A DNA stretch of 64,000 nucleotides from Woeseiaceae bacterium (GCA_030066625.1 JASJBG010000005.1:10731-74730), one strand, 5' to 3'. Positions 1 to 64,000 are shown, counted from the stretch's first letter. Made by a program: numbers and translations. The notes: generated from the letters alone by a model not told the origin.

Positions 1-1170
1 ATCGGCGCCGTTGTTGCCTTCTTCCTCGTCCAGCGCCGTCACGAGCGCGACCTTCAGCCCGCCCGGTGCGTACTGGTCGAGCGTATTCAGCAGGTCGATC
101 GGCCACTCCGGTACAGACGTCGTCAACAGGTCTTCCGGCAGCTCGAAGTTTGCGATCGGGCCGCGGTAGCCGCGCCGCCGCGTAAATTCGAGCAGGCCGT
201 TCCGGAGCGCGTAGTTGGCGCCGGTCTGCATGCGCGAATCGATCGATGTGACGACCTGGTAGCCGGCGGAGTAGGTTGCCTCGCCGTAGCGCTCGAGCAT
301 CTCGCGCCTGACCATCTCCGCGACGTAGCCGGCCTCGAGCTCGACGGCGGTACCGTGGAGTTCCGATTCCATCGGCAACGACATGGCTTCGTCGTATTGC
401 TCGCGGTTGATGTAGCCAAGGTTGTACATGCGGCCGAGCACATAGCTCCGTCGCACCTCGGCGTTCGCCGCACTGCGTACCGGGTTGTAGCGTGACGGTG
501 CCGGCAGTACGCCCGCCAGCGTCGCCGCCTCGGCAATGTTCAGGTCTTCGAGCGGCTTGTTGAAGTACACCTGCGAAGCTGCTGCCACACCGTAAGCGCG
601 CTGGCCGAAGAACATCTTGTTGAGGAACAGCGCCATGATCTGTTCCTTCGTGAATTCCTGTTCGATCTTCCAGGCGAGGAACGCTTCGCGGATCTTGCGC
701 GTGTACACACGTTCGCGGGACAGGAAGTAGTCGCGCGCGAGCTGCTGCGTCAGCGTGCTGCCGCCGGCTTTGACGTCACCCGTCGTGACCAGCTGGAACA
801 CGGCGCGCATCACGCCGACATAGTCGACGCCGGGATGCTCGAAGAAGCGTCGGTCCTCGGCGGCGATGAATGCCTGCACGACGTGCTCGGGCACATCGTC
901 ATAGGTCACGAGGATGCGGCGGCGCTCGCCGATTTCGGATATCAGGCGACCGTCGCGGCTGTAGATCCTGAGCGGAATCTGCAGCGGGATGTCGCGGATG
1001 GTCTCGGCCTCGGGAAGGCTCGGCGCAACGTAGTAATAAGCGCCGATCACGGCGGCCACACCGCCGATCACGCTGGTTATACCGAGTCCAAACAGCACGA
1101 CCAAGACTCGCAGCCAACGGCCGCGAGACTTGTGACCTGCGTCCCTGTTCCTTTTTCGTGTCTCTTGCAT
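1..1170 (-). CDS. mrcA: Penicillin-binding protein 1A, N-terminal part (TM anchor plus transglycosylase domain); gene runs off the window start
   Basis: Absent from the ORF track because it has no in-window stop. The reverse complement from the ATG at 1170-1168 reads MQETRKRNRDAGHKSRGRWLRVLVVLFGLGITSVIGG..., then ...AAEDRRFFEHPGVDY... and ...GGSTLTQQLARDYFL (glycosyltransferase-51 motifs). It is divergent from pilM, as is usual. Confidence 0.85.
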   Translation of the reverse strand, partial: MQETRKRNRDAGHKSRGRWLRVLVVLFGLGITSVIGGVAAVIGAYYYVAPSLPEAETIRDIPLQIPLRIYSRDGRLISEIGERRRILVTYDDVPEHVVQAFIAAEDRRFFEHPGVDYVGVMRAVFQLVTTGDVKAGGSTLTQQLARDYFLSRERVYTRKIREAFLAWKIEQEFTKEQIMALFLNKMFFGQRAYGVAAASQVYFNKPLEDLNIAEAATLAGVLPAPSRYNPVRSAANAEVRRSYVLGRMYNLGYINREQYDEAMSLPMESELHGTAVELEAGYVAEMVRREMLERYGEATYSAGYQVVTSIDSRMQTGANYALRNGLLEFTRRRGYRGPIANFELPEDLLTTSVPEWPIDLLNTLDQYAPGGLKVALVTALDEEEGNNGAD

Positions 1171-1542
1171 AGTCGCTGGCGTCCGTAGGTCAGGCCGTTT
1201 CGCGGGCTAAACGCTTAATAAGGAATGTGCTGGTCGCGGAGAGTACAGCGTACCGTGGTGTCGGTCTGGTGCGCGAAATGTGGCAATCCTGTGGCATCGA
1301 AGCTCGTGATCCCGGGAATCGCTTGCCCAAGCGTCCTACGGGTGGCTGGCACGGCGCCGATGATAGCGAGCGTCGGGTGGCCGAGGCAACGCTTCAGGCA
1401 GCGTTTTCAGGTCTCGTTGTGAGGCGCCGACCAGTTCACAGAATGCCGGACGCGCCAGCAGTAACATGCGTAGCCCGGGACCGTGAACGCAGTCACGTTT
1501 TATTTAACATTTTATTGATATATAGTTAAATCGATTTGCCTG

Positions 1543-1561
1543 AACCAATCTAGAATTGGTT
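1543..1561. promoter_or_regulatory. Inverted repeat AACCAAT-CTAGA-ATTGGTT about 28 nt upstream of the pilM start, inside an AT-rich patch (about 1495-1560)
   Basis: Perfect 7-bp arms read directly from the sequence. It lies in the 420-bp mrcA/pilM divergent intergenic region. Function (operator or leader hairpin) is unknown. Confidence 0.3.
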
Positions 1562-1588
1562 TGCAACTCACCGACTTAGAAGGGAAAA

Positions 1589-2653
1589 GTGGTGTTCTTC
1601 GGAAAGAAATCTCCCCCGTTATTGGGCCTCGATATAACGACCTCGTCGGTGAAGCTTATTGAGCTCTCGCAGAGCGGCAAACGCTTCCGGGTCGAGTCGT
1701 ATTCGGCCGAGCCCACACCCCCCAGTTCCGTCAGCGAAAAAGCCATCGTCGATGCCAAGGCCGTCGGTGAGGCGATTCGCCGCGCAGTGAAGCGCGCCGG
1801 CGCAAAAGCAACCGATGTTGCTGTTGCCATTTCCGGTGACGCAGCCATCACCAAGGTTATCCAGATGCCGGCGAGTCTCTCCGAGCGAGACCTCGAAGGC
1901 CAGGTCGAGATCCAGGCTGACCAGTACATCCCCTTCCCCATGGAAGAGGTGAGCTTCGACTACGAGATCGTCGGTCCGAACGAAAAGGATCCCGAGCTCA
2001 TGGACGTGCTGCTGGTTGCAACGCGTACCGATAACGTCGAACAGCGCCAGGCCGCGGTTACTGCTGCCGGTCTTGCAACGCAGGTTGTCGATGTCGAAGC
2101 GTTCGCGCTCGAGAATGCCTGCGCACTGCTGTCGCACCAGATTCCCGACGGCGGCATGGGCCAGTCGGTCGCCGTTGTCGACATCGGTGCATCGTCGACG
2201 ACCTTCAGTGTGCTGCAGGATCTCAAAGTCATCTATACGCGTGACTTCAACTTCGGTGGCCAGCAGCTCACCGAGGAAATCATGCGTACCTACGGTCTGT
2301 CGATGGAAGACGCCGGCCGTGCCAAGAAGCAGGGCGGCCTGCCGTCGAACTACCAGCCCGAGGTTCTCGAGCCGTTCATCGACGACATGACCCAGCAGGT
2401 CAGCCGCTCGCTGCAGTTCTACCTTGCCTCGGGTGGTGGTCGTGAGCAGCCGGACATGATCCTGGTCTGCGGCGGCTGCGCGAACATCCCTGGCATTTCC
2501 GACGTCATCTCGAGCCGCGTCGGTATCCCGACCGAGGTCGGCGATCCGCTGGGCCAGATGAAGATCTCGTCGAAAGCCAAGTCGCAGGGCGTACACAAAG
2601 ATGCAACGGCGTTGCTGACTGCGTGCGGACTTGCATTGAGGAGCTTTGACTAA
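1589..2653 (+). CDS. pilM: Type IV pilus assembly ATPase-like protein PilM
   Basis: GTG start preceded by AAGGGAAAAG. The N-terminus ...LLGLDITTSSVKLIELS... and the actin-like fold pattern are typical of PilM. First gene of the pilMNOPQ order. Confidence 0.95.
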   Translation: MVFFGKKSPPLLGLDITTSSVKLIELSQSGKRFRVESYSAEPTPPSSVSEKAIVDAKAVGEAIRRAVKRAGAKATDVAVAISGDAAITKVIQMPASLSERDLEGQVEIQADQYIPFPMEEVSFDYEIVGPNEKDPELMDVLLVATRTDNVEQRQAAVTAAGLATQVVDVEAFALENACALLSHQIPDGGMGQSVAVVDIGASSTTFSVLQDLKVIYTRDFNFGGQQLTEEIMRTYGLSMEDAGRAKKQGGLPSNYQPEVLEPFIDDMTQQVSRSLQFYLASGGGREQPDMILVCGGCANIPGISDVISSRVGIPTEVGDPLGQMKISSKAKSQGVHKDATALLTACGLALRSFD

Positions 2654-3219
2654 TGCCACGCATTAACCTACTCCCCTGGCGCGAGGAAGAGCGCAAGAAA
2701 CGCCAGTACGAGTTCGGCGTCGCGATGATCGGTGCGGTCGTGGCCGCGGCCGGTGTGGTCATCCTGACGATGTTCGCGTACTCGGGAATGATCTCGGCAC
2801 AGGAAGCCCGTAACGAGCGCCTGCGCGCCGAGATCGCCGAGATAGAAAAGAGTATCGAGGAAATCGACAGCCTCGAGCGCCAGAAGGAACGCCTGCTGGC
2901 GCGCATGGAAATCATCGACCAGCTGCAGAAGAGCCGGCCGGAGATCGTCCACCTGTTCGACGAACTTTCGCGGCAGCTTCCCGAGGGTGTTTACCTGACC
3001 GGCATGCAGCAGCGCGGTTCGCGCGTCGAGCTTCGCGGCGTCGCCCAGTCGAGCACGCGAGTCTCGGCGCTGATGCGCCAGATCGACTCCTCCGAGTGGC
3101 TGGCGGATCCCGAAGTAGAGAAGGTCGAGACGACGACCGAGGGTTCCGCGCGACAGGCCGAGTTCGTCGTGTATCTCAGACAGGTACGCATGGATGACGA
3201 CCTGGAGGAGGCCGAATGA
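2653..3219 (+). CDS. pilN: Type IV pilus assembly protein PilN
   Basis: MPRINLLPWREE... hallmark N-terminus, single TM, coiled region. TAATG overlap with pilM. Confidence 0.9.
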   Translation: MPRINLLPWREEERKKRQYEFGVAMIGAVVAAAGVVILTMFAYSGMISAQEARNERLRAEIAEIEKSIEEIDSLERQKERLLARMEIIDQLQKSRPEIVHLFDELSRQLPEGVYLTGMQQRGSRVELRGVAQSSTRVSALMRQIDSSEWLADPEVEKVETTTEGSARQAEFVVYLRQVRMDDDLEEAE

Positions 3220-3812
3220 ATCTCGTAGAAGAACTCAAGAGCCTCGACGTCAATGACGTCGGTCGCTGGCCGCTGGTATTCCGCGCTGCCGTCATCGGCA
3301 TCGTGTTCCTGGCCGTGACGTTCCTGGGCGTCTGGTTCATGATCGTGCAGGACAAGTCGCCGCTCCTCGAGCGTGCCGAGCAGGAAGAGCAGGATCTCCG
3401 CCTGTCGTTCGAGAACAAGCAGCGCAAGGCGGCAAACTACGACGCCTACAAGGACCAGCTCGAAGAGATCGAGCAGTCCTTCGGCACGATGCTCAGGCAG
3501 TTGCCGGGTGAAACCGAGATCCCGAGCCTGATCGTTGACATTTCGCAGACCGGCCTCGCGTCGGGCCTGCAGGAAAAACTGTTCCAGCCGCAGCCGGAAA
3601 TCCCGAAGGATTTCTACGCCGAGAAGCCGATCAAGATTCAGCTCTCGGGCGGCTACCATGAAATCGCGAATTTCGTCTCCGGCGTTGCGTCCCTGCCGCG
3701 TATTGTGACCCTGCACAACATCACGATCACGCCCGAGGATGCCAACAACTTCGATCAGCTGAGCCTCGAAGTCACCGCACAGACCTACCGTTATCTTGAG
3801 GAGGCGCAATGA
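3216..3812 (+). CDS. pilO: Type IV pilus assembly protein PilO
   Basis: Position in the operon, a single TM (WPLVFRAAVIGIVFLAV) and size. ATGA overlap with pilN. Confidence 0.9.
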   Translation: MNLVEELKSLDVNDVGRWPLVFRAAVIGIVFLAVTFLGVWFMIVQDKSPLLERAEQEEQDLRLSFENKQRKAANYDAYKDQLEEIEQSFGTMLRQLPGETEIPSLIVDISQTGLASGLQEKLFQPQPEIPKDFYAEKPIKIQLSGGYHEIANFVSGVASLPRIVTLHNITITPEDANNFDQLSLEVTAQTYRYLEEAQ

Positions 3813-4336
3813 TGAAAGCTTCTCTCAACATTCTGAAGGTGACGGTCGCCGCGTTCGCGCTTGCGGGTCTCACGGCCTGCGGCGCTGACATGGACGACCT
3901 CGATACCTATATCAACGAGATCAAGGCCAAGCCGGGCGGCCGCATCGAGCCGCTGCCGGAAATTACGCCGTACGAGTCGTTCACCTACATAGCGGACGTC
4001 GACGGTGTGCGTTCACCGTTCCGTCCGGACACGCCGCAGGCGGCCAGTTCGACGAGTGGCATTACGATCGATACGAGTCGCGTCAAGGAACACCTCGAGA
4101 CGTTCCCGCTGGATACGCTGCGCATGGTCGGCACGCTGAACATGAACGAGACCGCGTATGGCCTCGTACAAACGTCTGACGGCCTGATCCACCGCGTCAT
4201 CCCGGGCAACTACATGGGACAGAATGACGGCCGGATCACGGAAATATCGGACTCGGAAATCAAACTGGTTGAAATTATTTCTGACGGGATCGGCGGCTAT
4301 GTGGAGAGAGATGCCGCCGTTGGTCTTACGGACTGA
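3809..4336 (+). CDS. pilP: Type IV pilus assembly lipoprotein PilP
   Basis: Lipobox LAGLTAC, size and position between pilO and pilQ. Confidence 0.85.
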   Translation: MMKASLNILKVTVAAFALAGLTACGADMDDLDTYINEIKAKPGGRIEPLPEITPYESFTYIADVDGVRSPFRPDTPQAASSTSGITIDTSRVKEHLETFPLDTLRMVGTLNMNETAYGLVQTSDGLIHRVIPGNYMGQNDGRITEISDSEIKLVEIISDGIGGYVERDAAVGLTD

Positions 4337-4358
4337 TGCCTGAACGAACTGGGAGTAA

Positions 4359-6560
4359 ATGGGAATGGCGTTCAATATGAAATCGACAGTCGGTCAACGC
4401 ACGCGGGTGCTTCGACTTGCTGCTATGGCACAGGCCGTATTCCTGCTGTTCGCGGGGCTTTCCGCGAGCGCGCAGGAGGGCAATCGCCTGCAGGACATCC
4501 AGGTTCAGAGCCTGCCCGGACAGCGGGTCGAGCTGAAGCTGATCATGAGCGAATCGGCGCCTGAGCCGCTCGCGTTCACGATCGACAACCCGGCGCGAAT
4601 TGCACTCGACCTGCCGGATACTGCGCTTGCCCTGTCGTCGCGACGTCGCGACGTCAACATGGGTCCGCTCGATACGATCCTGACCGCGGAGGCCAACGGC
4701 CGCACGCGCGTCGTCCTGAATCTCGACACGATGGTTGCCTACGAGACCCGCGCCGCAGGCAATACCGTTACCGTTCTGCTTGGCGACAGCGGCGAATACA
4801 ACGCCGGTACCACCCAGTTTACTGCCGCCACGCCGACCTCGACCTCGACGTCGTACACGCCGCCGACCAACCGCGGCATCACGAACGTCGATTTCCGCCG
4901 TACGCGAGACGGCGGTGGCCGCGTCATCGTCAACCTGACGGATCCGGGTACGCCCGTGGACATCCGCCAGGAAGGTGGTCGCGTCGTCGCAATCTTCAAG
5001 GACACGTCGCTGCCGGCAGAGCTCATGCGCCGCCTCGACGTCATGGACTTCGCAACGCCGGTACAGACGGTCGATACGCTGCGCACGAATCTCGATACGC
5101 GCATCGTCATTACCGCTGACGGCAAGTACGAGCAGCTCGCTTACCAGTCCGACAACGAGTTCACGATCGAGGTGAACCCGGTTGCCGAGACCCAGGAAGA
5201 AGGCTCGACGCTGTTCTCCGAAGCCAAGGAATACGAAGGCCAGCGCCTGACGCTGAACTTCCAGGACATCGAGACGCGCGCGGTGCTGCAGCTGCTCGCC
5301 GAAACCTCGGGCCGCAACATCGTCGTTTCCGACACGGTGCAGGGCAACGTCACGCTGCGACTGCGCAACGTGCCGTGGGACCAGGCGCTCGATATCGTCA
5401 TGACGACGAAAGGCCTGGACATGCGCCAGAACGGCAACGTGATCATCGTTGCACCGGCCGAGGAAATCGCGGCTCGCGAGACCGCGGACCTCGAAGCCAA
5501 GGCGGCGATCAGCGAGCTCGAGCCGCTGTACTCCGAGTTCCTGCAGGTCAACTACGCGAAGGCCGGTGACCTCGCCGACCTGATCGCGGGTGAAGGCGCG
5601 AACTCGCTGCTCTCGGAACGCGGCAGCATCGCGGTCGACGATCGCACGAACACGCTGCTGGTCAACGACACCGCTGCGCGCCTTCAGGACATTCGCCGGA
5701 TGGTGACGACGCTCGATATCCCGATCAAGCAGGTACTGATCGAGTCGCGCATCGTTGTTGTCAACGACGACTTCAGCCGCGACCTCGGCATCCGCCTCGG
5801 TGTGACCGCGGCAGATCAGCGTGGCGAGACGCTGTGGCTGACATCGGCAGCGGGCGAAGGCACCGACACGATGGTCAACTCGGCGCTGGCCAACATCAAC
5901 GATCCGACGAACCCCAACCCGGGTTCGCCGTTCCCGATCCAGATTCCGTCGCTCGGCAACCGTTACAACGTTAACGTGCCGATCGAGAATCCGGCCGGTC
6001 GCTTCTCGCTCGCGGTCCTGAACCCGGACTACCTGGTCGACCTCGAGCTCACGGCACTGGAAGCCGAGGGTCGAGGTGAGATCGTGTCGACGCCGCGCGT
6101 CATCACGGCAAACCAGAAAGAGGCACGCATCGAGCAGGGTGTGGAAATTCCGTACCAGCAGTCAGCATCCTCGGGCGCGACCACGATTCAGTTCAAGAAG
6201 GCCGTGCTCAGCCTGACGGTGACGCCGCAGATTACGCCTGACAACAACATCATCATGGACCTGGCCGTGAACAAGGACAGCGTCGGTGAGGTGATTTCGA
6301 CGGGTGGCCTCGGCGGCACGGTACCGAGTATCGATACCCGCCAGGTCGAGACGCAGGTACTCGTCGCTGACGGCCAGACGGTCGTCCTCGGCGGCATCTA
6401 CGAGACGGAGCGTCGCGAGACGATCAGCAAGGTTCCGTTCCTCGGTGATATCCCGGTTGTCGGCTACGCGTTCCGCTCCAAGCAGCGCGTGGACAACAAG
6501 GCGGAGCTGTTGATCTTCGTCACCCCGCGGATCATCGAGGAAGGCGGTAGCATCTACTAA
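4359..6560 (+). CDS. pilQ: Type IV pilus secretin PilQ
   Basis: Two AMIN-like N-terminal modules, then a secretin core (...VLIESRIVVV..., ...TPRVITANQKEARIEQG..., ...VPFLGDIPVVGYAFR...ELLIFVTPRI). Confidence 0.95.
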   Translation: MGMAFNMKSTVGQRTRVLRLAAMAQAVFLLFAGLSASAQEGNRLQDIQVQSLPGQRVELKLIMSESAPEPLAFTIDNPARIALDLPDTALALSSRRRDVNMGPLDTILTAEANGRTRVVLNLDTMVAYETRAAGNTVTVLLGDSGEYNAGTTQFTAATPTSTSTSYTPPTNRGITNVDFRRTRDGGGRVIVNLTDPGTPVDIRQEGGRVVAIFKDTSLPAELMRRLDVMDFATPVQTVDTLRTNLDTRIVITADGKYEQLAYQSDNEFTIEVNPVAETQEEGSTLFSEAKEYEGQRLTLNFQDIETRAVLQLLAETSGRNIVVSDTVQGNVTLRLRNVPWDQALDIVMTTKGLDMRQNGNVIIVAPAEEIAARETADLEAKAAISELEPLYSEFLQVNYAKAGDLADLIAGEGANSLLSERGSIAVDDRTNTLLVNDTAARLQDIRRMVTTLDIPIKQVLIESRIVVVNDDFSRDLGIRLGVTAADQRGETLWLTSAAGEGTDTMVNSALANINDPTNPNPGSPFPIQIPSLGNRYNVNVPIENPAGRFSLAVLNPDYLVDLELTALEAEGRGEIVSTPRVITANQKEARIEQGVEIPYQQSASSGATTIQFKKAVLSLTVTPQITPDNNIIMDLAVNKDSVGEVISTGGLGGTVPSIDTRQVETQVLVADGQTVVLGGIYETERRETISKVPFLGDIPVVGYAFRSKQRVDNKAELLIFVTPRIIEEGGSIY

Positions 6561-6583
6561 GCCGACTCGTATAAAGTCCATGG

Positions 6584-6607
6584 AAAGCCAACCTCCGGGT
6601 TGGCTTT
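6584..6607 (+). terminator. Hairpin AAAGCCAACC-TCCG-GGTTGGCTTT after pilQ (possible partial terminator or attenuator before aroK)
   Basis: Perfect 10-bp stem with a 4-nt loop, 24 nt after the pilQ stop. It is followed by CTGTTATCTG, a weak T tract. Confidence 0.5.
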
Positions 6608-6630
6608 CTGTTATCTGAGCACGCCAACAC

Positions 6631-7143
6631 ATGAAGCATCCGAAAAACGTGTTTCTCATCGGACCGATGGGTGCGGGCAAGTCGGCCGTCGGCCGTCAGC
6701 TTGCGCGGATGCTGCACCTTTCCTTCGTCGATTCGGACGAGGAGATCGAATCGCGCACCGGCGTCGATATTCCCTTCATCTTCGAGAAAGAAGGCGAAGA
6801 GGGTTTTCGCACACGCGAGGCCAAGGTCATCGACGATCTATCCGGCCGCGACGGGATCGTGCTCGCCACTGGCGGTGGTGCCGTCATCGATCGGCAAAGC
6901 CGCAGTCACCTGGGCGCTCGTGGCTTCGTGGTCTACCTGAAGACCAGCGTCGACCAGCAGCTGGCGCGGACGCGCCGGGGCCGCGACCGGCCCCTGCTCG
7001 AGCAGGACGACCCGCGCGTGGTCCTCGAGCAGCTGATGCTCACCCGCGAACCGATGTACCTCGAGATCGCCGACCTGACGGTCGACACGGACGGCCGCAA
7101 GGTGAATGCCGTCGCCAACGAGATCTACGAGGCCATAACCTGA
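6631..7143 (+). CDS. aroK: Shikimate kinase
   Basis: P-loop [13 protein letters not shown], size 170 aa, conserved pilQ-aroK-aroB synteny. Confidence 0.95.
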
Positions 7144-7210
7144 GCCCATACCCCGGCGGCTCCGCCTGCCGGGGGAGACTGATCGCGCGATCGCGGGTAT
7201 CTTTCGGGGA

Positions 7211-8275
7211 ATGACAGAGACGCTCACAGTCGATCTCGGCAATCGCAGCTACCCAATCATCATTGGCCGCGAACTGCTCGGCGGCGGTTTCGACCTCAGC
7301 CGCTATGTCGCAGGATCGGGCTGCCTCGTGGTCTCCAACGAGACGGTTGCACCGCTCTATCTCGACGCGCTCGAGGCATGCCTCGGCGACAAGCATGTAG
7401 ATTCGCTGGCGCTTCCCGACGGCGAGGCTTACAAGACACTCGATACGCTGTCGAGGGTCCTGGACAAGCTGGTCGATACGAAAGCGGCCCGCGATACAAC
7501 GGTGATCGCACTCGGCGGTGGCGTCGTTGGCGACATCACGGGTTTTGCGGCGGCCTGCTATATGCGCGGCGTTGCGTTCATCCAGGTGCCGACCACGCTG
7601 CTGGCGCAGGTGGATTCGTCAGTCGGTGGCAAGACCGGCGTCAACCACACGGGCGGCAAGAACCTGGTCGGCGCTTTTCACCAGCCGAGGCTGGTGCTCA
7701 TCGATACCGACACGCTGGGCACCCTGCCCGACCGCGAGCTCAAGGCCGGCCTAGCCGAGGTCATCAAGCACGGCGCGATCGTCGATGCCGACTTCTTTGC
7801 GTGGCTCGAGGTCAACATGGAAGCATTGCTCGCGCGCGAGCCCGATGCACTCGCACACGCAATCCGCCGATCCTGCGAGATCAAAGCCGAAGTCGTTGCG
7901 GAAGACGAGCGCGAGGCGGGTCGGCGCGCCATCCTGAACTTCGGCCATACCTTCGGCCACGCGATTGAGCGCTGCCAGGGCTACGGCGACTGGCTGCACG
8001 GCGAGGCCGTGGCGGCCGGCATGATCATGGCCGCGCGGCTGAGCGACATCGGCGATGATGCCGTGGACCGATTGACGGCGCTGGTCGCAAACGCCGGCCT
8101 GCCCGTGATGCCCCCCGGCATCGGCGCGGACGCGATGATGGAAGCGATGGGTCTCGACAAGAAGGTGGTCGCCAACCGTCTGCGCTTCGTCCTGCTTGAA
8201 CGCTTAGGCGCCGCAATCGTTACTTCCGAATACGACCCCGAGCGACTGGCGGCCACGCTGGAGGCCGCGAACTGA
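7211..8275 (+). CDS. aroB: 3-dehydroquinate synthase
   Basis: GGGVVGDITGFAAACYMRGVAFIQVPTTLLAQVDSSVGGKTGVN and HGEAVAAGM motifs. Confidence 0.95.
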   Translation: MTETLTVDLGNRSYPIIIGRELLGGGFDLSRYVAGSGCLVVSNETVAPLYLDALEACLGDKHVDSLALPDGEAYKTLDTLSRVLDKLVDTKAARDTTVIALGGGVVGDITGFAAACYMRGVAFIQVPTTLLAQVDSSVGGKTGVNHTGGKNLVGAFHQPRLVLIDTDTLGTLPDRELKAGLAEVIKHGAIVDADFFAWLEVNMEALLAREPDALAHAIRRSCEIKAEVVAEDEREAGRRAILNFGHTFGHAIERCQGYGDWLHGEAVAAGMIMAARLSDIGDDAVDRLTALVANAGLPVMPPGIGADAMMEAMGLDKKVVANRLRFVLLERLGAAIVTSEYDPERLAATLEAAN

Positions 8276-9402
8276 TGCCCGGCGGCCTCGCGCCTTACGC
8301 GGCCGATGCGTCGCGTTCGCGAGGGCGGCGATACGACGAGCCGCCGGCCGCCTACCGGGGCGAGTACCAGCGCGACCGCGACCGCATCATTCACTCGACC
8401 GCTTTCCGCCGGCTCATCTACAAGACGCAGGTGTTCGTCAATCACGAGGGCGACCTGTACCGGACACGGCTCACGCATTCGATCGAGGTATCCCAGATCG
8501 GCCGCACGGTTGCGCTGGCGCTCGATCTCAACGAGCCGCTCACCGAAGCGATCTGTCTCGCCCACGACCTCGGCCACACTCCGTTCGGACACGCCGGCCA
8601 GGACACGCTTAACGAGTGCATGCGCGACTACGGTGGATTCGAGCACAACCTGCAGTCGCTCAGGGTCGTGGACGAGCTCGAGGCAAAGTACGCGGACTTT
8701 CCCGGCCTCAACCTGATGTTCGAGACGCGCGAAGGCATCCTCAAGCACTGTTCGCGATCCAACGCGGAGCAGCTCGGCGACGTTGGCGAACGCTTTCTAA
8801 AGCGTGAGCAGCCTGGCCTCGAGGCGCAGATCGCGAATATCGTCGACGCGATTGCGTACAACAATCACGATGTCGACGACGGCTTCCGCGCCGGGCTGAT
8901 TTCGCTCGAGCAACTCAACGAGCAGCCGCTGTTCAAGGCGCAGTACGAGGCCGTGCAGGAACGCCACCCGGGTCTCGAGGACCGAAGGCTGATCTACGAG
9001 ATCATCCGCCGCATGATCGATACGGTCGTCACCGACCTCATCAGCGAGACTCAGAGGAACCTCGATGAACAGAAGCCCCGATCCATCGACGACGTGCGCA
9101 AGGCGGGCCGGCCGCTGGTGACGATGTCGGAAGATGTCGGCGCAGAGCACCTGGGACTCAAGCGTTTCCTGAATCAACACCTGTATCGGCACGAGAAGAA
9201 GCTCGAAATGACCGGGCGTGTGCAGACCGTGCTGCGCGAGCTGTTCGACATGTTCCTCCGCGATACCGGGACGATGCCGGCCGAGTTCGCGAACAAGGCA
9301 AAGGGCCTCGACACTGCCGGTCAGGCTCGCGTGGTCGCTGACTATCTCGCCGGGATGACCGACCGCTACGCAATTGCCGAGCACGAGCGACTCGTTGGCT
9401 GA
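8275..9402 (+). CDS. dGTP triphosphohydrolase-like HD-domain protein (type 2 dGTPase family)
   Basis: YQRDRDRIIHSTAFRRL, RLTHSIEVSQIGR and AHDLGHTPFGHAG motifs. One-nt overlap with the aroB stop. Confidence 0.9.
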   Translation: MPGGLAPYAADASRSRGRRYDEPPAAYRGEYQRDRDRIIHSTAFRRLIYKTQVFVNHEGDLYRTRLTHSIEVSQIGRTVALALDLNEPLTEAICLAHDLGHTPFGHAGQDTLNECMRDYGGFEHNLQSLRVVDELEAKYADFPGLNLMFETREGILKHCSRSNAEQLGDVGERFLKREQPGLEAQIANIVDAIAYNNHDVDDGFRAGLISLEQLNEQPLFKAQYEAVQERHPGLEDRRLIYEIIRRMIDTVVTDLISETQRNLDEQKPRSIDDVRKAGRPLVTMSEDVGAEHLGLKRFLNQHLYRHEKKLEMTGRVQTVLRELFDMFLRDTGTMPAEFANKAKGLDTAGQARVVADYLAGMTDRYAIAEHERLVG

Positions 9403-9441
9403 TAGAATGCTGCGCCGTTATCCCAAGGACCCGGCCCCATC

Positions 9442-10152
9442 GTGACACCCAAGAACATCCCTTCACGGGACCGCCTGATCTTTGCCATGGACGTGCCCGA
9501 CTGCGATCGTGCCCGGGAGCTGGCCGAGGAGCTCGGCGGGTCGGTCACTTTCTACAAGATCGGCCTCGAGCTCATGATGAGTGGCGGTTATTTCGAGCTG
9601 CTCGACTGGCTGCTTGAACGCGACAAGAAGGTCTTTTGCGACCTGAAGTTCTTCGACATCCCCGCGACGGTAGGCTCGGCAGTGCGCCAGCTCAAGGACC
9701 GCGGCGCGAGCTTCGTCACCGTGCACGGCAACCGCTCGATCATGGAAGCGGCGGCGGAGAACAAGGGTGATACGCTCAAGGTACTCGGCGTGACGGTGCT
9801 GACGAGCCTGGATCGCGGCGATCTCGACGATCTCGGCTTCGACTGCGACATCGACGAGCTGGTCCTGTCGCGTGCCCGGCAGGCTCTGGAGGCAGGCTGC
9901 GACGGCGTGATCTCGTCGGGCCTCGAGATTCCGAAGCTCCGGGAGTTCGTTGACGAGCAGCTGCTCGTCGTGTCGCCCGGCATACGGCCCGTGGACAACA
10001 AACCCGTCGGCGACCAGAAACGCGTCGTGACGGTCGAGACCGCCTTTTCCAACGGCGCCGACCATATCGTCGTCGGCCGGCCGATTCGCGACGCGGCAAG
10101 CCCGCGTGCGGCCGCCGAGGCCATCCAGGCAACCATTGCGGAGCAGTTCTAA
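9442..10152 (+). CDS. pyrF: Orotidine 5'-phosphate decarboxylase
   Basis: LIFAMDV..., FYKIGLEL and DLKFFDIPATV motifs. GTG start. Confidence 0.9.
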   Translation: MTPKNIPSRDRLIFAMDVPDCDRARELAEELGGSVTFYKIGLELMMSGGYFELLDWLLERDKKVFCDLKFFDIPATVGSAVRQLKDRGASFVTVHGNRSIMEAAAENKGDTLKVLGVTVLTSLDRGDLDDLGFDCDIDELVLSRARQALEAGCDGVISSGLEIPKLREFVDEQLLVVSPGIRPVDNKPVGDQKRVVTVETAFSNGADHIVVGRPIRDAASPRAAAEAIQATIAEQF

Positions 10153-11229
10153 GTGAGTGAACTCGAGAACGACCTGTTGCTGCGCGCGCTCCTGCGCCAG
10201 CCCGTACCGCGTACGCCGGTATGGATCATGCGCCAGGCGGGACGGTATCTGCCCGAGTATCGGGAGACCCGCGCCCAGGCCGGCGACTTCATGAGCCTGT
10301 GCAGGAACCCGGAGCTGGCCTGCGAGGTGACGATGCAGCCACTCAGGCGCTACAAGCTCGATGCGGCGATCCTGTTCTCGGACATCCTGACCGTGCCCGA
10401 CGCGCTGGGTCTCGGGCTGTACTTCGAGACGGGCGAGGGCCCGAAGTTCGAAAGGCCCGTGCGTACGAAGGCTGATATCGACAAGCTGCCCGACATCGAC
10501 GTCAGCGAGACGCTCGGCTACGTCTTCGACGCCGTGAGGACGATCCGCCGCGAACTCAGCGGCCGCGTGCCGCTGATCGGCTTCTCGGGCAGCCCGTGGA
10601 CCGTCGGCACCTACATGGTTGAGGGCGGTTCGAGCCGCGAGTTCCCGACCATCAAGGGACTTGCGAAGGACGACCCGAAAACGCTTGAAGCTATGCTCGC
10701 CAAGGTTGCCGCGATAACGACCGACTACCTCAACGCACAGATCGAGGCGGGCGCGCAGGCCGTACAGATCTTCGATACCTGGGGCTCGGCGCTGGAACGC
10801 GACGACTACAAACGTTTCTCACTCGCCAGCATGCAGCAGATCGTCGACGGGCTGACGCGCGAGAAAGACGGCCGGAAGATCCCGGTGATCCTGTTCACCA
10901 AGGGCGCGGGACCGATGCTCGAGGACATGGTGGCAACGGGCTGCGACGCACTCGGCGTCGACTGGACGACGAGCCTGGCCGATGCCCGCGGCTACACGGG
11001 CGACAAGGTCGCACTGCAGGGCAACCTGGACCCGGCAACGCTCAGGGAGTCGCCGGACGTTATTCGCCAGGGCGTGGCGGACACGCTGGCGAGCTACGGC
11101 GACGGCCCGGGACACGTCTTCAACCTGGGCCACGGCATCACGCCCGACATCGACCCCGACCACCTCGGCGTGCTCGTCGAGGCCGTCCACGAGCTGAGCC
11201 CGCAGTACCACGCTGCCAAGACCCCCTAG
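10153..11229 (+). CDS. hemE: Uroporphyrinogen decarboxylase
   Basis: [16 protein letters not shown] signature and [15 protein letters not shown] start directly after the pyrF stop. Confidence 0.95.
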
Positions 11230-11261
11230 ACTGCAAGTCCCTGTTTTGCAAAGGGCCCAGG

Positions 11262-11308
11262 TGACGTAGCGGGCTCCGTCATACGTGCACAGCCGAAATA
11301 GTACGTAT
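11262..11308 (+). promoter_or_regulatory. Putative regulatory region upstream of hoxF: three ACGT-core sites about 20 bp apart, followed by a TATAAA box (11331-11336)
   Basis: tgACGTag (11264), atACGTgc (11283) and gtACGTat (11303). TGACG-N11-CGTCA inverted repeat at 11262-11282. Function is inferred only. Confidence 0.25.
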
Positions 11309-11354
11309 ACGACCGCAGCCGGCCGCAAGGTATAAAAAGCTCTATCCAACCAGC

Positions 11355-13136
11355 ATGGAGAGCGATAGCGTGCAGTCCGCCGCGCGACCCCTGGCCCAGG
11401 AACAGCTGGCCCGCTACGATCGGGATCCGGCGTCGATCCTGCAGATGTTGCGCAACCTGCAGCTACAGCAGAATGGCATCCGCCCATCGGACATCGAGAC
11501 GCTCTCCGAAGGCCTGAATGTACCGGCGACCAAGATCAAGTCGCTGATCGACTTCTACAGTTTCCTGCACGATAGGCCGCGCGGCAGCTACGATATCTAC
11601 CTGAGCGATAGCATCACGGACCGGATGCTCGGTGGCCGAGAAGTTGCCTGGACGCTCTGTCGCGAGCTCGGCGTCCGGCTCGGCGAGCCGCGTCCCGATG
11701 GCATGGTGACCGTCTCGACCACCTCCTGCACCGGGCTCTGCGAACGCGGGCCGGCGGCCATTGTCGATGGCCTGGCCATCGAACGTGTGGACGTCGAGCG
11801 CGCCCGGGAAATGGCCCGGCTGATAAAGGCCGGTGCCCCCGTCGACGAATGGCCGCTGGACTGGTTCCTGATCGATGACGAGATTCATCGCAAGGGTCCG
11901 CTGCTGGACGCGGATCGCGAACCCGGCGCGGCGACTGAACGCGCAATCAAACTCGGTCCCTACATGACGTTGGCGGAGCTGCAGGTGGCGGGTCTGCGCG
12001 GCTGTGGCGGCGCCGGTTTCGAGACTCACCAGAAGTGGAACCTGTGCCGCTCGGCCATTGCCGACCGCCGCTTTGTCATCTGCAATGCCGATGAGGGCGA
12101 GCCTGGCACGTTCAAGGATCGCGCCCTGCTCAACGCCTATACGGACATGCTGCTCGAGGGCATGGCGGTCTGCGCCGTTACGATCGGCGCAACGCGCGGT
12201 TTCATTTACCTGCGCCACGAGTACGAATTCCTGCGTGACCGCATCGAGCGGCGCATCCAGCGCCGCCGCGATAAGGGCCTGCTCGGCCGCAATATCCTCG
12301 GCCATCACGGCATCGACTTCGATATCGAGGTCTATATGGGCGCCGGCTCTTACGTCTGCGGTGAGGAGTCAGCGCTGATCGAGTCACTGGAGGGGCATCG
12401 GGGCATCCCTCGAATTCGCCCGCCGTTCCCGGTCACGAACGGCTATCTGGGCAAGCCGACCGTCGTCAACAACGTCGAGACGCTGTGCTACGCTGCGGGC
12501 ATCCTCGAGCAAGGCCCCGGGTTCGTCGCGAATGACGGCGATGAGCCCGGCTGGAAGCTCCTGAGCATCAGCGGCGACTGCGCAAAACCCGGAATCTACG
12601 AGATCCCGCTCGGCATGCCGGTCCGGGACGTGTTGGCAATGTGCGAGGCCGAAAACGTCCAGGCGGTGCAGGTCGGCGGACCCGGCGGGACGCTGATATC
12701 CGCGGACGAGTTCGACAGACGCGTTTCGTTCAATGATCTCAACACGGCCGGTGCCTTTATCATCTTCGACGAATCGCGTGACATGCTCGAGGTTGCGCTG
12801 AATTTCACCCACTTCTTTGCCCATGAAAGCTGCGGCTTCTGCACGCCCTGTCGTGTCGGCACCAAGCTTATGGCGCAGATGGCCGACAAGCTCGCCGAGG
12901 GCCACGGCGCACGGCTCGACATCGAGCAGATGCGCCGCCTGCACAAGATCATGACCCAGGCCAGCCACTGCGGTCTCGGCCAGGTCGCGGCCGTGCCGAT
13001 ACTGACGGCTTACGAGAAGTTCCCTGATGACTTCCAGCGGCGTATGGATGACGTCGACTTTCAACCGACCTTCGACGTCGAGGCGGCCATTGAGCGCTCG
13101 AAACAGATCGTCCGCGAAGAGGAGGCAGCCCGGTGA
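11355..13136 (+). CDS. hoxF: NAD-reducing [NiFe] hydrogenase diaphorase subunit HoxF (NuoF-like, with NuoE/thioredoxin-like N-domain)
   Basis: GGAGFETHQKW (FMN site), ICNADEGEPGTFKDR (NADH site), ESCGFCTPCRVG (4Fe-4S). The N-terminal part carries ...TSCTGLCERGPAAIVDG, which is NuoE-like. Confidence 0.9.
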   Translation: MESDSVQSAARPLAQEQLARYDRDPASILQMLRNLQLQQNGIRPSDIETLSEGLNVPATKIKSLIDFYSFLHDRPRGSYDIYLSDSITDRMLGGREVAWTLCRELGVRLGEPRPDGMVTVSTTSCTGLCERGPAAIVDGLAIERVDVERAREMARLIKAGAPVDEWPLDWFLIDDEIHRKGPLLDADREPGAATERAIKLGPYMTLAELQVAGLRGCGGAGFETHQKWNLCRSAIADRRFVICNADEGEPGTFKDRALLNAYTDMLLEGMAVCAVTIGATRGFIYLRHEYEFLRDRIERRIQRRRDKGLLGRNILGHHGIDFDIEVYMGAGSYVCGEESALIESLEGHRGIPRIRPPFPVTNGYLGKPTVVNNVETLCYAAGILEQGPGFVANDGDEPGWKLLSISGDCAKPGIYEIPLGMPVRDVLAMCEAENVQAVQVGGPGGTLISADEFDRRVSFNDLNTAGAFIIFDESRDMLEVALNFTHFFAHESCGFCTPCRVGTKLMAQMADKLAEGHGARLDIEQMRRLHKIMTQASHCGLGQVAAVPILTAYEKFPDDFQRRMDDVDFQPTFDVEAAIERSKQIVREEEAAR

Positions 13137-14398
13137 CGCGCTGGATCACGATCGACGGCCGCGCAGTGCCGTTTGCCGATGGCCAGACTGTCATGCAGGC
13201 GGCGACGGATGCCGGCGTCTTCATACCGCACCTTTGCTACCACCCGGACTACGCGGCCAACGGCAGCTGCAAGATGTGCACGTGCAAGATCAACGGCCGG
13301 CAGATGTCGAGCTGTACGACGCGCGCCGTGGAAGGCCAGGTTATCGAGAGCAACACCGAGGAGCTGAACTCGGAGCGCCGCGCACTCGCGCAGATGCTGT
13401 TCGCGGAGGGTAACCATCACTGCCCGTCCTGCGAGGAGAGCGGCAACTGCGTCCTGCAGAACATGGCCTACCGGCTCGGCATGACGGCGTTGATGTTCCC
13501 GAACTTCCACCCGGGTCGTGCGACCGATGCGACTCATCCGGACGTGCTCCTCAACCGGGACCGCTGCATCTACTGCGAGCTGTGCGTGCGTGCGTCGCGG
13601 GATACCGACGGCAAGGACATTTTCTGCATCAGCGGCCGCTCGGAGAACAAGTCGCTCACCATCAACTCGGACAGCGGTACGCTCGCGGACTCCGGGCTCT
13701 CGATCGACGACAAGGCCGCGGAGGTGTGCCCGGTCGGTGCGCTGATCAAGAAAAGGGAAGGCTTCAAGCAGCCGATCGGAGAGCGCGAATTCGACCGCCT
13801 GCAGGGCAGCGGCGCCCAGATTCGCGCACCGAGGATGCCGAAGCTGATACGCGAGCCCGGCAAGAAGCTCAAGCTCGCGACGTGTTCACTGGCAGGGTGT
13901 TTCGGCTGCCACATGTCGTTCCTCGACATCGACGAGCGGATCCTGGAACTCGTCGAGCACGTCGAGTTCGACCGTTCGCCCCTCGATGACCTTAAGGAGT
14001 TCACAGGCGAGTGTGACATCGGCCTGATCGAGGGCGGCGTATGCAATACCGAGAACATCGAAACGCTGCGCGAGTTTCGCAAGCGTTGCAAGGTCATCAT
14101 CGCCGTCGGTGCCTGTGCGATTAGCGGTGGTGTACCGGCGCTGCGCAACACGATCGACGTACGCGAACTGCTCGAGGAGACCTATATAAACGGCATGGGC
14201 GTCGACAACGGCCAGATCCCGACCGATCCCGAGCTGCCGCACATCCTCGAACGAGTCAGCCCTGTACACGAGGTCGTCAAGGTCGACTTCTTCCTGCCCG
14301 GTTGCCCACCGTCGGCCGACGCGATCTGGCGCGTACTGACCAGCGTCGTCGCCGACGAGCAGCCGAACCTTCCTTACGACCTAATGCACTTCGATTAG
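13133..14398 (+). CDS. Fused HoxU (Fe-S diaphorase subunit) and HoxY (hydrogenase small subunit)
   Basis: One uninterrupted 421-aa ORF. The N-terminal half has a 2Fe-2S ferredoxin domain (SCKMCTCKINGRQMSSCTT) plus CPSCEESGNC and CIYCELCVRAS clusters (NuoG/HoxU-like). From about residue 245 it reads KLKLATCSLAGCFGCHMSFLDIDE...VGACAISGG...LPGCPP, which is HoxY-like. GTGA overlap with hoxF. Confidence 0.8.
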   Translation: MTRWITIDGRAVPFADGQTVMQAATDAGVFIPHLCYHPDYAANGSCKMCTCKINGRQMSSCTTRAVEGQVIESNTEELNSERRALAQMLFAEGNHHCPSCEESGNCVLQNMAYRLGMTALMFPNFHPGRATDATHPDVLLNRDRCIYCELCVRASRDTDGKDIFCISGRSENKSLTINSDSGTLADSGLSIDDKAAEVCPVGALIKKREGFKQPIGEREFDRLQGSGAQIRAPRMPKLIREPGKKLKLATCSLAGCFGCHMSFLDIDERILELVEHVEFDRSPLDDLKEFTGECDIGLIEGGVCNTENIETLREFRKRCKVIIAVGACAISGGVPALRNTIDVRELLEETYINGMGVDNGQIPTDPELPHILERVSPVHEVVKVDFFLPGCPPSADAIWRVLTSVVADEQPNLPYDLMHFD

Positions 14399-14406
14399 AG
14401 ACGCAC

Positions 14407-15888
14407 ATGAGTAGAGAATTGGAAACCGCCGACAATCGCGAATCGCTGAAGCGCGTCGTCATAGAGCCGCTGACGCGGGTCGAAGGTCATGGCAAGGTCA
14501 CGCTGCTGGCGGACGACGACAACATCATCCGAGAGGCGCGCCTGCACATCGTCGAGTTCCGCGGCTTCGAGCGTTTCATCCAGGGTCGGCCTTACTGGGA
14601 CGTGCCGGTCGTCGTTCAGCGGCTCTGCGGCATCTGTCCGGTAAGTCATCATCTCGCTGCTGGCAAGGCGATCGACCGGATCGCCGGCGCGGAGAAGATC
14701 ACCGCAACCGCGAAGAAGCTTCGCGAGCTCGCGCACTTCGGCCAGATCCTGCAGAGTCACGCCCTGCACTTCTTCCATCTCGCGTCGCCCGACCTGCTGT
14801 TCGGTTTCGAGAGCGATATCGCGAAGCGGAATATTTTCGGCGTTATACAAGAGCATGAGGACATTGCGCTGAAGGGCATCCGGCTGCGCAAGTACGGCCA
14901 GGAGGTGATCAAGGCGATTCTAGGCAAGCGCATTCACGGCACCGGTGCCATCCCGGGCGGCATGAACAAACCGCTGACAGCGGAAGAACGCGACACGCTA
15001 CTGGTGGACCTGGATGAGATCACAGCGTGGGCGAAAGACGCCGTGGATCTCGCCAGGGACTGCTATCTCGGTAACGAGGACTACAACGCCCGCTTTGGCA
15101 GCATGTCGTCGAACTTCCTGAGCCTCGTGCGCGAGGACGGCGCGCTCGAACTCTACGACGGCAAGCTGCGTGCGCGCGATCACAACGGCGACACGATCTT
15201 CGACCAGGTCAGCGACCAGCAGTACTACGAGCACATCCGCGAAGAGGTGCGCAACTGGAGCTACATGAAGTTCCCGTATCTCGTCGAGCTCGGTGCGGAT
15301 GCAGGATGGTATCGGGTCGGCCCGCTTGCTCGCCTGAACAACTGCGACTACATCGATACGCCGCTGGCCGAGGCAGAGCGGGAGCGCTTCATGGAGCTTG
15401 GCGGCGGGTCACCGGTGCACGCGTCGCTGGCCTACCACTGGGCGAGAATGATCGAGCTGCTGCACTGCGCGGAGAAAATACGCGAGCTGCTCGACGATCC
15501 GGTCACGCTGGGTTCGGATATCGTTGTGACCGGCGAACGCCAATCAACAGGCATCGGCGTTATCGAGGCGACTCGCGGGACGCTATTCCATCACTACGAG
15601 GTCGACGACGACGACATGATTCGTAAGGCGAACCTTATTGTATCGACGACCAACAACAACCAGGCGATGAACGAGGCAATCCGGCAGGTCGCGAAAGACA
15701 AGCTGAACGGCGAGGAAATTACCGAGCCGCTGCTCAACAACATCGAGGTTGCCGTGCGCGCCTACGACCCCTGCCTGTCCTGCGCCACGCATGCCGTCGG
15801 CAAGATGCCGCTGGCCGTCGAGCTTCGCCGTACAAGCGGCGAGCTTGTCCACCGCCTGCAGCGAGACAGCAATGGACACTACAGCTGA
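14407..15888 (+). CDS. hoxH: [NiFe] hydrogenase large subunit HoxH
   Basis: LTRVEGHGKV, RLCGICPVSHH (N-terminal Ni-Fe ligands) and C-terminal DPCLSCATH plus a 31-aa cleavable tail. The ATG at 14407 is preferred over the track start at 14302, whose 35 extra residues are Arg-rich junk overlapping the hoxUY end. Confidence 0.9.
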   Translation: MSRELETADNRESLKRVVIEPLTRVEGHGKVTLLADDDNIIREARLHIVEFRGFERFIQGRPYWDVPVVVQRLCGICPVSHHLAAGKAIDRIAGAEKITATAKKLRELAHFGQILQSHALHFFHLASPDLLFGFESDIAKRNIFGVIQEHEDIALKGIRLRKYGQEVIKAILGKRIHGTGAIPGGMNKPLTAEERDTLLVDLDEITAWAKDAVDLARDCYLGNEDYNARFGSMSSNFLSLVREDGALELYDGKLRARDHNGDTIFDQVSDQQYYEHIREEVRNWSYMKFPYLVELGADAGWYRVGPLARLNNCDYIDTPLAEAERERFMELGGGSPVHASLAYHWARMIELLHCAEKIRELLDDPVTLGSDIVVTGERQSTGIGVIEATRGTLFHHYEVDDDDMIRKANLIVSTTNNNQAMNEAIRQVAKDKLNGEEITEPLLNNIEVAVRAYDPCLSCATHAVGKMPLAVELRRTSGELVHRLQRDSNGHYS

Positions 15889-16363
15889 TCGCTCGCTGGT
15901 CGTTTTCGCCTGGGGAAATGCGAGCCGCGGCGACGACGGCATCGGCCCGGAGATCGCTCGCCGCCTCGCCTCCCTGGAATTGCCAGGCCTTCGTGTGATC
16001 GAAGACTTCCAGCTGCAAATCGAGCACGTCATGGACCTCGATGCCGACGTGCCGGCGCTGTTTATCGATGCGAGCGTCGCGATCGACGAGGGCTTTCGGA
16101 TTGAGCGCATCGAGCCCGGCCTGGATCCGAGCCTGTCCACGCACGCCGTATCACCGGCAGCTTTGCTCGGGCTCTACGAACAGACCCTGCAAACGCCGGC
16201 CCCGGAGGCCTGGCTGCTGCACGTTGCCGCGACCAGTTTCGAACTGGGCGAGGCCATCAGCGAGCAGACCAGCCACAACCTGGATGCGGCGTGGTCATTC
16301 CTCGAGCAGGTTCTTGGCGGCTCGCCGCACACGCTCGGTGCGCGCCTCGCGGCCGCCGCGTAG
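15872..16363 (+). CDS. hoxW: Hydrogenase maturation endopeptidase HoxW
   Basis: LVVFAWGNASRGDDGIGPEIA...FIDAS pattern of HybD/HoxW proteases. Internal ATG at 15872, overlapping the hoxH end by 17 nt. Confidence 0.8.
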   Translation: MDTTADRSLVVFAWGNASRGDDGIGPEIARRLASLELPGLRVIEDFQLQIEHVMDLDADVPALFIDASVAIDEGFRIERIEPGLDPSLSTHAVSPAALLGLYEQTLQTPAPEAWLLHVAATSFELGEAISEQTSHNLDAAWSFLEQVLGGSPHTLGARLAAAA

Positions 16364-16370
16364 CTGCCTT

Positions 16371-16688
16371 TCAGGCAGATCGCCCGGGTTTATTCCGGGA
16401 TAAGGCCTTGCGACCACTGTGCCACGCGGCCAGCCCCAGCCCGAAGGCAAGCAGCATGAATAGCGGTCCCCCAATGACTCCGCCTGTCTTGTGACCCAGC
16501 TCGGCCGGCCCGTCGTTGATGGATACCGGGTTGGTCGTGAACAGTTCCCAGAGCGTGCCCCAGAAATGCCCTGCCCCGAACACGAAGAACATGAAACTGA
16601 AGAAGCCGGTTATGAGGGCAAGCCCGCCGAACAGCAGCCTCTTGAGCGCATCCACTACTCGAGCAACTCCACTTCGATGACGCGGCAC
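16371..16688 (-). CDS. Small membrane protein, unknown function
   Basis: Two to three hydrophobic helices (LLFGGLALITGFFSFMFFVFGAG, GGPLFMLLAFGLGLAAW). Last gene of the tesA-fadD strand run. Start uncertain. Confidence 0.5.
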   Translation of the reverse strand: MPRHRSGVARVVDALKRLLFGGLALITGFFSFMFFVFGAGHFWGTLWELFTTNPVSINDGPAELGHKTGGVIGGPLFMLLAFGLGLAAWHSGRKALSRNKPGRSA

Positions 16689-17026
16689 TCCTGGATCACG
16701 TCGGAGGTCTCGCCGCCGTGTGAGTTCGCCGGCTGCCAGGTCGGCGTGCCGAACTTGTAGTCGCGCATGCGCTCGCCGCCCTGGCCGTCGTCTTCGATCC
16801 AGGCGCAGGGATTCAGGTAAACCACGACGCGATCCGGCTGCTGCACGAGCGGCATCGTCTCGCCGTTTCGTATCGTGCGTTTCAGAACACGAACGCGATC
16901 GTTTTCGAATGCCAGCTCGTAGATATGCGGGGCGACCTTGACCGGGTCGAGCGCGGGCGGAACCTTCGCTACGCCGACAGCAACGCCGAGCAGGAACAGG
17001 ACGACGCCGGCTGCCGCGAGCTTCAT
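16655..17026 (-). CDS. Secreted small beta-rich (cupin-like) protein, unknown function
   Basis: Signal or TM segment MKLAAAGVVLFLLGVAVGVA. ATGA overlap with the fadD stop. Wobble positions are GC-rich in this frame. Confidence 0.6.
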   Translation of the reverse strand: MKLAAAGVVLFLLGVAVGVAKVPPALDPVKVAPHIYELAFENDRVRVLKRTIRNGETMPLVQQPDRVVVYLNPCAWIEDDGQGGERMRDYKFGTPTWQPANSHGGETSDVIQECRVIEVELLE

Positions 17027-18726
17027 TGCTGCGCGGCTCGCTTCTCGACTTCCTCCTCGCGCAGCGCCCGCCTCAGGATTTTGCCGACGTTGGTCTTCGG
17101 CAGGTCCTCGCGGAACTCGACTTCCTTCGGCCGCTTGTAGTTGGTGAGGTTGTCACGGCAGTAATCGATGACGTCCTGGTCCGTGACGTTGTCGTCCGTG
17201 CGCACGGCGAATACCTTGACCGCCTCGCCGGTCTTCTCGTCCGGCACGCCGATGGCCGCGGCCTCGAGGATGCCGTCCATCTCGACGATGACGTTCTCGA
17301 TCTCGTTCGGGTACACGTTGAACGCGGACACGAGGATCATGTCCTTCTTGCGATCCTCGATCCACGTGTAGCCATTCTCGTCCATGCGGCCGATGTCACC
17401 GGTGCGCAGCCATCCGCCGGGCAGCATAACCTCGGCGGTCTCGGCCGGGCGTTGCCAGTAGCCTTCCATGACCTGTGGTCCCTTGATGCAGATCTCGCCG
17501 GTCTCGCCGATCGGAAGCGGATTGCCGTCTTCGCCGGCGATCATGACGTCCGTGGACGGCAGCGGCAGGCCGATCGACCCACTGAAGGTGCTCTCGACCG
17601 TGTTGCAGACGGCCGATGGCGACGTTTCGGTCAGGCCGTAGCCCTGGGCGATTTCGCAGCCCGTGATCTCGGCCCACTGTTTCGCGACGGCCGGCTGCAC
17701 GGCCATGCCGCCGCCGACGCAGACCTTCAGGTGACTGAAGTCCAGATCGGCAAAACCCGGCGTGTTCATCAGGCCCGCGAACAAAGTGTTCACTGCGGTG
17801 ACGAAATTGAACTCGTGCTGGCCGAGTTCCTTGACGAAGGCCGGCAGGTCCCGGGGATTAGTGATCAGTACGTTCTCGCCGCCCTGCGCCATCATCATGA
17901 GGCAGTTATTCTGCAGCGAGAAGATGTGGTAGAGCGGCAGCGAGGTGATCGCGACGATCGGCTCGACACCGTCGTACGCGTCGCGCTGCCACTCGATCGA
18001 CTGCTCGACGTTGTAGACCATGTTGCGATGACTGAGCATCGCGCCCTTCGAGATGCCCGTGGTGCCGCCCGTGTACTGCAGGAACGCAATATCGGCATAG
18101 CCGAGTTCGACGTCCTCGACGCTCTGCGAGCTGCCGAGCTTCAGCGCCCGCCGGAAGCCGACCGAGTCCGGCAGGCTGTAGGACGGTACGTCGCGGCGCA
18201 CATGGCGCAGCACGAAATTGACGATCCAGCCTTTCGGCTTGGCAAGCAGGTCGCCGACACCCGTTGTCACGATGTGTTTGACGGCGGTCTCCGACAGAAC
18301 CTCTTCGAGAACGTGCGCGAAGTTCTCCAGGATGACGATCGCCTTCGCGCCGGAGTCCTTCAGCTGGTGTTCGAGCTCTCGCGCCGTATACAGCGGGTTG
18401 ACGTTGACCGCGACGAGACCGGCACGAAAGACGCCGCAAAGCGCCACGGGGTACTGCAGGATATTGGGCATCATCAGGGCCACGCGCTCGCCGCGCGTCA
18501 GTCCGAGCGTCTTCTGCAGGTAGCCCGCGAACTCGAGCGACAGCCGGTCGAGCTCGCGGTAGGTCAGCGACGTGCCCATGTTCGTGTAGGCCCGGTTGTC
18601 GGGCCACTCGGTGAAGCTGTGCTCGATCATGTCGCGGAGCGACCTGAACTGCGGTTCGCCCACTTCCGGGGATACCCCCGGCGGGTACGACTTCAACCAG
18701 ATTTTTTCCAAGCGATCCCCCTGCAT
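17023..18726 (-). CDS. fadD: Long-chain-fatty-acid--CoA ligase
   Basis: AMP-binding motif YTGGTTGISKGAMLSHRN, GYGLTETS, GWLRTGDIG. Start set at MQGDRLEKIWLKSYPPGV (ATG 18726); the 76 upstream residues of the track ORF are Arg/Ser-rich and overlap tesA. Confidence 0.9.
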   Translation of the reverse strand: MQGDRLEKIWLKSYPPGVSPEVGEPQFRSLRDMIEHSFTEWPDNRAYTNMGTSLTYRELDRLSLEFAGYLQKTLGLTRGERVALMMPNILQYPVALCGVFRAGLVAVNVNPLYTARELEHQLKDSGAKAIVILENFAHVLEEVLSETAVKHIVTTGVGDLLAKPKGWIVNFVLRHVRRDVPSYSLPDSVGFRRALKLGSSQSVEDVELGYADIAFLQYTGGTTGISKGAMLSHRNMVYNVEQSIEWQRDAYDGVEPIVAITSLPLYHIFSLQNNCLMMMAQGGENVLITNPRDLPAFVKELGQHEFNFVTAVNTLFAGLMNTPGFADLDFSHLKVCVGGGMAVQPAVAKQWAEITGCEIAQGYGLTETSPSAVCNTVESTFSGSIGLPLPSTDVMIAGEDGNPLPIGETGEICIKGPQVMEGYWQRPAETAEVMLPGGWLRTGDIGRMDENGYTWIEDRKKDMILVSAFNVYPNEIENVIVEMDGILEAAAIGVPDEKTGEAVKVFAVRTDDNVTDQDVIDYCRDNLTNYKRPKEVEFREDLPKTNVGKILRRALREEEVEKRAAQQ

Positions 18727-18736
18727 CGTCCGAGTG

Positions 18737-19363
18737 CTACTGCGTCTGCGCCTCCCCAAGCGACTCCGCGATGATGGGCCAGGCATTGTCGAGTAGCAAG
18801 GGCTGCGCCTCGGCGTTCGGGTGAATGCCGTCGTCCTGCATAAGCGATTCGTTGAGTGCGACGCCTTCCATGAAGAATTCGATCCACGGGATGTCCTGGC
18901 TGCCCGCTGCATCCCGGAACGCCGACTCGAAGGCCTGGGAGTAGCGCGGCCCATAGTTCAGCGGGATGCGAATGCCGAGCAGGACCACGCTCGCACCGGC
19001 CTTCTTCGCGGTCGAGATCATCGTCTCGAGGTTGCCGCGCAGCCGCTCGGGCGGAAAGCCACGCAGGCCGTCGTTGCCGCCGAGTTCGAGAATGACGAGG
19101 TCCGGTTGAAATCGCTCCAGGGCGCCAGATATCCGACTGACGCCCCCTTCGGTCGTTTCGCCGGAAATACTGGCGTTGATGACCTTATGTTCGTACCCTT
19201 TGGACGTCAGACGGGCCTGCAACAAAGCCGCCCAGGACTGGTCAACGTCGATACCGTAGCCTGCACTCAGGCTGTCCCCGAAAATAAGCACCGTTGGATT
19301 ATCGTTGCCGTAGGCGCTTGTCGCCGACAGCAGCACCGCAGCAAGGATCAGAAGTCTACGCAT
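18737..19363 (-). CDS. tesA: Acyl-CoA thioesterase I / lysophospholipase L1 (SGNH hydrolase)
   Basis: Signal peptide, GDSL block VLIFGDSLSAGYG, LGGNDGLRG, DGIHPN. Classical tesA / ybbA divergent synteny. Confidence 0.9.
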   Translation of the reverse strand: MRRLLILAAVLLSATSAYGNDNPTVLIFGDSLSAGYGIDVDQSWAALLQARLTSKGYEHKVINASISGETTEGGVSRISGALERFQPDLVILELGGNDGLRGFPPERLRGNLETMISTAKKAGASVVLLGIRIPLNYGPRYSQAFESAFRDAAGSQDIPWIEFFMEGVALNESLMQDDGIHPNAEAQPLLLDNAWPIIAESLGEAQTQ

Positions 19364-20069
19364 GTCGAATCAAGAAGAAGGTTCAAAAACCGTCCTGGCA
19401 GCCCAGGAGTTGACGAAGCAGGTTAGCAGTCCCGAAGGTACTCTGACCATCCTTTCGGACGTCAGTTTCCAGGTCGGTGCAGGCGAGTCGGTCGCGATCA
19501 TCGGCGCCTCGGGCGCCGGCAAGTCGACGCTGCTGGCGCTGCTGGCGGGCCTCGACCTGCCGACAGAAGGTTATGTCACGCTGAACGGCAACAATCTGGG
19601 CCAGCTGGACGAAGACGGCCGCGCCCGCATCCGCGCGGAAAGCGTCGGCTTCGTGTTCCAGTCCTTTCACCTGGTGCCCTCGCTGAACGCGCTCGAAAAC
19701 GTCATGCTGCCACTCGAGCTCGCCGGCAATGCCGACCCGCGCAAAGCGGCCAGCGCCATTATCGACAAAGTCGGCCTGAAGGACCGCTGGAGCCACTACC
19801 CGGCCCAGCTCTCCGGCGGCGAGAAGCAGCGCGTCGCAATTGCACGCGCGTTCGCGACCGAGCCGGCCGTACTGTTCGCCGACGAGCCGACCGGCAACCT
19901 CGACGCGCGCACCGGCGAGAAGATCATGCAGCTCATGTTCGAGCTCAACCAGAGTTCGTCGACAACGCTCGTATTGGTTACGCATGACAGCGCGCTGGCC
20001 GAGCGCTGCGACCGTGTGATCAGCCTCGATGCAGGCAAACTCGTGAGCGACGAGCGCGCGGCTGCATGA
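19362..20069 (+). CDS. ybbA: ABC transporter ATP-binding protein YbbA
   Basis: Walker A GASGAGKSTLL, signature LSGGEKQRVAIARA, Walker B LFADEPTGNLD. Confidence 0.85.
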   Translation: MSNQEEGSKTVLAAQELTKQVSSPEGTLTILSDVSFQVGAGESVAIIGASGAGKSTLLALLAGLDLPTEGYVTLNGNNLGQLDEDGRARIRAESVGFVFQSFHLVPSLNALENVMLPLELAGNADPRKAASAIIDKVGLKDRWSHYPAQLSGGEKQRVAIARAFATEPAVLFADEPTGNLDARTGEKIMQLMFELNQSSSTTLVLVTHDSALAERCDRVISLDAGKLVSDERAAA

Positions 20070-22561
20070 AGGCGCTGATCTTCTCGCTCAGAAGCTTCGG
20101 CCGCGAGCTGCGCTCCGGCGAAGTCCTCGTCCTGCTTTCCGCGGTCGTCCTCGCCGTCGGCGCGCTGACCGCCGTCGGATTTCTCACTGATCGCATCGGC
20201 AAGGCCGTTGCACGCCAGGCCAACGAAGTACTGGCCGCCGATCTCAGGCTGCGCTCCCAGGAGCCGGTCCCCGACAGCTGGCGCGAACAGGCCTTAAGCT
20301 ACGGGCTCAGAACGGCGAACATGGTCGCGTTCCCGTCGGTCGTCTACGCGGACGAATCGAGTGCGCTGACGACGGTTCTGGCGGTAGGCGACGGCTACCC
20401 GCTGCGCGGCACGGTTCGCATTGCCGACCGACTGTTCGGCGAGGAGCTCGAGGCCAACGGGGTGCCGCGGCCGGGCGAGGTCTGGGCCGACGGCTCGCTG
20501 CTTGCCCGCACCGATGCCAGCGTCGGCGATACGGTCGAAGTCGGCGCCGCGACGCTCAGGGTGTCCGCCGTCGTCACCTACCGGCCGGACCAGTCGATCG
20601 GTTTCGCGTCGCTTGCGCCAACACTGCTCATGAATGAAGCCGATCTCGCGGCGACCGACCTTATCGGTGTCGGCAGCCGGGTTCGCTATTCGCTGCTGGT
20701 CGCCGGCAACGACGAGGCAGTCGCAGAATTCAACGCCGCTATTGAGGACGAACTGCCGGATTCTTTGCGGCTGCGATCCGCCGAGGAGTCCAGCGAGCGA
20801 GCGTTTGCCGCGGCCGACCGGGCGCAGCGATTCCTGTCGCTCACTGCCGTCATCAGCCTGTTGCTGAGCGCGGTCGCCATTGCGATGTCGGCGCGCCGCT
20901 TCGCGCAGCGGCGTATGGACACCGTCGCCCTGATGAAGAGCCTCGGCGCGACCCAGTCCTTCGTTATCACCGTCGCGATGATCCAGCTCGTGATGGTGGG
21001 TGTGATCGGCGTAGCAATCGGTAGCGTCATCGGCTTCGCTGCGGAAACCACGCTCAGCTGGCTGCTGGCCGACATCATTGCCGGCGACCTGCCCGACCCG
21101 GGATTCACGCCGGTCGTGTTGGCGAGCGGCAGCGCCCTGGTACTGCTGGTCGGCTTTGCTCTGCCCTCGCTGATCCAGCTCAGGAACACACCGCCGCTGC
21201 GCGTGCTGCGGCACGATGCGATGCCGCCGGCGCCGTCGCGGCTGCTGGTCGCGGGCCTCGCGCTCGCAGCCGTGGCCGCGCTGCTGTATCGCTCGGTCGG
21301 TGATGCGAGGATGCTGGTCATCGTGCTCGGCGGCATCATTGCAATTGCCGGGGCGCTGTACGCTGTCGGCCGTGGGCTGGTCGGCACGATGGGCCGCTTC
21401 CGCTCCGGCGTCGGCGTAGCCTGGCGCTACGGACTCGCGAACGTCGCGCGCCGCGGCCGCGCGAGTGCGGTGCAGGTCGTCGCGTTCGGCCTGGGCCTTA
21501 CGGTGCTGCTGCTGCTGACGCTGGTACGCACCGATCTTCTCGAAGGCTGGCGGCAGACGCTGGATGAGAACGCGCCGAACCAGTTCCTGATCAACATCCA
21601 GCCGCACGAGACCGAGTCGGTTGCCGGTATTTTCGAGGCCCGCGAGATCTTGCCCCCCGATTTCTCGCCGCTAGTCCGCGCACGCATGATCGAGATCAAC
21701 GGCACTGGCGTGAAAGAACGGTCGTATCCGGATCCGGGCGGCGAGTGGTTCGCCAACCGCGAGCAGAACCTGTCCTTCGCCTCAACCCTGAGTGACAGCA
21801 ACGAGATACTCGAAGGCGAATGGTGGCCCGAGGACTATTCGGGGCCGCCACTCGTGTCGATCGAGGAGGAAGCCGCGATGGAAACCGGGCTCGGCCTCGG
21901 CGACGTTCTGCGTTTTGAGGTTGCGGGACAAACGGTCGAGGCGACGATCGCGAGCGTGCGCACCATCAACTGGGATTCGTTCCAGCCGAACTTCTTCCTC
22001 GTATTCTCACCCGGCGCGCTTGCGGATTTCCCGACGACCTACATCGCCAGCATGCGCGTCGAACAGCACGAACGCCCGGCGCTGGTCGAACTCGTGCGCA
22101 AGCACCCGACGATCTCGGTGATCGACCTCGATTCGATCCTGCGCCAGGTGCGCGGCATCATCGAGAAAGCGAGCCTCGCCGTGCAGGCCGTGTTCTTCTT
22201 CACGCTGGCCGCCGGCATCGCGGTGCTGTTCGCGGCCGTGCAGTCGACGATCGACGAGCGCCGTTTCGAGAGCGCAATGCTGCGCGCGCTTGGTGCGAAA
22301 AAGCGCATCGTGTTCTCGGGCGTCATGGCGGAGTTTGCGGCATTGGGCGCGGCCGCGGGGCTGCTGGCGTCCGCGGGCGCATCCGTGCTTGCCGCTATTG
22401 TTGCTATCGAACTGTTCAACCTGCCGTACAGCTTCAACCCGATGCTGTGGGTCGTCGGAATGGCGGCGGGCATAGTCGTCGTCTGCGCCAGTGGTTTCTT
22501 CGCTGCGCGCAGCGCCATCAATTCGGCGCCGGTGGACATACTACGCGGCGCGGGCGCCTGA
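20066..22561 (+). CDS. ybbP: ABC transporter permease YbbP (double FtsX-domain)
   Basis: 831 aa with two FtsX-type 4-TM modules. ATGA overlap with ybbA. Confidence 0.85.
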   Translation: MKALIFSLRSFGRELRSGEVLVLLSAVVLAVGALTAVGFLTDRIGKAVARQANEVLAADLRLRSQEPVPDSWREQALSYGLRTANMVAFPSVVYADESSALTTVLAVGDGYPLRGTVRIADRLFGEELEANGVPRPGEVWADGSLLARTDASVGDTVEVGAATLRVSAVVTYRPDQSIGFASLAPTLLMNEADLAATDLIGVGSRVRYSLLVAGNDEAVAEFNAAIEDELPDSLRLRSAEESSERAFAAADRAQRFLSLTAVISLLLSAVAIAMSARRFAQRRMDTVALMKSLGATQSFVITVAMIQLVMVGVIGVAIGSVIGFAAETTLSWLLADIIAGDLPDPGFTPVVLASGSALVLLVGFALPSLIQLRNTPPLRVLRHDAMPPAPSRLLVAGLALAAVAALLYRSVGDARMLVIVLGGIIAIAGALYAVGRGLVGTMGRFRSGVGVAWRYGLANVARRGRASAVQVVAFGLGLTVLLLLTLVRTDLLEGWRQTLDENAPNQFLINIQPHETESVAGIFEAREILPPDFSPLVRARMIEINGTGVKERSYPDPGGEWFANREQNLSFASTLSDSNEILEGEWWPEDYSGPPLVSIEEEAAMETGLGLGDVLRFEVAGQTVEATIASVRTINWDSFQPNFFLVFSPGALADFPTTYIASMRVEQHERPALVELVRKHPTISVIDLDSILRQVRGIIEKASLAVQAVFFFTLAAGIAVLFAAVQSTIDERRFESAMLRALGAKKRIVFSGVMAEFAALGAAAGLLASAGASVLAAIVAIELFNLPYSFNPMLWVVGMAAGIVVVCASGFFAARSAINSAPVDILRGAGA

Positions 22562-22585
22562 GCCCGGCACGGTGATCGAGTAGCC

Positions 22586-23002
22586 GTGAGCGAGGAGAAG
22601 CTATCCTGCGGCATCGTACTCGCAAGGACGACCGAATCCGGTTACGTTACGCTCATGTTGCGCGCCTGGCACCACTGGGATTTTCCCAAGGGGCTGCTGG
22701 AAGAAGGCGAGGAGCCCATCGAGACGGCCATTCGTGAGCTGCGCGAGGAAACCAGCATCGACACGACCTCCTTCGAGTGGGGCGAACGATTCCTGGAGAC
22801 CGGTCCGTACAGCCGCGGCAAGGTTGCCCGCTACTTTCTGGCCGCGACCGAGCAGTCCGACGTCGTCATGGGCCCGTCGCCGGACACGGGCGAGCCGGAG
22901 CATCACGAGTGGCGCTGGGTGAGTTTCGATGAAGCGTACGACCTTTCGTCGCCGCGTGTGCGCGAGGTCGTGCAATGGGCGAGGCAGATAATAGGCACCT
23001 GA
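22586..23002 (+). CDS. NUDIX hydrolase
   Basis: Nudix box GLLEEGEEPIETAIRELREETSI. GTG start. Confidence 0.85.
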   Translation: MSEEKLSCGIVLARTTESGYVTLMLRAWHHWDFPKGLLEEGEEPIETAIRELREETSIDTTSFEWGERFLETGPYSRGKVARYFLAATEQSDVVMGPSPDTGEPEHHEWRWVSFDEAYDLSSPRVREVVQWARQIIGT

Positions 23003-23004
23003 AT

Positions 23005-24546
23005 ATGAAGTATCGTCACATCGCACTCGCGGCCGCGCTGATAGTCACCAGCGGCTGCGCGAGCATCGACTTCGACTATCCGCGCAGTGAGTCCTACGCA
23101 CTCACCGATACCGACGACACCTACCTCGGCAAGGAGATCGCCGAGGCCGACGTCAACTACCCGCCCGACCATTCCGGTTTTCATCCGCTGAGCGATGGCG
23201 TCGACGCGCTTGCGGCACGCATTCTGCTGGCCCAGCGCGCCGAAAAGTCGATCGACGCGCAGTACTACCTGATCAAGAACGACATCGTCGGCCGAGCGTT
23301 CATCCTGTCGCTGCTGCAGGCGGCCGACCGCGGCGTGCGAGTCCGCCTGCTGCTGGACGACATGTTTACGTCCGGCTACGACGTCGGCATGGCGGCGCTG
23401 CACTCGCACCCGAACTTCGAAATCCGCATCTACAACCCGTTCAATCGCGGCGCGGCCGGCAAGGTTGGGTCGGCGCTCACGAGTTTTGGCCGCATCAACC
23501 GCCGCATGCACAACAAGTCGTTCACCGTGGACAACAAGATGACGCTGATCGGCGGGCGCAACATCGCCGATGAGTACTTCGGTGCGCGTGAGGACAAGGC
23601 TTTCGGCGATCTCGATGTGCTCACTGTTGGCCCGATCGTCCAGGAAGTCTCGGCTATGTTCGATCTTTACTGGAATCACGAGACGGCATTGCCGGCGCCG
23701 GCCTTCGTTAAAGAGCTCGATGACCCCGAGGCCGAGCTCGACGCGCTCCGGCGAAGACTCGAGGCAGTAACAGAGGAGATTCTCGAGTCGAAGTACGCTC
23801 ATGCTGTACGTGACAAGGTCTACGCGTACATGGCCGAAGATGAAACGATCTTCAGCTGGGCGCGTTACAAACTGGTTTACGATTCCCCGGACAAGGGCAT
23901 CAAGGGCAAAGCGACTGAAGACAGCCTGATCACGGCGCCGCTGATCGAGTCGCTGGCGAGCGCGGAAGAGGAGATCATCATCGTCTCGCCCTACTTCGTC
24001 CCGCTGAAGACCGGGATAGAGGGCCTGTCCGAGCTCGAGGAGCGAGGAATTGAAGTTGCGATCATCACGAACTCCCTGGCCGCCAACAATCAGTTTACGG
24101 TTCACGCGGGCTACAAGCCCTCACGCAAGCCACTGCTCGAGAACGGCGTATCTATCCTCGAAGTGCGCCCGGATGCAACCGTTGCCGGAACCCAGTTCGT
24201 CGACGCGAGCGGCGCGACCGCGACGCTGCACACGAAGGCCTTTCTCGTCGACCGCGAGCAGGTATTCATCGGCTCGTTCAATTTCGACCCGCGCTCGGCC
24301 AATCTCAACACCGAGCTCGGAGTGATCATCTACGACCCGGAACTCGGCGAGTTTTTTGCTAACGAGCTGGAAAGCAAGTACCGGGAGTTCGCCTACCAGG
24401 TATTCCTCAACGAAGACGGCAAGGTGCGCTGGCGCGGCTGGGACGGGGATGAAGAGGTGATCTACACGAAGGAGCCGAATACGACCGGTTGGGACCGATT
24501 CAAGGTCGGCTTCATCGGAATCTTCCCGATCAAGAAACAGCTATAA
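23005..24546 (+). CDS. Phospholipase D family lipoprotein (two HKD motifs)
   Basis: Lipobox VTSGC. HNKSFTVDNKMTLIGGRN and HTKAFLVDREQVFIGSFNFDPRS. Start moved to MKYRHIALAA (23005). Confidence 0.85.
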   Translation: MKYRHIALAAALIVTSGCASIDFDYPRSESYALTDTDDTYLGKEIAEADVNYPPDHSGFHPLSDGVDALAARILLAQRAEKSIDAQYYLIKNDIVGRAFILSLLQAADRGVRVRLLLDDMFTSGYDVGMAALHSHPNFEIRIYNPFNRGAAGKVGSALTSFGRINRRMHNKSFTVDNKMTLIGGRNIADEYFGAREDKAFGDLDVLTVGPIVQEVSAMFDLYWNHETALPAPAFVKELDDPEAELDALRRRLEAVTEEILESKYAHAVRDKVYAYMAEDETIFSWARYKLVYDSPDKGIKGKATEDSLITAPLIESLASAEEEIIIVSPYFVPLKTGIEGLSELEERGIEVAIITNSLAANNQFTVHAGYKPSRKPLLENGVSILEVRPDATVAGTQFVDASGATATLHTKAFLVDREQVFIGSFNFDPRSANLNTELGVIIYDPELGEFFANELESKYREFAYQVFLNEDGKVRWRGWDGDEEVIYTKEPNTTGWDRFKVGFIGIFPIKKQL

Positions 24547-24551
24547 GCGGC

Positions 24552-26237
24552 CTACGAACCCGGCGCCCGCATGTGCACGGTGCGCTGCGGGAATGGGATC
24601 GTTATTCCTTCTTCATCGAAGCGCTTCTTGACCAGTTCGGTCAGATCCCAGTAGGTATTCCAGTAGTCGTCGGTCTTCACCCAGGGCCTCAGGATCAGGT
24701 TCACTGACGATTCGCCGAGCTCGTGGACTCGAATGTTCGGCGGCGGGTCGTCGAGGATCGCCGGGTATTCGCGGGCGACGTCGGCGAGTATCTGTTTAGC
24801 TTTGTCTATGTCGTCGCCGTAGGCGATGCTGAACATCAGGTCGACCCGCCGCGTGCGCTGTGCGGTGAGGTTGACGATCACGTCCTGCCAGATCTTGTTG
24901 TTCGGCACGACGAGCACCTGGTTATCGAGCGTCTTGAACGTCGTGTTGACGAGGCTCATCGCGTCGACGCGGCCGCTGACGCCGCCGGCCTCGACGAAGT
25001 CACCGACGTCGAATGGCCGGTACAGCAGGATCATCAGCCCGGACGCAAAGTTGGATAGCGAGTCCTGCAGCGCAAAGCCGATGATGAAGCCGACGATGCC
25101 GAGACCGGCCAGCAGCGGCCCGAGCGAGATACCGAGCTGGGACAGGCCGATCAACAGGCCTAGGAACAGCACGATGTTGCTGATCGTCGAGACGATCATG
25201 CGCTTCAGCAGGTGTGACATTCTGACCCGTGACGACGTTAGCGCACGCGTCGCCAGTCTCTTGGCCAGCCGGCCGAGCCGGATCGATACAAACACGATCA
25301 GGACAAAGATGAGCACGCGCAAGGCGAACTTCGGTCCCTGCGTGCGAGCGGCATCGTAGACCGACGCCGACCAATCAGCGAGCAGGCCGCGAACAACGCC
25401 GACGTCGAGGACGTCCGTGGTGAGCTCGCCGGTCGCCCTCAGGATCTGCGCGCGGTAGGTGCTGGTATCGAGATCCATCGCGTTCATGAGCCGGACGATG
25501 TCCTGCAGCGTCTCCGAGGCGATGACAACTCGCGCCTCCGCCGCCAGCAGCCGCTGCGGCAGATCGGGGTCCTTCGGAAGCGTGGAAACGGCATTGCGAG
25601 CGACGCCTACCCGGTCGATCGACAGCTGCAGGTAGGCCGAGCGATTGGCGGCCGAATCCGGCAGCCGCTCGAGCAGGAACTCGACCTGTTCCGAAGCGTC
25701 GATCTGCATCGACTCGGCGATCTGTGTGTAGGTGACGAGCGACTGCAGGATTGCGTCACTTCGCTGTACGGCAGCCAGCAGCTGCTGGTCGAGCAGCACC
25801 AGTTCGGCCGGCGCCTTGTCCTCGGTCGCGAATACGGCCTTCTCGCCGATCCTGTCCATGGCCGCAATCGCCCGACTCGGGAATTCAGCCAGATCGCTCG
25901 CGAGCGTAGCGACAATGCCGGCGACGTCGTAACCGGCGTCCCGCTGTGCCGCAACGTCGCGCGCCAGCTTCAGTGAGTTGTCGAACATCGCTGCCCATAC
26001 CGTGTCCATGCGCGACTCGAAGACGTCGATGAGTACCGCGGCGAATGCCTCGTCGAAACCCTCGAGCCGGGTCTCGAGGTCGTCGATGGCGGCACGCTGT
26101 TGCTCGATCGTCGCGAGCTGGGCCTCGAAATCTGCCGCCACTTCCGGCGGCAGTGGTTGGGGAGCCTCGGGGGCGGGCTCCTGACCCGCTGCCGTTCCGA
26201 TGAACAGCAGCATGGTGAACAGGATGACCGGGCGCAT
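24552..26237 (-). CDS. Mechanosensitive ion channel (MscS family) with large periplasmic N-domain
   Basis: Signal peptide and TM helices, then ...LYRPFDVGDFVEAGGVSGRVDAMSLVNTTFKTLDNQVLVVPNNKIW (MscS beta-domain). Confidence 0.85.
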   Translation of the reverse strand: MRPVILFTMLLFIGTAAGQEPAPEAPQPLPPEVAADFEAQLATIEQQRAAIDDLETRLEGFDEAFAAVLIDVFESRMDTVWAAMFDNSLKLARDVAAQRDAGYDVAGIVATLASDLAEFPSRAIAAMDRIGEKAVFATEDKAPAELVLLDQQLLAAVQRSDAILQSLVTYTQIAESMQIDASEQVEFLLERLPDSAANRSAYLQLSIDRVGVARNAVSTLPKDPDLPQRLLAAEARVVIASETLQDIVRLMNAMDLDTSTYRAQILRATGELTTDVLDVGVVRGLLADWSASVYDAARTQGPKFALRVLIFVLIVFVSIRLGRLAKRLATRALTSSRVRMSHLLKRMIVSTISNIVLFLGLLIGLSQLGISLGPLLAGLGIVGFIIGFALQDSLSNFASGLMILLYRPFDVGDFVEAGGVSGRVDAMSLVNTTFKTLDNQVLVVPNNKIWQDVIVNLTAQRTRRVDLMFSIAYGDDIDKAKQILADVAREYPAILDDPPPNIRVHELGESSVNLILRPWVKTDDYWNTYWDLTELVKKRFDEEGITIPFPQRTVHMRAPGS

Positions 26238-26263
26238 CTGGAATCCGGGCGGCGTCTGCTTCC

Positions 26264-26857
26264 CTACTTCTCGGGTGTCACCGGCACTCCGCTGCCGGCC
26301 TCGAACGGATACAGTGCGAAGAACTTCGGCACGCCTTCATTGACGCGTTCTTCCAGCTCTTCGATTGCTTTCTGGCTAACGCGACCGACGCCGACCGCTT
26401 CCCAGACGAGTTTCTTCTGGCGAGCGTCGACGAGGTCAATATTGAAGGTCCCTTCCGTGTACTGCGAAACGTGGGTCTCGGTCGCGTAGCCGTAACCCAT
26501 CCACGGATCGTAGAAGCCACCGCGATAGCCGTAGTAGCCCCTGCCCATCGACGGCGCCGGGGTCGTACGTACGTCCGTCTTCTCCTGCAGGATCGCATTA
26601 AAGTTGACGAGCAGGTCGGGATCGTCGGACTTGGTGTAGCCGCGCATTTCCATCTCCTTCGAGATGGCGGCGACCATGTACTGGGAGAAGAAGCTCTGGT
26701 AGTTAGTTGCTTCCGGGCCGGCATCCGCGAAGAAGTTGTAGGTCTCGTACTGGCTGAAATCCGCCGTGGGGTCGTAGTCCGAGCGCAGGTTGCCGCTCGA
26801 GCAGCCTGTCGCCATCGCGGTGATAACCAGCAGGCCGAGGATTCGGATGATTCGCAT
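26264..26857 (-). CDS. DUF4136-type lipoprotein
   Basis: Lipobox MATGC, DYDPTADFSQYETYNF start and Gly/Tyr-rich middle, typical of DUF4136. Confidence 0.75.
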   Translation of the reverse strand: MRIIRILGLLVITAMATGCSSGNLRSDYDPTADFSQYETYNFFADAGPEATNYQSFFSQYMVAAISKEMEMRGYTKSDDPDLLVNFNAILQEKTDVRTTPAPSMGRGYYGYRGGFYDPWMGYGYATETHVSQYTEGTFNIDLVDARQKKLVWEAVGVGRVSQKAIEELEERVNEGVPKFFALYPFEAGSGVPVTPEK

Positions 26858-26875
26858 ATCTGAGCTCCGCAGGGT

Positions 26876-28507
26876 TTATTCGAGTATCAGGAGGACGCGG
26901 CCCATGACGCCCTGGACGTCGCCTGAAAGGCCGTCTTTGTCGTTGCTTATGAACCGGTAGTTCAAGTTTACATTGAATACGGGTGTCAGCCACCAGTTGG
27001 CACCCAGCGACAGGATGTCGATCTCGCCGCCGTCGACGAGTCCGTCGGTTAGATCCAGGCTCGAGTAGCGGGCGCTGAGTTCGACCGCGCCCCAGCCGTC
27101 CTGGTGAACGGTACGCGCGATGGGCACCGGTCCGAAAATGCCGCTCTGGTAGCGGTACTCGCGCATCTCGCCCGTGAGGATCCATGAGCCCGTGACGTGG
27201 TAGCCACGGAAGCCGGGGTCGCCTACGGTTGGCGCATCCAGGTCCGCGCGGACGTACTCTCCGTGCAGCCAATACGGGCCGCGGCGCCAGCTGGCCTCGA
27301 GATTCCACGTGCTGCTGTCGCTGGTATCCAGCAGGCCGGTGTCGACGAAGTTCGGGCTCTTGTTGAACTCGGGCTCAGTAACGAAGCGCGTGCCCTGTTT
27401 GGCGTTGGAGAAGCGGGCGCCGGCCCCGAGGTGGACCAGGTTGCTGTCGTCGGCCGACGCAAACGGGACCCACGTAACCCGGCCGATGAGCTGCGTCGCC
27501 GTATTGCCGATCGACTGTTCGGCGTCGATGAAGTTGTTGAAGACGCCGCCGGCCCAGCTCATCTTGTTACCGAGCGCATTGCCGGAGACGACCGCGCCGA
27601 AGTTGCGGGACGGCAGCAGCGCATCCGACACCGTGGTGCGTTCCTGCATTGGCAGCTGTACCAGGGACATGACGCGCTCCATCGAGATCGGCTCCTTCTG
27701 TTTACCGACGCTCAGGTTGATGCCGTCCGTGAGCGGTATGTCCAGGCGATAGTCGAACCAGGTGAAGTCGTCCTGGTCGTCGATCTCGAAGCCCTTGTCG
27801 AAAGCATTGGTGGCGCCGAATACGGTGTAGACCCATGGCCGCTCGAAATAGTCGAGCGTGCCAATGACGCCCACGCGGAAGCCACGGATCTCGCCGCCCT
27901 CGAACTCCTCGAGGTCGCCGACCTGCTGCTCGCTGGCCGAGTTCTGCGACGGCCAGTGCTGGCGGTCCAGCACGACCGCGGCAGTGAACAGGCCGGTCGT
28001 GTTCTCGGTTTGCCACTGGTTGAACTTGTCCGGATCGCCGTAGTTGGTCGGTACGGCCAGCGGCGGCGGCGTATATGCGAGCCAGCGGGGGAGGTCCGGT
28101 TCCTCGGCGGGCGCCTCAATGGCATCCGTCTCGAATCCAAGATTGAAGCGGCGGAGTTCGCCGTCATTGATCGCGAATACGGTATGCGAGTCGGTATCGA
28201 GCAGAATCTCGAAGTCTGTCGTCGGATCGCCGTCGAGGATGATGAAGCTCGGCGTCTCGCCGAGCGCGAGCTGGCCGACGAGGTAGCCGCCGGCGGCATC
28301 GACCGCGATGACGCCCTCCGGCGCCGGGATCCGCTCCCGGGACAGCAGCTCGAGCTTGTTGTCGCGGATCAGGATATTGACGGCGCCGACGCCCTCGGCC
28401 TCGGCGGCCACGATGTTGACGTTGTCGATCAGTACGTTCTGCGGATCGACGAACTGGGCCAGTGCGAAGCCAGGAGACAAGAAAAGCAACGGTAGAAGGT
28501 TCTTCAT
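26876..28507 (-). CDS. OprO/OprP-family (Porin_O_P) outer-membrane porin with a roughly 125-aa N-terminal amidohydrolase-sandwich-like domain
   Basis: Start at MKNLLPLLFLSPGFALAQ (ATG 28507). The C-terminal 400 aa form an alternating beta-strand barrel ending GANWWLTPVFNVNLNYRFISND...GRVLLILE. The N-domain is described in findings. Confidence 0.7.
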   Translation of the reverse strand: MKNLLPLLFLSPGFALAQFVDPQNVLIDNVNIVAAEAEGVGAVNILIRDNKLELLSRERIPAPEGVIAVDAAGGYLVGQLALGETPSFIILDGDPTTDFEILLDTDSHTVFAINDGELRRFNLGFETDAIEAPAEEPDLPRWLAYTPPPLAVPTNYGDPDKFNQWQTENTTGLFTAAVVLDRQHWPSQNSASEQQVGDLEEFEGGEIRGFRVGVIGTLDYFERPWVYTVFGATNAFDKGFEIDDQDDFTWFDYRLDIPLTDGINLSVGKQKEPISMERVMSLVQLPMQERTTVSDALLPSRNFGAVVSGNALGNKMSWAGGVFNNFIDAEQSIGNTATQLIGRVTWVPFASADDSNLVHLGAGARFSNAKQGTRFVTEPEFNKSPNFVDTGLLDTSDSSTWNLEASWRRGPYWLHGEYVRADLDAPTVGDPGFRGYHVTGSWILTGEMREYRYQSGIFGPVPIARTVHQDGWGAVELSARYSSLDLTDGLVDGGEIDILSLGANWWLTPVFNVNLNYRFISNDKDGLSGDVQGVMGRVLLILE

Positions 28508-28673
28508 AGTGGAGTTCCAGTTGGCGGTGCTGAGCGCGTCTCGAAAGCGCCATGGACAGGCGCAATAACCTGTTTCTTGCACATACTGATCGTCTACACT
28601 TTGATCGACAGGCTGCATAAATCGCAAAGCGTAATAATGATATCGGCTTCGTTGATCGGCGTCAGAGAATGAT

Positions 28674-30935
28674 ATGAACAATAAAGCTCAGTCGACGTCC
28701 GTACGCAGCGCTCGAAGGTTCCGTTTGCGCGTTGGCGATTCAATGGCTGTGTTGCTGCTCGCGGCTGCGGTCCAGCTTACTCCGCACGCGAACGCAAGCG
28801 AACCGGCGCCGATTACGCTAGACCAGGCGTTCGCGATACCGGGCATCACCGGTATCGTCCCCACGAACCCCGTCTGGTCGCCCGACAGCCGGCGGTTCGC
28901 ATTTGCCTGGAACCACAGCGGTACATCAGAACGCGCGCTGTGGATTGCCGCTAAGGACGGCAAGGACCTGCGGCGTGTCGACACGGATGCCGATGCCGGA
29001 TCGGTACGGGGCATCGCCTGGCTACCGGACGGAAACACGATTCTGACCCTGCGCGGCGAGGCGCTGTGGGCGACTGATGTCCGGCGCGGCCGCACATCGC
29101 AGCTTGCGGAGATCGGCCCCGGCGCCTCGAATCTCACCGTGTCGCCCGATGGCTCAAAAGCGGCCTGGCTAAAGGGCGGCGACCTGTGGTTGGTCAACGT
29201 CGGCGGCGGCACGCCCGTCGCGGCCACAGACATCGGCATCGCGAGCCTCTCCTCGCTGCCGCTAGGCCGATACAGCCGGCCCGAGCGCGAGATCGGCCCC
29301 GGTATCTGGGGCGGGCCGACCTACGAATGGTCGCCCAACGGCAAGACGATCGCCGTGCATTACGTGGACCGGCGCGGAATGCGCAAGGTGCCGTTCCCGG
29401 ACTACCTCGCCGACGAAACCAACCCGAATGAAGTCCGGCGCGGCTACCCGGGCGATCCCAACGAACTGCGAACAGTCGGGCTCGTGGACGTCGAGCGCCG
29501 GGAACTCGAGCTTCTTGATCTCGACGACCCGACCGCGAACCAGGTTGTCGGCTTTAGCTGGTCACCGGACGGCATCCTGCTGCTTGATCTCGCGACAGAT
29601 ACCGCCGTTGACCGTTGGCTCACGACGCTCGACCCTGCAAATTCCGCGGAGCGTGAAATCTGGCGCAGCAGTCGGGATAGCCGGATCTACACGGCGTTCG
29701 CTTCCAGCTGGCAGCCCGACGGCGAGCACGTCGTGTTCCTGAGTGACCGCGAGGACCGCTACGGACTGTATTCCATCAACGCCGCCTCGGGATCGCTGCG
29801 GCGGCTGACGGATGCGGCCTGGGACGTGCTCAGTGCGCCGAAGGTCAACGCCGCGCGCGGCATGGTCTTCTTCGAGGCCAACGGCGTGAATCCCTATGAG
29901 CAGCATGTTTATCGTGTGTCCCTCGACGGCGGAGAAGCGGTAAGGATCACCAACCGGCCCGGCCGGCACACCGGGTTCCCGTCGCCGGACGGCCGCTCCG
30001 TCGCGGTGATCCACAGCGATGATGCGAATCCGCCGGAGATCTACGTCGTCAGCGCCGACGGCGGCGAGATGCAGCGCGTGACGACGTCGCCGTTGCCTGC
30101 GTTCCGCGAGCACGAATGGGCGCAGGCGCGCTATGTCAGCTTCCCGAGCGAGATCGATGACTATGTGCTGCACGCGCGGATTCTCGAGCCCCCCGACCTG
30201 GACCCCTCGCGGCTCTACCCGGTCCTGTTCGGCCCGGCCTATTCGAATACGGCGAGGAATCGCTGGCGTGGCACCTACAGCATGGCCCAGCAGCTGCTCG
30301 TCAAGCGCGGCTATATCGTCGTGCAGGTGGACGTGCGCGGCAGCACCGGTTACGGACGAGCGTTCCGGGAAGAATTCCTGCTCGACTTCGCGGGCGAGGA
30401 CATCGAGGACCTCGCGAGCGCCGTCAAGTACATGAAGACGCTGCCGTACGTGGACCCGGATCGTTTCGGCATCTGGGGCTCGAGCTACGGCGGCACGCTG
30501 TCCGTGTACACGCTGCTGAAGAAACCGGGCCTGTTCCAGGCTGCGGTTGCAGCCGCCTCGGCCGTCGATCCGTACTTCTTCGGCACTGACGACGTTGCAA
30601 TCGTGCGGCGCCCCGACACTGACCCCGAGATCTATGAGAACGCCGCCCGCTACTACGCGGACAATCTCGAGGATCACCTGCTGTTCATCCATGGCATGCA
30701 GGACCACGTCGTGCCGTTCAAAACCGTCGCCGTGCTGGCCGACGAGCTCATTCGCAAGGGCAAGAATTTCGACTTCGCACTGGCGCCCGGGGCGACCCAC
30801 GCGTGGAGGAGTGAGCCGTACTACGCCCGCTTCCTGTACGGGAAGCTCTTCGAGTACTTCGATCGCCACCTCGGGGAATCGCAACCGGAAAGCGATCGCA
30901 AGGCCGACTCAAAGGAGACGCACAACCGTGACTGA
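28674..30935 (+). CDS. Secreted S9 family prolyl oligopeptidase / dipeptidyl peptidase (beta-propeller plus alpha/beta hydrolase)
   Basis: Nucleophile elbow IWGSSYGGTLS, downstream MQDHVVP (Asp) and GATHAW (His). Repeated WSPDG propeller motifs. An alternative start at 28743 (MAVLLLAAAV) is possible. Confidence 0.85.
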   Translation: MNNKAQSTSVRSARRFRLRVGDSMAVLLLAAAVQLTPHANASEPAPITLDQAFAIPGITGIVPTNPVWSPDSRRFAFAWNHSGTSERALWIAAKDGKDLRRVDTDADAGSVRGIAWLPDGNTILTLRGEALWATDVRRGRTSQLAEIGPGASNLTVSPDGSKAAWLKGGDLWLVNVGGGTPVAATDIGIASLSSLPLGRYSRPEREIGPGIWGGPTYEWSPNGKTIAVHYVDRRGMRKVPFPDYLADETNPNEVRRGYPGDPNELRTVGLVDVERRELELLDLDDPTANQVVGFSWSPDGILLLDLATDTAVDRWLTTLDPANSAEREIWRSSRDSRIYTAFASSWQPDGEHVVFLSDREDRYGLYSINAASGSLRRLTDAAWDVLSAPKVNAARGMVFFEANGVNPYEQHVYRVSLDGGEAVRITNRPGRHTGFPSPDGRSVAVIHSDDANPPEIYVVSADGGEMQRVTTSPLPAFREHEWAQARYVSFPSEIDDYVLHARILEPPDLDPSRLYPVLFGPAYSNTARNRWRGTYSMAQQLLVKRGYIVVQVDVRGSTGYGRAFREEFLLDFAGEDIEDLASAVKYMKTLPYVDPDRFGIWGSSYGGTLSVYTLLKKPGLFQAAVAAASAVDPYFFGTDDVAIVRRPDTDPEIYENAARYYADNLEDHLLFIHGMQDHVVPFKTVAVLADELIRKGKNFDFALAPGATHAWRSEPYYARFLYGKLFEYFDRHLGESQPESDRKADSKETHNRD

Positions 30936-32634
30936 TTTGAAAACTATCTACGCCATCGTGGCTCTCTCGGCGCTGGCCGCCGGCTGCTCGGACGGGACAA
31001 CGCCGGAATCGGCCGACGCAACCGGCGAAGATGCGGGACTGGCTCCGGACATTGTCGAGGCCCTCCAATCTGCCGCCCGCGGCGAGCCGTTTCACGACGA
31101 CGTTCACCCTGATACCGCGCGGACGGGCAGGGCGATGTCGCCCATCCAGGCCGCATTCGACGTGCGCCACTACGGCCTGTCACTCAAGGTGATGCCGGAC
31201 ACCCGAACGATCGACGGGACGCTCGACGTCACGTTCACGGCCAACGACACGCTCGAAGCCATCGAACTCGACCTGGACCCGAGGCTCGACGTCAAGGACG
31301 CTCGGCTCGGCGACCAGTCGCTCGCGGTCACGCGCAACGAGGACAGGTTCACGGTCGCACTGCCCGAGGCCATGGCGGCCGGCAGCAGGGCGACCGTGTC
31401 GATCGATTACGGCGGCAAGCCTCACGTCGCCAAGGCGCCACCGTGGCACGGCGGCTTTGTCTGGTCCGAGATCGACGACACGCCGTGGTTCGCAACCGCG
31501 GTGCAAACCGAGGGTTGCGACCTGTGGTGGCCGTGCAAGGATACCTTTGCCGACAAGCCCGACGAGGGCGTGCGCGTATCGATCTCGGCGCCGAAGGGCG
31601 TGACCGTCGCATCGGTCGGTGTGCTCGAGAGCGTCGAGGATCGTGGCGACGGGTATGAGACCTGGAACTGGGTGTCGCATCACCCGTACGCGGGCTACGC
31701 GATCGCGATTAACGGCGGCCCTTACCAGCTCATCGAGCGGGAGTACACCGGCGTCAACGGCACGACCTACCCGATCCGTTTCTGGGCGCTGCCGAAGAAC
31801 GTCGACAAGGCCGCGGCGCTGATCGAGTCCGACGCCATTCCGCACCTTAAGTTCTTCGAACGCATGATCGGCCCGTATCCTTGGGGCGACGAGAAAGTGG
31901 GCTTCGTGGAGACGCCGCACCTCGGCATGGAACACCAGACGATCAACGGCTATGGCGAGCAGTACAAGCGCGGCACCTACGGGTTCGACGGGCTCCTGCA
32001 TCACGAGCTCGCACACGAATGGTTCGGCAACGTAATGACGCACGCGCGGCCGCAGGACTCCTGGCTGCACGAAGGCTACGGCGCCTACATGCAGCACGTT
32101 TACGCCGAGGAGACCGTCGGCCGCATGGGCTATCTCGACGGCATGTTCCGCGCTTACGTGGATACCGAGCACTGTGACCCGGCCGCGAACCCGGCCGTCG
32201 TCGACGTGGGCGAAGCCTTCGACAACCGCGACATCTACACGAAGGGCGCGTGGATGTTGCACACGCTCCGTAACTACATCGGCGAGGACGCATTCTGGGC
32301 AGGCACGCGACGGCTGATATTTGACACGGCAGAGCCGTGGTCGCTGCATTACCCGGTCCAGTCGCGTTACCGCACGACCGAGGAGTTCACTCGCATCATG
32401 TCGGAAGAGGCTGGCGAGGACGTGGCCTGGCTGGTGGACACATACATGTACGAAGCCGGAATGCCCGAACTCGAAGAAGCGCGCGAGGACGGCCGGCTGA
32501 CTCTGAGCTGGACGGTTCCGGGCGGACGTTCGTTCCCGATGCCGGTCGAGGTCGCCGTGAACGGCGAGATCAGCGTCGTCGAGATCTCGAACGACTCGGG
32601 CTCGATCGAGGTCCCGACACGGCGCGCGTCCTGA
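30928..32634 (+). CDS. M1 family zinc aminopeptidase lipoprotein (C-terminus probably frameshifted; see findings)
   Basis: HELAHEWFGN-X...-WLHEG, i.e. HEXXH-X18-E. Lipobox LAAGC after the GTG at 30928. The track ORF start at 30547 overlaps the S9 gene and was rejected. Confidence 0.85.
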   Translation: MTDLKTIYAIVALSALAAGCSDGTTPESADATGEDAGLAPDIVEALQSAARGEPFHDDVHPDTARTGRAMSPIQAAFDVRHYGLSLKVMPDTRTIDGTLDVTFTANDTLEAIELDLDPRLDVKDARLGDQSLAVTRNEDRFTVALPEAMAAGSRATVSIDYGGKPHVAKAPPWHGGFVWSEIDDTPWFATAVQTEGCDLWWPCKDTFADKPDEGVRVSISAPKGVTVASVGVLESVEDRGDGYETWNWVSHHPYAGYAIAINGGPYQLIEREYTGVNGTTYPIRFWALPKNVDKAAALIESDAIPHLKFFERMIGPYPWGDEKVGFVETPHLGMEHQTINGYGEQYKRGTYGFDGLLHHELAHEWFGNVMTHARPQDSWLHEGYGAYMQHVYAEETVGRMGYLDGMFRAYVDTEHCDPAANPAVVDVGEAFDNRDIYTKGAWMLHTLRNYIGEDAFWAGTRRLIFDTAEPWSLHYPVQSRYRTTEEFTRIMSEEAGEDVAWLVDTYMYEAGMPELEEAREDGRLTLSWTVPGGRSFPMPVEVAVNGEISVVEISNDSGSIEVPTRRAS

Positions 32635-32781
32635 TCGACCCGGACAGCAAGATCCTGCGCGCTCTGCCGATCATCGGCGACTGCGATGAGCAGACCGAGG
32701 CGCAGGTCGACTACAACATAGAGCGCTACACGCGTATGGCAGGTGAGTATGGGTGGCAACGCGATTGATTGCAGGTAAGCG

Positions 32782-34914
32782 GTGAATTTACGCGTCGCTT
32801 CCGCCGCTTGCCTCGTCGCCCTGCTGGCGAACGGCACCGTCGAGGCTGAGCCGCCCGATGGCAAGCCTGTTCGAAAAGGCCCGGCGCCGCCGACGATTTT
32901 GGTCGACGCCGGCATGCTCGAACGCGGCAAGGCAATCTACAAGACGCAGTGCATCGCCTGCCACGGACAGAATGGCGAAGGACTGGTCGTCGCGGGCCAG
33001 GGCCCCGAGATGACGCCGCCCGACCTGGGCGACGCGGCCTACATGCAATCGCGCTCCGACATGAACATTGCGCGAATCGTCCAGTACGGCGGCTTTCGAA
33101 TGCCGGCGTTTCCGGCGTTACGCGGTGACGACCTCGTGGACGTTGTCGCCTACGTCCGTTCCTTGAGCTGGAAAGACATTCACCAGGTCGACCTGCAAAC
33201 GCTGGCGCAGGGAGTGGTCGAGGATTACGCGCCCGTCACGGCCGAGATGCTCGAGAACCCGCCGGACGGTGACTGGCTGATGTTCCGCCGCACCTACGAC
33301 GGCTGGGCATACAGTCCACTCGAGCAGGTGAATCGCGACAATGTCGGCGAGCTGAGACTCGCCTGGTCACGGGCGATGGAGCCCGGCGGTCAGTACACGA
33401 CCCCGCTCGTGCACGACGGCGTGCTGTACATCCAGCATCCCGGCGACGTCATCCAGGCGCTCGACGCAACCAACGGCGACCTGATCTGGGAGTATCGCCG
33501 CGACACCGAGCGCGAAGGACGTTCGCGCAGTCGCCGCAACATGGCGATCTACGGCGATCGCCTCTATCACCTGACCGACGACCATCACCTGATCGCGGTC
33601 GACGCCCGCAGCGGCAGGCTCATCTGGGAAGTCGAGGAGGAGGGTGCCGGCGAAGGCATCGGCCACCACGGCGGGCCGCTCGTTGCGGCGGGTGTCGTCG
33701 TGAGCGGCCGCTCCTGTTCGCCGAGCGGCGGACCGGAGATCTGCTACATCTCCGGCCACGACGCCGACACCGGGCAGGAGCTATGGCGGACGCGGACGAT
33801 TCCCGGACCCGGCGATCCGGGCGACGAGACCTGGGGCGACGTGCCCGACGAGCGTCGCTGGCACGTCGGCACTTGGGGCAGCGTGCCGAGCTACGACCCG
33901 GAGCTGGGTCTACTGTACTGGGGCACGTCCGTGCCGGCGCCGTCGCTCGAAGTGCTGCGCGGCACGGGCGGCCGCGATGTCCTGTATTCGAACAGCACGC
34001 TGGCGACCGACCCGGCCACCGGCAAGATCGCCTGGTACTACCAGCACCTGCCGCGCGACAACTGGGACATGGACCACGTCTACGAACGCCTGCTGATCGA
34101 CGTCGAGGTCGCACCGGACGCGTCCGAGGTTCGCTGGATCAATCCATCGGTAACGCCCGGCGAGCGCCGCAAGGTCGTCTCGGGCATACCCGGCAAGACC
34201 GGCATCGTCTACACGCTCGACCGCGAAACCGGCGAATTCCTGTGGGCCCGCGAGACACTGCACCAGAACATGATCGAGGACATCGGGCCGGACGGCACGG
34301 TGAAGATCGACGAGGACATGGTCGTCGGTCCGTTCGAGGAACTGCTCGTCTGCCCGTCACTGGGCGGCGGCAGGAACTGGCCGTCCGGTACCTACAGCCC
34401 TCGCACCGGCTACATGTACCAGCCACAGCAGAACATGTGCGTTCTGCAGACCGGCAACACCGATGCGCCCGTCGCCGAGGACGGCTACGCGACGAGCTGG
34501 GTCGTCGTCGAGGATCCGGCCGTCGAAGGAGAGCCGTACCCGGTCGGTCGCCTTGACGCTATCGATCTCTCGACGGGCCGCCAGCCGTGGCGCCACGAAC
34601 AGCGCGCCGCGATGCTGGGTTCTGCCGTATCGACCGCGGGCGGCCTCGTGTTCGCCGGCGATATCGACCGCCGCTTCATGGCCTTCGACGACGAGACCGG
34701 CGAGGTACTGTGGCGGTCGATCGTGAGCGGGCCCGTGTCCGGCAGCGCGATCTCCTACGCCGTCGACGGGCGCCAGTACGTTGCCGTACCCGTCGGCGGC
34801 GGTACCGCGTCGCCTGAGCGCCGGGCGCTGTCCATCCACACCGAACTGAAACCGCCGCGCGACTCGCTCGCGCTATTCGTCTTTGCCTTGCCTGACGAAG
34901 GAGTATCCCGATGA
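32782..34914 (+). CDS. Quinohemoprotein: N-terminal cytochrome c domain plus 8-bladed PQQ beta-propeller dehydrogenase (PVA-dehydrogenase-like order)
   Basis: CIACHGQNGEG heme motif with a distal Met region. Seven readable A-x-D-x-x-T/S-G-x-x-x-W blades (ALDATNGDLIWEY, AVDARSGRLIWEV, GHDADTGQELWRT, ATDPATGKIAWYY, TLDRETGEFLWAR, AIDLSTGRQPWRH, AFDDETGEVLWRS). Confidence 0.85.
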   Translation: MNLRVASAACLVALLANGTVEAEPPDGKPVRKGPAPPTILVDAGMLERGKAIYKTQCIACHGQNGEGLVVAGQGPEMTPPDLGDAAYMQSRSDMNIARIVQYGGFRMPAFPALRGDDLVDVVAYVRSLSWKDIHQVDLQTLAQGVVEDYAPVTAEMLENPPDGDWLMFRRTYDGWAYSPLEQVNRDNVGELRLAWSRAMEPGGQYTTPLVHDGVLYIQHPGDVIQALDATNGDLIWEYRRDTEREGRSRSRRNMAIYGDRLYHLTDDHHLIAVDARSGRLIWEVEEEGAGEGIGHHGGPLVAAGVVVSGRSCSPSGGPEICYISGHDADTGQELWRTRTIPGPGDPGDETWGDVPDERRWHVGTWGSVPSYDPELGLLYWGTSVPAPSLEVLRGTGGRDVLYSNSTLATDPATGKIAWYYQHLPRDNWDMDHVYERLLIDVEVAPDASEVRWINPSVTPGERRKVVSGIPGKTGIVYTLDRETGEFLWARETLHQNMIEDIGPDGTVKIDEDMVVGPFEELLVCPSLGGGRNWPSGTYSPRTGYMYQPQQNMCVLQTGNTDAPVAEDGYATSWVVVEDPAVEGEPYPVGRLDAIDLSTGRQPWRHEQRAAMLGSAVSTAGGLVFAGDIDRRFMAFDDETGEVLWRSIVSGPVSGSAISYAVDGRQYVAVPVGGGTASPERRALSIHTELKPPRDSLALFVFALPDEGVSR

Positions 34915-36263
34915 GAATGCCGTCTTTCCGCCTGCTTGCCGCGCTGGCCCTGCTGATTTCACTTGCGAGCCAGGCGCAGGAGACCGTCGATCCGCGCACG
35001 CCGCACATTCTCTCCGAGCGTGAGCGCTCGCAGATCGTCGACGAATGGCTGCTCGAGCGACTCAACACGGTCGTCTTGCCGCTCATGCGCCGCGAAGGCG
35101 TGGACATGTGGATCCTGGTCGCGGGCGAGTACGATGAAGACCCGATCGTGAAGACGATGTTGCCGTCGACGTGGCTCAACGCGAGGCGGACGACGATCCT
35201 GATCTTCCACGACGACGGCGGCGATGTTGCCGAACGCATGGCGGTTGCCCGTTACCCGGTCGCTGACCTGTTCCCCGCGGCGTGGGACGCCGACGCGCAG
35301 CCTGACCAGTGGGCACGGGTCGCCGACATCATCCGGGAGAAGGACCCGCAGACCATTGCCGTCAACACGAACGCCGACATGCCGCTGGCGGATGGGCTGA
35401 GCGCGGGCATGCGAATCAAGCTCGACGCCGCGCTCGGGCCGCTCGTCGACCGCGTCGTCGAAAAGCCCGGCCTCGCGATCGGCTGGCTGGAGACGCGCAC
35501 GGACTCGGAGATGGCCGCCTACCCGCACATCGTGCGCATCGCGCATTCGATCATCGCCGAGATGTACTCGGAGGCGACGATCACGCCGGGCGTCACGACG
35601 ACCGGCGACCTGCGCTGGTTCCTGCGCCAGCGCGTTACCGATCTCGGGCTGAACACCTGGTTTCACCCGAGCGTGCACGTGCAGCGTCATGACCAGGCCG
35701 CGTTCGATATCGCCAGCATGGGCATCGACAAGGGCGAGGTCATCCTGCCCGGTGATTTCCTGCACGTGGATTTCGGGATTACCTATCTCCGACTAAACAC
35801 CGATACGCAGCATCACGCCTACATCCTGAAGCCGGGCGAGACCGACGCGCCTCAGGGACTCAAGGACGGGCTCGCCGCCGCGAACCAGGTGCAGGACGCG
35901 CTGACCGACGAGTTCAAGACTGGCCGCAGCGGCAACGAGATCCTCGCGGCCGCCCGCCGCACGGTGGAGAAACTCGGCATCAACGGCACGATCTATACGC
36001 ACCCGATCGGCTTCCACGGCCACGGGGCCGGGCCGGGCATCGGCTCCTGGGAAACCCAGGAACCGAGAAAGGGCCTGAGCGGTTCCTACCTGATGTACCC
36101 GAACACGGCGTACTCGATCGAGCTCAACGCGCAGGTCGAGGTGCCCGAATGGGACGACCAGGTCGTGCGTTTTATGACGGAAGAGGACGCGTTCTTCGAC
36201 GGCGAATCCGTGCAATATCTCGACGGCCGGCAGACCGAGATCACGCTGATCCCGCGGCCGTAG
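34911..36263 (+). CDS. Secreted M24 family metallopeptidase (Xaa-Pro aminopeptidase / creatinase fold)
   Basis: Signal peptide. GDFLHVDFGITY, HPIGFHGHG, SIELN and TEED match the M24 metal-ligand order. ATGA overlap with the upstream gene. Confidence 0.8.
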   Translation: MRMPSFRLLAALALLISLASQAQETVDPRTPHILSERERSQIVDEWLLERLNTVVLPLMRREGVDMWILVAGEYDEDPIVKTMLPSTWLNARRTTILIFHDDGGDVAERMAVARYPVADLFPAAWDADAQPDQWARVADIIREKDPQTIAVNTNADMPLADGLSAGMRIKLDAALGPLVDRVVEKPGLAIGWLETRTDSEMAAYPHIVRIAHSIIAEMYSEATITPGVTTTGDLRWFLRQRVTDLGLNTWFHPSVHVQRHDQAAFDIASMGIDKGEVILPGDFLHVDFGITYLRLNTDTQHHAYILKPGETDAPQGLKDGLAAANQVQDALTDEFKTGRSGNEILAAARRTVEKLGINGTIYTHPIGFHGHGAGPGIGSWETQEPRKGLSGSYLMYPNTAYSIELNAQVEVPEWDDQVVRFMTEEDAFFDGESVQYLDGRQTEITLIPRP

Positions 36264-36278
36264 CCGCGTTGGTAAAAA

Positions 36279-36494
36279 TTAGGTCCGTCGTTCTGCGGAT
36301 GGAGGAACGAGTGGCGCACCGTCAGCTTCGTGAATGTTCACCCACTCGTCAACGAGCTTGCACAGACGGTCGAAAACGCGTCTTTCGCTTTTGCCATGCA
36401 CGCCGCCGAGCGCCAGGCCTGGAACGCGACCGATGAAGCACTGGTCTTCGTCGGACCATTCAACAATCTTCATATACAGCCTGACTTTGTTCAT
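36279..36494 (-). CDS. HicB-like antitoxin-fold small protein (orphan, no hicA seen)
   Basis: ...KIVEWSDEDQCFIGRVPGLALGGVHGKSERRVFDRLCKLVDEWVNIHEADGAPLVPP matches the HicB_lk_antitox pattern. Start 36494 or 36473; the track start 36551 overlaps the upstream gene. Confidence 0.55.
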   Translation of the reverse strand: MNKVRLYMKIVEWSDEDQCFIGRVPGLALGGVHGKSERRVFDRLCKLVDEWVNIHEADGAPLVPPSAERRT

Positions 36495-36501
36495 TCGATA
36501 C

Positions 36502-37626
36502 CTACCAGGGGTGGGTGAGCTGCACGTAGTACGCGTCTTCCTCGGGTCCACGCGCGTAGTCGAGGCCTAGCCAGACGTTCTCGCCGCGTAGTGCGAGGAA
36601 GCGGACGCCGACGCCCCAGGCATTGATGTCCTCTTCGGTCGCAACGGTCGGGTCGATATCGTCAACGAAGCCGGCGCCCGCGAATGCGATACCGGCCCAG
36701 CGTTCGGCGAACCTGTAGCGGCCCTCGATTTCCGCGACGCCGGCCACGTCGCCCTGGAATCTGAGCGCCGGTACACCGCGCAGCGGCACGAAAGGCTGCG
36801 CGTAGAACGGCACGTCGCCGCCCGCCGAACCAACCTCGAGTCTGAAGCCCACGACGAACTTCTCGGCAAAGCGGTGAAACGAGTTGGCCTTGAGGCGTGC
36901 CGTCGTATAGCCGAAGTCGCCGCCGATCGCCTCGTCGTAACGCCACACGGTCAGGTCAACGAGCTGGCCGCTCTCCGGCATCATCGTATCGTCGCGCGTA
37001 TCGTAGATACCCATCGCGGCGACGCCCACGTCGGTGAACGAAAAGTCCGGCAGGATGCCGCGAGCCGGGTTACCTGGACTGATGTCGAAGGTCGCGTCGG
37101 CATCCGCGATCGACAAAGACGTGCCGATGAACCACGGCGATTCGCCGATCCGGTTCTTCGCGTTGAGGTACAGGACCGAACCGTCGAGCGTGAACCGGAA
37201 TGGATTGTCGGCAAGGTAGATCTTGGCGTTGATGCGCGCTCGCGCAAGCGCACCGATCATGCGCCAGGAGTCGTCATTGAACGTGCGGGAGTGGCCGATG
37301 CCCGCGGCCCAGGTGTCGTTGGTCGTGTAGACACCGAGAAGCCCCGTCGCCGTGGGCGGCGGCGTCTGCTTCTGATTGGTCTTCGCGAGCTTGCTGGCCG
37401 ACGTCACCCGCGGCCGGTCGCGATCCCCGTCCCGGTGGAAGTATACGAGGCCGCCGCCGAGGCCCTCACCGATGGCGGGCTCGGTGACGACCAGCGGTAT
37501 CGCGAGGAAGTTGCCGAAGCGGGATTCCTCTTCGGCCGCATCGTCCGCCTGGGCGTCGTCCGATTCCTCGGCACCGGCAAAAAGCGGCCACGCAGCGAGG
37601 AGCGCAATGATGATAAGTCGTTTCAC
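36502..37626 (-). CDS. Omp85/surface-antigen-type outer-membrane beta-barrel without POTRA domains
   Basis: GTG start giving VKRLIIIALLAAWPLFAGAEE (signal peptide). Alternating amphipathic strands. C-terminal ...YYVQLTHPW. Confidence 0.7.
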   Translation of the reverse strand: MKRLIIIALLAAWPLFAGAEESDDAQADDAAEEESRFGNFLAIPLVVTEPAIGEGLGGGLVYFHRDGDRDRPRVTSASKLAKTNQKQTPPPTATGLLGVYTTNDTWAAGIGHSRTFNDDSWRMIGALARARINAKIYLADNPFRFTLDGSVLYLNAKNRIGESPWFIGTSLSIADADATFDISPGNPARGILPDFSFTDVGVAAMGIYDTRDDTMMPESGQLVDLTVWRYDEAIGGDFGYTTARLKANSFHRFAEKFVVGFRLEVGSAGGDVPFYAQPFVPLRGVPALRFQGDVAGVAEIEGRYRFAERWAGIAFAGAGFVDDIDPTVATEEDINAWGVGVRFLALRGENVWLGLDYARGPEEDAYYVQLTHPW

Positions 37627-37691
37627 GTCGCGAGGATAAACCGAAATGCAGCGCTTGGCGCGCGCAAAAAGCCTTCGACGGCGGCCTGTCC

Positions 37692-38735
37692 TTACTCCGG
37701 GTCGCCGCAAACGGCGACCTCAAAGCAGATCTCGTCGCCGTTCAGCGGGATCTTCCCGGTCTTGTCGAGAATCCCGGACAAGAGCAGGTTGGCGATGTCG
37801 ACGCCGTCATCGTCCACGGTCACCAGCGTTACGTGGTCCATCGAGCGGCCGCGTTCGGGGATCTGCGATCCGCCCGTCGTAGCGAGGCGGATATAGTCCC
37901 GGCCATTTCGCTGCTGGTAGCCGTAGGCGTGCACGTGCCCGTGGAACACCGTGTACGGGCGGTCGGCCAGCGCCGCCTCGATTCTCGCGAACTGCTCCTC
38001 GCCTTCGCGTTCCCAGGCGGGCTTGTGCATCAGCAGGAAAGTCCAGCGAACGTCGTCTTCGGCTTCGAGGACCCGGAGGAAGTGATCGGCCTGCTCCGCG
38101 GTAATGTTTCCGTAGGAGCGCTCCGGCAGGTTTGCGTACTCCGTTTCCTCGAAGGCATCCCAGCCTTCTGTCTCGGCGACCTCGATTGCTTCGTTGCGAA
38201 CCTTCTGCATATACGCGATGCGCTCGGCCGTGTTGTCCTCGGTATCGAGGACCAGGAACAGTACGTCCTTGTAGATGAACTGGTAGTAGGTTCTTCCGTG
38301 CCGCTCCCGCCAGACATCGCGCAGCATCTCCCCGGTAAGGTCGTGGTTGCCACCCATGTAGAAGATCGGCGCACGCGCAGCCATTGCGCGATCGTCGAAG
38401 GTGTCCCACTCGGCGTGCAGGCCTTCTTCTGTCTCCGAGTCGCCCTCGATCAGGTCGCCGACGTTGACAATCAGTTCTGGCCGCAGCAGGTTCAGCTGGG
38501 CCATGGCGACGTCGAACACGCGGTCACGTTCGCCGCCGGTGAGGTCAGAGAACACGGCGAACGTGAACTTGTCATCATCCGCGTCGAAGTCGTCGTGGTT
38601 CCACGGGGTTGCAGCGTCGGTCACATTGCTGACGAAAATCCCGCGCGGGATATCGGCCGGGTCGGCGCAGCCGGCCTGGCCAAGCGCCAGGCCGACAATC
38701 GCAGCGACGGAAAGTGTGCTCGCGAGTCTGTTCAT
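37692..38735 (-). CDS. Calcineurin-like metallophosphoesterase lipoprotein
   Basis: Lipobox GQAGC. Motif order FAVFSDLTGG, VGDLIEGD, GGNHD, LLMHKP, GHVHAY. Confidence 0.8.
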   Translation of the reverse strand: MNRLASTLSVAAIVGLALGQAGCADPADIPRGIFVSNVTDAATPWNHDDFDADDDKFTFAVFSDLTGGERDRVFDVAMAQLNLLRPELIVNVGDLIEGDSETEEGLHAEWDTFDDRAMAARAPIFYMGGNHDLTGEMLRDVWRERHGRTYYQFIYKDVLFLVLDTEDNTAERIAYMQKVRNEAIEVAETEGWDAFEETEYANLPERSYGNITAEQADHFLRVLEAEDDVRWTFLLMHKPAWEREGEEQFARIEAALADRPYTVFHGHVHAYGYQQRNGRDYIRLATTGGSQIPERGRSMDHVTLVTVDDDGVDIANLLLSGILDKTGKIPLNGDEICFEVAVCGDPE

Positions 38736-38745
38736 GGCGAACAGA

Positions 38746-40071
38746 TTACCGGTTATCTACCTCTACGACACCGTTGACCATGACCATATCGATATTGTTC
38801 TCGTAGTCCGCAAGAACCTCGGTACTCTCCAGCGGGTTGCCATCAACGAGAATCACGTCCGCGTAGCTGCCCTCGACCAGAGTGCCCAGCTGGGCTTCCT
38901 TGTATGGATTCTTGGGGCCGGTCTGCATCAGGTACTTGCCGGCCGTCGACGTCGATGCGCGCAGGGCTTCGACCGGGGTGAACCAGCGCTCGAGCTGGGT
39001 GATGTTCAGCGTGGCATTCGGCACCGCGTCATAGGTGAACATGTCGCTGCCCGCAAACATCTCGACGCCATGTTCCTTCGCCCAGGCAAACATCTGGTCG
39101 GCACCTTTGTTCACCATGAGGCCCTTGGCGACCTGCTCCGGACCGAAGCCCGGGATGCCGGCCGGGTCCTGGAAGGCGGTGTAGCTCATGTAAGCCTGCG
39201 CCGAAAGGACGATGTCTTCACGCACCATCCGACGCATCGTCTTCTCGTCCATCAGGAAGCCGTGCTCGATGCAAGTCACGCCCTGGTCGAGCGCCATGTT
39301 GATGTGCGCGGTGTGGTAAACGTGAATGCAGACGTAGGAGTCGAACTGTTCGGCAACCTCTACAGCAGCGCGAAGCTCGGCCGGGCTGATCGTAATCGAC
39401 TCGAGCGGGTCGAATGCGGAAGCAACGCCGCCGCCGACCATGACCTTCAGGAAGGTCGCGCCGTCACGGAAGTTCTGCCGTGCCGCCGCGCGAACCTCGT
39501 CCGGGCTGTTGACGACCCAGCTGTTGCGCGCGCGCGTGTGGTTCGAGACGTCGCCTAGATTGTCGGTTTGCGGACCCCAGTCCGTGTGTGCGCCGGTCGT
39601 GCCGATGCAGCCGCCGCTGGAGTACAGGCGCGGACCGCTGAGGATACCTGCAGAAATCGCCTTGGCGAGGTTCGCCGGGCCGCACATGTCGCGCAGCGTG
39701 GTGAAGCCCATCTTCAGGTACTGAGAGAAGGTCTGGTGAGCCAGCGCGCCCGACGTTGCAGCTACCCACTCGGTCTCGTGCGCCGGGATGCCCTGCGGGA
39801 ACATCACGTGCGTGTGCATATCGATCAGCCCCGGCATCAGCGTCCGCCCGTTGCCCTCGATCACGGTCGCGTTGCCCGCGACGATCGAGTCCGAGATTTG
39901 CGTGACCTTGTTGCCCTCGACGAGCACGTTCATGCTGGGCTGCAGCGCATCCGCGGTACCGTCCCAGACGGCGACGTCGGTAAACAGGTAGCGACTCTCT
40001 TCCTGCGCCAATGCCGGCAGTGTGACGGTAAGGGCCGCGAGTACGACGCCCAGTTTCATAACGCTCTTCAT
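38746..40071 (-). CDS. Secreted amidohydrolase family protein (COG1228-type)
   Basis: Start at MKSVMKLGVVLAALTVTLPALAQ (40071). PGLIDMHTHV, CIHVYH, EHG, GSD and C-terminal GSYADVILVDGNPL. The track ORF N-extension was rejected. Confidence 0.85.
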   Translation of the reverse strand: MKSVMKLGVVLAALTVTLPALAQEESRYLFTDVAVWDGTADALQPSMNVLVEGNKVTQISDSIVAGNATVIEGNGRTLMPGLIDMHTHVMFPQGIPAHETEWVAATSGALAHQTFSQYLKMGFTTLRDMCGPANLAKAISAGILSGPRLYSSGGCIGTTGAHTDWGPQTDNLGDVSNHTRARNSWVVNSPDEVRAAARQNFRDGATFLKVMVGGGVASAFDPLESITISPAELRAAVEVAEQFDSYVCIHVYHTAHINMALDQGVTCIEHGFLMDEKTMRRMVREDIVLSAQAYMSYTAFQDPAGIPGFGPEQVAKGLMVNKGADQMFAWAKEHGVEMFAGSDMFTYDAVPNATLNITQLERWFTPVEALRASTSTAGKYLMQTGPKNPYKEAQLGTLVEGSYADVILVDGNPLESTEVLADYENNIDMVMVNGVVEVDNR

Positions 40072-40073
40072 GT

Positions 40074-41078
40074 CTAGTCTCCTTGCATGGGCGATCGGTG
40101 CGAACGCCGATAGTTCTGTGGTGATTGTCCGGTCCAGTTCTTGAAAGCGCGTGAGAACACCGTCGGATCGGTAAATCCAACGCTTTGTGCAATTTCGGCG
40201 ACTCGTCGATCCGACTCGCTCAGGGCACGGCCTGCCTTCCGTGCACGCAGCCGAGCGATTTCTTTCGACAGGGTCGTCCCCTCGTCGCGCAGTTCGCGCG
40301 ACAGGCGCCTGCGGTTGAAGCCGCATATCCTGGCGGCCTTGTCGACGGTCAGGTCGGTCTCGTGCAGGTGCGGCTTCAGCGCCGAGCGCACGGAATCGAT
40401 CAGCGAGACGGGAATGTGGCCCTGCTCCGTCTTGCTGGCAGTATGGAAATGAGACTTCTCGAAGGCCTCGAATAGCCATCGCGACGGGAAGGTGATTCGG
40501 ACACCGTAAACGTCGCCTGCGGCAATCCTGTAGGGCTCGGATGTCGGCGGAATGCAGGCGGGGTCCGCAACCGTGAACATGACGTCGCTCGCGTCCCAGT
40601 GCTCGCGCGCGGCGTGCATGAGCAGGCGTAACATGAATCCCATGTAGAAAGCGTCGTTCTGCCCGGGAGTCAGCGGCGGCTTTTTGATCCGCTCGAGACC
40701 GAAGGTGGTTCGCCTGCCGTCCGTGTTGACGTAGAACTTCGTCGCCGTCGAGTGCTCTGCTGCCTGCATCGCGAACAGTGTCAGCAACTCGCCAACCGTG
40801 TTTGCCTTCTCCGCGGCAACCGAGATCGGGTCCCAGCCCTGCAGGTCGAGCATGCTGCCTATGCTGAAGCCGAGGTAGCGGTCGTTCGCGATCTCCGCGG
40901 AACGTTCGATGAGCTCATAGATAGCGCCCGGAGCAACGAACAGCTCGTGGGATGCCGGGATCTGTGGCGGCAGCCCGAATTCGTGCAGCAGCGCGGCCGC
41001 GCCCAGGCCGCGCCGCTCGAGCTCGGCGAGGAACGGGTTGACGGCACTCAGGCGGATGAGTGGCAGGTTGGTTGTCAT
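40074..41078 (-). CDS. AraC family transcriptional regulator (AraC-binding-like N-domain plus HTH_18)
   Basis: C-terminal ...VAEIAQSVGFTDPTVFSRAFKNWTGQSPQNYRR. Stop is 2 nt before the amidohydrolase start. Confidence 0.9.
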   Translation of the reverse strand: MTTNLPLIRLSAVNPFLAELERRGLGAAALLHEFGLPPQIPASHELFVAPGAIYELIERSAEIANDRYLGFSIGSMLDLQGWDPISVAAEKANTVGELLTLFAMQAAEHSTATKFYVNTDGRRTTFGLERIKKPPLTPGQNDAFYMGFMLRLLMHAAREHWDASDVMFTVADPACIPPTSEPYRIAAGDVYGVRITFPSRWLFEAFEKSHFHTASKTEQGHIPVSLIDSVRSALKPHLHETDLTVDKAARICGFNRRRLSRELRDEGTTLSKEIARLRARKAGRALSESDRRVAEIAQSVGFTDPTVFSRAFKNWTGQSPQNYRRSHRSPMQGD

Positions 41079-41183
41079 TCTCTTGTTTCCCGTGCCGCAG
41101 ACAGGCTGGGGTTCCGAAAAGTAGCAATGCCCGGCGGGCAGCAGTTGATGTTATTGACCTGTTTAGAGGGATTCTAAGACAAA

Positions 41184-41256
41184 ATTGCCAACTCTGCGCG
41201 CGCGGCGCATGTCTGCGTGGCAATCTTTGCCGCATTGGAGTGCCATGCGCCGCGCA
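41184..41256 (+). promoter_or_regulatory. Interleaved inverted repeats in the AraC / porin divergent region
   Basis: GCGCGGCGCATG (41200-41211) pairs perfectly with CATGCGCCGCGC (41244-41255). ATTGCCA (41184-41190) pairs with TGGCAAT (41217-41223). The two stems interleave and are mutually exclusive. They lie 50 nt upstream of the porin ATG. Confidence 0.4.
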
Positions 41257-41306
41257 CTCGGGCAATAATCCGCCCCTACGTCCCTTACCCAGCCCATAGA
41301 GCCATC

Positions 41307-42503
41307 ATGATGAGAACAACGTGGTATCTCGTTTCGTTGCTGTTCGCCGCCTCCGCGGCGTCTGCGCAGCAGCCCGAAGGGCCGCGCTTCGGCGGTCCGA
41401 ACGCCGTCGAAAACCAGGTCGCCGGTGACTTCGGCGACGACTGGGACCAGTGGAAGCAGGGTCTGAAAGACGACTACGGGCTGGTTCTCAACGTCGATTA
41501 CACGGCCGTGTTACTGACAGCGAACGAGACCTTCGACGACGACACCGGCGCCGGCGGCATTGCGCGATTGTTCGGTACGTTCGATCTCTTCAACGTCGAG
41601 CACGGCACGCTGGTCTGGAAGTTCGAGCATCGGCATGCGTTCGGCAACACGTCGCCGTTCGACTTTTCGCTCGGCCAGATTGGCTACGTTGGCCTGCAGG
41701 AGCCGCCGTTCAACGATACGGATTTCCGCACGCAGAACTTCTACTGGCGGCAGCGCCTGAACGGTGGCCGCTCGGTGCTGATCGCCGGCGTGCTCGACGT
41801 CACTGACTACCTGGATGCCTATGCGCTCGCGAGCCCGTGGCTGCACTTCATGAACTTCGCGTTCTCGACCGGCAGCGCGACGATCGGCCTGCCCAACGAT
41901 GCCGCTTTCGGCGTGGCTTACGGCACGATGCTGACCGACAACATCTACCTGATCGCGGGCATCACAGACTCCAACGGCGATCCGTCGCGGCCCTTCGACG
42001 GCATAGGAAACTTCTTCAGCGACAACGAGTACTTCAAGAGCGTCGAGATCGGCTACACGAGCTCGGCCGAGCGTATCATCCTCGACAACTATCACCTGAC
42101 GGTCTGGCACAAGGATCGGCAGGACGAGCTCAACGTGCCCGAGGGCTGGGGCATCAACTTCTCCGCGTCGAAGTTCATCAACGACAAGTACATGCCCTTC
42201 GTGCGCGGCGGGCTGACTGATGATGCCGGTTCATTACTCGAGAGCTCACTGAGCGCCGGTGTTGGCTACCGGACCCTGGCTTTCGACGGCCTGCTCGGTG
42301 CCGGCGTGAATTGGGGAACACCCAACGAGGATACCTTCGGCCCCGATCTCGACGACCAGTTCGCGCTCGAGGTCTTCTACCGGGCGGCGGCCGGGAAGCA
42401 CCTGGCATTGACCGCCGACATTCAGTACATCAACAATCCCGCGCTGAACCCGAACGAAAGCAACATCTGGATGCTCAACGTTCGCGCTCGCGCTACTTTC
42501 TGA
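41307..42503 (+). CDS. OprB-family carbohydrate-selective porin, paralog 1
   Basis: Signal peptide MMRTTWYLVSLLFAASAASAQ. C-terminal ...LTADIQYINNPALNPNESNIWMLNVRARATF. Confidence 0.8.
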   Translation: MMRTTWYLVSLLFAASAASAQQPEGPRFGGPNAVENQVAGDFGDDWDQWKQGLKDDYGLVLNVDYTAVLLTANETFDDDTGAGGIARLFGTFDLFNVEHGTLVWKFEHRHAFGNTSPFDFSLGQIGYVGLQEPPFNDTDFRTQNFYWRQRLNGGRSVLIAGVLDVTDYLDAYALASPWLHFMNFAFSTGSATIGLPNDAAFGVAYGTMLTDNIYLIAGITDSNGDPSRPFDGIGNFFSDNEYFKSVEIGYTSSAERIILDNYHLTVWHKDRQDELNVPEGWGINFSASKFINDKYMPFVRGGLTDDAGSLLESSLSAGVGYRTLAFDGLLGAGVNWGTPNEDTFGPDLDDQFALEVFYRAAAGKHLALTADIQYINNPALNPNESNIWMLNVRARATF

Positions 42504-42522
42504 CGTCAAGGACAGGACCAAC

Positions 42523-43785
42523 ATGAAGCTGAGACTCCTACCCTTCGCAATTCTTCTGTGCTCATTCCAGTTCGCCATGGCGCAGGAGGCACCGGCTACC
42601 CGCTCCGGATTCACGGACGAGATGGCCCTGGGCGGCCCGGAAAGCGTCAGCAGCCAGCTAAAGCGTGGCGACGAACTGCGGGACTCGCTCTACGAGTGGC
42701 CACTCTTCGACGGCTACTTCGACTGGAAGCGCCAGGTCAACGAGGACTACGGCGTGTCCTTCGGCCTCTACTATTACTTCCTGTTCCAGCAGGCGAGCGA
42801 CAGCCTGCCGGGCCAGGACGACAACGCGTTCGGCAACATATTTCGCTTCCTCGGCAACTGGACGGTGTGGAAGAACGACAACGGCAACCTCGGCCGTATC
42901 GACTGGCGCTTCGAGAGCCGCTCGAACATGTTCGATTTCCAGGCACCGGGATCACTGGGCGGGGCCACCGGCGTCGCCGCACTGGCGCCCGGGTTTGCCT
43001 ACTCGGAGAGCTTCGATATCGATCTCGCGGTGATCAACTGGACCCAGGGCTTCGCGAACGGCCGCGCTGGCTACGCCGCAGGCCGACTCGCCTTCGATGC
43101 CTACCTCGACGCGTTTCCGTTCCAGACCTTCTCGAGAGGTTTCCTCAATCGCTCGTTCATCCTGAATCCGACCCTGCCTACCACCGGCATCGGTGCACTG
43201 GGTGCCGTCGTTAAAGGCATGGTGACCGACAACTTCTGGCTTGGTGCGCAGATCTACGATGCGAACGCGGCCAGTGGCGAGTTCGACTTCGATACGTTCC
43301 AGGAAGGTGAGTTCCTGAAAGCCGTCGAAGTGGGCTGGACGCCGTCGTTTGCGCAGCGCAAGACCAACCTGGTCCAGTTCACCTACTGGGATAAGGACGA
43401 ACGCACGGATGCGGGTGTCACCGACGGCAGCGGCTGGGCGGTCAGTGCCGCCTGGAAGCTCGACGATACCTACTTCCCGTTCGTACGCTTCGGCGATTCC
43501 GACGGCGGTGGCGGTGTCGCGGCCGAGCAGTCGTTCAGCGCCGGCGTCGAGATCTCGCGGCCGAAAGGCGAAGCGTGGACGATCGGTGCGGGCTGGGCGA
43601 AGCCGTCGGAGGAGACCTTCGGCCCGGGGCTCGATGACGAGACCGTTCTCGAGACCTCCTACAAGTTCCAGGTGACCAAGGAGCTGTCACTGCTGGCGGA
43701 CGGCCAGATCATCTTCAACCCGGCCAACAACCCCGGCGAGAGCTCCATATGGCTTGTAGGTGTCAGGGCGATCTTCACGCTGTAG
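42523..43785 (+). CDS. OprB-family carbohydrate-selective porin, paralog 2
   Basis: Signal peptide. Same C-terminal block ...LLADGQIIFNPANNPGESSIWLVGVRAIFTL and the shared TFGPxLDD motif with paralog 1. Confidence 0.8.
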   Translation: MKLRLLPFAILLCSFQFAMAQEAPATRSGFTDEMALGGPESVSSQLKRGDELRDSLYEWPLFDGYFDWKRQVNEDYGVSFGLYYYFLFQQASDSLPGQDDNAFGNIFRFLGNWTVWKNDNGNLGRIDWRFESRSNMFDFQAPGSLGGATGVAALAPGFAYSESFDIDLAVINWTQGFANGRAGYAAGRLAFDAYLDAFPFQTFSRGFLNRSFILNPTLPTTGIGALGAVVKGMVTDNFWLGAQIYDANAASGEFDFDTFQEGEFLKAVEVGWTPSFAQRKTNLVQFTYWDKDERTDAGVTDGSGWAVSAAWKLDDTYFPFVRFGDSDGGGGVAAEQSFSAGVEISRPKGEAWTIGAGWAKPSEETFGPGLDDETVLETSYKFQVTKELSLLADGQIIFNPANNPGESSIWLVGVRAIFTL

Positions 43786-43848
43786 TGCTCATACCCTGAT
43801 CGCGAGGTAGACTGTCGGCCCTCTCACGGGCCTGTTCAGGAGAACAGC

Positions 43849-45510
43849 ATGTCGACCTTCGCCAGGATTGTGTTCCTTCTTACTGCGTTGCAGCTCGCGG
43901 CATGCGGTAACGGCAGCGCACAGGAACCCTTTGACGTCGTCATCCTTAATGGCCGCGTCATGGACGTCGAGACGAACTTCGACGAGGTCCGAAATGTCGG
44001 CATCCGGGACGGAATCATCGTCACCATCTCCGAGGACTCGATCGCCGGTAACGAGACAATCGACGCCGCGGGTCACGTCGTAACCGCAGGCTTTATCGAC
44101 ACGCACCATCACGGCGCCGGCAGCCGCTGGGGTGTGAAAGCGAGCCTCCGTGACGGTGTGACGACGCCGATGGATGTCGAGCTTGGAACGATCAACGTTG
44201 CGGGCTGGTATGCGGAACGCGATGGCAACTGGCCCGCCAACTACGGCGCGGCCGCGTCGCACGAGTTCCATCGAATGAAAGTGCTCGACGGTATGGCACT
44301 GGACGGGCCCGCCGACGGCACGCAGTTTGCGGCGCTGCGCAACGCGTCTTATGACGAAAACGGCGTAGCCGACTGGGCCGTCACGCGAGCGACCCTCGAC
44401 CAGCTCAACGAGATGCTGGTCAATATCGACGAGGACCTGCGTGCCGGCGCGATCGGCATCGCGTCGACCACGGGTTACATGGCCAACGGGGTCACGACTC
44501 TCGAACTCTTCAACGTGCAGAAAGTCGCCGCGAACTACGATCGCCTGTACGCGTCCCACGTTCGCCTGCTCGGCAACTCCAACCCGCCGACCGAGGCGAC
44601 ACTCGGCGCGTTCGAACAGATCGCGAACGGCGTAGCGCTCAACCAGCCGCTGATCCTGTCGCACAACAACAATTTCGGCTGGTGGGAGGTCGAAGAGCAC
44701 CTGCAACTCCTGCGCGACCAGGGCTACAACGTCTGGTCCGAGTACTACCCGTATGCTTGCGGCTCCTCGACGATCGGTTCGGAGTTCATCAAGCCGGAGA
44801 ACATCGGCCAGCTCGGCATCGACTACACCAACCTGATCGACCCGACGACTGGCGAGAACATGAATCGCGAGATCTACGATCGCATCGTCGCCGAGGACCC
44901 CGCGTTCATCATGATCCTCTGCCTGCCGCAGCGCGAGGCGTGGCTGCCGATGTGGCTGGAGGTGCCGCACATGACCGTGGCCGGCGACCAGATGCCGCCG
45001 GTCGACGCCGAGGGCAACCCGCTCGATTGGGACGATCCCTACGAAGCCTACAACGGCCACCCGCGGACAGTCGGAACGCATGCGAAAACGCTCAGGCTGG
45101 CTCGCGAGCACGGCGTACCGCTGATGCAGGTGCTGGCGCAGAACAACTACTGGGCCGCGAAACACCTGGGCGATGCCGGCATCGAAGCAATGAAGGTTCG
45201 AGGTCGCATGCAGGAAGGCATGGTCGCCGACATCACGGTCTTCGATCCGGAAACGGTGACCGACAACGGCCAGTACAAAGTCGGCGAGAACGGTAACCCG
45301 TCGACCGGTATTCCATATGTTCTCGTCAACGGTACCGTTATGGTCCGCGATTCGAAGGTCGTCGACGGCGTCTTCCCGGGACGGCCGATTCGCTTCGAGC
45401 CTGAGGCAGAAGGCCGCTTCGAGCCGCTGGAACGCGAGGCCTACCTCGATAACCTGCTGGCGCCTGACCTGCACATTGACGAGGGCCTCGGCTCAATCGA
45501 ATCGCATTGA
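43849..45510 (+). CDS. Secreted amidohydrolase, N-acyl-D-amino-acid deacylase (D-aminoacylase)-like
   Basis: Lipobox LAACG. VVILNGRVMD...GFIDTHHHG N-terminal metal motif. C-terminal GMVADITVFDPETV sandwich strand. Confidence 0.8.
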   Translation: MSTFARIVFLLTALQLAACGNGSAQEPFDVVILNGRVMDVETNFDEVRNVGIRDGIIVTISEDSIAGNETIDAAGHVVTAGFIDTHHHGAGSRWGVKASLRDGVTTPMDVELGTINVAGWYAERDGNWPANYGAAASHEFHRMKVLDGMALDGPADGTQFAALRNASYDENGVADWAVTRATLDQLNEMLVNIDEDLRAGAIGIASTTGYMANGVTTLELFNVQKVAANYDRLYASHVRLLGNSNPPTEATLGAFEQIANGVALNQPLILSHNNNFGWWEVEEHLQLLRDQGYNVWSEYYPYACGSSTIGSEFIKPENIGQLGIDYTNLIDPTTGENMNREIYDRIVAEDPAFIMILCLPQREAWLPMWLEVPHMTVAGDQMPPVDAEGNPLDWDDPYEAYNGHPRTVGTHAKTLRLAREHGVPLMQVLAQNNYWAAKHLGDAGIEAMKVRGRMQEGMVADITVFDPETVTDNGQYKVGENGNPSTGIPYVLVNGTVMVRDSKVVDGVFPGRPIRFEPEAEGRFEPLEREAYLDNLLAPDLHIDEGLGSIESH

Positions 45511-45833
45511 CTCGACTTGCCACCACGCTCCTCTTTGCGGCTGCGTTAAACGCCTGCACGGGGGCCGATAGCGAAGCCCTGCGTGGCGAACTGACCTGGG
45601 GCCACGAAGTGCGCAGCTTCTGTCCGGCCGGCAGCGACGATTGCTACTGGATCGTGCCGGCTACCGATGATCTTCGAGAACGCTTTCGAGAGCTCGGTTC
45701 TGCCGACGAGCCGTACACGCCGGTCTGCGTCGTGCTCTCGGGGACGCTTGATGCGGAGTCTCCGCGTGACGGCTTCGCCGCCGACTACGAAGGTTTGTTT
45801 AAGGCGACGGCGGTTTCCACCTGCGAGGACTAG
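45507..45833 (+). CDS. Small lipoprotein, unknown function
   Basis: TTG start overlapping the upstream stop. Lipobox LNAC. Four further Cys. GC-rich wobble positions. Confidence 0.55.
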   Translation: MTRLATTLLFAAALNACTGADSEALRGELTWGHEVRSFCPAGSDDCYWIVPATDDLRERFRELGSADEPYTPVCVVLSGTLDAESPRDGFAADYEGLFKATAVSTCED

Positions 45834-46787
45834 TCAGACCACGCGGTTGCGCTGCTCGCCGGCGATGAACGCGCGGACATTCGCCGCGAGCTCGTCGATG
45901 GCGTTCTGGCGTGCTTCGTTGGTCGCCCAGGCGATGTGCGGCGTGACGATCAGGTTATCCCCCTCGTAGTCGAGCAGCGGGTCGCCATCGACTGGCGGTT
46001 CCTTCGGCAGCACATCGACGGCAGCCGCCGCAATGTCGCCATTCTCGAGCGCCGCCGCCAGCGCTGCCGAATCCACGAGCCCGCCGCGGGCCGTATTGAT
46101 CAGTATGGCCGACGGTTTCATCGCTCGAAATTGCTCAGCGCCGAACAGGTTGCGGGTCTGCTCGTTGAGCGGGCAGTGCAGCGAGACGACGTCGGACTGC
46201 TCCAGGACGGTGGCGAACGGGAAGCGGTCCTTGGGGACCTGCTCCGCCCATGGCCGCGCCGAGACGAGCACGTTCATGCCGAGCGCGGTGCCCGCGCGGG
46301 CGACACCCTGGCCGAGTTCGCCGAAGCCCACGATGCCGAGCGTCATCGCCGACAGCTCGCGCACCGGGTGAGTCAGCAGGAACGGGTCAACGGCCTTCTG
46401 CCATTCGCCCGCGCGAACCGACGCGCGATAGGCCGGCAGGCTGTGCGTCAGCATGAGCAACACGCCGAAGACATGTTCGACGACAGACTGGGTGCAGTAG
46501 CCGCGGATATTCGCGACGCCAATGCCGTGTTCCTCGGCGGCGGCGAGGTCGATGTTGTCGGTACCGGTAGCTGTCAGGCCGATGAACCTGAGTTTCGGCG
46601 CCTGCTGGAGCAGTTCCGGCGTGAACCGAAACTTGTTCGTAAAGACTATGTCGACGTCGCGGATGCGTTCGGCAATTTCGTCATCGCTGGTTACGTCGAA
46701 GACGTCGAGGGAGTCGACGCTTTCATGCAGAACGGTCAGGTCGAGGCCGGGACCCATGGTCCCGTAGTCCAGGAATACGGCTTTCAT
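45834..46787 (-). CDS. D-isomer-specific 2-hydroxyacid dehydrogenase (glycerate/hydroxypyruvate reductase-like)
   Basis: Start MKAVFLDYG (46787). NAD fold GIVGFGELGQGVA. LINTARGGLVD and VTPHIAWAT catalytic blocks. Confidence 0.9.
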   Translation of the reverse strand: MKAVFLDYGTMGPGLDLTVLHESVDSLDVFDVTSDDEIAERIRDVDIVFTNKFRFTPELLQQAPKLRFIGLTATGTDNIDLAAAEEHGIGVANIRGYCTQSVVEHVFGVLLMLTHSLPAYRASVRAGEWQKAVDPFLLTHPVRELSAMTLGIVGFGELGQGVARAGTALGMNVLVSARPWAEQVPKDRFPFATVLEQSDVVSLHCPLNEQTRNLFGAEQFRAMKPSAILINTARGGLVDSAALAAALENGDIAAAAVDVLPKEPPVDGDPLLDYEGDNLIVTPHIAWATNEARQNAIDELAANVRAFIAGEQRNRVV

Positions 46788-46825
46788 AGATTGACCATGA
46801 CCGAATGGTCGTGAACACGCAAGAA

Positions 46826-46851
46826 GGCCGGGCCGCCTGTGCAGCCCGGCC
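46826..46851 (-). terminator. Hairpin GGCCGGGC-N10-GCCCGGCC downstream of the repeat lipoprotein gene
   Basis: Perfect 8-bp GC stem 15 nt after the stop at 46866, followed on the minus strand by TTCTTGCG. Confidence 0.45.
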
Positions 46852-46865
46852 ATCGCGTCGCATGA

Positions 46866-48566
46866 TCAGTAGCCGGAGCCGGTGGTTGTCGACTGGGTCG
46901 TCTGCGGGCTGACCGTGAACCACGCACCGTAGACGCCGTTGACGTCGGTCGTGGTCGGGTCGCCCGAGAAGAAATACAGCGGGTCGCCCTGGTACGTCCA
47001 CTGCCGTGAGCCGTCGGCGCGATCGATGATGTCGAAGTCACCGCTCGGCTTGTCATCAGCACCGGCATACAACGGTGGCCAGGTCACCGCGCAGCCGCCG
47101 TTGCAGTCCGAGTCGTCCGCGCCGTCGCCTTCGGCGTCGTTGCGGTCGTTGTCGAAGCGGTACAGCGTGAAGCCGGTCTTGTCCGACAGCGTGCCTGCCT
47201 GGTCGCCGTTCGCGTCGACATCGTAGATCAGTCCGCGCGCTTCGAAGATGGCGCCGGCCGATGCGTCGGTCACGACCTGCACCGGGGCGATCCTTGCGAG
47301 GTGCCAGACACCGCCGATCTCATCGCCGTTCGCGTCGCCAGGCTGGGTGTCGTTGGCGAAGAAGTACAGCGGCTCCTCATTGACGGCCCACTGGCGGCTA
47401 CCGTCGTCGCGGGTGATCAGCGAGAAAGGTGCGCTCGGCGTCGCTGCCGCATCGGCAAACAGTGGCGGCCACGTCACGGCGCAGCTGCCGTTGCAGTCCG
47501 AGTCGCCACTGCCGTCCGCCTCGGTGTCGTTCGCGTCATTATCGAACACGTACAGGCTGAAGCCCGTGAGTTCCGCGCGCTCGAAGGTCTTCTCGCCGTT
47601 GGTATCCGTACCGGGCGCGGATGTTGCGCCTGTCAGGATCGGCCCCAGCGACGAATCGGCCGTCGTCACCGGCGAAGGACGCGCTACGTACCAGACGTTG
47701 CCGGCGCCTTCGCCATTAGTGTCGCCCGGTGCCAGGTCCGGCGCGTAGAAGTACAGCGGCAGTCCGTTGAGCGCCCACTGCCGGGTGTCGTCGTCGCGCG
47801 TGATGAGCGTGAACGGTCCACCTTCGGTCGCACCCGGATCCGCGTACAGCGGCGGCCACGTCACCGCGCAGCCGCCGTTGCAGTCCGAGTCGCCCGGACC
47901 GTCGCCCTGTGTGTCGTTACGGTCGTTCTCGAAGGTGTACAGCGTCAGGCCGTCGCGATCGGCACGATCGACCGCACGGGCGCCGCTGCCGTCGACATTG
48001 GAAACGCTGCCGCGACCGACGAAGACCGTGCCTTTCGCGCTCGCGTCGACGTCGGCAAGCACCCAGGGATTGGGCCGAGCTACGTACCAGGCGTCGCCCG
48101 AGCCATCGCCGTTGACGTCGCCGGCCGCCGAGTCGCCCGAGAACGTGTACAGCGGCAGTCCCTTGAACGCCCACTGCAGGTTGGTGCCGTCGTCGCGCGT
48201 GATGATCGAGAACTGGCCCGCGGCGACGGAGCTCGCGTCGGCCAACAGCGGCGGCCAGGTATCGGCGCATGCATCGTTGCAGTCCGAGTCGCCGGCTCCG
48301 TCGCCCTGGGTGTCGTCGCGGTCGTTCTCGAAGGTATACAGGCTGAGGCCGTTGGCCTCCTTGGCAAAAACGTCGCCGATGCTCGTCGCCGCGACGGCGC
48401 CGGGCGCCGAGACCTGCGCCGAATTAACGGGCGGAGGCGGCGGGCTTGCAACCGGCGGCGTAGGCGTGGTCGGTGCGATCGCATCGTCGGAGCTGCTGCA
48501 GCCGGCCAGGGCCAGCAGCAGGCCGGCAGCCGACAGGGCGATGCGGCGAATGTGTGTCGTCTTCAT
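46866..48566 (-). CDS. Lipoprotein with four tandem modules of the COG4315 / Yx(FWY)xxD 'secreted repeat' type
   Basis: GAGGA Shine-Dalgarno 9 nt before the ATG at 48566. Lipobox LALAGC and a Pro-rich linker. Then four roughly 130-aa modules: G(L/F)xLY(T/V/R)F(E/D)ND..D...DG..DSDCN..CA.TWPPL...F.(I/L)I.R.DG..QW...G.PLY.F..D..GD.NG. Confidence 0.8.
   Translation of the reverse strand: MKTTHIRRIALSAAGLLLALAGCSSSDDAIAPTTPTPPVASPPPPPVNSAQVSAPGAVAATSIGDVFAKEANGLSLYTFENDRDDTQGDGAGDSDCNDACADTWPPLLADASSVAAGQFSIITRDDGTNLQWAFKGLPLYTFSGDSAAGDVNGDGSGDAWYVARPNPWVLADVDASAKGTVFVGRGSVSNVDGSGARAVDRADRDGLTLYTFENDRNDTQGDGPGDSDCNGGCAVTWPPLYADPGATEGGPFTLITRDDDTRQWALNGLPLYFYAPDLAPGDTNGEGAGNVWYVARPSPVTTADSSLGPILTGATSAPGTDTNGEKTFERAELTGFSLYVFDNDANDTEADGSGDSDCNGSCAVTWPPLFADAAATPSAPFSLITRDDGSRQWAVNEEPLYFFANDTQPGDANGDEIGGVWHLARIAPVQVVTDASAGAIFEARGLIYDVDANGDQAGTLSDKTGFTLYRFDNDRNDAEGDGADDSDCNGGCAVTWPPLYAGADDKPSGDFDIIDRADGSRQWTYQGDPLYFFSGDPTTTDVNGVYGAWFTVSPQTTQSTTTGSGY
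46930..48380. repeat. Intragenic tandem coding repeats, period about 387-399 nt, four copies
   Basis: The landmark TTGCAGTCCGAGTC (reverse complement encodes DSDCN) recurs at 47101, 47491, 47878 and 48277. Confidence 0.85.
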
Positions 48567-48618
48567 GGTGTGTGTCCTCATGGCGGTCAGGGGCCGGCAG
48601 CGTGCCGGGTATGGCCAT

Positions 48619-48649
48619 GAATGCCCTCGAAGGACCAAAACGGTTCAAC
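48619..48649 (-). promoter_or_regulatory. ECF-type promoter-like motif facing the repeat lipoprotein gene
   Basis: Minus strand reads GTTGAACCGTTTTGGTCCTTCGAGGGCATTC. It shares GTTGAACC-nTTTT-N7-T-n-GAGG with the plus-strand copy at 48691. Confidence 0.35.
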
Positions 48650-48690
48650 GGATGCGCCGGAAAATTGTTTCGAAATTTTTCTGTGTCGCG

Positions 48691-48721
48691 GTTGAACCTT
48701 TTTCCGAACTTGAGGTGTTAA
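48691..48721 (+). promoter_or_regulatory. ECF-type promoter-like motif facing the sigma factor operon
   Basis: GTTGAACCTTTTTCCGAACTTGAGGTGTTAA, with a TGAACC -35-like box and 17-nt spacing to TGTTAA. It ends 29 nt before the ATG at 48750. Confidence 0.35.
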
Positions 48722-48749
48722 CCGTGCAACGGGTACTTTGGAATGGACG

Positions 48750-49349
48750 ATGACAGCTCTGGCAGCAGCCGGAACGGATTGCACGGTTCGTATGACGGCA
48801 GCCACATCAGATCTCGACGACCGCTCGCTGATCGAGCGAATCGCTGACGCGCGCGACGCGGGCGCCTTCGAGCGCCTGTATCACGACTACCGACGTCGGC
48901 TCGGGCCATTCATGTACCGGATCGTTCGCGACCCGGCGGCCAACGAGGAAGTATTCAATGACGTCATGCTGACCGTGTGGCGCAAAGCCGAGACCTACAA
49001 CGGCCAATCGAAGGTCTCGACGTGGATCTTCGCGATCGCATACCGGCAGTGCCTGAAGGTGCTGCGCGGCCGCCCGGACACGGTCGGCATCGACGAGGCG
49101 CCGGAAGAGAGCGTCGACGAGCGCGGCACGACGGAACGTCGCGACCTGGTCGGCCAGGCGATCGCACAGCTGTCGCCCGAGCACCGGCTCGTCATCGAGC
49201 TGTCCTACTTCCAGGGCAACACGTACTCGGAAATCGCCGCAATTGCTGATTGTCCCGAGAACACGGTCAAGACACGCATTTTTTATGCGCGGCGACGCCT
49301 GAAAGAGATCATGGCGGCGCTCGGTGAGCGCCCCGCGGTTGAGGATTGA
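48750..49349 (+). CDS. ECF (sigma-70 family group IV) RNA polymerase sigma factor
   Basis: Region 2 ...AFERLYHDYRRRLGPFMYRIV...DVMLTVWRKA. Region 4 ...YFQGNTYSEIAAIADCPENTVKTRIFYARRRL. Start ambiguous (TTG 48738, ATG 48750 or ATG 48792). Confidence 0.9.
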   Translation: MTALAAAGTDCTVRMTAATSDLDDRSLIERIADARDAGAFERLYHDYRRRLGPFMYRIVRDPAANEEVFNDVMLTVWRKAETYNGQSKVSTWIFAIAYRQCLKVLRGRPDTVGIDEAPEESVDERGTTERRDLVGQAIAQLSPEHRLVIELSYFQGNTYSEIAAIADCPENTVKTRIFYARRRLKEIMAALGERPAVED

Positions 49350-49972
49350 TGATGAATAACGTAACGCAGGTAACGGACCTTGCAGAGATCGAAACGGATC
49401 TGGAGGTGGTCGACTACGTAGCCGGGCGACTTGGTGCAAGCGAGTCCGAGGCTTTCGAAGCTCGCATGGCCGGGGATCCCGACCTGAAGGCCCGGGTCGA
49501 CGCGGAGATTGAATTCAGCGCGGCAATCGTCAACTCCGCTGGCAGCGAAGCTCCACGCGCCGGCGCCTTTGATGCCATCGCCCACGAGGTCGATGACCGC
49601 GGTGCCTCTCGCGCGGCCGATTGGCGAACACTGGCGGTCGCCGCGAGCGTTTTGGCTGCCGCCGCTGTACTCGTCTTCTCACAGATCAGGTCGCCAGAGG
49701 CCGAGAAGGACTTCGAGCTGTTATCGAGCGACGGTGCGCAGGTCGTCGTTGAAGCGAACCGCGTCCGGCTGCTGTTCGCCGAGGGACTCACGGCGGACGC
49801 TCGTGAAGCCGTCGCCCTCGAGCTCGGCTTCAGGATCGTCTCGGGCCCCGGCCAGGGTGGTGCGTTTGTCGTCGAGACCGAGTCGGCGTTGCCGCGCGAG
49901 CAACTGCTCGGCTGGCGGGACGATCCGCGCATTGAGCTGGCCGAGCCGATACGCTACGACGTGGATCCGTGA
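49346..49972 (+). CDS. Single-pass anti-sigma factor with propeptide-like periplasmic domain
   Basis: Start overlaps the sigma stop (TGATG). N-terminal anti-sigma helix region (VVDYVAGRLGASESEAFEARMAGDPDL), TM WRTLAVAASVLAAAAVLVF, then a roughly 85-aa C-domain. Confidence 0.7.
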   Translation: MMMNNVTQVTDLAEIETDLEVVDYVAGRLGASESEAFEARMAGDPDLKARVDAEIEFSAAIVNSAGSEAPRAGAFDAIAHEVDDRGASRAADWRTLAVAASVLAAAAVLVFSQIRSPEAEKDFELLSSDGAQVVVEANRVRLLFAEGLTADAREAVALELGFRIVSGPGQGGAFVVETESALPREQLLGWRDDPRIELAEPIRYDVDP

Positions 49973-51192
49973 ACACACACAAATACATTGCTCTGCTGCT
50001 TGTCGGGTTGATCACCCATTGGCCTGCGACGGCACCGGCCGGGGACACGGACGCAGTCGCCGACGAGTGGATCGTCGTCATGACCGACACGCGTTCGAGT
50101 CGGCGCCGTGGCTGGTCATCCGGCGTGGGCTATGCGGGTAGCTACCAGTACGACGAGGATCCGAAGCTCAAGCGCCTGGCCGCGGAGCTCGCCCGGGATT
50201 TCTCGCTCGAAGTCACCAGGCAGTGGCCGGTACGTTCACTCAACGTCCACTGCGTCGTGGTTCGCATCGGTGACGATCTCGATGCGACGCTCGAGGCGCT
50301 TCGCGAGGACTCGCGTGTCGAGTGGGTGCAGCCGCTCAATACCTTCGAAGGCCTCGCGACGCTGGACGGTGGAAACACTTCACCGGTTGACCCGTACCGG
50401 CACCTGCAGAGCTCGCTCGAAATGCTGAACGTGGCCCCCGTGCACAGGGCGCTGAGCGGCGCCGGCGTCCGTATCGCCGTGGTCGACTCCGGCGTCGAGC
50501 CCGATCATCCCGACATCAAGCACGCGCTGGCTGAACAGGTCGACTTCGTCGGCCGCGGTGATCTCTCGGAACGCCACGGCACCGGCATTGCCGGCGTCCT
50601 CGTGGCCGCGAACCACAACGGTGTCGGCATCACGGGGGTTGCCCCCGGCGCGCACCTGCACGCCTATCGCGCTTGCTGGGAACTCAACGGCGGCACACGC
50701 TGCAACAGCCTGACGCTGTCGCAGGCGCTCGACCGGGTCGTCGATGCGAGGCCACACATCGTCAACCTTAGCCTGACCGGACCGAAAGACCCCTTGCTCG
50801 ACAAGCTCGTCGGCCGGATCGTCGGCGCCGGGACTATTGTCGTCGTTGCGCACGACGAAGACGCGGTGGGGGAACGGTTCCCGACGCCGCGGCCGGGCGT
50901 CGTCATCGTCCGCGACGGATCAGGCGTCGCGGAAACCACCGGTGACACACTGTTTGCACCCGGCGGTGCGGTGCTGACGGCCCAGCCGGGTCACTCCTAC
51001 GATTACATGTCCGGTGCGTCGATGGCAGCTGCTCACGTTTCGGGCGTGCTTGCGCTGATGCTCGAGGCCGACCCGGCCGTGAACGCTACCGATACGCTGT
51101 ATGCCCTGACAGAGAGCGTACGTGCCGCGGAAGGTGGCGCCAGCGTGGATGCCTGTGCCGCCGTGAGCGTCGCGAACTTCTCCTGCGATTAA
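49969..51192 (+). CDS. Secreted S8 (subtilisin-like) serine peptidase with N-terminal pro-region
   Basis: GTGA overlap with the anti-sigma stop. Signal peptide. Triad blocks VAVVDSGVEPDHPD, HGTGIAGVL and SGASMAAAHVSGVLAL. Confidence 0.9.
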   Translation: MNTHKYIALLLVGLITHWPATAPAGDTDAVADEWIVVMTDTRSSRRRGWSSGVGYAGSYQYDEDPKLKRLAAELARDFSLEVTRQWPVRSLNVHCVVVRIGDDLDATLEALREDSRVEWVQPLNTFEGLATLDGGNTSPVDPYRHLQSSLEMLNVAPVHRALSGAGVRIAVVDSGVEPDHPDIKHALAEQVDFVGRGDLSERHGTGIAGVLVAANHNGVGITGVAPGAHLHAYRACWELNGGTRCNSLTLSQALDRVVDARPHIVNLSLTGPKDPLLDKLVGRIVGAGTIVVVAHDEDAVGERFPTPRPGVVIVRDGSGVAETTGDTLFAPGGAVLTAQPGHSYDYMSGASMAAAHVSGVLALMLEADPAVNATDTLYALTESVRAAEGGASVDACAAVSVANFSCD

Positions 51193-51881
51193 CGGAACAG
51201 GTAACTCACGCGGGCGGCGACGTTGCTACGGTCCGTTGCGAAGATAAATCCCGAGTCCTCGTCGACCTCGTTGAATGAGATCGAGAAGTCGGCCCGGCCG
51301 ACGCTGTACCCGATGCCGAATTCCCCGTACCCGATAACCTCGTCCCAGATCCCACCGATGTAGCCGGCACCGACGGATACGTGCAGGTACGTACGCTCGC
51401 CGAGCGCAGGTCGCCAGGTCCCGGCCGCAAGGACATGTTCGCCGTCACGGCCGTAGTAGTCGGGAGAGTATGCGAAAGTCAGGGACGCCTCGGCCGAGAG
51501 GTGGTAGTCGGCACGAACCTCGAAGTAGCTCCAGTCGGTTACGTCGATAAACTCGTTGTAGGCGAGGGAGACTTCGATCGCTTTCTCGTCACCCATTTCG
51601 CGAAACCAACCGGCGTAGCCATGCACGTTTCGATTCAATGCAAGGCCGGACGGTGTGCCGTTCGCGTAATAACCACCAAGACCGGCGAACCAGCCCGAGG
51701 CGCTGTCCAGGCTCAGGGCCATGCCTGCCGCGGGTGCGTCGCTCAGCGCCGCGCCACGATGCACGACCTCGGAGAAAACGTGGCCCTCGACGGTGACGTC
51801 TGCTGTGGCAGGGTGCATTACAAATGCTGCGACGAACGCACCAACAAGTCGCCAACCGGTTTTCTGCTCTGAAGCCTGCAT
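51189..51881 (-). CDS. Small outer-membrane beta-barrel protein (TIGR02001/Gcw_chp-like)
   Basis: Start MQASEQKTGWRLVGAFVAAFVMHPATA (signal-like). Alternating Gly/Tyr strands (GGYYANG, AGYIGG, GIGYSVG). C-terminal RVSYLFR. Family call is tentative. Confidence 0.6.
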   Translation of the reverse strand: MQASEQKTGWRLVGAFVAAFVMHPATADVTVEGHVFSEVVHRGAALSDAPAAGMALSLDSASGWFAGLGGYYANGTPSGLALNRNVHGYAGWFREMGDEKAIEVSLAYNEFIDVTDWSYFEVRADYHLSAEASLTFAYSPDYYGRDGEHVLAAGTWRPALGERTYLHVSVGAGYIGGIWDEVIGYGEFGIGYSVGRADFSISFNEVDEDSGFIFATDRSNVAARVSYLFR

Positions 51882-51915
51882 TTGCCCGCAGTATAACGGG
51901 CAGAGTCCAAAGCAC

Positions 51916-52878
51916 TCAGCCCGCGGCCGCGCGCCGCCGAAGCTTGTCTTCGTACATCCTCGCGTCGGCATCGGAGAGCAGGCTCTCGATCGTCGTGTGC
52001 CGCTCGGGGTCGAGCCTCACGCGGCCGACGCTCCAGGCGAGCGTGCCGCAGAACTCGCCGCAGTTGGCTTCCGCGAGCTGCTCGAGACGTTTTAGCGCTG
52101 CTTTCGATTCGCCGTCGGAACCGGCCATGAACACGGCGAACTCGTCGCCGCCGAGCCGCGCGACGACGTCGGCCGATCGGAAACACTTGGTCAGCAGCTC
52201 GGCGAACAGTTTGAGCAGTCGATCGCCCGCTTCGTGGCCGTGCTCATCGTTGACGGCCTTGAAGCCGTCGAGATCGAAGAATGCGATCTCGGCGCTCGTA
52301 TCCGTGCGTCGGCAGAGCGACAGCACGTGACGTGCGAGGTTGTTGAAGCCCCGTCGGTTGGACACGCCCGTGAGTTCGTCGATGGTCGACCGCGCGACCA
52401 TTGCCAGTTCGTCCTCGACCATCGCCGCAAAGTCACGCAGCGTTTCCTGCTCGTCGACCGACAGGCCGCGCGGCTGACTGTCGATCAGGCACAGCGTGCC
52501 GACGCGGTGGTTCATTGGGCCGCGGATCGGGCAGCCGGCGTAAAAGCGGATGTGCGGTTCGCCGGTCACGAGCGGGTTGTCCGCGAAGCGCGGATCGGTG
52601 GCGGCGTCGCCGACAATGAATACGCGATCGTCGAGGATTGCGTGGCCGCAGAACGAGATCTCGCGGCCGGTCTCGCAGGCGTCGAGGCCCTGCCGGGATT
52701 TGAACCACTGGCGGTGCGAGTCGACGAGGCTGATCAGGCAGATGTCGATCCCGAACAGGCGCTGTGCCATGCGGGTGATGCGGTCGAAGCGCTCCTCGGG
52801 TACCGTGTCGAGGATGCGCAGTGAATGCAGGCTCATGAGGCGCGCCGTCTCTTCGAGGGGATGCGGCGGTTTAATCAT
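51916..52878 (-). CDS. GAF domain-containing diguanylate cyclase
   Basis: N-terminal GAF-like region (...FCGHAILDDRVFIVGDAATDPRFADNPLV...), then GGDEF (RLGGDEFAVFM) with an RxxD-like I-site region upstream. Confidence 0.9.
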   Translation of the reverse strand: MIKPPHPLEETARLMSLHSLRILDTVPEERFDRITRMAQRLFGIDICLISLVDSHRQWFKSRQGLDACETGREISFCGHAILDDRVFIVGDAATDPRFADNPLVTGEPHIRFYAGCPIRGPMNHRVGTLCLIDSQPRGLSVDEQETLRDFAAMVEDELAMVARSTIDELTGVSNRRGFNNLARHVLSLCRRTDTSAEIAFFDLDGFKAVNDEHGHEAGDRLLKLFAELLTKCFRSADVVARLGGDEFAVFMAGSDGESKAALKRLEQLAEANCGEFCGTLAWSVGRVRLDPERHTTIESLLSDADARMYEDKLRRRAAAG

Positions 52879-52932
52879 TCGAATCTCCGTTCTCCACAGA
52901 CTGTATCGGCTGGAAAGGGCGGGTCTTTAGCC

Positions 52933-53367
52933 GTGGCGGAGCGCTTCTGGGAGCAGAAGAGCCTGGCCGAGATGTCGAAGGAGGAATGGGAGTCCCTCTG
53001 CGACGGTTGCGGCCTGTGCTGCATGCACAAGGTCGAGGACGAAGACACGGAGGAGGTCTTCTACACTAACCTCGCGTGCAAGCTGCTCGATGTCGAGGCC
53101 TGTCGCTGCACGGACTACGCGAACCGTGCGAAAAAAGTCGCAGATTGCCTGGTCCTGTCGCCGGAGACCGAGGCATTCGACTGGCTGCCCGCGTCCTGCG
53201 CCTATTTCCTGCTCGCGAGCGGCGACCCACTGCCCGACTGGCACCCGCTGATTACGGGCGATCCTGAGTCGGTCCACGACGCCGGCATCTCGGTGCGCGG
53301 CAAGGTCGTCTCCGAGAACGACACGGACGAGTGGACCGCGCTCTGGAAGGTGCGCGACGAGGGCTGA
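52933..53367 (+). CDS. ycgN: UPF0260 family Cys-rich protein YcgN
   Basis: [49 protein letters not shown]...CRCTDY closely parallels E. coli YcgN. GTG at 52933 chosen by N-terminal length comparison; the track start is 52825. Confidence 0.8.
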
Positions 53368-53402
53368 TTCACGGTTACAATGCCGCCGAACAAGGAGGCC
53401 CC

Positions 53403-54074
53403 GTGAGCGACTACCCGACCATCCCGCTGGAGACCTTCCGCGAGTATCCGCTGGAGGAAATGCGAGCGCGCCTGAAGGCGTTCTACGAAGACGTGAATCG
53501 CCGTCGCACCGTGCGCGACTTCTCGGACCGGCCGGTGCCGCGCGACGTCATCGAGACGGCGCTGCGGGCTGCAAGTACGGCGCCGAGCGGCGCAAATATG
53601 CAGCCGTGGCACTTCGCCGTCGTGTCGGGCCCGGAAACCAAGCGGAAAATTCGCGAAGCGGCGGAGGCCGAAGAGCGGGAGTTCTACGGTCACCGCGCGT
53701 CCGAGGAGTGGCTGGCCGCGCTGGCGCCGCTCGGCACTGATGCAGACAAGCCGTTCCTCGAAACGGCGCCGTACCTCATCGCCGTGTTCCTGCAGAAGTT
53801 CAGCGAAGAAGAGGGCGAGAAGGTGAAGCACTATTACCCGGTCGAATCGACCGGACTCGCGACCGGGATACTGATCACGGCCCTGCACCATGCGGGCCTC
53901 GCGACGCTGACGCACACGCCGAGCCCGATGAAATTCCTGAACCAGATTCTCGGCCGGCCGAGCAACGAACGGCCGTTCCTGCTGCTGGTCGTCGGCTACC
54001 CGGCCGAGGACGCGACCGTTCCCGACATCACGCGAAAACCACTCGATGAGTTCACGTCCTTTATTGACGATTAG
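53403..54074 (+). CDS. Nitroreductase-superfamily flavoprotein, iodotyrosine deiodinase (IYD)-like
   Basis: [13 protein letters not shown]...[10 protein letters not shown] (NTR fold), plus an EEREFY...K lid with IYD spacing (see findings). GTG start at 53403. Confidence 0.8.
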
Positions 54075-54417
54075 CCTTTGCCTCACCGGCATCGCGATCG
54101 CGGCGGACGCGCCGCTGCCGGACCCGCTCGAGGCCGGCTGGAAGGGTGAGGCGGTCTGCGAGAAGCTGCACGAGGACGAGCGCCAGCGGGTCCTGCGCTG
54201 CACGTTCCCGCCCGGCGTCGGCCATGAGCGTCATTACCACGCACCCCACTTCGGCTACGTCATCACGGGCGGGCGCATGCGCATCGAATCGGCGGACGGT
54301 GTGCGCGAAGTGGACCTTGCTGACGACCTGACCTGGACTAGCGATGGCGTCGACTGGCACGAGGTGCTCAACATCGGCGACACGACCTCGGTGTACCTGA
54401 TCGTCGAGCCGCGCTAG
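54046..54417 (+). CDS. Secreted cupin-domain protein
   Basis: Signal peptide [29 protein letters not shown]...WHEVLNIGD (cupin motifs 1 and 2). Confidence 0.65.
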
Positions 54418-54419
54418 GG

Positions 54420-55013
54420 ATGGGCAGCTGGTCGGAACTGGTCCTGTCGACACGGCCCTTCGTTGCGTACGGTGAGACGGAACACTACCTGCAGGACACG
54501 GTTCTCAGTTACAAGTACGGTATTGCGCCCGCCTGGTTCAGCCTGTTCGATCGCAATGAGCTCGTGATTAACGGCGATCGCAACAGCGAGGACAGCGATT
54601 TTTGCGCTTACCTCGTTACTGACATCAGCAGCGCGCGGAAGCGATACGCAGCACGTCGTGCAAAGTTCGCCGAGGTGCTCGGCGAGCTATGGACGCGCTC
54701 CGCCGATAATTTTGGTGCCTACCTCGACGACTCACGGGCGAGCTTCGCGATTCTCGATATGACCGAGTTCACTGAAATGTACGAGGACTTCAGTGATTTT
54801 ACTGCCATGCTGGACGACAGCTTCCGCGCGTTCGAACTACCGATACTGAGCGGGAAGAAGCACCTGTTCTCACGCAAGCCCAAGCTCACGCCGGAGTGGA
54901 AGGGTCTCGTCGACGTCGCCGACTACTACGCGGGCAGGCCGGGCGGCGACCAGGCCTGGACGGTTTTCGGTGCCGGCCACGACCGTTACTTCGACCCGCC
55001 GGGCGAGCCCTGA
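54420..55013 (+). CDS. Hypothetical cytoplasmic protein (197 aa)
   Basis: Clean ORF with protein-like composition. No motif recognised. Confidence 0.6.
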   Translation: MGSWSELVLSTRPFVAYGETEHYLQDTVLSYKYGIAPAWFSLFDRNELVINGDRNSEDSDFCAYLVTDISSARKRYAARRAKFAEVLGELWTRSADNFGAYLDDSRASFAILDMTEFTEMYEDFSDFTAMLDDSFRAFELPILSGKKHLFSRKPKLTPEWKGLVDVADYYAGRPGGDQAWTVFGAGHDRYFDPPGEP

Positions 55014-55018
55014 GACGC

Positions 55019-56203
55019 ATGAGCTTCACGGATTCCCAGCTGGCGCGGCTGCGCGCCGAAACACCGGCCTGCGAGAAGCTGATTCATTTCAATAACGCGG
55101 GTGCGGCGCTGATGCCGGACCCCGTGTTCGAAGCCGTTACGAATCACCTCGAGCTCGAGCGCCGGATCGGCGGCTACGAGGCCGCGGCCGCGGCAAGCGA
55201 AACGCTGGAGGCCTTCTACACGGGTTTCGCGGCGCTGCTCGGCGCCGAGCCCGGCGAGATCGCGTTCGTCGAGAACGCGACGCGCGCGTGGGACATGGCG
55301 TTCTACGCAATGCCGCTCGAGCCCGGCGATCGGATCATCAGCCATGCGTCGGAGTACGCGTCCAACTATCTTGCCTTCCTGCAGCTCGCGAAGCGGCGCG
55401 GCGTTGAAATCGATATCGCGCCGTCCGATAAGTCCGGGCAGATCGACGTCGAGCGGCTGGAGTCGGTGCTGACGCCGAAGACCCGGATGATCAACCTTGT
55501 GCACGTGCCGACGCAGGGCGGGTTGGTGAACCCGGCCGAAGACGTCGGCCGCTTCGCGCGCGAGCACGGTCTCGTCTATTTCCTCGATGCCTGCCAGTCG
55601 GTGGGCCAGATCGACCTGGACGTTGCGAAGATCGGCTGCCACGTTCTGTCGGGCACGGGCCGCAAGTTCCTCCGCGGACCGCGCGGCACCGGGTTCCTGT
55701 ATGTGTCCGATGAAATCCTCGAGCAACTGGATCCGCCGTTCATCGATATGCGTGCCGCAACCTGGACCGGGCCTTCTGAATACCAGCTCGCTCCGGGCGC
55801 GCGCCGCTTCGAGAACTGGGAGAGCTTCGTCGCGGGCCGCGTCGGCCTCGCAAAGGCCGTCGAGTATGCGCAGGAGATCGGCATCGCCGCTATCGAGGAA
55901 CGGGTTACAAGCCTCGGGGCGCGCCTTCGCGATTCACTGGCCGCGATCGACGGAGTCGAGGTTCGCGACCTGGGTCAGCGCAAAGCCGGCATCGTGACCT
56001 TCGACTCCACGCGTGAATCCGCGAGTGATCTCGCGCAGCGTCTTCTTAAGGCCGGCGCGAATGTCTCCGTTGCCTATCGCGAGTCGGCACAGCTCGATTT
56101 CACGGCGCGCCGGATCGAAGAACTCGTTCGCGCGTCCGTGCACTACTACAACACCGACGAGGAGATAGAGCGCTTCTGCGAGTTGGTTTCGCACGGCACT
56201 TGA
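55019..56203 (+). CDS. Class V aminotransferase-fold PLP enzyme (cysteine desulfurase / epimerase-like)
   Basis: Start MSFTDSQLARLRAETP (55019). ...HVLSGTGRKFLRGPRGTGFLY (PLP-Lys block). FNNAGAAL N-terminal block. Confidence 0.85.
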   Translation: MSFTDSQLARLRAETPACEKLIHFNNAGAALMPDPVFEAVTNHLELERRIGGYEAAAAASETLEAFYTGFAALLGAEPGEIAFVENATRAWDMAFYAMPLEPGDRIISHASEYASNYLAFLQLAKRRGVEIDIAPSDKSGQIDVERLESVLTPKTRMINLVHVPTQGGLVNPAEDVGRFAREHGLVYFLDACQSVGQIDLDVAKIGCHVLSGTGRKFLRGPRGTGFLYVSDEILEQLDPPFIDMRAATWTGPSEYQLAPGARRFENWESFVAGRVGLAKAVEYAQEIGIAAIEERVTSLGARLRDSLAAIDGVEVRDLGQRKAGIVTFDSTRESASDLAQRLLKAGANVSVAYRESAQLDFTARRIEELVRASVHYYNTDEEIERFCELVSHGT

Positions 56204-56249
56204 ACAGAGACATTCTGCGCGACCGCGATGAGGCTTCTATAATTGGCTC

Positions 56250-57026
56250 ATGTCGCGCTATCGGAACATTCCCTGGCAGCAGATTTCCGTCGAGGCGATC
56301 GCGATCGTCGTCAGCATATTGCTCGCGTTCTGGATTGACGCGAAGTGGCAGGACCACCTCGAACGGGCCGAGGAACTGGAGATCCTGCACTCGATACGCG
56401 CCGAACTGGATCAGAATCTCGCGGCTATCGAACAGCAGCTGGACTTCCGCGCTGAGCAGCAGGCCGTCATCCAGATACTGTTCGATGCCTCGGACAACAA
56501 GCTCGAGCTCTCCAGTGACAAGTTTGATGAGCATGTCGCAAACCTGACGTACTGGGCGAGAACCGGCTTCAAGACCGGGGCGTTGGACAGCCTGATCCAG
56601 GGCGGCCAGCTAGGCCTGGTATCGACCCAGGAGCTGCGCGCGGTACTTTCGTCCCTGCAGCGGGAATACCGCTGGGTCGACGATATCGAGAAGGCGGACG
56701 AGCAGTTTGCCCGCAATTACTTTGATCCGTTCCTGATGAAGAACGCCTTCTTTCCCCAGATCGCCAATGCGATCACCGCCGACTCGCCGGTGCTGGTCCC
56801 TGCCACGACCAACTACGCGCAGGGGCCCGGTGTAGATCACCGCGAGCTGCTCGCGAATCGTGAGTTTCTCGGACTGCTCGTGCAGGAGCGATACAACCAG
56901 GAAGACGCGATCTTCAACCTCTGTGAGCTTGCGCTGCGGATTCACGCTGTCGCGAACGACATCGATCGCCATATCGGCGAGTCATCACCGGCCCGTGAAC
57001 CGGGTCGATTGGCCGGTTGCCCCTAG
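56250..57026 (+). CDS. N-terminally anchored membrane protein, unknown function (DUF6090-like pattern)
   Basis: ISVEAIAIVVSILLAFWIDAKWQD anchor, then a helical domain. Family resemblance is from memory only. Confidence 0.55.
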   Translation: MSRYRNIPWQQISVEAIAIVVSILLAFWIDAKWQDHLERAEELEILHSIRAELDQNLAAIEQQLDFRAEQQAVIQILFDASDNKLELSSDKFDEHVANLTYWARTGFKTGALDSLIQGGQLGLVSTQELRAVLSSLQREYRWVDDIEKADEQFARNYFDPFLMKNAFFPQIANAITADSPVLVPATTNYAQGPGVDHRELLANREFLGLLVQERYNQEDAIFNLCELALRIHAVANDIDRHIGESSPAREPGRLAGCP

Positions 57027-57035
57027 CCGCCGCCT

Positions 57036-58067
57036 TCAGGCAGCGGCGTGTGCTACCGGCGGAGCGTCCTCCTCCTCATCGGGTGCAGCTGGGTCGAGCC
57101 CGGTTTGGTCGAGCGCGATCGGCGAGACGAAGCCGTCCGGCTTGACCGTGAGCACGGAGCAGTTGATGTCCCCCAGCACCGATTCGGCCGTACTGCCGAT
57201 GAGCAGGCCGGGGATATCGGCTCGCGCCACGCTGCCCATGACCAGTAGCTCGATGTCATGAGCCTCAACGAAATCGGGAATGACCTGCCGCGCCGTACCC
57301 TTGATGACGTGCCAGTTCGGGATCGTCGCGTGCGGCACTTCACGTTCGAACCAGCGCGCCAGGAGCGACTGTGCATTTCGGGCCCGGTTGTCCGTCTCAT
57401 CGACCAGCGAATCGATTCGCGCGTCGTCGATCTTGAGGAACGGGCTGTTGCGCATGGACTCCTCGCCAATCAGCTGCCACGTGCTCAGAACGAGTAACCT
57501 GGCGTTGGTCATCTCGGCGAGTTCGGCCGCTACCTTCAGCGTCTTTCGATGCAGGTCGCGCGATTCGTCGTCCATCGCGAGCGGGTCGACCGTGGCAAGC
57601 ACGCGTCTTGCCGTATCCTTGCGCGCTGCGTTGATCGTCCAGACAGGTATCGGCGATTTGCGGATCAGGTGCATGTCGGTGCTGCCGAAGTTGCGGTTCC
57701 GTGACCCGCCCTCCCTGTCGGATACCTTGACGGTGAGCTCGCAGCCCGTATTGACGGCCTCGCGAATGATCTCGACGAACGGCACGCCGTCGAGGACTTT
57801 GACTTCCGCGGTACGGGCCTTCTCGTCATCACGACTGGCCAGGTACCGCTTAAGATGGTCCTTGCGATGTTCGAGAACGAGCTGCCGCAGTTCCGAGCCA
57901 TCGATAACGTCGGACAGCGCTTTGGTGTATGCGTCGAGGTACGAGTAGACGTCGATGACGGTCAGGTCCGCGTCGCTTTGTCTCGCCATCGCCAGGGCGT
58001 GGTCGATAGCCCGCTCACTGCCGGGCTGCTGCTGAACCACGACGAGAATTCGCTTTCTGTTTGTCAT
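57036..58067 (-). CDS. Tandem universal stress protein (UspE-like)
   Basis: Start MTNRKRILVVV (58067) with a GGGGG Shine-Dalgarno. Two Usp domains, the second ending ...LLVMGSVARADIPGLLIGSTAESVLGDINCSVLTVKP. Confidence 0.85.
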   Translation of the reverse strand: MTNRKRILVVVQQQPGSERAIDHALAMARQSDADLTVIDVYSYLDAYTKALSDVIDGSELRQLVLEHRKDHLKRYLASRDDEKARTAEVKVLDGVPFVEIIREAVNTGCELTVKVSDREGGSRNRNFGSTDMHLIRKSPIPVWTINAARKDTARRVLATVDPLAMDDESRDLHRKTLKVAAELAEMTNARLLVLSTWQLIGEESMRNSPFLKIDDARIDSLVDETDNRARNAQSLLARWFEREVPHATIPNWHVIKGTARQVIPDFVEAHDIELLVMGSVARADIPGLLIGSTAESVLGDINCSVLTVKPDGFVSPIALDQTGLDPAAPDEEEDAPPVAHAAA

Positions 58068-58080
58068 GCCTACCCCCGAT

Positions 58081-58102
58081 TCAGGCTTGTGTGGAAGCCT
58101 GA
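58081..58102. other. Hairpin TCAGGCTT-GTGTGG-AAGCCTGA between ppc and the usp start
   Basis: Perfect 8-bp stem. It could end the ppc transcript or structure the usp leader. No T tract. Confidence 0.3.
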
Positions 58103-58202
58103 TCATCGCGCAGGTTGCGACTTCGGAATAGTCGTATTAACGGGGGTTTGGCATCGGCCTGCTCGAATGCTGGACAAGCATGCTGTTAGCCTGGCCGTCT
58201 AT

Positions 58203-58362
58203 CCAGCCGGTGTTCTGGTCGACCAACGAAGCGCATCCGCGATCGTTTGCGTCATCCGGTATTCTGGTCGACGAGTCGCCGTTTCGCAGACGCGCAGCCT
58301 AACCAGTATTTTGGTCGAACAACGAAGCGCATCCACAAACGTTTGCGTCAACCGGTGTTCTG
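58203..58362. repeat. Tandem direct repeat (96-nt period x2, each with two sub-units) abutting and including the ppc stop region
   Basis: 58204-58271 aligns with 58298-58364 (about 56 of 66 identical). CCGGTRTTCTGGTC-like cores lie at 58203-58220, 58252-58269, 58299-58316 and 58348-58362. Confidence 0.85.
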
Positions 58363-61065
58363 AAGTCCTTGCGCGATCCCGTTCACGCTCGCGAGCAGCG
58401 CGGTGAACAGCTGCGGGTCGTCGCTGCCGGCTTCACGCCAGCGCTTCAGCAGGTCGACCTGCATCAGGCTCATCGGGTCGACGTACGGGTTCCTGAGCAT
58501 GATCGCCCGCTGCAGCGTGACGTCGCCCTCGAGCAGTTCGTCGTGTTCCGAGTACTCGAGAATCAGCTCCCTCGTCAGGTCGTACTCGGCCTCGATGATC
58601 GGGAAGAAGGTGTCGTGCAGGTCGCCGGAAAGCTCCGAGTAGAGCTTGGCGATGCCCAGGTCGGCCTTTGCGAGCACCATCTCCGCATCCGCGGTCAGCG
58701 CGCGCATGAAATACCACTCGCGGAACATGTCGCGAAACGCCGTGTCGTCGAACTGCGCGGCAGCTTTCCTGAGGCCGGAACCGAAGCCGTACCAGCCGGG
58801 CAGCACGAAGCGCGCCTGCGTCCACGAGAATACCCAGGGGATTGCCCGCAGGTTCTCTATCCCGGCTTTCGAACGCCGCGCCGACGGCCTCGAACCGATG
58901 CGCATGCGCTCGATCAGGTCGATCGGCGTGGCGCTACGGAAGTAGTCAATGAACTCCGGCGTCTCGTAGACCAGCTTGCGATACGCCGCGCGGCTCTCTT
59001 TGGCGATCACGTCCATCATGTCGTGCCATTCGGGCATGTCGTTGCCGCGGTGGTGCGGCATTGCCGTCGCCAATGCGACCGAGCCGAGGACCTGCTCAAG
59101 CGTCCTCAAGGCGATGCCGCGCAGGCCGTACTTCTCGTTGATGATCTCGCCCTGCTCGGTGACGCGCAGACGGCCATTGACCGTGCCCGGCGGCGCGCCG
59201 AGGACGGCGACGTGGGTCTTGCTGCCGCCTCGCGAGATGGTGCCGCCGCGGCCGTGGAACAGCGTCAGTTCGACGTCCTTGGACTCGACCGTCTTTACCA
59301 GGGTCTCCTGCGCGTTCTGCAGCGCCCAGCGTGCGGCGGCAAGCCCGCCGTCCTTGTTGCTGTCGGAGTAGCCGATCATGACGGTCTGGCGATTGCCGCG
59401 GGTCGCGAGGTGCTCGCGATACAGCTCGGTCGACAGCAGCGATTCCAGGATCTCCGGCCCCTTGTGCAGGTCGTCGACGGTCTCGAGCAGCGGCGCGACA
59501 TCGAGCGGTACCTCGCCACGACGGTTGTGCAGCTCGCCCCACTCGGCGAGCAGCAGCACCGAGAGGATGTCGTCCGCGCCCTGCGTCATGCTGATGATGA
59601 ACGGGCCGATGGCGCGGCGGCCGTATTTGCGGCGGCAGAACGCGATAGCCTGGAACACGGCGATGGTTTTGCGCGCCTGCGTCGACAGCTTCATCGGCAT
59701 GCCTTCGCGCGACCGGAGCGCCTCGACGATGCGGGTTACGCGGTCATCCGGGTCCCACTCCGCCCAGTCGTCTTCGCCGAGACATTCGCCGACGACGCTG
59801 CGGTGCACCTCGGCGTCCTGGCGCACGTCGAGCGTGACGAGGTGGAAACCGAAGGTTTCGATACGGCGCAGCAGGCGCTGCACGGTAAAGAGCCCTGCAT
59901 GCTGTCCCTTGTTGTCCTCGAGGCTCTCCGCGATCAGTTTGATGTCCGCCTCGAACTGCGAGACGCGCTCGTACGGGAACACGTCGTCGTCGTAGGTGGA
60001 CTGCAGCCGCGCCTGTACAAGCCTCAGGAACACGCGGTACGGCATGTCGCGATGTCGCGCCGGTACCGTGTGGTAGGCATTCTGGAAGACGTGGCGGTAT
60101 TCCTCGATGCGTGCCAGCACCTCTTCGTTGACCGTGCTGCGATCGTCGGACTGGCTGAGTTTCGCCGACAGTAGCGAACACTCCTTGTAGTACAGGTCGA
60201 GGATCAGCGATCGCTGGCGAGAAAGCGTTGCCCGGATCGTCTTGGCATTGACATTCGGATTGCCGTCCATGTCGCCGCCGACCCACGAGCCGAACTGAAC
60301 GAGCGGCGGCACATTGATCTGTTTCCCTTCATCGCCGTAGATCCGCTCGATTGCGTTCTCGACGTCCTCGTAGAACGGCGGCATCGTTCGGTACAGCACG
60401 TCGGTCATGAAGAACAGCACGTGCTCGAGCTCGTCCGACACCGTCATCTGCTCGGTCGGGTGTTCCTCGGTCTGCCAGCCCGTCGTTATCAGCAGGCGGA
60501 TATTCGCCAGCGCCGCACCTCTCTCCTGCGGCGTCATCGTCGGGTTGAGCATGTCGACGAGGTGGCGAACGATGTTCTGTTCCTTGCGCAGCATCGTGCG
60601 ACGGGTCGGCTCGGTAGGGTGTGCTGTGAAGATAGGCTCGAGGCTCAGGGTGTTGATCAGCGACTGAAGCTCGTCGGGCGTCGTCCCGTGCGCCTTGAGC
60701 TTAATCAACGTGTCTTCGAGCCCGCCCGGCTGGTGACGGCCAACGTCGCGCAGGTATTCACGGCGGCGACGGATGCGGTGCACCTTCTCGGCCGTGTTCA
60801 CCATCTGGAAGTAGGTCGAGAAGCTGCGGATAACGGACAGCGCGAACTCGGGGTCGAGATCGTCGACGAGCGCCGCGAGTTCCTCACCCGGCTTCTCGTT
60901 TTCTTCGCGACGGCGTATCGAACGCTGGCGCGCGTTCTCGACGAACTCGAACAGCTCGTCGCCACCCTGCTCGGCGATGAGCTCGCCGACCATCGTGCCG
61001 AGCGTGCGCACGTCGTCGCGGAGCGCCTGCTCCTTGTCTTCGAATATGATGTCCTGGCGGCGCAT
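58348..61065 (-). CDS. ppc: Phosphoenolpyruvate carboxylase
   Basis: VGYSDSNKDGG, FHGRGGTISRGG, TAHPTE and the invariant C-terminal GLQNTG-stop. Confidence 0.95.
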   Translation of the reverse strand: MRRQDIIFEDKEQALRDDVRTLGTMVGELIAEQGGDELFEFVENARQRSIRRREENEKPGEELAALVDDLDPEFALSVIRSFSTYFQMVNTAEKVHRIRRRREYLRDVGRHQPGGLEDTLIKLKAHGTTPDELQSLINTLSLEPIFTAHPTEPTRRTMLRKEQNIVRHLVDMLNPTMTPQERGAALANIRLLITTGWQTEEHPTEQMTVSDELEHVLFFMTDVLYRTMPPFYEDVENAIERIYGDEGKQINVPPLVQFGSWVGGDMDGNPNVNAKTIRATLSRQRSLILDLYYKECSLLSAKLSQSDDRSTVNEEVLARIEEYRHVFQNAYHTVPARHRDMPYRVFLRLVQARLQSTYDDDVFPYERVSQFEADIKLIAESLEDNKGQHAGLFTVQRLLRRIETFGFHLVTLDVRQDAEVHRSVVGECLGEDDWAEWDPDDRVTRIVEALRSREGMPMKLSTQARKTIAVFQAIAFCRRKYGRRAIGPFIISMTQGADDILSVLLLAEWGELHNRRGEVPLDVAPLLETVDDLHKGPEILESLLSTELYREHLATRGNRQTVMIGYSDSNKDGGLAAARWALQNAQETLVKTVESKDVELTLFHGRGGTISRGGSKTHVAVLGAPPGTVNGRLRVTEQGEIINEKYGLRGIALRTLEQVLGSVALATAMPHHRGNDMPEWHDMMDVIAKESRAAYRKLVYETPEFIDYFRSATPIDLIERMRIGSRPSARRSKAGIENLRAIPWVFSWTQARFVLPGWYGFGSGLRKAAAQFDDTAFRDMFREWYFMRALTADAEMVLAKADLGIAKLYSELSGDLHDTFFPIIEAEYDLTRELILEYSEHDELLEGDVTLQRAIMLRNPYVDPMSLMQVDLLKRWREAGSDDPQLFTALLASVNGIAQGLQNTG

Positions 61066-61098
61066 GTTGCTAAAGCCGTTGGTTCGGAGGGCCCTTTC

Positions 61099-61425
61099 TT
61101 AAGCCTGGTCCAGATCGTCCTGGTACTTGCGCACGAGCTCGAGAAAGCGCGGTGTCAGTCCCCGATCCTCGTAGACCGGGTCGCCGAACTCATCCTCGCG
61201 AATGACCTTGTCGCCCGGCTCGTACGGTATCGCAGCCTGCAGTTCGTCCAGCGCCGTCGTCAGCAGGTCGGTGATGACGCGTTCTTCGTCAACGCCGTCG
61301 AAAAGCTCCGCCAGGGCGTGCACGCGTGCCGCATCGTCCACCGTCAGCTGGACGGCGTAGCGCTCGCGGGTCTTCGACGGGCTTTTGTTCGTCGCCCAGG
61401 CATCGAGTAATTCTTTGTAGGTCAT
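61099..61425 (-). CDS. Small acidic conserved hypothetical protein (108 aa)
   Basis: Only the last 108 codons of the 455-aa track ORF look like protein (MTYKELLDAWATNKSPSKTRERYAVQLTVDD...). The upstream part is Ser/Arg/Ala shadow of the plus-strand gene. Confidence 0.6.
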   Translation of the reverse strand: MTYKELLDAWATNKSPSKTRERYAVQLTVDDAARVHALAELFDGVDEERVITDLLTTALDELQAAIPYEPGDKVIREDEFGDPVYEDRGLTPRFLELVRKYQDDLDQA

Positions 61426-61573
61426 GGTCGTCGTATGCCGCAGGGGCCATCCGGGCAGGCGTCGCGACAATAACAAAAACTCGTACAACTGCCCAGATAG
61501 GCGCGCTGCGGAGGTGCACCGTCCTTGGGCACGCTGGCTGGCAACCACGCTTCGCACCACGGATGGGCCAACT

Positions 61574-62740
61574 ATGGGCTTTGGACAATACGGCGAGCGT
61601 GCCGTTCCGGCCACGTCGTGCGCGCCGCTGGGCGCGTCGATCCGGGTGGGCGTCGCCGACTGCCTGGCGTCCGAGCCGGCAATGGCTCGCGTGCTGGCCG
61701 GATTGGCCGGCGTCCTGTCGACCGGCGCTCCCGCGTCGCTCCGCATTGCGGACTTCTGTCCTGCCAGCCCGCCGTCCGCGCAGTTCGCCGCTTTATGCAA
61801 AACCCTCGACGGCGCCCTCGGCCGGGCGGGGCGCCGCGGCCGAATGCTCACCGTCGTTGTCGAAGCAGGGACGATCGACCTGCAGGCAGCGTGGCAAGTT
61901 CGCTGTCGGCACCTGGCGTCGAGCGACCTGTACGCGGTGCTCCCGGAGCGGCCGCCTCTCGATGTGTTCCGACAGCTGTGGACGCTCCGCCACGAGACAC
62001 GGTTCGGAGCAGCCTCGTGGCCCGTCGTGCAGAGCCCCTGCGCCTTGCTCGACGCCGAGACGGCGAGCGACGTGCTGCCGGAGGCAGCGCTGCAGGCGAC
62101 CGCCGGGTCCGCCTGGCTGCACACGATGATCGACGCGAGCGAACTGACCGCCGCGCGGCTGGTCGAGGCATTGGATACCGCGGAGGCAGTGTTCGAGGCT
62201 GTTGCCTGGCCGACAGCAGCCATGCGCCACGATGCCTGGCTCAATCGCCGCGTCGCCGTCGAGATTTGCGGTATCGGCGACTGGCTGATCGATAACAGCA
62301 TCGATCCCGAAGGGCACGCCGCGCTTGTGCGCGTCGATGACTTGTTGGGAAGCGCCGCACGTACTCTCCAGGACCACTCGAAATCACTCGCGCGGTCGAA
62401 GCAACTACCCGCCATTGAGGCACTTGATCCGTGCAGGCAGCTCCGGCCCGGTGAGCTGAAGCGCACCTGGCAGCGTCATTGGCGCGCAGCGGTTGCTGCG
62501 TCCGCGCTCGCGCATCGCAACTTGCTCGTCACATCGCCGTGGTCGCTGTTTGCGGGCGATCATGCCGATACGCGCGTATTCAACCTTCTGCCGACACTCT
62601 CCAATGTCGATGCCTGTACGTTTCGTCGCCGTGTATCGGTTGCGCGTTGGAACGTTAATGATTTCAGGGGTTTTCACGGCCGCCTCCGGGCTGTCCTGCA
62701 ACGCTCGGCGCTGCCGTCGCTCGTTGCGGAGCGGCTATGA
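61574..62740 (+). CDS. Hypothetical protein (388 aa), unknown function
   Basis: Strong GC3 bias in this frame from the ATG at 61574 (MGFGQYGERAV...). Competing ORFs in other frames are Arg/Pro-rich shadows. Confidence 0.6.
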   Translation: MGFGQYGERAVPATSCAPLGASIRVGVADCLASEPAMARVLAGLAGVLSTGAPASLRIADFCPASPPSAQFAALCKTLDGALGRAGRRGRMLTVVVEAGTIDLQAAWQVRCRHLASSDLYAVLPERPPLDVFRQLWTLRHETRFGAASWPVVQSPCALLDAETASDVLPEAALQATAGSAWLHTMIDASELTAARLVEALDTAEAVFEAVAWPTAAMRHDAWLNRRVAVEICGIGDWLIDNSIDPEGHAALVRVDDLLGSAARTLQDHSKSLARSKQLPAIEALDPCRQLRPGELKRTWQRHWRAAVAASALAHRNLLVTSPWSLFAGDHADTRVFNLLPTLSNVDACTFRRRVSVARWNVNDFRGFHGRLRAVLQRSALPSLVAERL

Positions 62741-62782
62741 ACTACGGTACGGTTCCAAGGCCCTAAGGGGAGAGGGGACCCT

Positions 62783-64000
62783 TTGAATCAAATTGGCATC
62801 GATGCCCATGGCGTCGCGGTCCTGTTACTCACGGTCGTGGCGTTGTTCCTGTTTACCCGCGACCGAATCCCGCTGGAGTCGTCGTCGCTGGCGATTCTCA
62901 TTTTGCTTGTTGCCGGCTTCACGCTGTTTCCCTACGAACGCGATGGCGAAGTCCTGCTGGGTGCCGTCGACTTTTTTGCGGGCTTCGGCAACGAGGCACT
63001 GGTCGCGATCTGCGCACTGATGATGGTGGGCAAGGCGCTCGAGACCACGGGTGCTCTGCAACCCTTGGCAAACGTCGTCAGCAAGGCCTGGGCCACACGC
63101 CCGGTGCTTGCGCTGCTGACGACGCTGATTGCCGGTGCCATCCTGAGCGCCTTCATGAACAACACGCCTATCGTCGTGCTGCTCATGCCCATCCTCGTTG
63201 GTGCGTCGCTGCGCGCCAAGTTCCCGGTGTCCGAGGTTATGCTGCCGATGGGCCTCGCGACGATCATCGGCGGCATGTCGACGACGATCGGTACCTCAAC
63301 GAACCTGCTGGTCGTCGGTATATCGCAGGACCTGGGCTTGCACCGGTTTACGATGTTCGAGTTCGTGCTGCCGGTTGCCATTGTGGGGGGCGTTGGAATC
63401 CTGTTCCTGTGGCTCGTCGCGCCACGGCTGTTGCCCGACCGCACGCCGCCGATGGCGGATACAACGCCGCGTATCTTCAGCGGCCAGCTGACGATCAAGG
63501 AGGGCGGCTTCTCGGACGGCAAGCAGCTTTCCGAGGTGCTCGCGAAGGCGGACGGCAACATGCGCGTCGACAAGATCCAGCGCACCGAGTCGCTGTTCCT
63601 CGCCAAGCTGCCGTCGGTGAAGCTGCAGCCCGGTGACCGCCTGTTCGTCAAGGACTCGCCCGAGAATCTCAAGCACTACGAGCAGCTGATCGGCGCGACG
63701 CTCTACAATATTTCCGACAGCGAGCATCCGGTCGACGAGTCGACGCCGCTGAAGGCCGAGGGCCAGCAGCTCGCGGAGGTCGTCGTGACCCGCGGCTCAC
63801 CGCTGCATTTGCGCAGCCTCGCTGCCGCGCGCTTCAGCGCCAGCTACGGCCTGCTGCCGCTGGCCCTGCATCGCGCCCGCGCACCGAGCTCACAGGTGAC
63901 CGGGGACCTGAACCTGATCCGGCTGCGCGCCGGTGACGTTCTGCTGGTACAGGGCTCCGGCGAGGCGATCAGCAATCTCAAGGACTCGGGCACGATGCTG
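62783..64000 (+). CDS. SLC13/DASS-family permease with central TrkA-C domains (partial, runs off window end)
   Basis: Not in the track (no stop, TTG start). AAGGGGAGAGGGGA Shine-Dalgarno upstream. Translation reads LNQIGIDAHGVAVLLLTVVALFLF...SAFMNNTPIVVLLMPI...GGMSTTIGTSTNLLV..., then the TrkA-C-like block ...LRAGDVLLVQGSGEAI. Confidence 0.8.
   Translation, partial: MNQIGIDAHGVAVLLLTVVALFLFTRDRIPLESSSLAILILLVAGFTLFPYERDGEVLLGAVDFFAGFGNEALVAICALMMVGKALETTGALQPLANVVSKAWATRPVLALLTTLIAGAILSAFMNNTPIVVLLMPILVGASLRAKFPVSEVMLPMGLATIIGGMSTTIGTSTNLLVVGISQDLGLHRFTMFEFVLPVAIVGGVGILFLWLVAPRLLPDRTPPMADTTPRIFSGQLTIKEGGFSDGKQLSEVLAKADGNMRVDKIQRTESLFLAKLPSVKLQPGDRLFVKDSPENLKHYEQLIGATLYNISDSEHPVDESTPLKAEGQQLAEVVVTRGSPLHLRSLAAARFSASYGLLPLALHRARAPSSQVTGDLNLIRLRAGDVLLVQGSGEAISNLKDSGTML

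Follow-up and report, generated by a model that had tools for sequence, protein, structure and literature searches.

The stretch of DNA analysed here, 64,000 nucleotides from a Woeseiaceae bacterium (hereafter the window), contains an operon coding for an ECF sigma factor, an anti-sigma factor and an S8 protease (subtilase), located between a divergent lipoprotein gene and a convergent gene coding for an outer-membrane protein. All results described below are based on computation. The features of the locus are as follows:

46866..48581 (-): Lipoprotein_15 (PF03640) gene with eight repeats and a lipobox (Pfam E = 4.9e-72)
48623..48647 (-): mirror-image copy of the operon promoter motif, oriented towards the divergently transcribed Lipoprotein_15 gene
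48693..48722 (+): predicted ECF-type promoter of the sigma/anti-sigma/S8 operon, with −35 TGAACCTTT and a −10 region around GGTGTTAAC
48750..49349 (+): ECF sigma factor, σ2 and σ4 only (Sigma70_r2, r4 and Sigma70_ECF matches)
49349..49621 (+): predicted cytoplasmic anti-sigma domain, helical, without a zinc motif (NCBIfam 'antisigma' match and AF2 model)
49622..49684 (+): predicted single transmembrane (TM) helix, residues ~93-113, hydrophobic WRTLAVAASVLAAAAVLVFSQI (modelled helix 92-113)
49712..49726 (+): juxtamembrane motif F123-E-L-L-S127, candidate site-1 cleavage site (family logo, low-pLDDT linker)
49736..49969 (+): periplasmic prodomain-like domain, residues ~131-208, including a 7-residue tail after AEP (model, fold and profiles)
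49969..50058 (+): predicted signal peptide and N-terminal linker of S8, hydrophobic MNTHKYIALLLVGLITHWPATAPA (low pLDDT for residues 1-30)
50059..50358 (+): S8's own prodomain, residues ~31-130 (AF2 model, pro-subtilisin superposition and PF22148 match)
50389..51192 (+): S8 catalytic domain with Asp173, His203, Asn266 and Ser351 (Peptidase_S8 PF00082, E = 3e-27)
51189..51863 (-): Gcw_chp-like outer-membrane β-barrel protein

The sigma factor ORF (48738-49349, +) opens at TTG 48738, and the ATG at 48750, which is kept in related loci, is likely the real start. It is followed by the anti-sigma ORF (49346/49349-49972, +) and the S8 protease ORF (49969-51192, +). The initial annotation had described the three genes as translationally coupled, and both overlaps are indeed present: the sigma stop codon TGA (49347-49349) shares bases with the anti-sigma ATG (49349-49351) within TGATG, and the protease GTG (49969-49971) shares bases with the anti-sigma TGA (49970-49972) within GTGA. 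The two peptide stretches it cited were likewise recovered from the ORF translations as given, and the end pattern said to be common to both proteins reads LLGWRDDPRIELAEP in the anti-sigma factor and LEALREDSRVEWVQP in the protease. The sigma factor possesses σ2 and σ4 domains alone and is thus an ECF (group IV) sigma factor. It is matched by the Pfam families Sigma70_r2 (1.4e-11), Sigma70_r4 and r4_2 (about 1e-13) and Sigma70_ECF, and scores 90 bits against TIGR02937 (cut-off 42.9). The best NCBIfam model, PRK12515, is matched with 130 bits, which is under its cut-off, as are the scores for all NCBIfam equivalogs. Among solved structures, those of R. sphaeroides RpoE and M. tuberculosis SigL come closest.

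As is typical of ECF systems, the anti-sigma factor is co-encoded and the sequence upstream contains a predicted autoregulatory promoter with a conserved −35 element. The −35 element TGAACCTTT is invariant across five related loci, TGAACC is found upstream of the sigma gene in 65 of 84 loci compared with a background of 7%, and TGAACC as the −35 element, within the motif TGAACC(T)TT, is common to the module family. The pattern TGAACCKTTT-N12-RGG is found just twice in the window of 64 kb, where 0.09 occurrences are expected. The second of these is the mirror-image copy that faces the Lipoprotein_15 gene, and in related loci this copy is kept as AAA(A/C)GGTTCA. The start of the Lipoprotein_15 gene, ATG 48581 or 48566, was inferred from reading the sequence. 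Its divergent position is kept in all Woeseiaceae-type loci and, judging from these sequence features, the gene is probably a member of the regulon. On the other side of the operon, the Gcw_chp-like gene is convergent in all Woeseiaceae-type loci. A direct Pfam search with the window protein gave no match; homologs elsewhere match PF09694 (E = 1.4e-21). Gcw_chp homologs adjoin the cluster in 37/91 loci, mostly directly after the S8 gene, and this outer-membrane protein is therefore frequently the fourth gene of the module.

In the AF2 model, the N-terminal domain of the anti-sigma factor forms helices at residues 12-25, 31-43, 45-65 and 73-84, which are followed by one TM helix, and the protein thereby has the architecture of the class I single-pass anti-sigma factors. 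Residues 22-137 are matched by the NCBIfam model 'antisigma' with an E-value of 1.5e-8, below the family cut-off, and Foldseek gave weak matches to ChrR and RslA. The window protein lacks an HxxxCxxC zinc motif and is therefore not a ZAS (zf-HC2) protein; among its relatives, 75/162 carry this motif and 84/149 are matched by zf-HC2. Our computations thus show an autoregulated ECF sigma factor that is held by a single-pass anti-sigma factor. About 10 residues past the TM helix, members of the family carry a conserved motif, [F/Y]-x-T-L-[S/A], for which the logo of 162 representatives reads [F57/Y39]-x-[T89]-[L91]-[S73]. The spacing between this motif and the first β-strand of the periplasmic domain is 16 residues in 89 of the 162 representatives.

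The S8 protease has the Asp-His-Ser triad in S8 order together with the oxyanion Asn, and its sequence accordingly places it among the predicted active members of the S8 family; none of D173, H203, N266 and S351 varies among 66 homologs. A Woeseiaceae MAG codes for a protein with 100% identity to it. Its signal peptide was read from the sequence and, according to the model, it would be made as a secreted zymogen with an N-terminal prodomain. The model has a pTM of 0.87, with a pLDDT above 90 for the catalytic domain, and superposes over about 400-440 columns on unautoprocessed pro-subtilisin E, pro-Tk-subtilisin and fervidolysin. The modelled prodomain consists of β33-39, α65-77, β80-88, β93-100, α104-113 and β117-122, then a strand at 125-128, and ends in the predicted junction F126-E-G-L-A130 (50344-50358). 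It is matched by PF22148 with an E-value of 0.026. A crude regular expression found a lipobox-like motif in 41 of 79 cognate S8 proteases, and the presence of such a motif in about half of these sequences would point to proteases that stay in the envelope instead of being secreted. We also considered that S8 might be a secreted nutritional protease and rejected this, as its compact size, the fixed synteny and the frequent lipobox-like motif speak against such a role. At present, members of this compact S8 subfamily are annotated only as 'S8 family serine peptidase'.

The initial annotation had put forward that the periplasmic domain of the anti-sigma factor (C-domain) resembles a subtilisin propeptide, and with regard to the fold this is borne out. 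The C-domain is modelled with a pLDDT of 83-94 and a β-α-β-β-α-β topology. When it was compared with 350,542 PDB chains using Foldseek, ranks 1-6, 9, 11 and 17 were taken by S8 prodomains or the I9 inhibitor POIA1, with the PC1/3 prodomain, subtilisin prosegments and POIA1 as the top matches. The E-values are modest (8e-3 to 6e-2, with target-normalised TM-scores of 0.56-0.67) and RRM and BLUF domains are among the weaker matches, the ferredoxin-like fold being a common one. The model hence indicates that the C-domain has the fold of the prodomain superfamily. The most frequent C-terminal tail in the family is 7 residues long and ends at the P1-equivalent position. As the tail sequence is conserved only inside the Woeseiaceae-type subfamily and varies outside it, insertion of the tail into an active site is not assured. 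The idea that a conserved aromatic 'RY' at the tail mimics P1 throughout the family was rejected, since this feature is confined to the same subfamily.

At the sequence level, the resemblance stands for the family, and the single pair of proteins from the window is unconvincing when taken alone. The Pfam model Inhibitor_I9 (PF05922), proposed in the initial annotation as a test, matched neither the C-domain nor the whole anti-sigma factor of the window at E ≤ 10, and it is absent from the 25 families most often matched by 149 relatives. A PDB sequence-profile search using the C-domain returned only noise. Within the window pair, BLASTP found just a 12-residue match (E = 0.021) and hhalign with shallow profiles gave a probability of 2%. 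The family PF22148 (Fervidolysin_NPro-like), on the other hand, matches 77/149 relatives on the C-domain, with a best E-value of 1.8e-7 and, for one relative (P0093), a score of 25.3 bits against a cut-off of 21; the window anti-sigma factor itself has no match to this family at E ≤ 1. An hhalign comparison of 162 C-domains with 79 cognate prodomains gave a probability of 87.6% (P = 3.5e-6, 74 columns) compared with at most 1% for shuffled controls, a significance that is reached only with about 160 and about 80 sequences. In addition, the logos of the juxtamembrane [F/Y]-x-T-L-[S/A] motif and of the junction at the end of the S8 prodomain, F-x-x-L-[A/G], are alike, and the identity between motif and junction within loci is 145 compared with 118±5 for shuffled pairs, in a statistic that ignores shared phylogeny. 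Taken together, our computations show that the periplasmic C-domain is a homolog or a close mimic of the prodomain of the downstream S8 protease.

The gene arrangement itself is widespread, and the three-gene synteny, whose conservation in other genomes the initial annotation had proposed to test, is kept across phyla. We found the module in at least 361 loci of species-representative genomes from at least six phyla, a number that undercounts the family as the search, run with a query alignment of 13 closer sequences, covers only members with LLPWY[VA]NGT. In the 80 loci that were examined, the C-domain is present in 80/80, the sigma gene lies upstream in 78/80 and S8 is the next gene in 75/80 (about 94%), on the same strand and with the catalytic domain starting 360-750 nt downstream. 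The flanking genes vary while the adjacent S8 gene persists, and searches that started from S8 homologs of just 38-41% identity arrived at the same gene arrangement. Cultured carriers are Dyella nitratireducens, D. acidisoli, Lysobacter niastensis DSM 18481, Noviluteimonas caseinilytica, Sphingomonas mali and Mizugakiibacter sediminis. As cultured strains carry the module, the hypothesis developed below is directly testable. No description of an ECF/S8 module or of a prodomain-like anti-sigma domain was found in the searched literature. In published ECF classifications, S8 may already be listed as a conserved neighbour of some ECF group, possibly one that is rich in Xanthomonadales.

We consider a four- to five-gene envelope signalling module to be the best explanation for this locus, and propose a model in which the pseudo-prodomain of the anti-sigma factor docks the mature protease, which in turn serves as a dedicated site-1 protease. 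To this model as a whole we give about even chances. The secreted S8 zymogen would autoprocess and shed its own prodomain, after which the anti-sigma pseudo-prodomain would capture the mature protease via its prodomain-binding face. The free C-terminus of the anti-sigma factor would usually end where P1 of the cleaved prodomain would sit. Cleavage by the captured protease might follow within the juxtamembrane [F/Y]-x-T-L|[S/A] of the anti-sigma factor, here F123-E-L-L|S127, a motif that would be a copy of the protease's own presumed autoprocessing junction F126-E-G-L|A130. After this site-1 cut, about 12 residues would remain as a stub on which an RseP-type site-2 protease could act, and the sigma factor would then be freed. 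Once free, it would drive transcription from TGAACC-type promoters, both of the operon that encodes it and, in the present organism, of the divergent Lipoprotein_15 gene. In this way, the output of the system would reflect how much active protease, rid of its prodomain, is present in the periplasm. The initial annotation had interpreted the anti-sigma factor as a decoy propeptide that binds, inhibits or is cleaved by its cognate protease, and this interpretation is partly supported. Further points speak against the model. The tail and the juxtamembrane motif cannot share one active site simultaneously, the juxtamembrane motif meets the domain with a chain polarity opposite to that of a prodomain tail, and a protease that is co-transcribed with its own substrate would constitute a positive feedback, which is unusual for ECF systems.

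The last of these points would be avoided if the protease were bound without a signalling cleavage. The pseudo-prodomain could be a membrane-tethered inhibitor or anchor of the mature protease, or the protease, once bound, could protect the anti-sigma factor against a different site-1 protease, in the way RseB does for RseA. Once the protease is titrated by substrates or lost, the anti-sigma factor would be degraded, the operon induced and the protease replenished, resulting in a homeostatic negative feedback that suits co-transcription better than a positive one. The evidence from fold, homology and synteny is identical for this alternative and for the model with cleavage, and accessory genes of ECF operons often bind the periplasmic domain of the anti-sigma factor, as is the case for RseB and MucB. 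The position of the domain at the extreme C-terminus and the modal tail ending at the P1-equivalent also give it the look of a product-type inhibitor, but the poor conservation of the tail sequence speaks against tight active-site inhibition. Binding alone also leaves unexplained why the [F/Y]-x-T-L-[S/A] motif is strongly conserved, held at a fixed spacing and similar to the prodomain junction, and we consider it unlikely, while according it real weight.

An ECF sigma gene is sometimes transcribed together with genes that it controls, and the protease could therefore be a mere output of the regulon, with the C-domain sensing another signal and its likeness to a prodomain stemming from the common ferredoxin-like fold. 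The unmatched Pfam I9 model, the modest Foldseek E-values and the listing of RRM and BLUF folds would fit this explanation. It does not account for the PF22148 matches in 77/149 relatives or for the strong profile-profile similarity specifically to the cognate prodomains with clean controls; moreover, prodomains rank above every other ferredoxin-like fold among the 350,542 PDB chains, and an adjacent S8 gene is kept in about 94% of the loci and in at least six phyla amid varying flanks. We therefore regard this explanation as improbable. Subtilase prodomains are folding catalysts, as established for subtilisin, and the fold of the C-domain is compatible with a trans-acting foldase that matures the protease at the membrane and has no signalling role, but this is highly improbable, since every cognate S8 retains its own complete and confidently docked prodomain, making a second foldase unnecessary, and since the C-domain is always fused to an anti-sigma domain, with an ECF sigma gene upstream in 78/80 loci.

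If the model with docking and site-1 cleavage applies beyond this locus, the module would represent a widespread signalling class that spans six or more phyla and at least hundreds of species. Its anti-sigma sensor would be a duplicated protease prodomain, and a dedicated subtilase would take the place of DegS/PrsW/Prc-type site-1 proteases, recognising its substrate via the prodomain-docking surface and cutting a copy of its own autoprocessing site. We put this broader proposal forward tentatively and at somewhat less than even confidence. If true, bacteria would have their own version of the eukaryotic S1P/S2P logic, one in which zymogen activation is the signal. The eukaryotic subtilase S1P/SKI-1 cuts SREBP on the luminal side, which licenses intramembrane cleavage by the Site-2 protease and release of the regulator. 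A site-1 cut by a protease of the subtilisin/kexin family is likewise proposed here; however, SREBP is not known to have a prodomain-like recognition domain, the two systems have no known evolutionary link and the bacterial module is a compact operon.

To our knowledge, the way in which signals are sensed is unknown for most of the more than 100 ECF sigma groups, and the site-1 proteases known so far are few. A precedent for a protease gene in an ECF operon is the algU-mucABCD operon, which includes mucD, coding for a periplasmic serine protease. The module shares with the σE-RseA-DegS-RseP system of E. coli and the AlgU-MucA-AlgW system the pairing of an ECF sigma factor with a single-pass anti-sigma factor that holds it. 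In the RseA and MucA systems, a periplasmic serine protease cuts first, at a site-1 position close to the membrane, and a site-2 protease acts second; the same order of events is proposed here. The protease of the RseA system, DegS, is described in PMC8103513. The window protease, however, belongs to S8 and lacks a PDZ domain, whereas the DegS/AlgW side is of the S1 (HtrA-type) class. Also unlike in the RseA and MucA systems, the S8 gene adjoins the gene of its presumed substrate in about 94% of the loci, and a prodomain copy as the periplasmic domain of the anti-sigma factor is without known counterpart in RseA or MucA.

The C-domain shares its β-α-β-β-α-β fold and the C-terminal signature L..L..DP.V...EP with subtilase prodomains and I9 inhibitors, such as the BPN'/E prosegment, PC1/3, PCSK9, POIA1 and the fervidolysin N-prodomain, and many members of the anti-sigma family also have a free C-terminus at the P1-equivalent. 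Unlike these, it is neither part of a protease nor a free inhibitor, as a TM helix joins it to an anti-sigma domain; it is missed by the Pfam I9 model and its tail sequence is variable across the family. For RsgI/SEAL-domain anti-sigma factors, it has recently been recognised that the extracytoplasmic fold itself sets the site-1 event (PMC10328401, PMC10556640). Those domains are described as self-cleaving, whereas the present module codes for a separate protease of its own, a dedicated one whose prodomain is mimicked by the C-domain. The module would thus add the S8 protease class, and prodomain mimicry as a recognition principle, to bacterial transmembrane signalling, and would give a first functional handle on this compact S8 subfamily. 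An orthogonal sigma/anti-sigma/protease triplet could furthermore serve as a protease-gated synthetic switch. When set beside these known systems, our results suggest that the control of a sigma factor by a protease via prodomain mimicry is a previously undescribed route.

The observation on the genes of the window and on the periplasmic C-terminal domain (C-domain) of the anti-sigma factor is real and holds. The sigma factor belongs to the ECF family, the anti-sigma factor is of the class I single-pass type, with no zinc motif in the window protein, and the protease falls in family S8. The three genes and their immediate neighbors are as follows:

48738-49349, + strand: ORF of the ECF sigma factor (Pfam Sigma70_r2 and r4; likely start ATG 48750)
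49346/49349-49972, + strand: anti-sigma factor, 207/208 residues (NCBIfam 'antisigma' match in the N-terminal part, below threshold)
49969-51192, + strand: S8 protease, 407 residues (Pfam Peptidase_S8, E = 3e-27)
46866-48638, - strand: Lipoprotein_15 (PF03640) gene, eight repeats, lipobox LAGC
51189-51863, - strand: convergent outer-membrane β-barrel-like protein, ~224 residues, no Pfam match of its own

The overlapping gene ends described in the initial annotation are borne out, with the sigma stop and the anti-sigma ATG sharing TGATG (49347-49351) and the anti-sigma stop and the protease GTG sharing GTGA (49969-49972). The two peptide stretches from which a likeness between the anti-sigma factor and the propeptide of the protease had been proposed are likewise found in the proteins. 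Taken alone, this pair is weakly similar, as BLASTP gives a 12-residue match (E = 0.021) and shallow profiles give 2% probability. The window protease is 100% identical to a protein of a Woeseiaceae MAG.

It had also been asked whether related genomes keep the three genes together, and this is the case for close relatives, for a distant relative and in a genome scan. All seven close-relative loci contain, in this order, a divergent Lipoprotein_15 gene, sigma, anti-sigma, S8 and the convergent gene for the ~224-residue protein, with outer flanks that differ among them. In a zinc-finger-type distant relative, sigma is followed by anti-sigma and S8, with overlapping gene ends. Scanning one genome per species gave 361 confirmed loci, which is an undercount of the family because only members with the peptide LLPWY[VA]NGT were taken. 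The best 80 of these 361 loci are spread over Acidobacteriota, Gamma-, Beta- and Alphaproteobacteria, Gemmatimonadota, Thermodesulfovibrionia and Spirochaetales, with cultured strains of Dyella, Lysobacter, Noviluteimonas, Mizugakiibacter and Sphingomonas among the carriers. Within this set of 80, the C-domain is present at every locus (80/80), an ECF sigma gene lies just upstream at 78, and an S8 catalytic domain starts 360-750 nt downstream on the same strand at 75, or is encoded divergently upstream at two. A reverse search from S8 homologs of only 38-41% identity recovers the same trio. The pairing of the anti-sigma factor with an active S8 zymogen is, by computation, near-obligatory. Two loci, L006 and L007, are flanked by genes for a 2-hydroxyacid dehydrogenase, a CxxCxxCC protein and a nitroreductase; judged from translations only, the window ORFs 45834-46853 (-), 52825-53367 (+) and 53331-54074 (+) appear to be the same, and L006 and L007 would therefore be the closest syntenic relatives of this Woeseiaceae contig.

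The close family of the window anti-sigma factor comprises 19 proteins from Woeseiaceae-type metagenomes and is best conserved over the last ~85 residues, where W190, R191, D193, R195, I196, A199, E200, P201 and Y204 are invariant. AlphaFold2 predicts residues 130-205 as β-α-β-β-α-β with a pLDDT of 83-94. When the C-domain was searched against 350,542 PDB chains with Foldseek, subtilase prodomains came out on top, namely the PC1/3 prodomain bound to furin, the prosegments of subtilisin BPN' and E and the I9 inhibitor POIA1, and generic ferredoxin-like folds (RRM, BLUF) ranked below them. These matches are modest (E 8e-3 to 6e-2; target-normalised TM-score 0.56-0.67), and a PDB sequence-profile search with the C-domain gave no match. 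According to the model, the sensor domain is within the subtilase-prodomain fold class, yet it fails the Pfam model Inhibitor_I9, for which the match proposed as a check in the initial annotation was not obtained at E ≤ 10.

When the domain alone served as query, an exhaustive profile search yielded 191 family representatives, almost all of them 200-250 residues long with the C-domain at the extreme C-terminus; about half carry an N-terminal HxxxCxxC zinc anti-sigma domain. When 149 family members were scanned singly, 77 had a match to the subtilase prodomain family PF22148 (fervidolysin N-terminal prodomain; best E = 1.8e-7). The matches fall on the C-domain (with 25.3 bits, family protein P0093, for instance, exceeds the gathering cut-off of 21), and the prodomains of the cognate proteases match the same part of the profile. 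The window anti-sigma factor alone reached no Pfam prodomain model. When profiles of 162 C-domains and 79 cognate S8 prodomains were compared with hhalign, they aligned over 74 columns covering all six secondary-structure elements (87.6% probability, P = 3.5e-6), with a score of 36.6 versus 6-15 for reversed or column-shuffled controls, which reached at most 1% probability. From profiles and models, we conclude that the C-domain is probably homologous to the prodomain of the neighboring protease or, failing that, mimics it closely. The original idea was substantially right on fold (Foldseek), homology (PF22148 and hhalign) and synteny (the conserved trio).

The S8 protease itself is, as judged from its sequence and model, a classical zymogen that is predicted to be active. 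No variation at Asp173, His203, Asn266 or Ser351 is seen among 66 homologs, and the model (pLDDT 88, pTM 0.87) has its own β-α-β-β-α-β prodomain at residues 33-122, behind which come a strand (125-128) and a linker modelled as disordered (135-142). It superposes over about 400-440 columns on unautoprocessed pro-subtilisin E, pro-Tk-subtilisin, SUB1 and fervidolysin. Alignment with subtilisin suggests that F126-E-G-L129 occupies P4-P1 and A130 P1'. The mature domains of the cognate S8 proteases are uniformly compact (about 270-300 residues). A crude regular expression finds a lipobox-like L-x-[GAS]-C behind a hydrophobic N-terminus in 41 of 79 (for example at loci L012, L015 and L016), so that many may be lipoproteins and would then stay in the envelope; the signal peptide of the window S8 is a plain one. 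Woeseiaceae-type S8 prodomains also contain a conserved insert, TRSSRRRGWSSGVGYSGSYNY, between β1 and α1 (residues ~43-64; window 50095-50160), which is rich in Arg, Gly, Ser and Tyr, is modelled with low confidence and is absent from zinc-finger-type loci.

Upstream of the sigma gene lies an invariant TGAACCTTT, and a second copy, in mirror orientation, is directed at the divergent Lipoprotein_15 gene. Across the 64 kb window the extended promoter pattern has exactly two matches, with 0.09 expected by chance. Of 84 loci, 77% have TGAACC upstream of sigma, versus a background of 7%; on this basis the whole family would have one promoter specificity and is probably autoregulated. The mechanical ORF starts of sigma (TTG 48738) and Lipoprotein_15 (TTG 48638) are inside the predicted promoters; ATG 48750 of sigma is conserved in loci L002 and L004, and the lipoprotein likely starts at ATG 48581 or 48566. 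Long antisense or overlapping ORFs on both strands of 46900-48750, such as 47301-48620 (+, 439 residues), were rejected as high-G+C by-products. Since the ECF-type promoter motif also precedes the Lipoprotein_15 gene, this gene is probably a regulon member; each of its repeats carries D-G-x-G-D-S-D-C-N-x-x-C-A-x-x-W-P-P-L, and it adjoins the cluster only in Woeseiaceae-type loci and in locus L027. Homologs of the ~224-residue gene, detected with jackhmmer, are neighbors of the cluster at 37 of 91 loci; in Proteobacteria they usually come directly past the S8 gene (for example L056:5929-6624 and, in Dyella, L050:5854-6552). They belong to Pfam Gcw_chp (PF09694), a predicted outer-membrane β-barrel, and this gene could be the module's fourth component. 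The adjoining 320-residue protein encoded at 51916-52878 (-) is not conserved with the module and, given its GGDEF motif (RLGGDEFAVF), is probably a diguanylate cyclase.

Apart from the fold itself, conservation in the anti-sigma factor is highest in a motif that sits within the low-confidence linker, about 10 residues past the TM helix. Its logo in 162 representatives is [F57/Y39]-x-[T89]-[L91]-[S73/T13/A8] (F123-E-L-L-S127 in the window protein), and it stands at a fixed spacing ahead of β1, 16 residues in 89 of 162. Its sequence is similar to that of the prodomain junction in the cognate proteases, [F90/Y10]-x-[T/G/A/V]-[L59]-[A44/G24], and the two are often nearly alike within one locus (YHTLS/FHTLA in Dyella, FETLS/FEGLA in Woeseiaceae, YRTLG/YRTLG in Mizugakiibacter). 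Identity within loci is 145 versus 118±5 for shuffled pairs and is reached by 0 of 2000 shuffles, in a test that shared ancestry inflates. The tail past the final 'AEP' strand most commonly has exactly 7 residues (51/162; median 7; ≤7 in 113/162), and P1 of the protease prodomain is 7 residues past the equivalent 'QP'; the C-terminus of many anti-sigma factors would therefore coincide with that of a cleaved prodomain. Sequence conservation of the tail (AEP[IV]RY) is confined to the Woeseiaceae-type subfamily.

Computation reveals the architecture of the module, the prodomain-like sensor domain, its pairing with an active S8 zymogen and the common promoter; for the mechanism, we hypothesize that the anti-sigma pseudo-prodomain docks the mature, prodomain-free protease. 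The S8 enzyme would then make the site-1 cut in the anti-sigma factor between [F/Y]-x-T-L and [S/A], an RseP-type protease would act on the remaining stub of about 12 residues, and sigma would be freed. The tail and the juxtamembrane motif cannot occupy one active site at once, and the chain polarity of the motif toward the domain is opposite to that of the prodomain tail. The main rival is binding without a signalling cut, in which the domain tethers or inhibits the protease, or the bound protease shields the anti-sigma factor, as a homeostatic feedback. It is less likely that the protease is merely an output of the regulon or that the C-domain acts as a foldase.

The literature searched contains no prior description of the module; a catalogue of ECF groups may already list the sigma/anti-sigma/S8 neighborhood, though not necessarily the prodomain mimicry. 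The module would fall within ECF signalling by regulated proteolysis. With a site-1 cut by S8, it would work like σE-RseA-DegS-RseP, and it would broadly parallel the eukaryotic S1P/S2P system, in which the site-1 protease S1P is also a subtilase.
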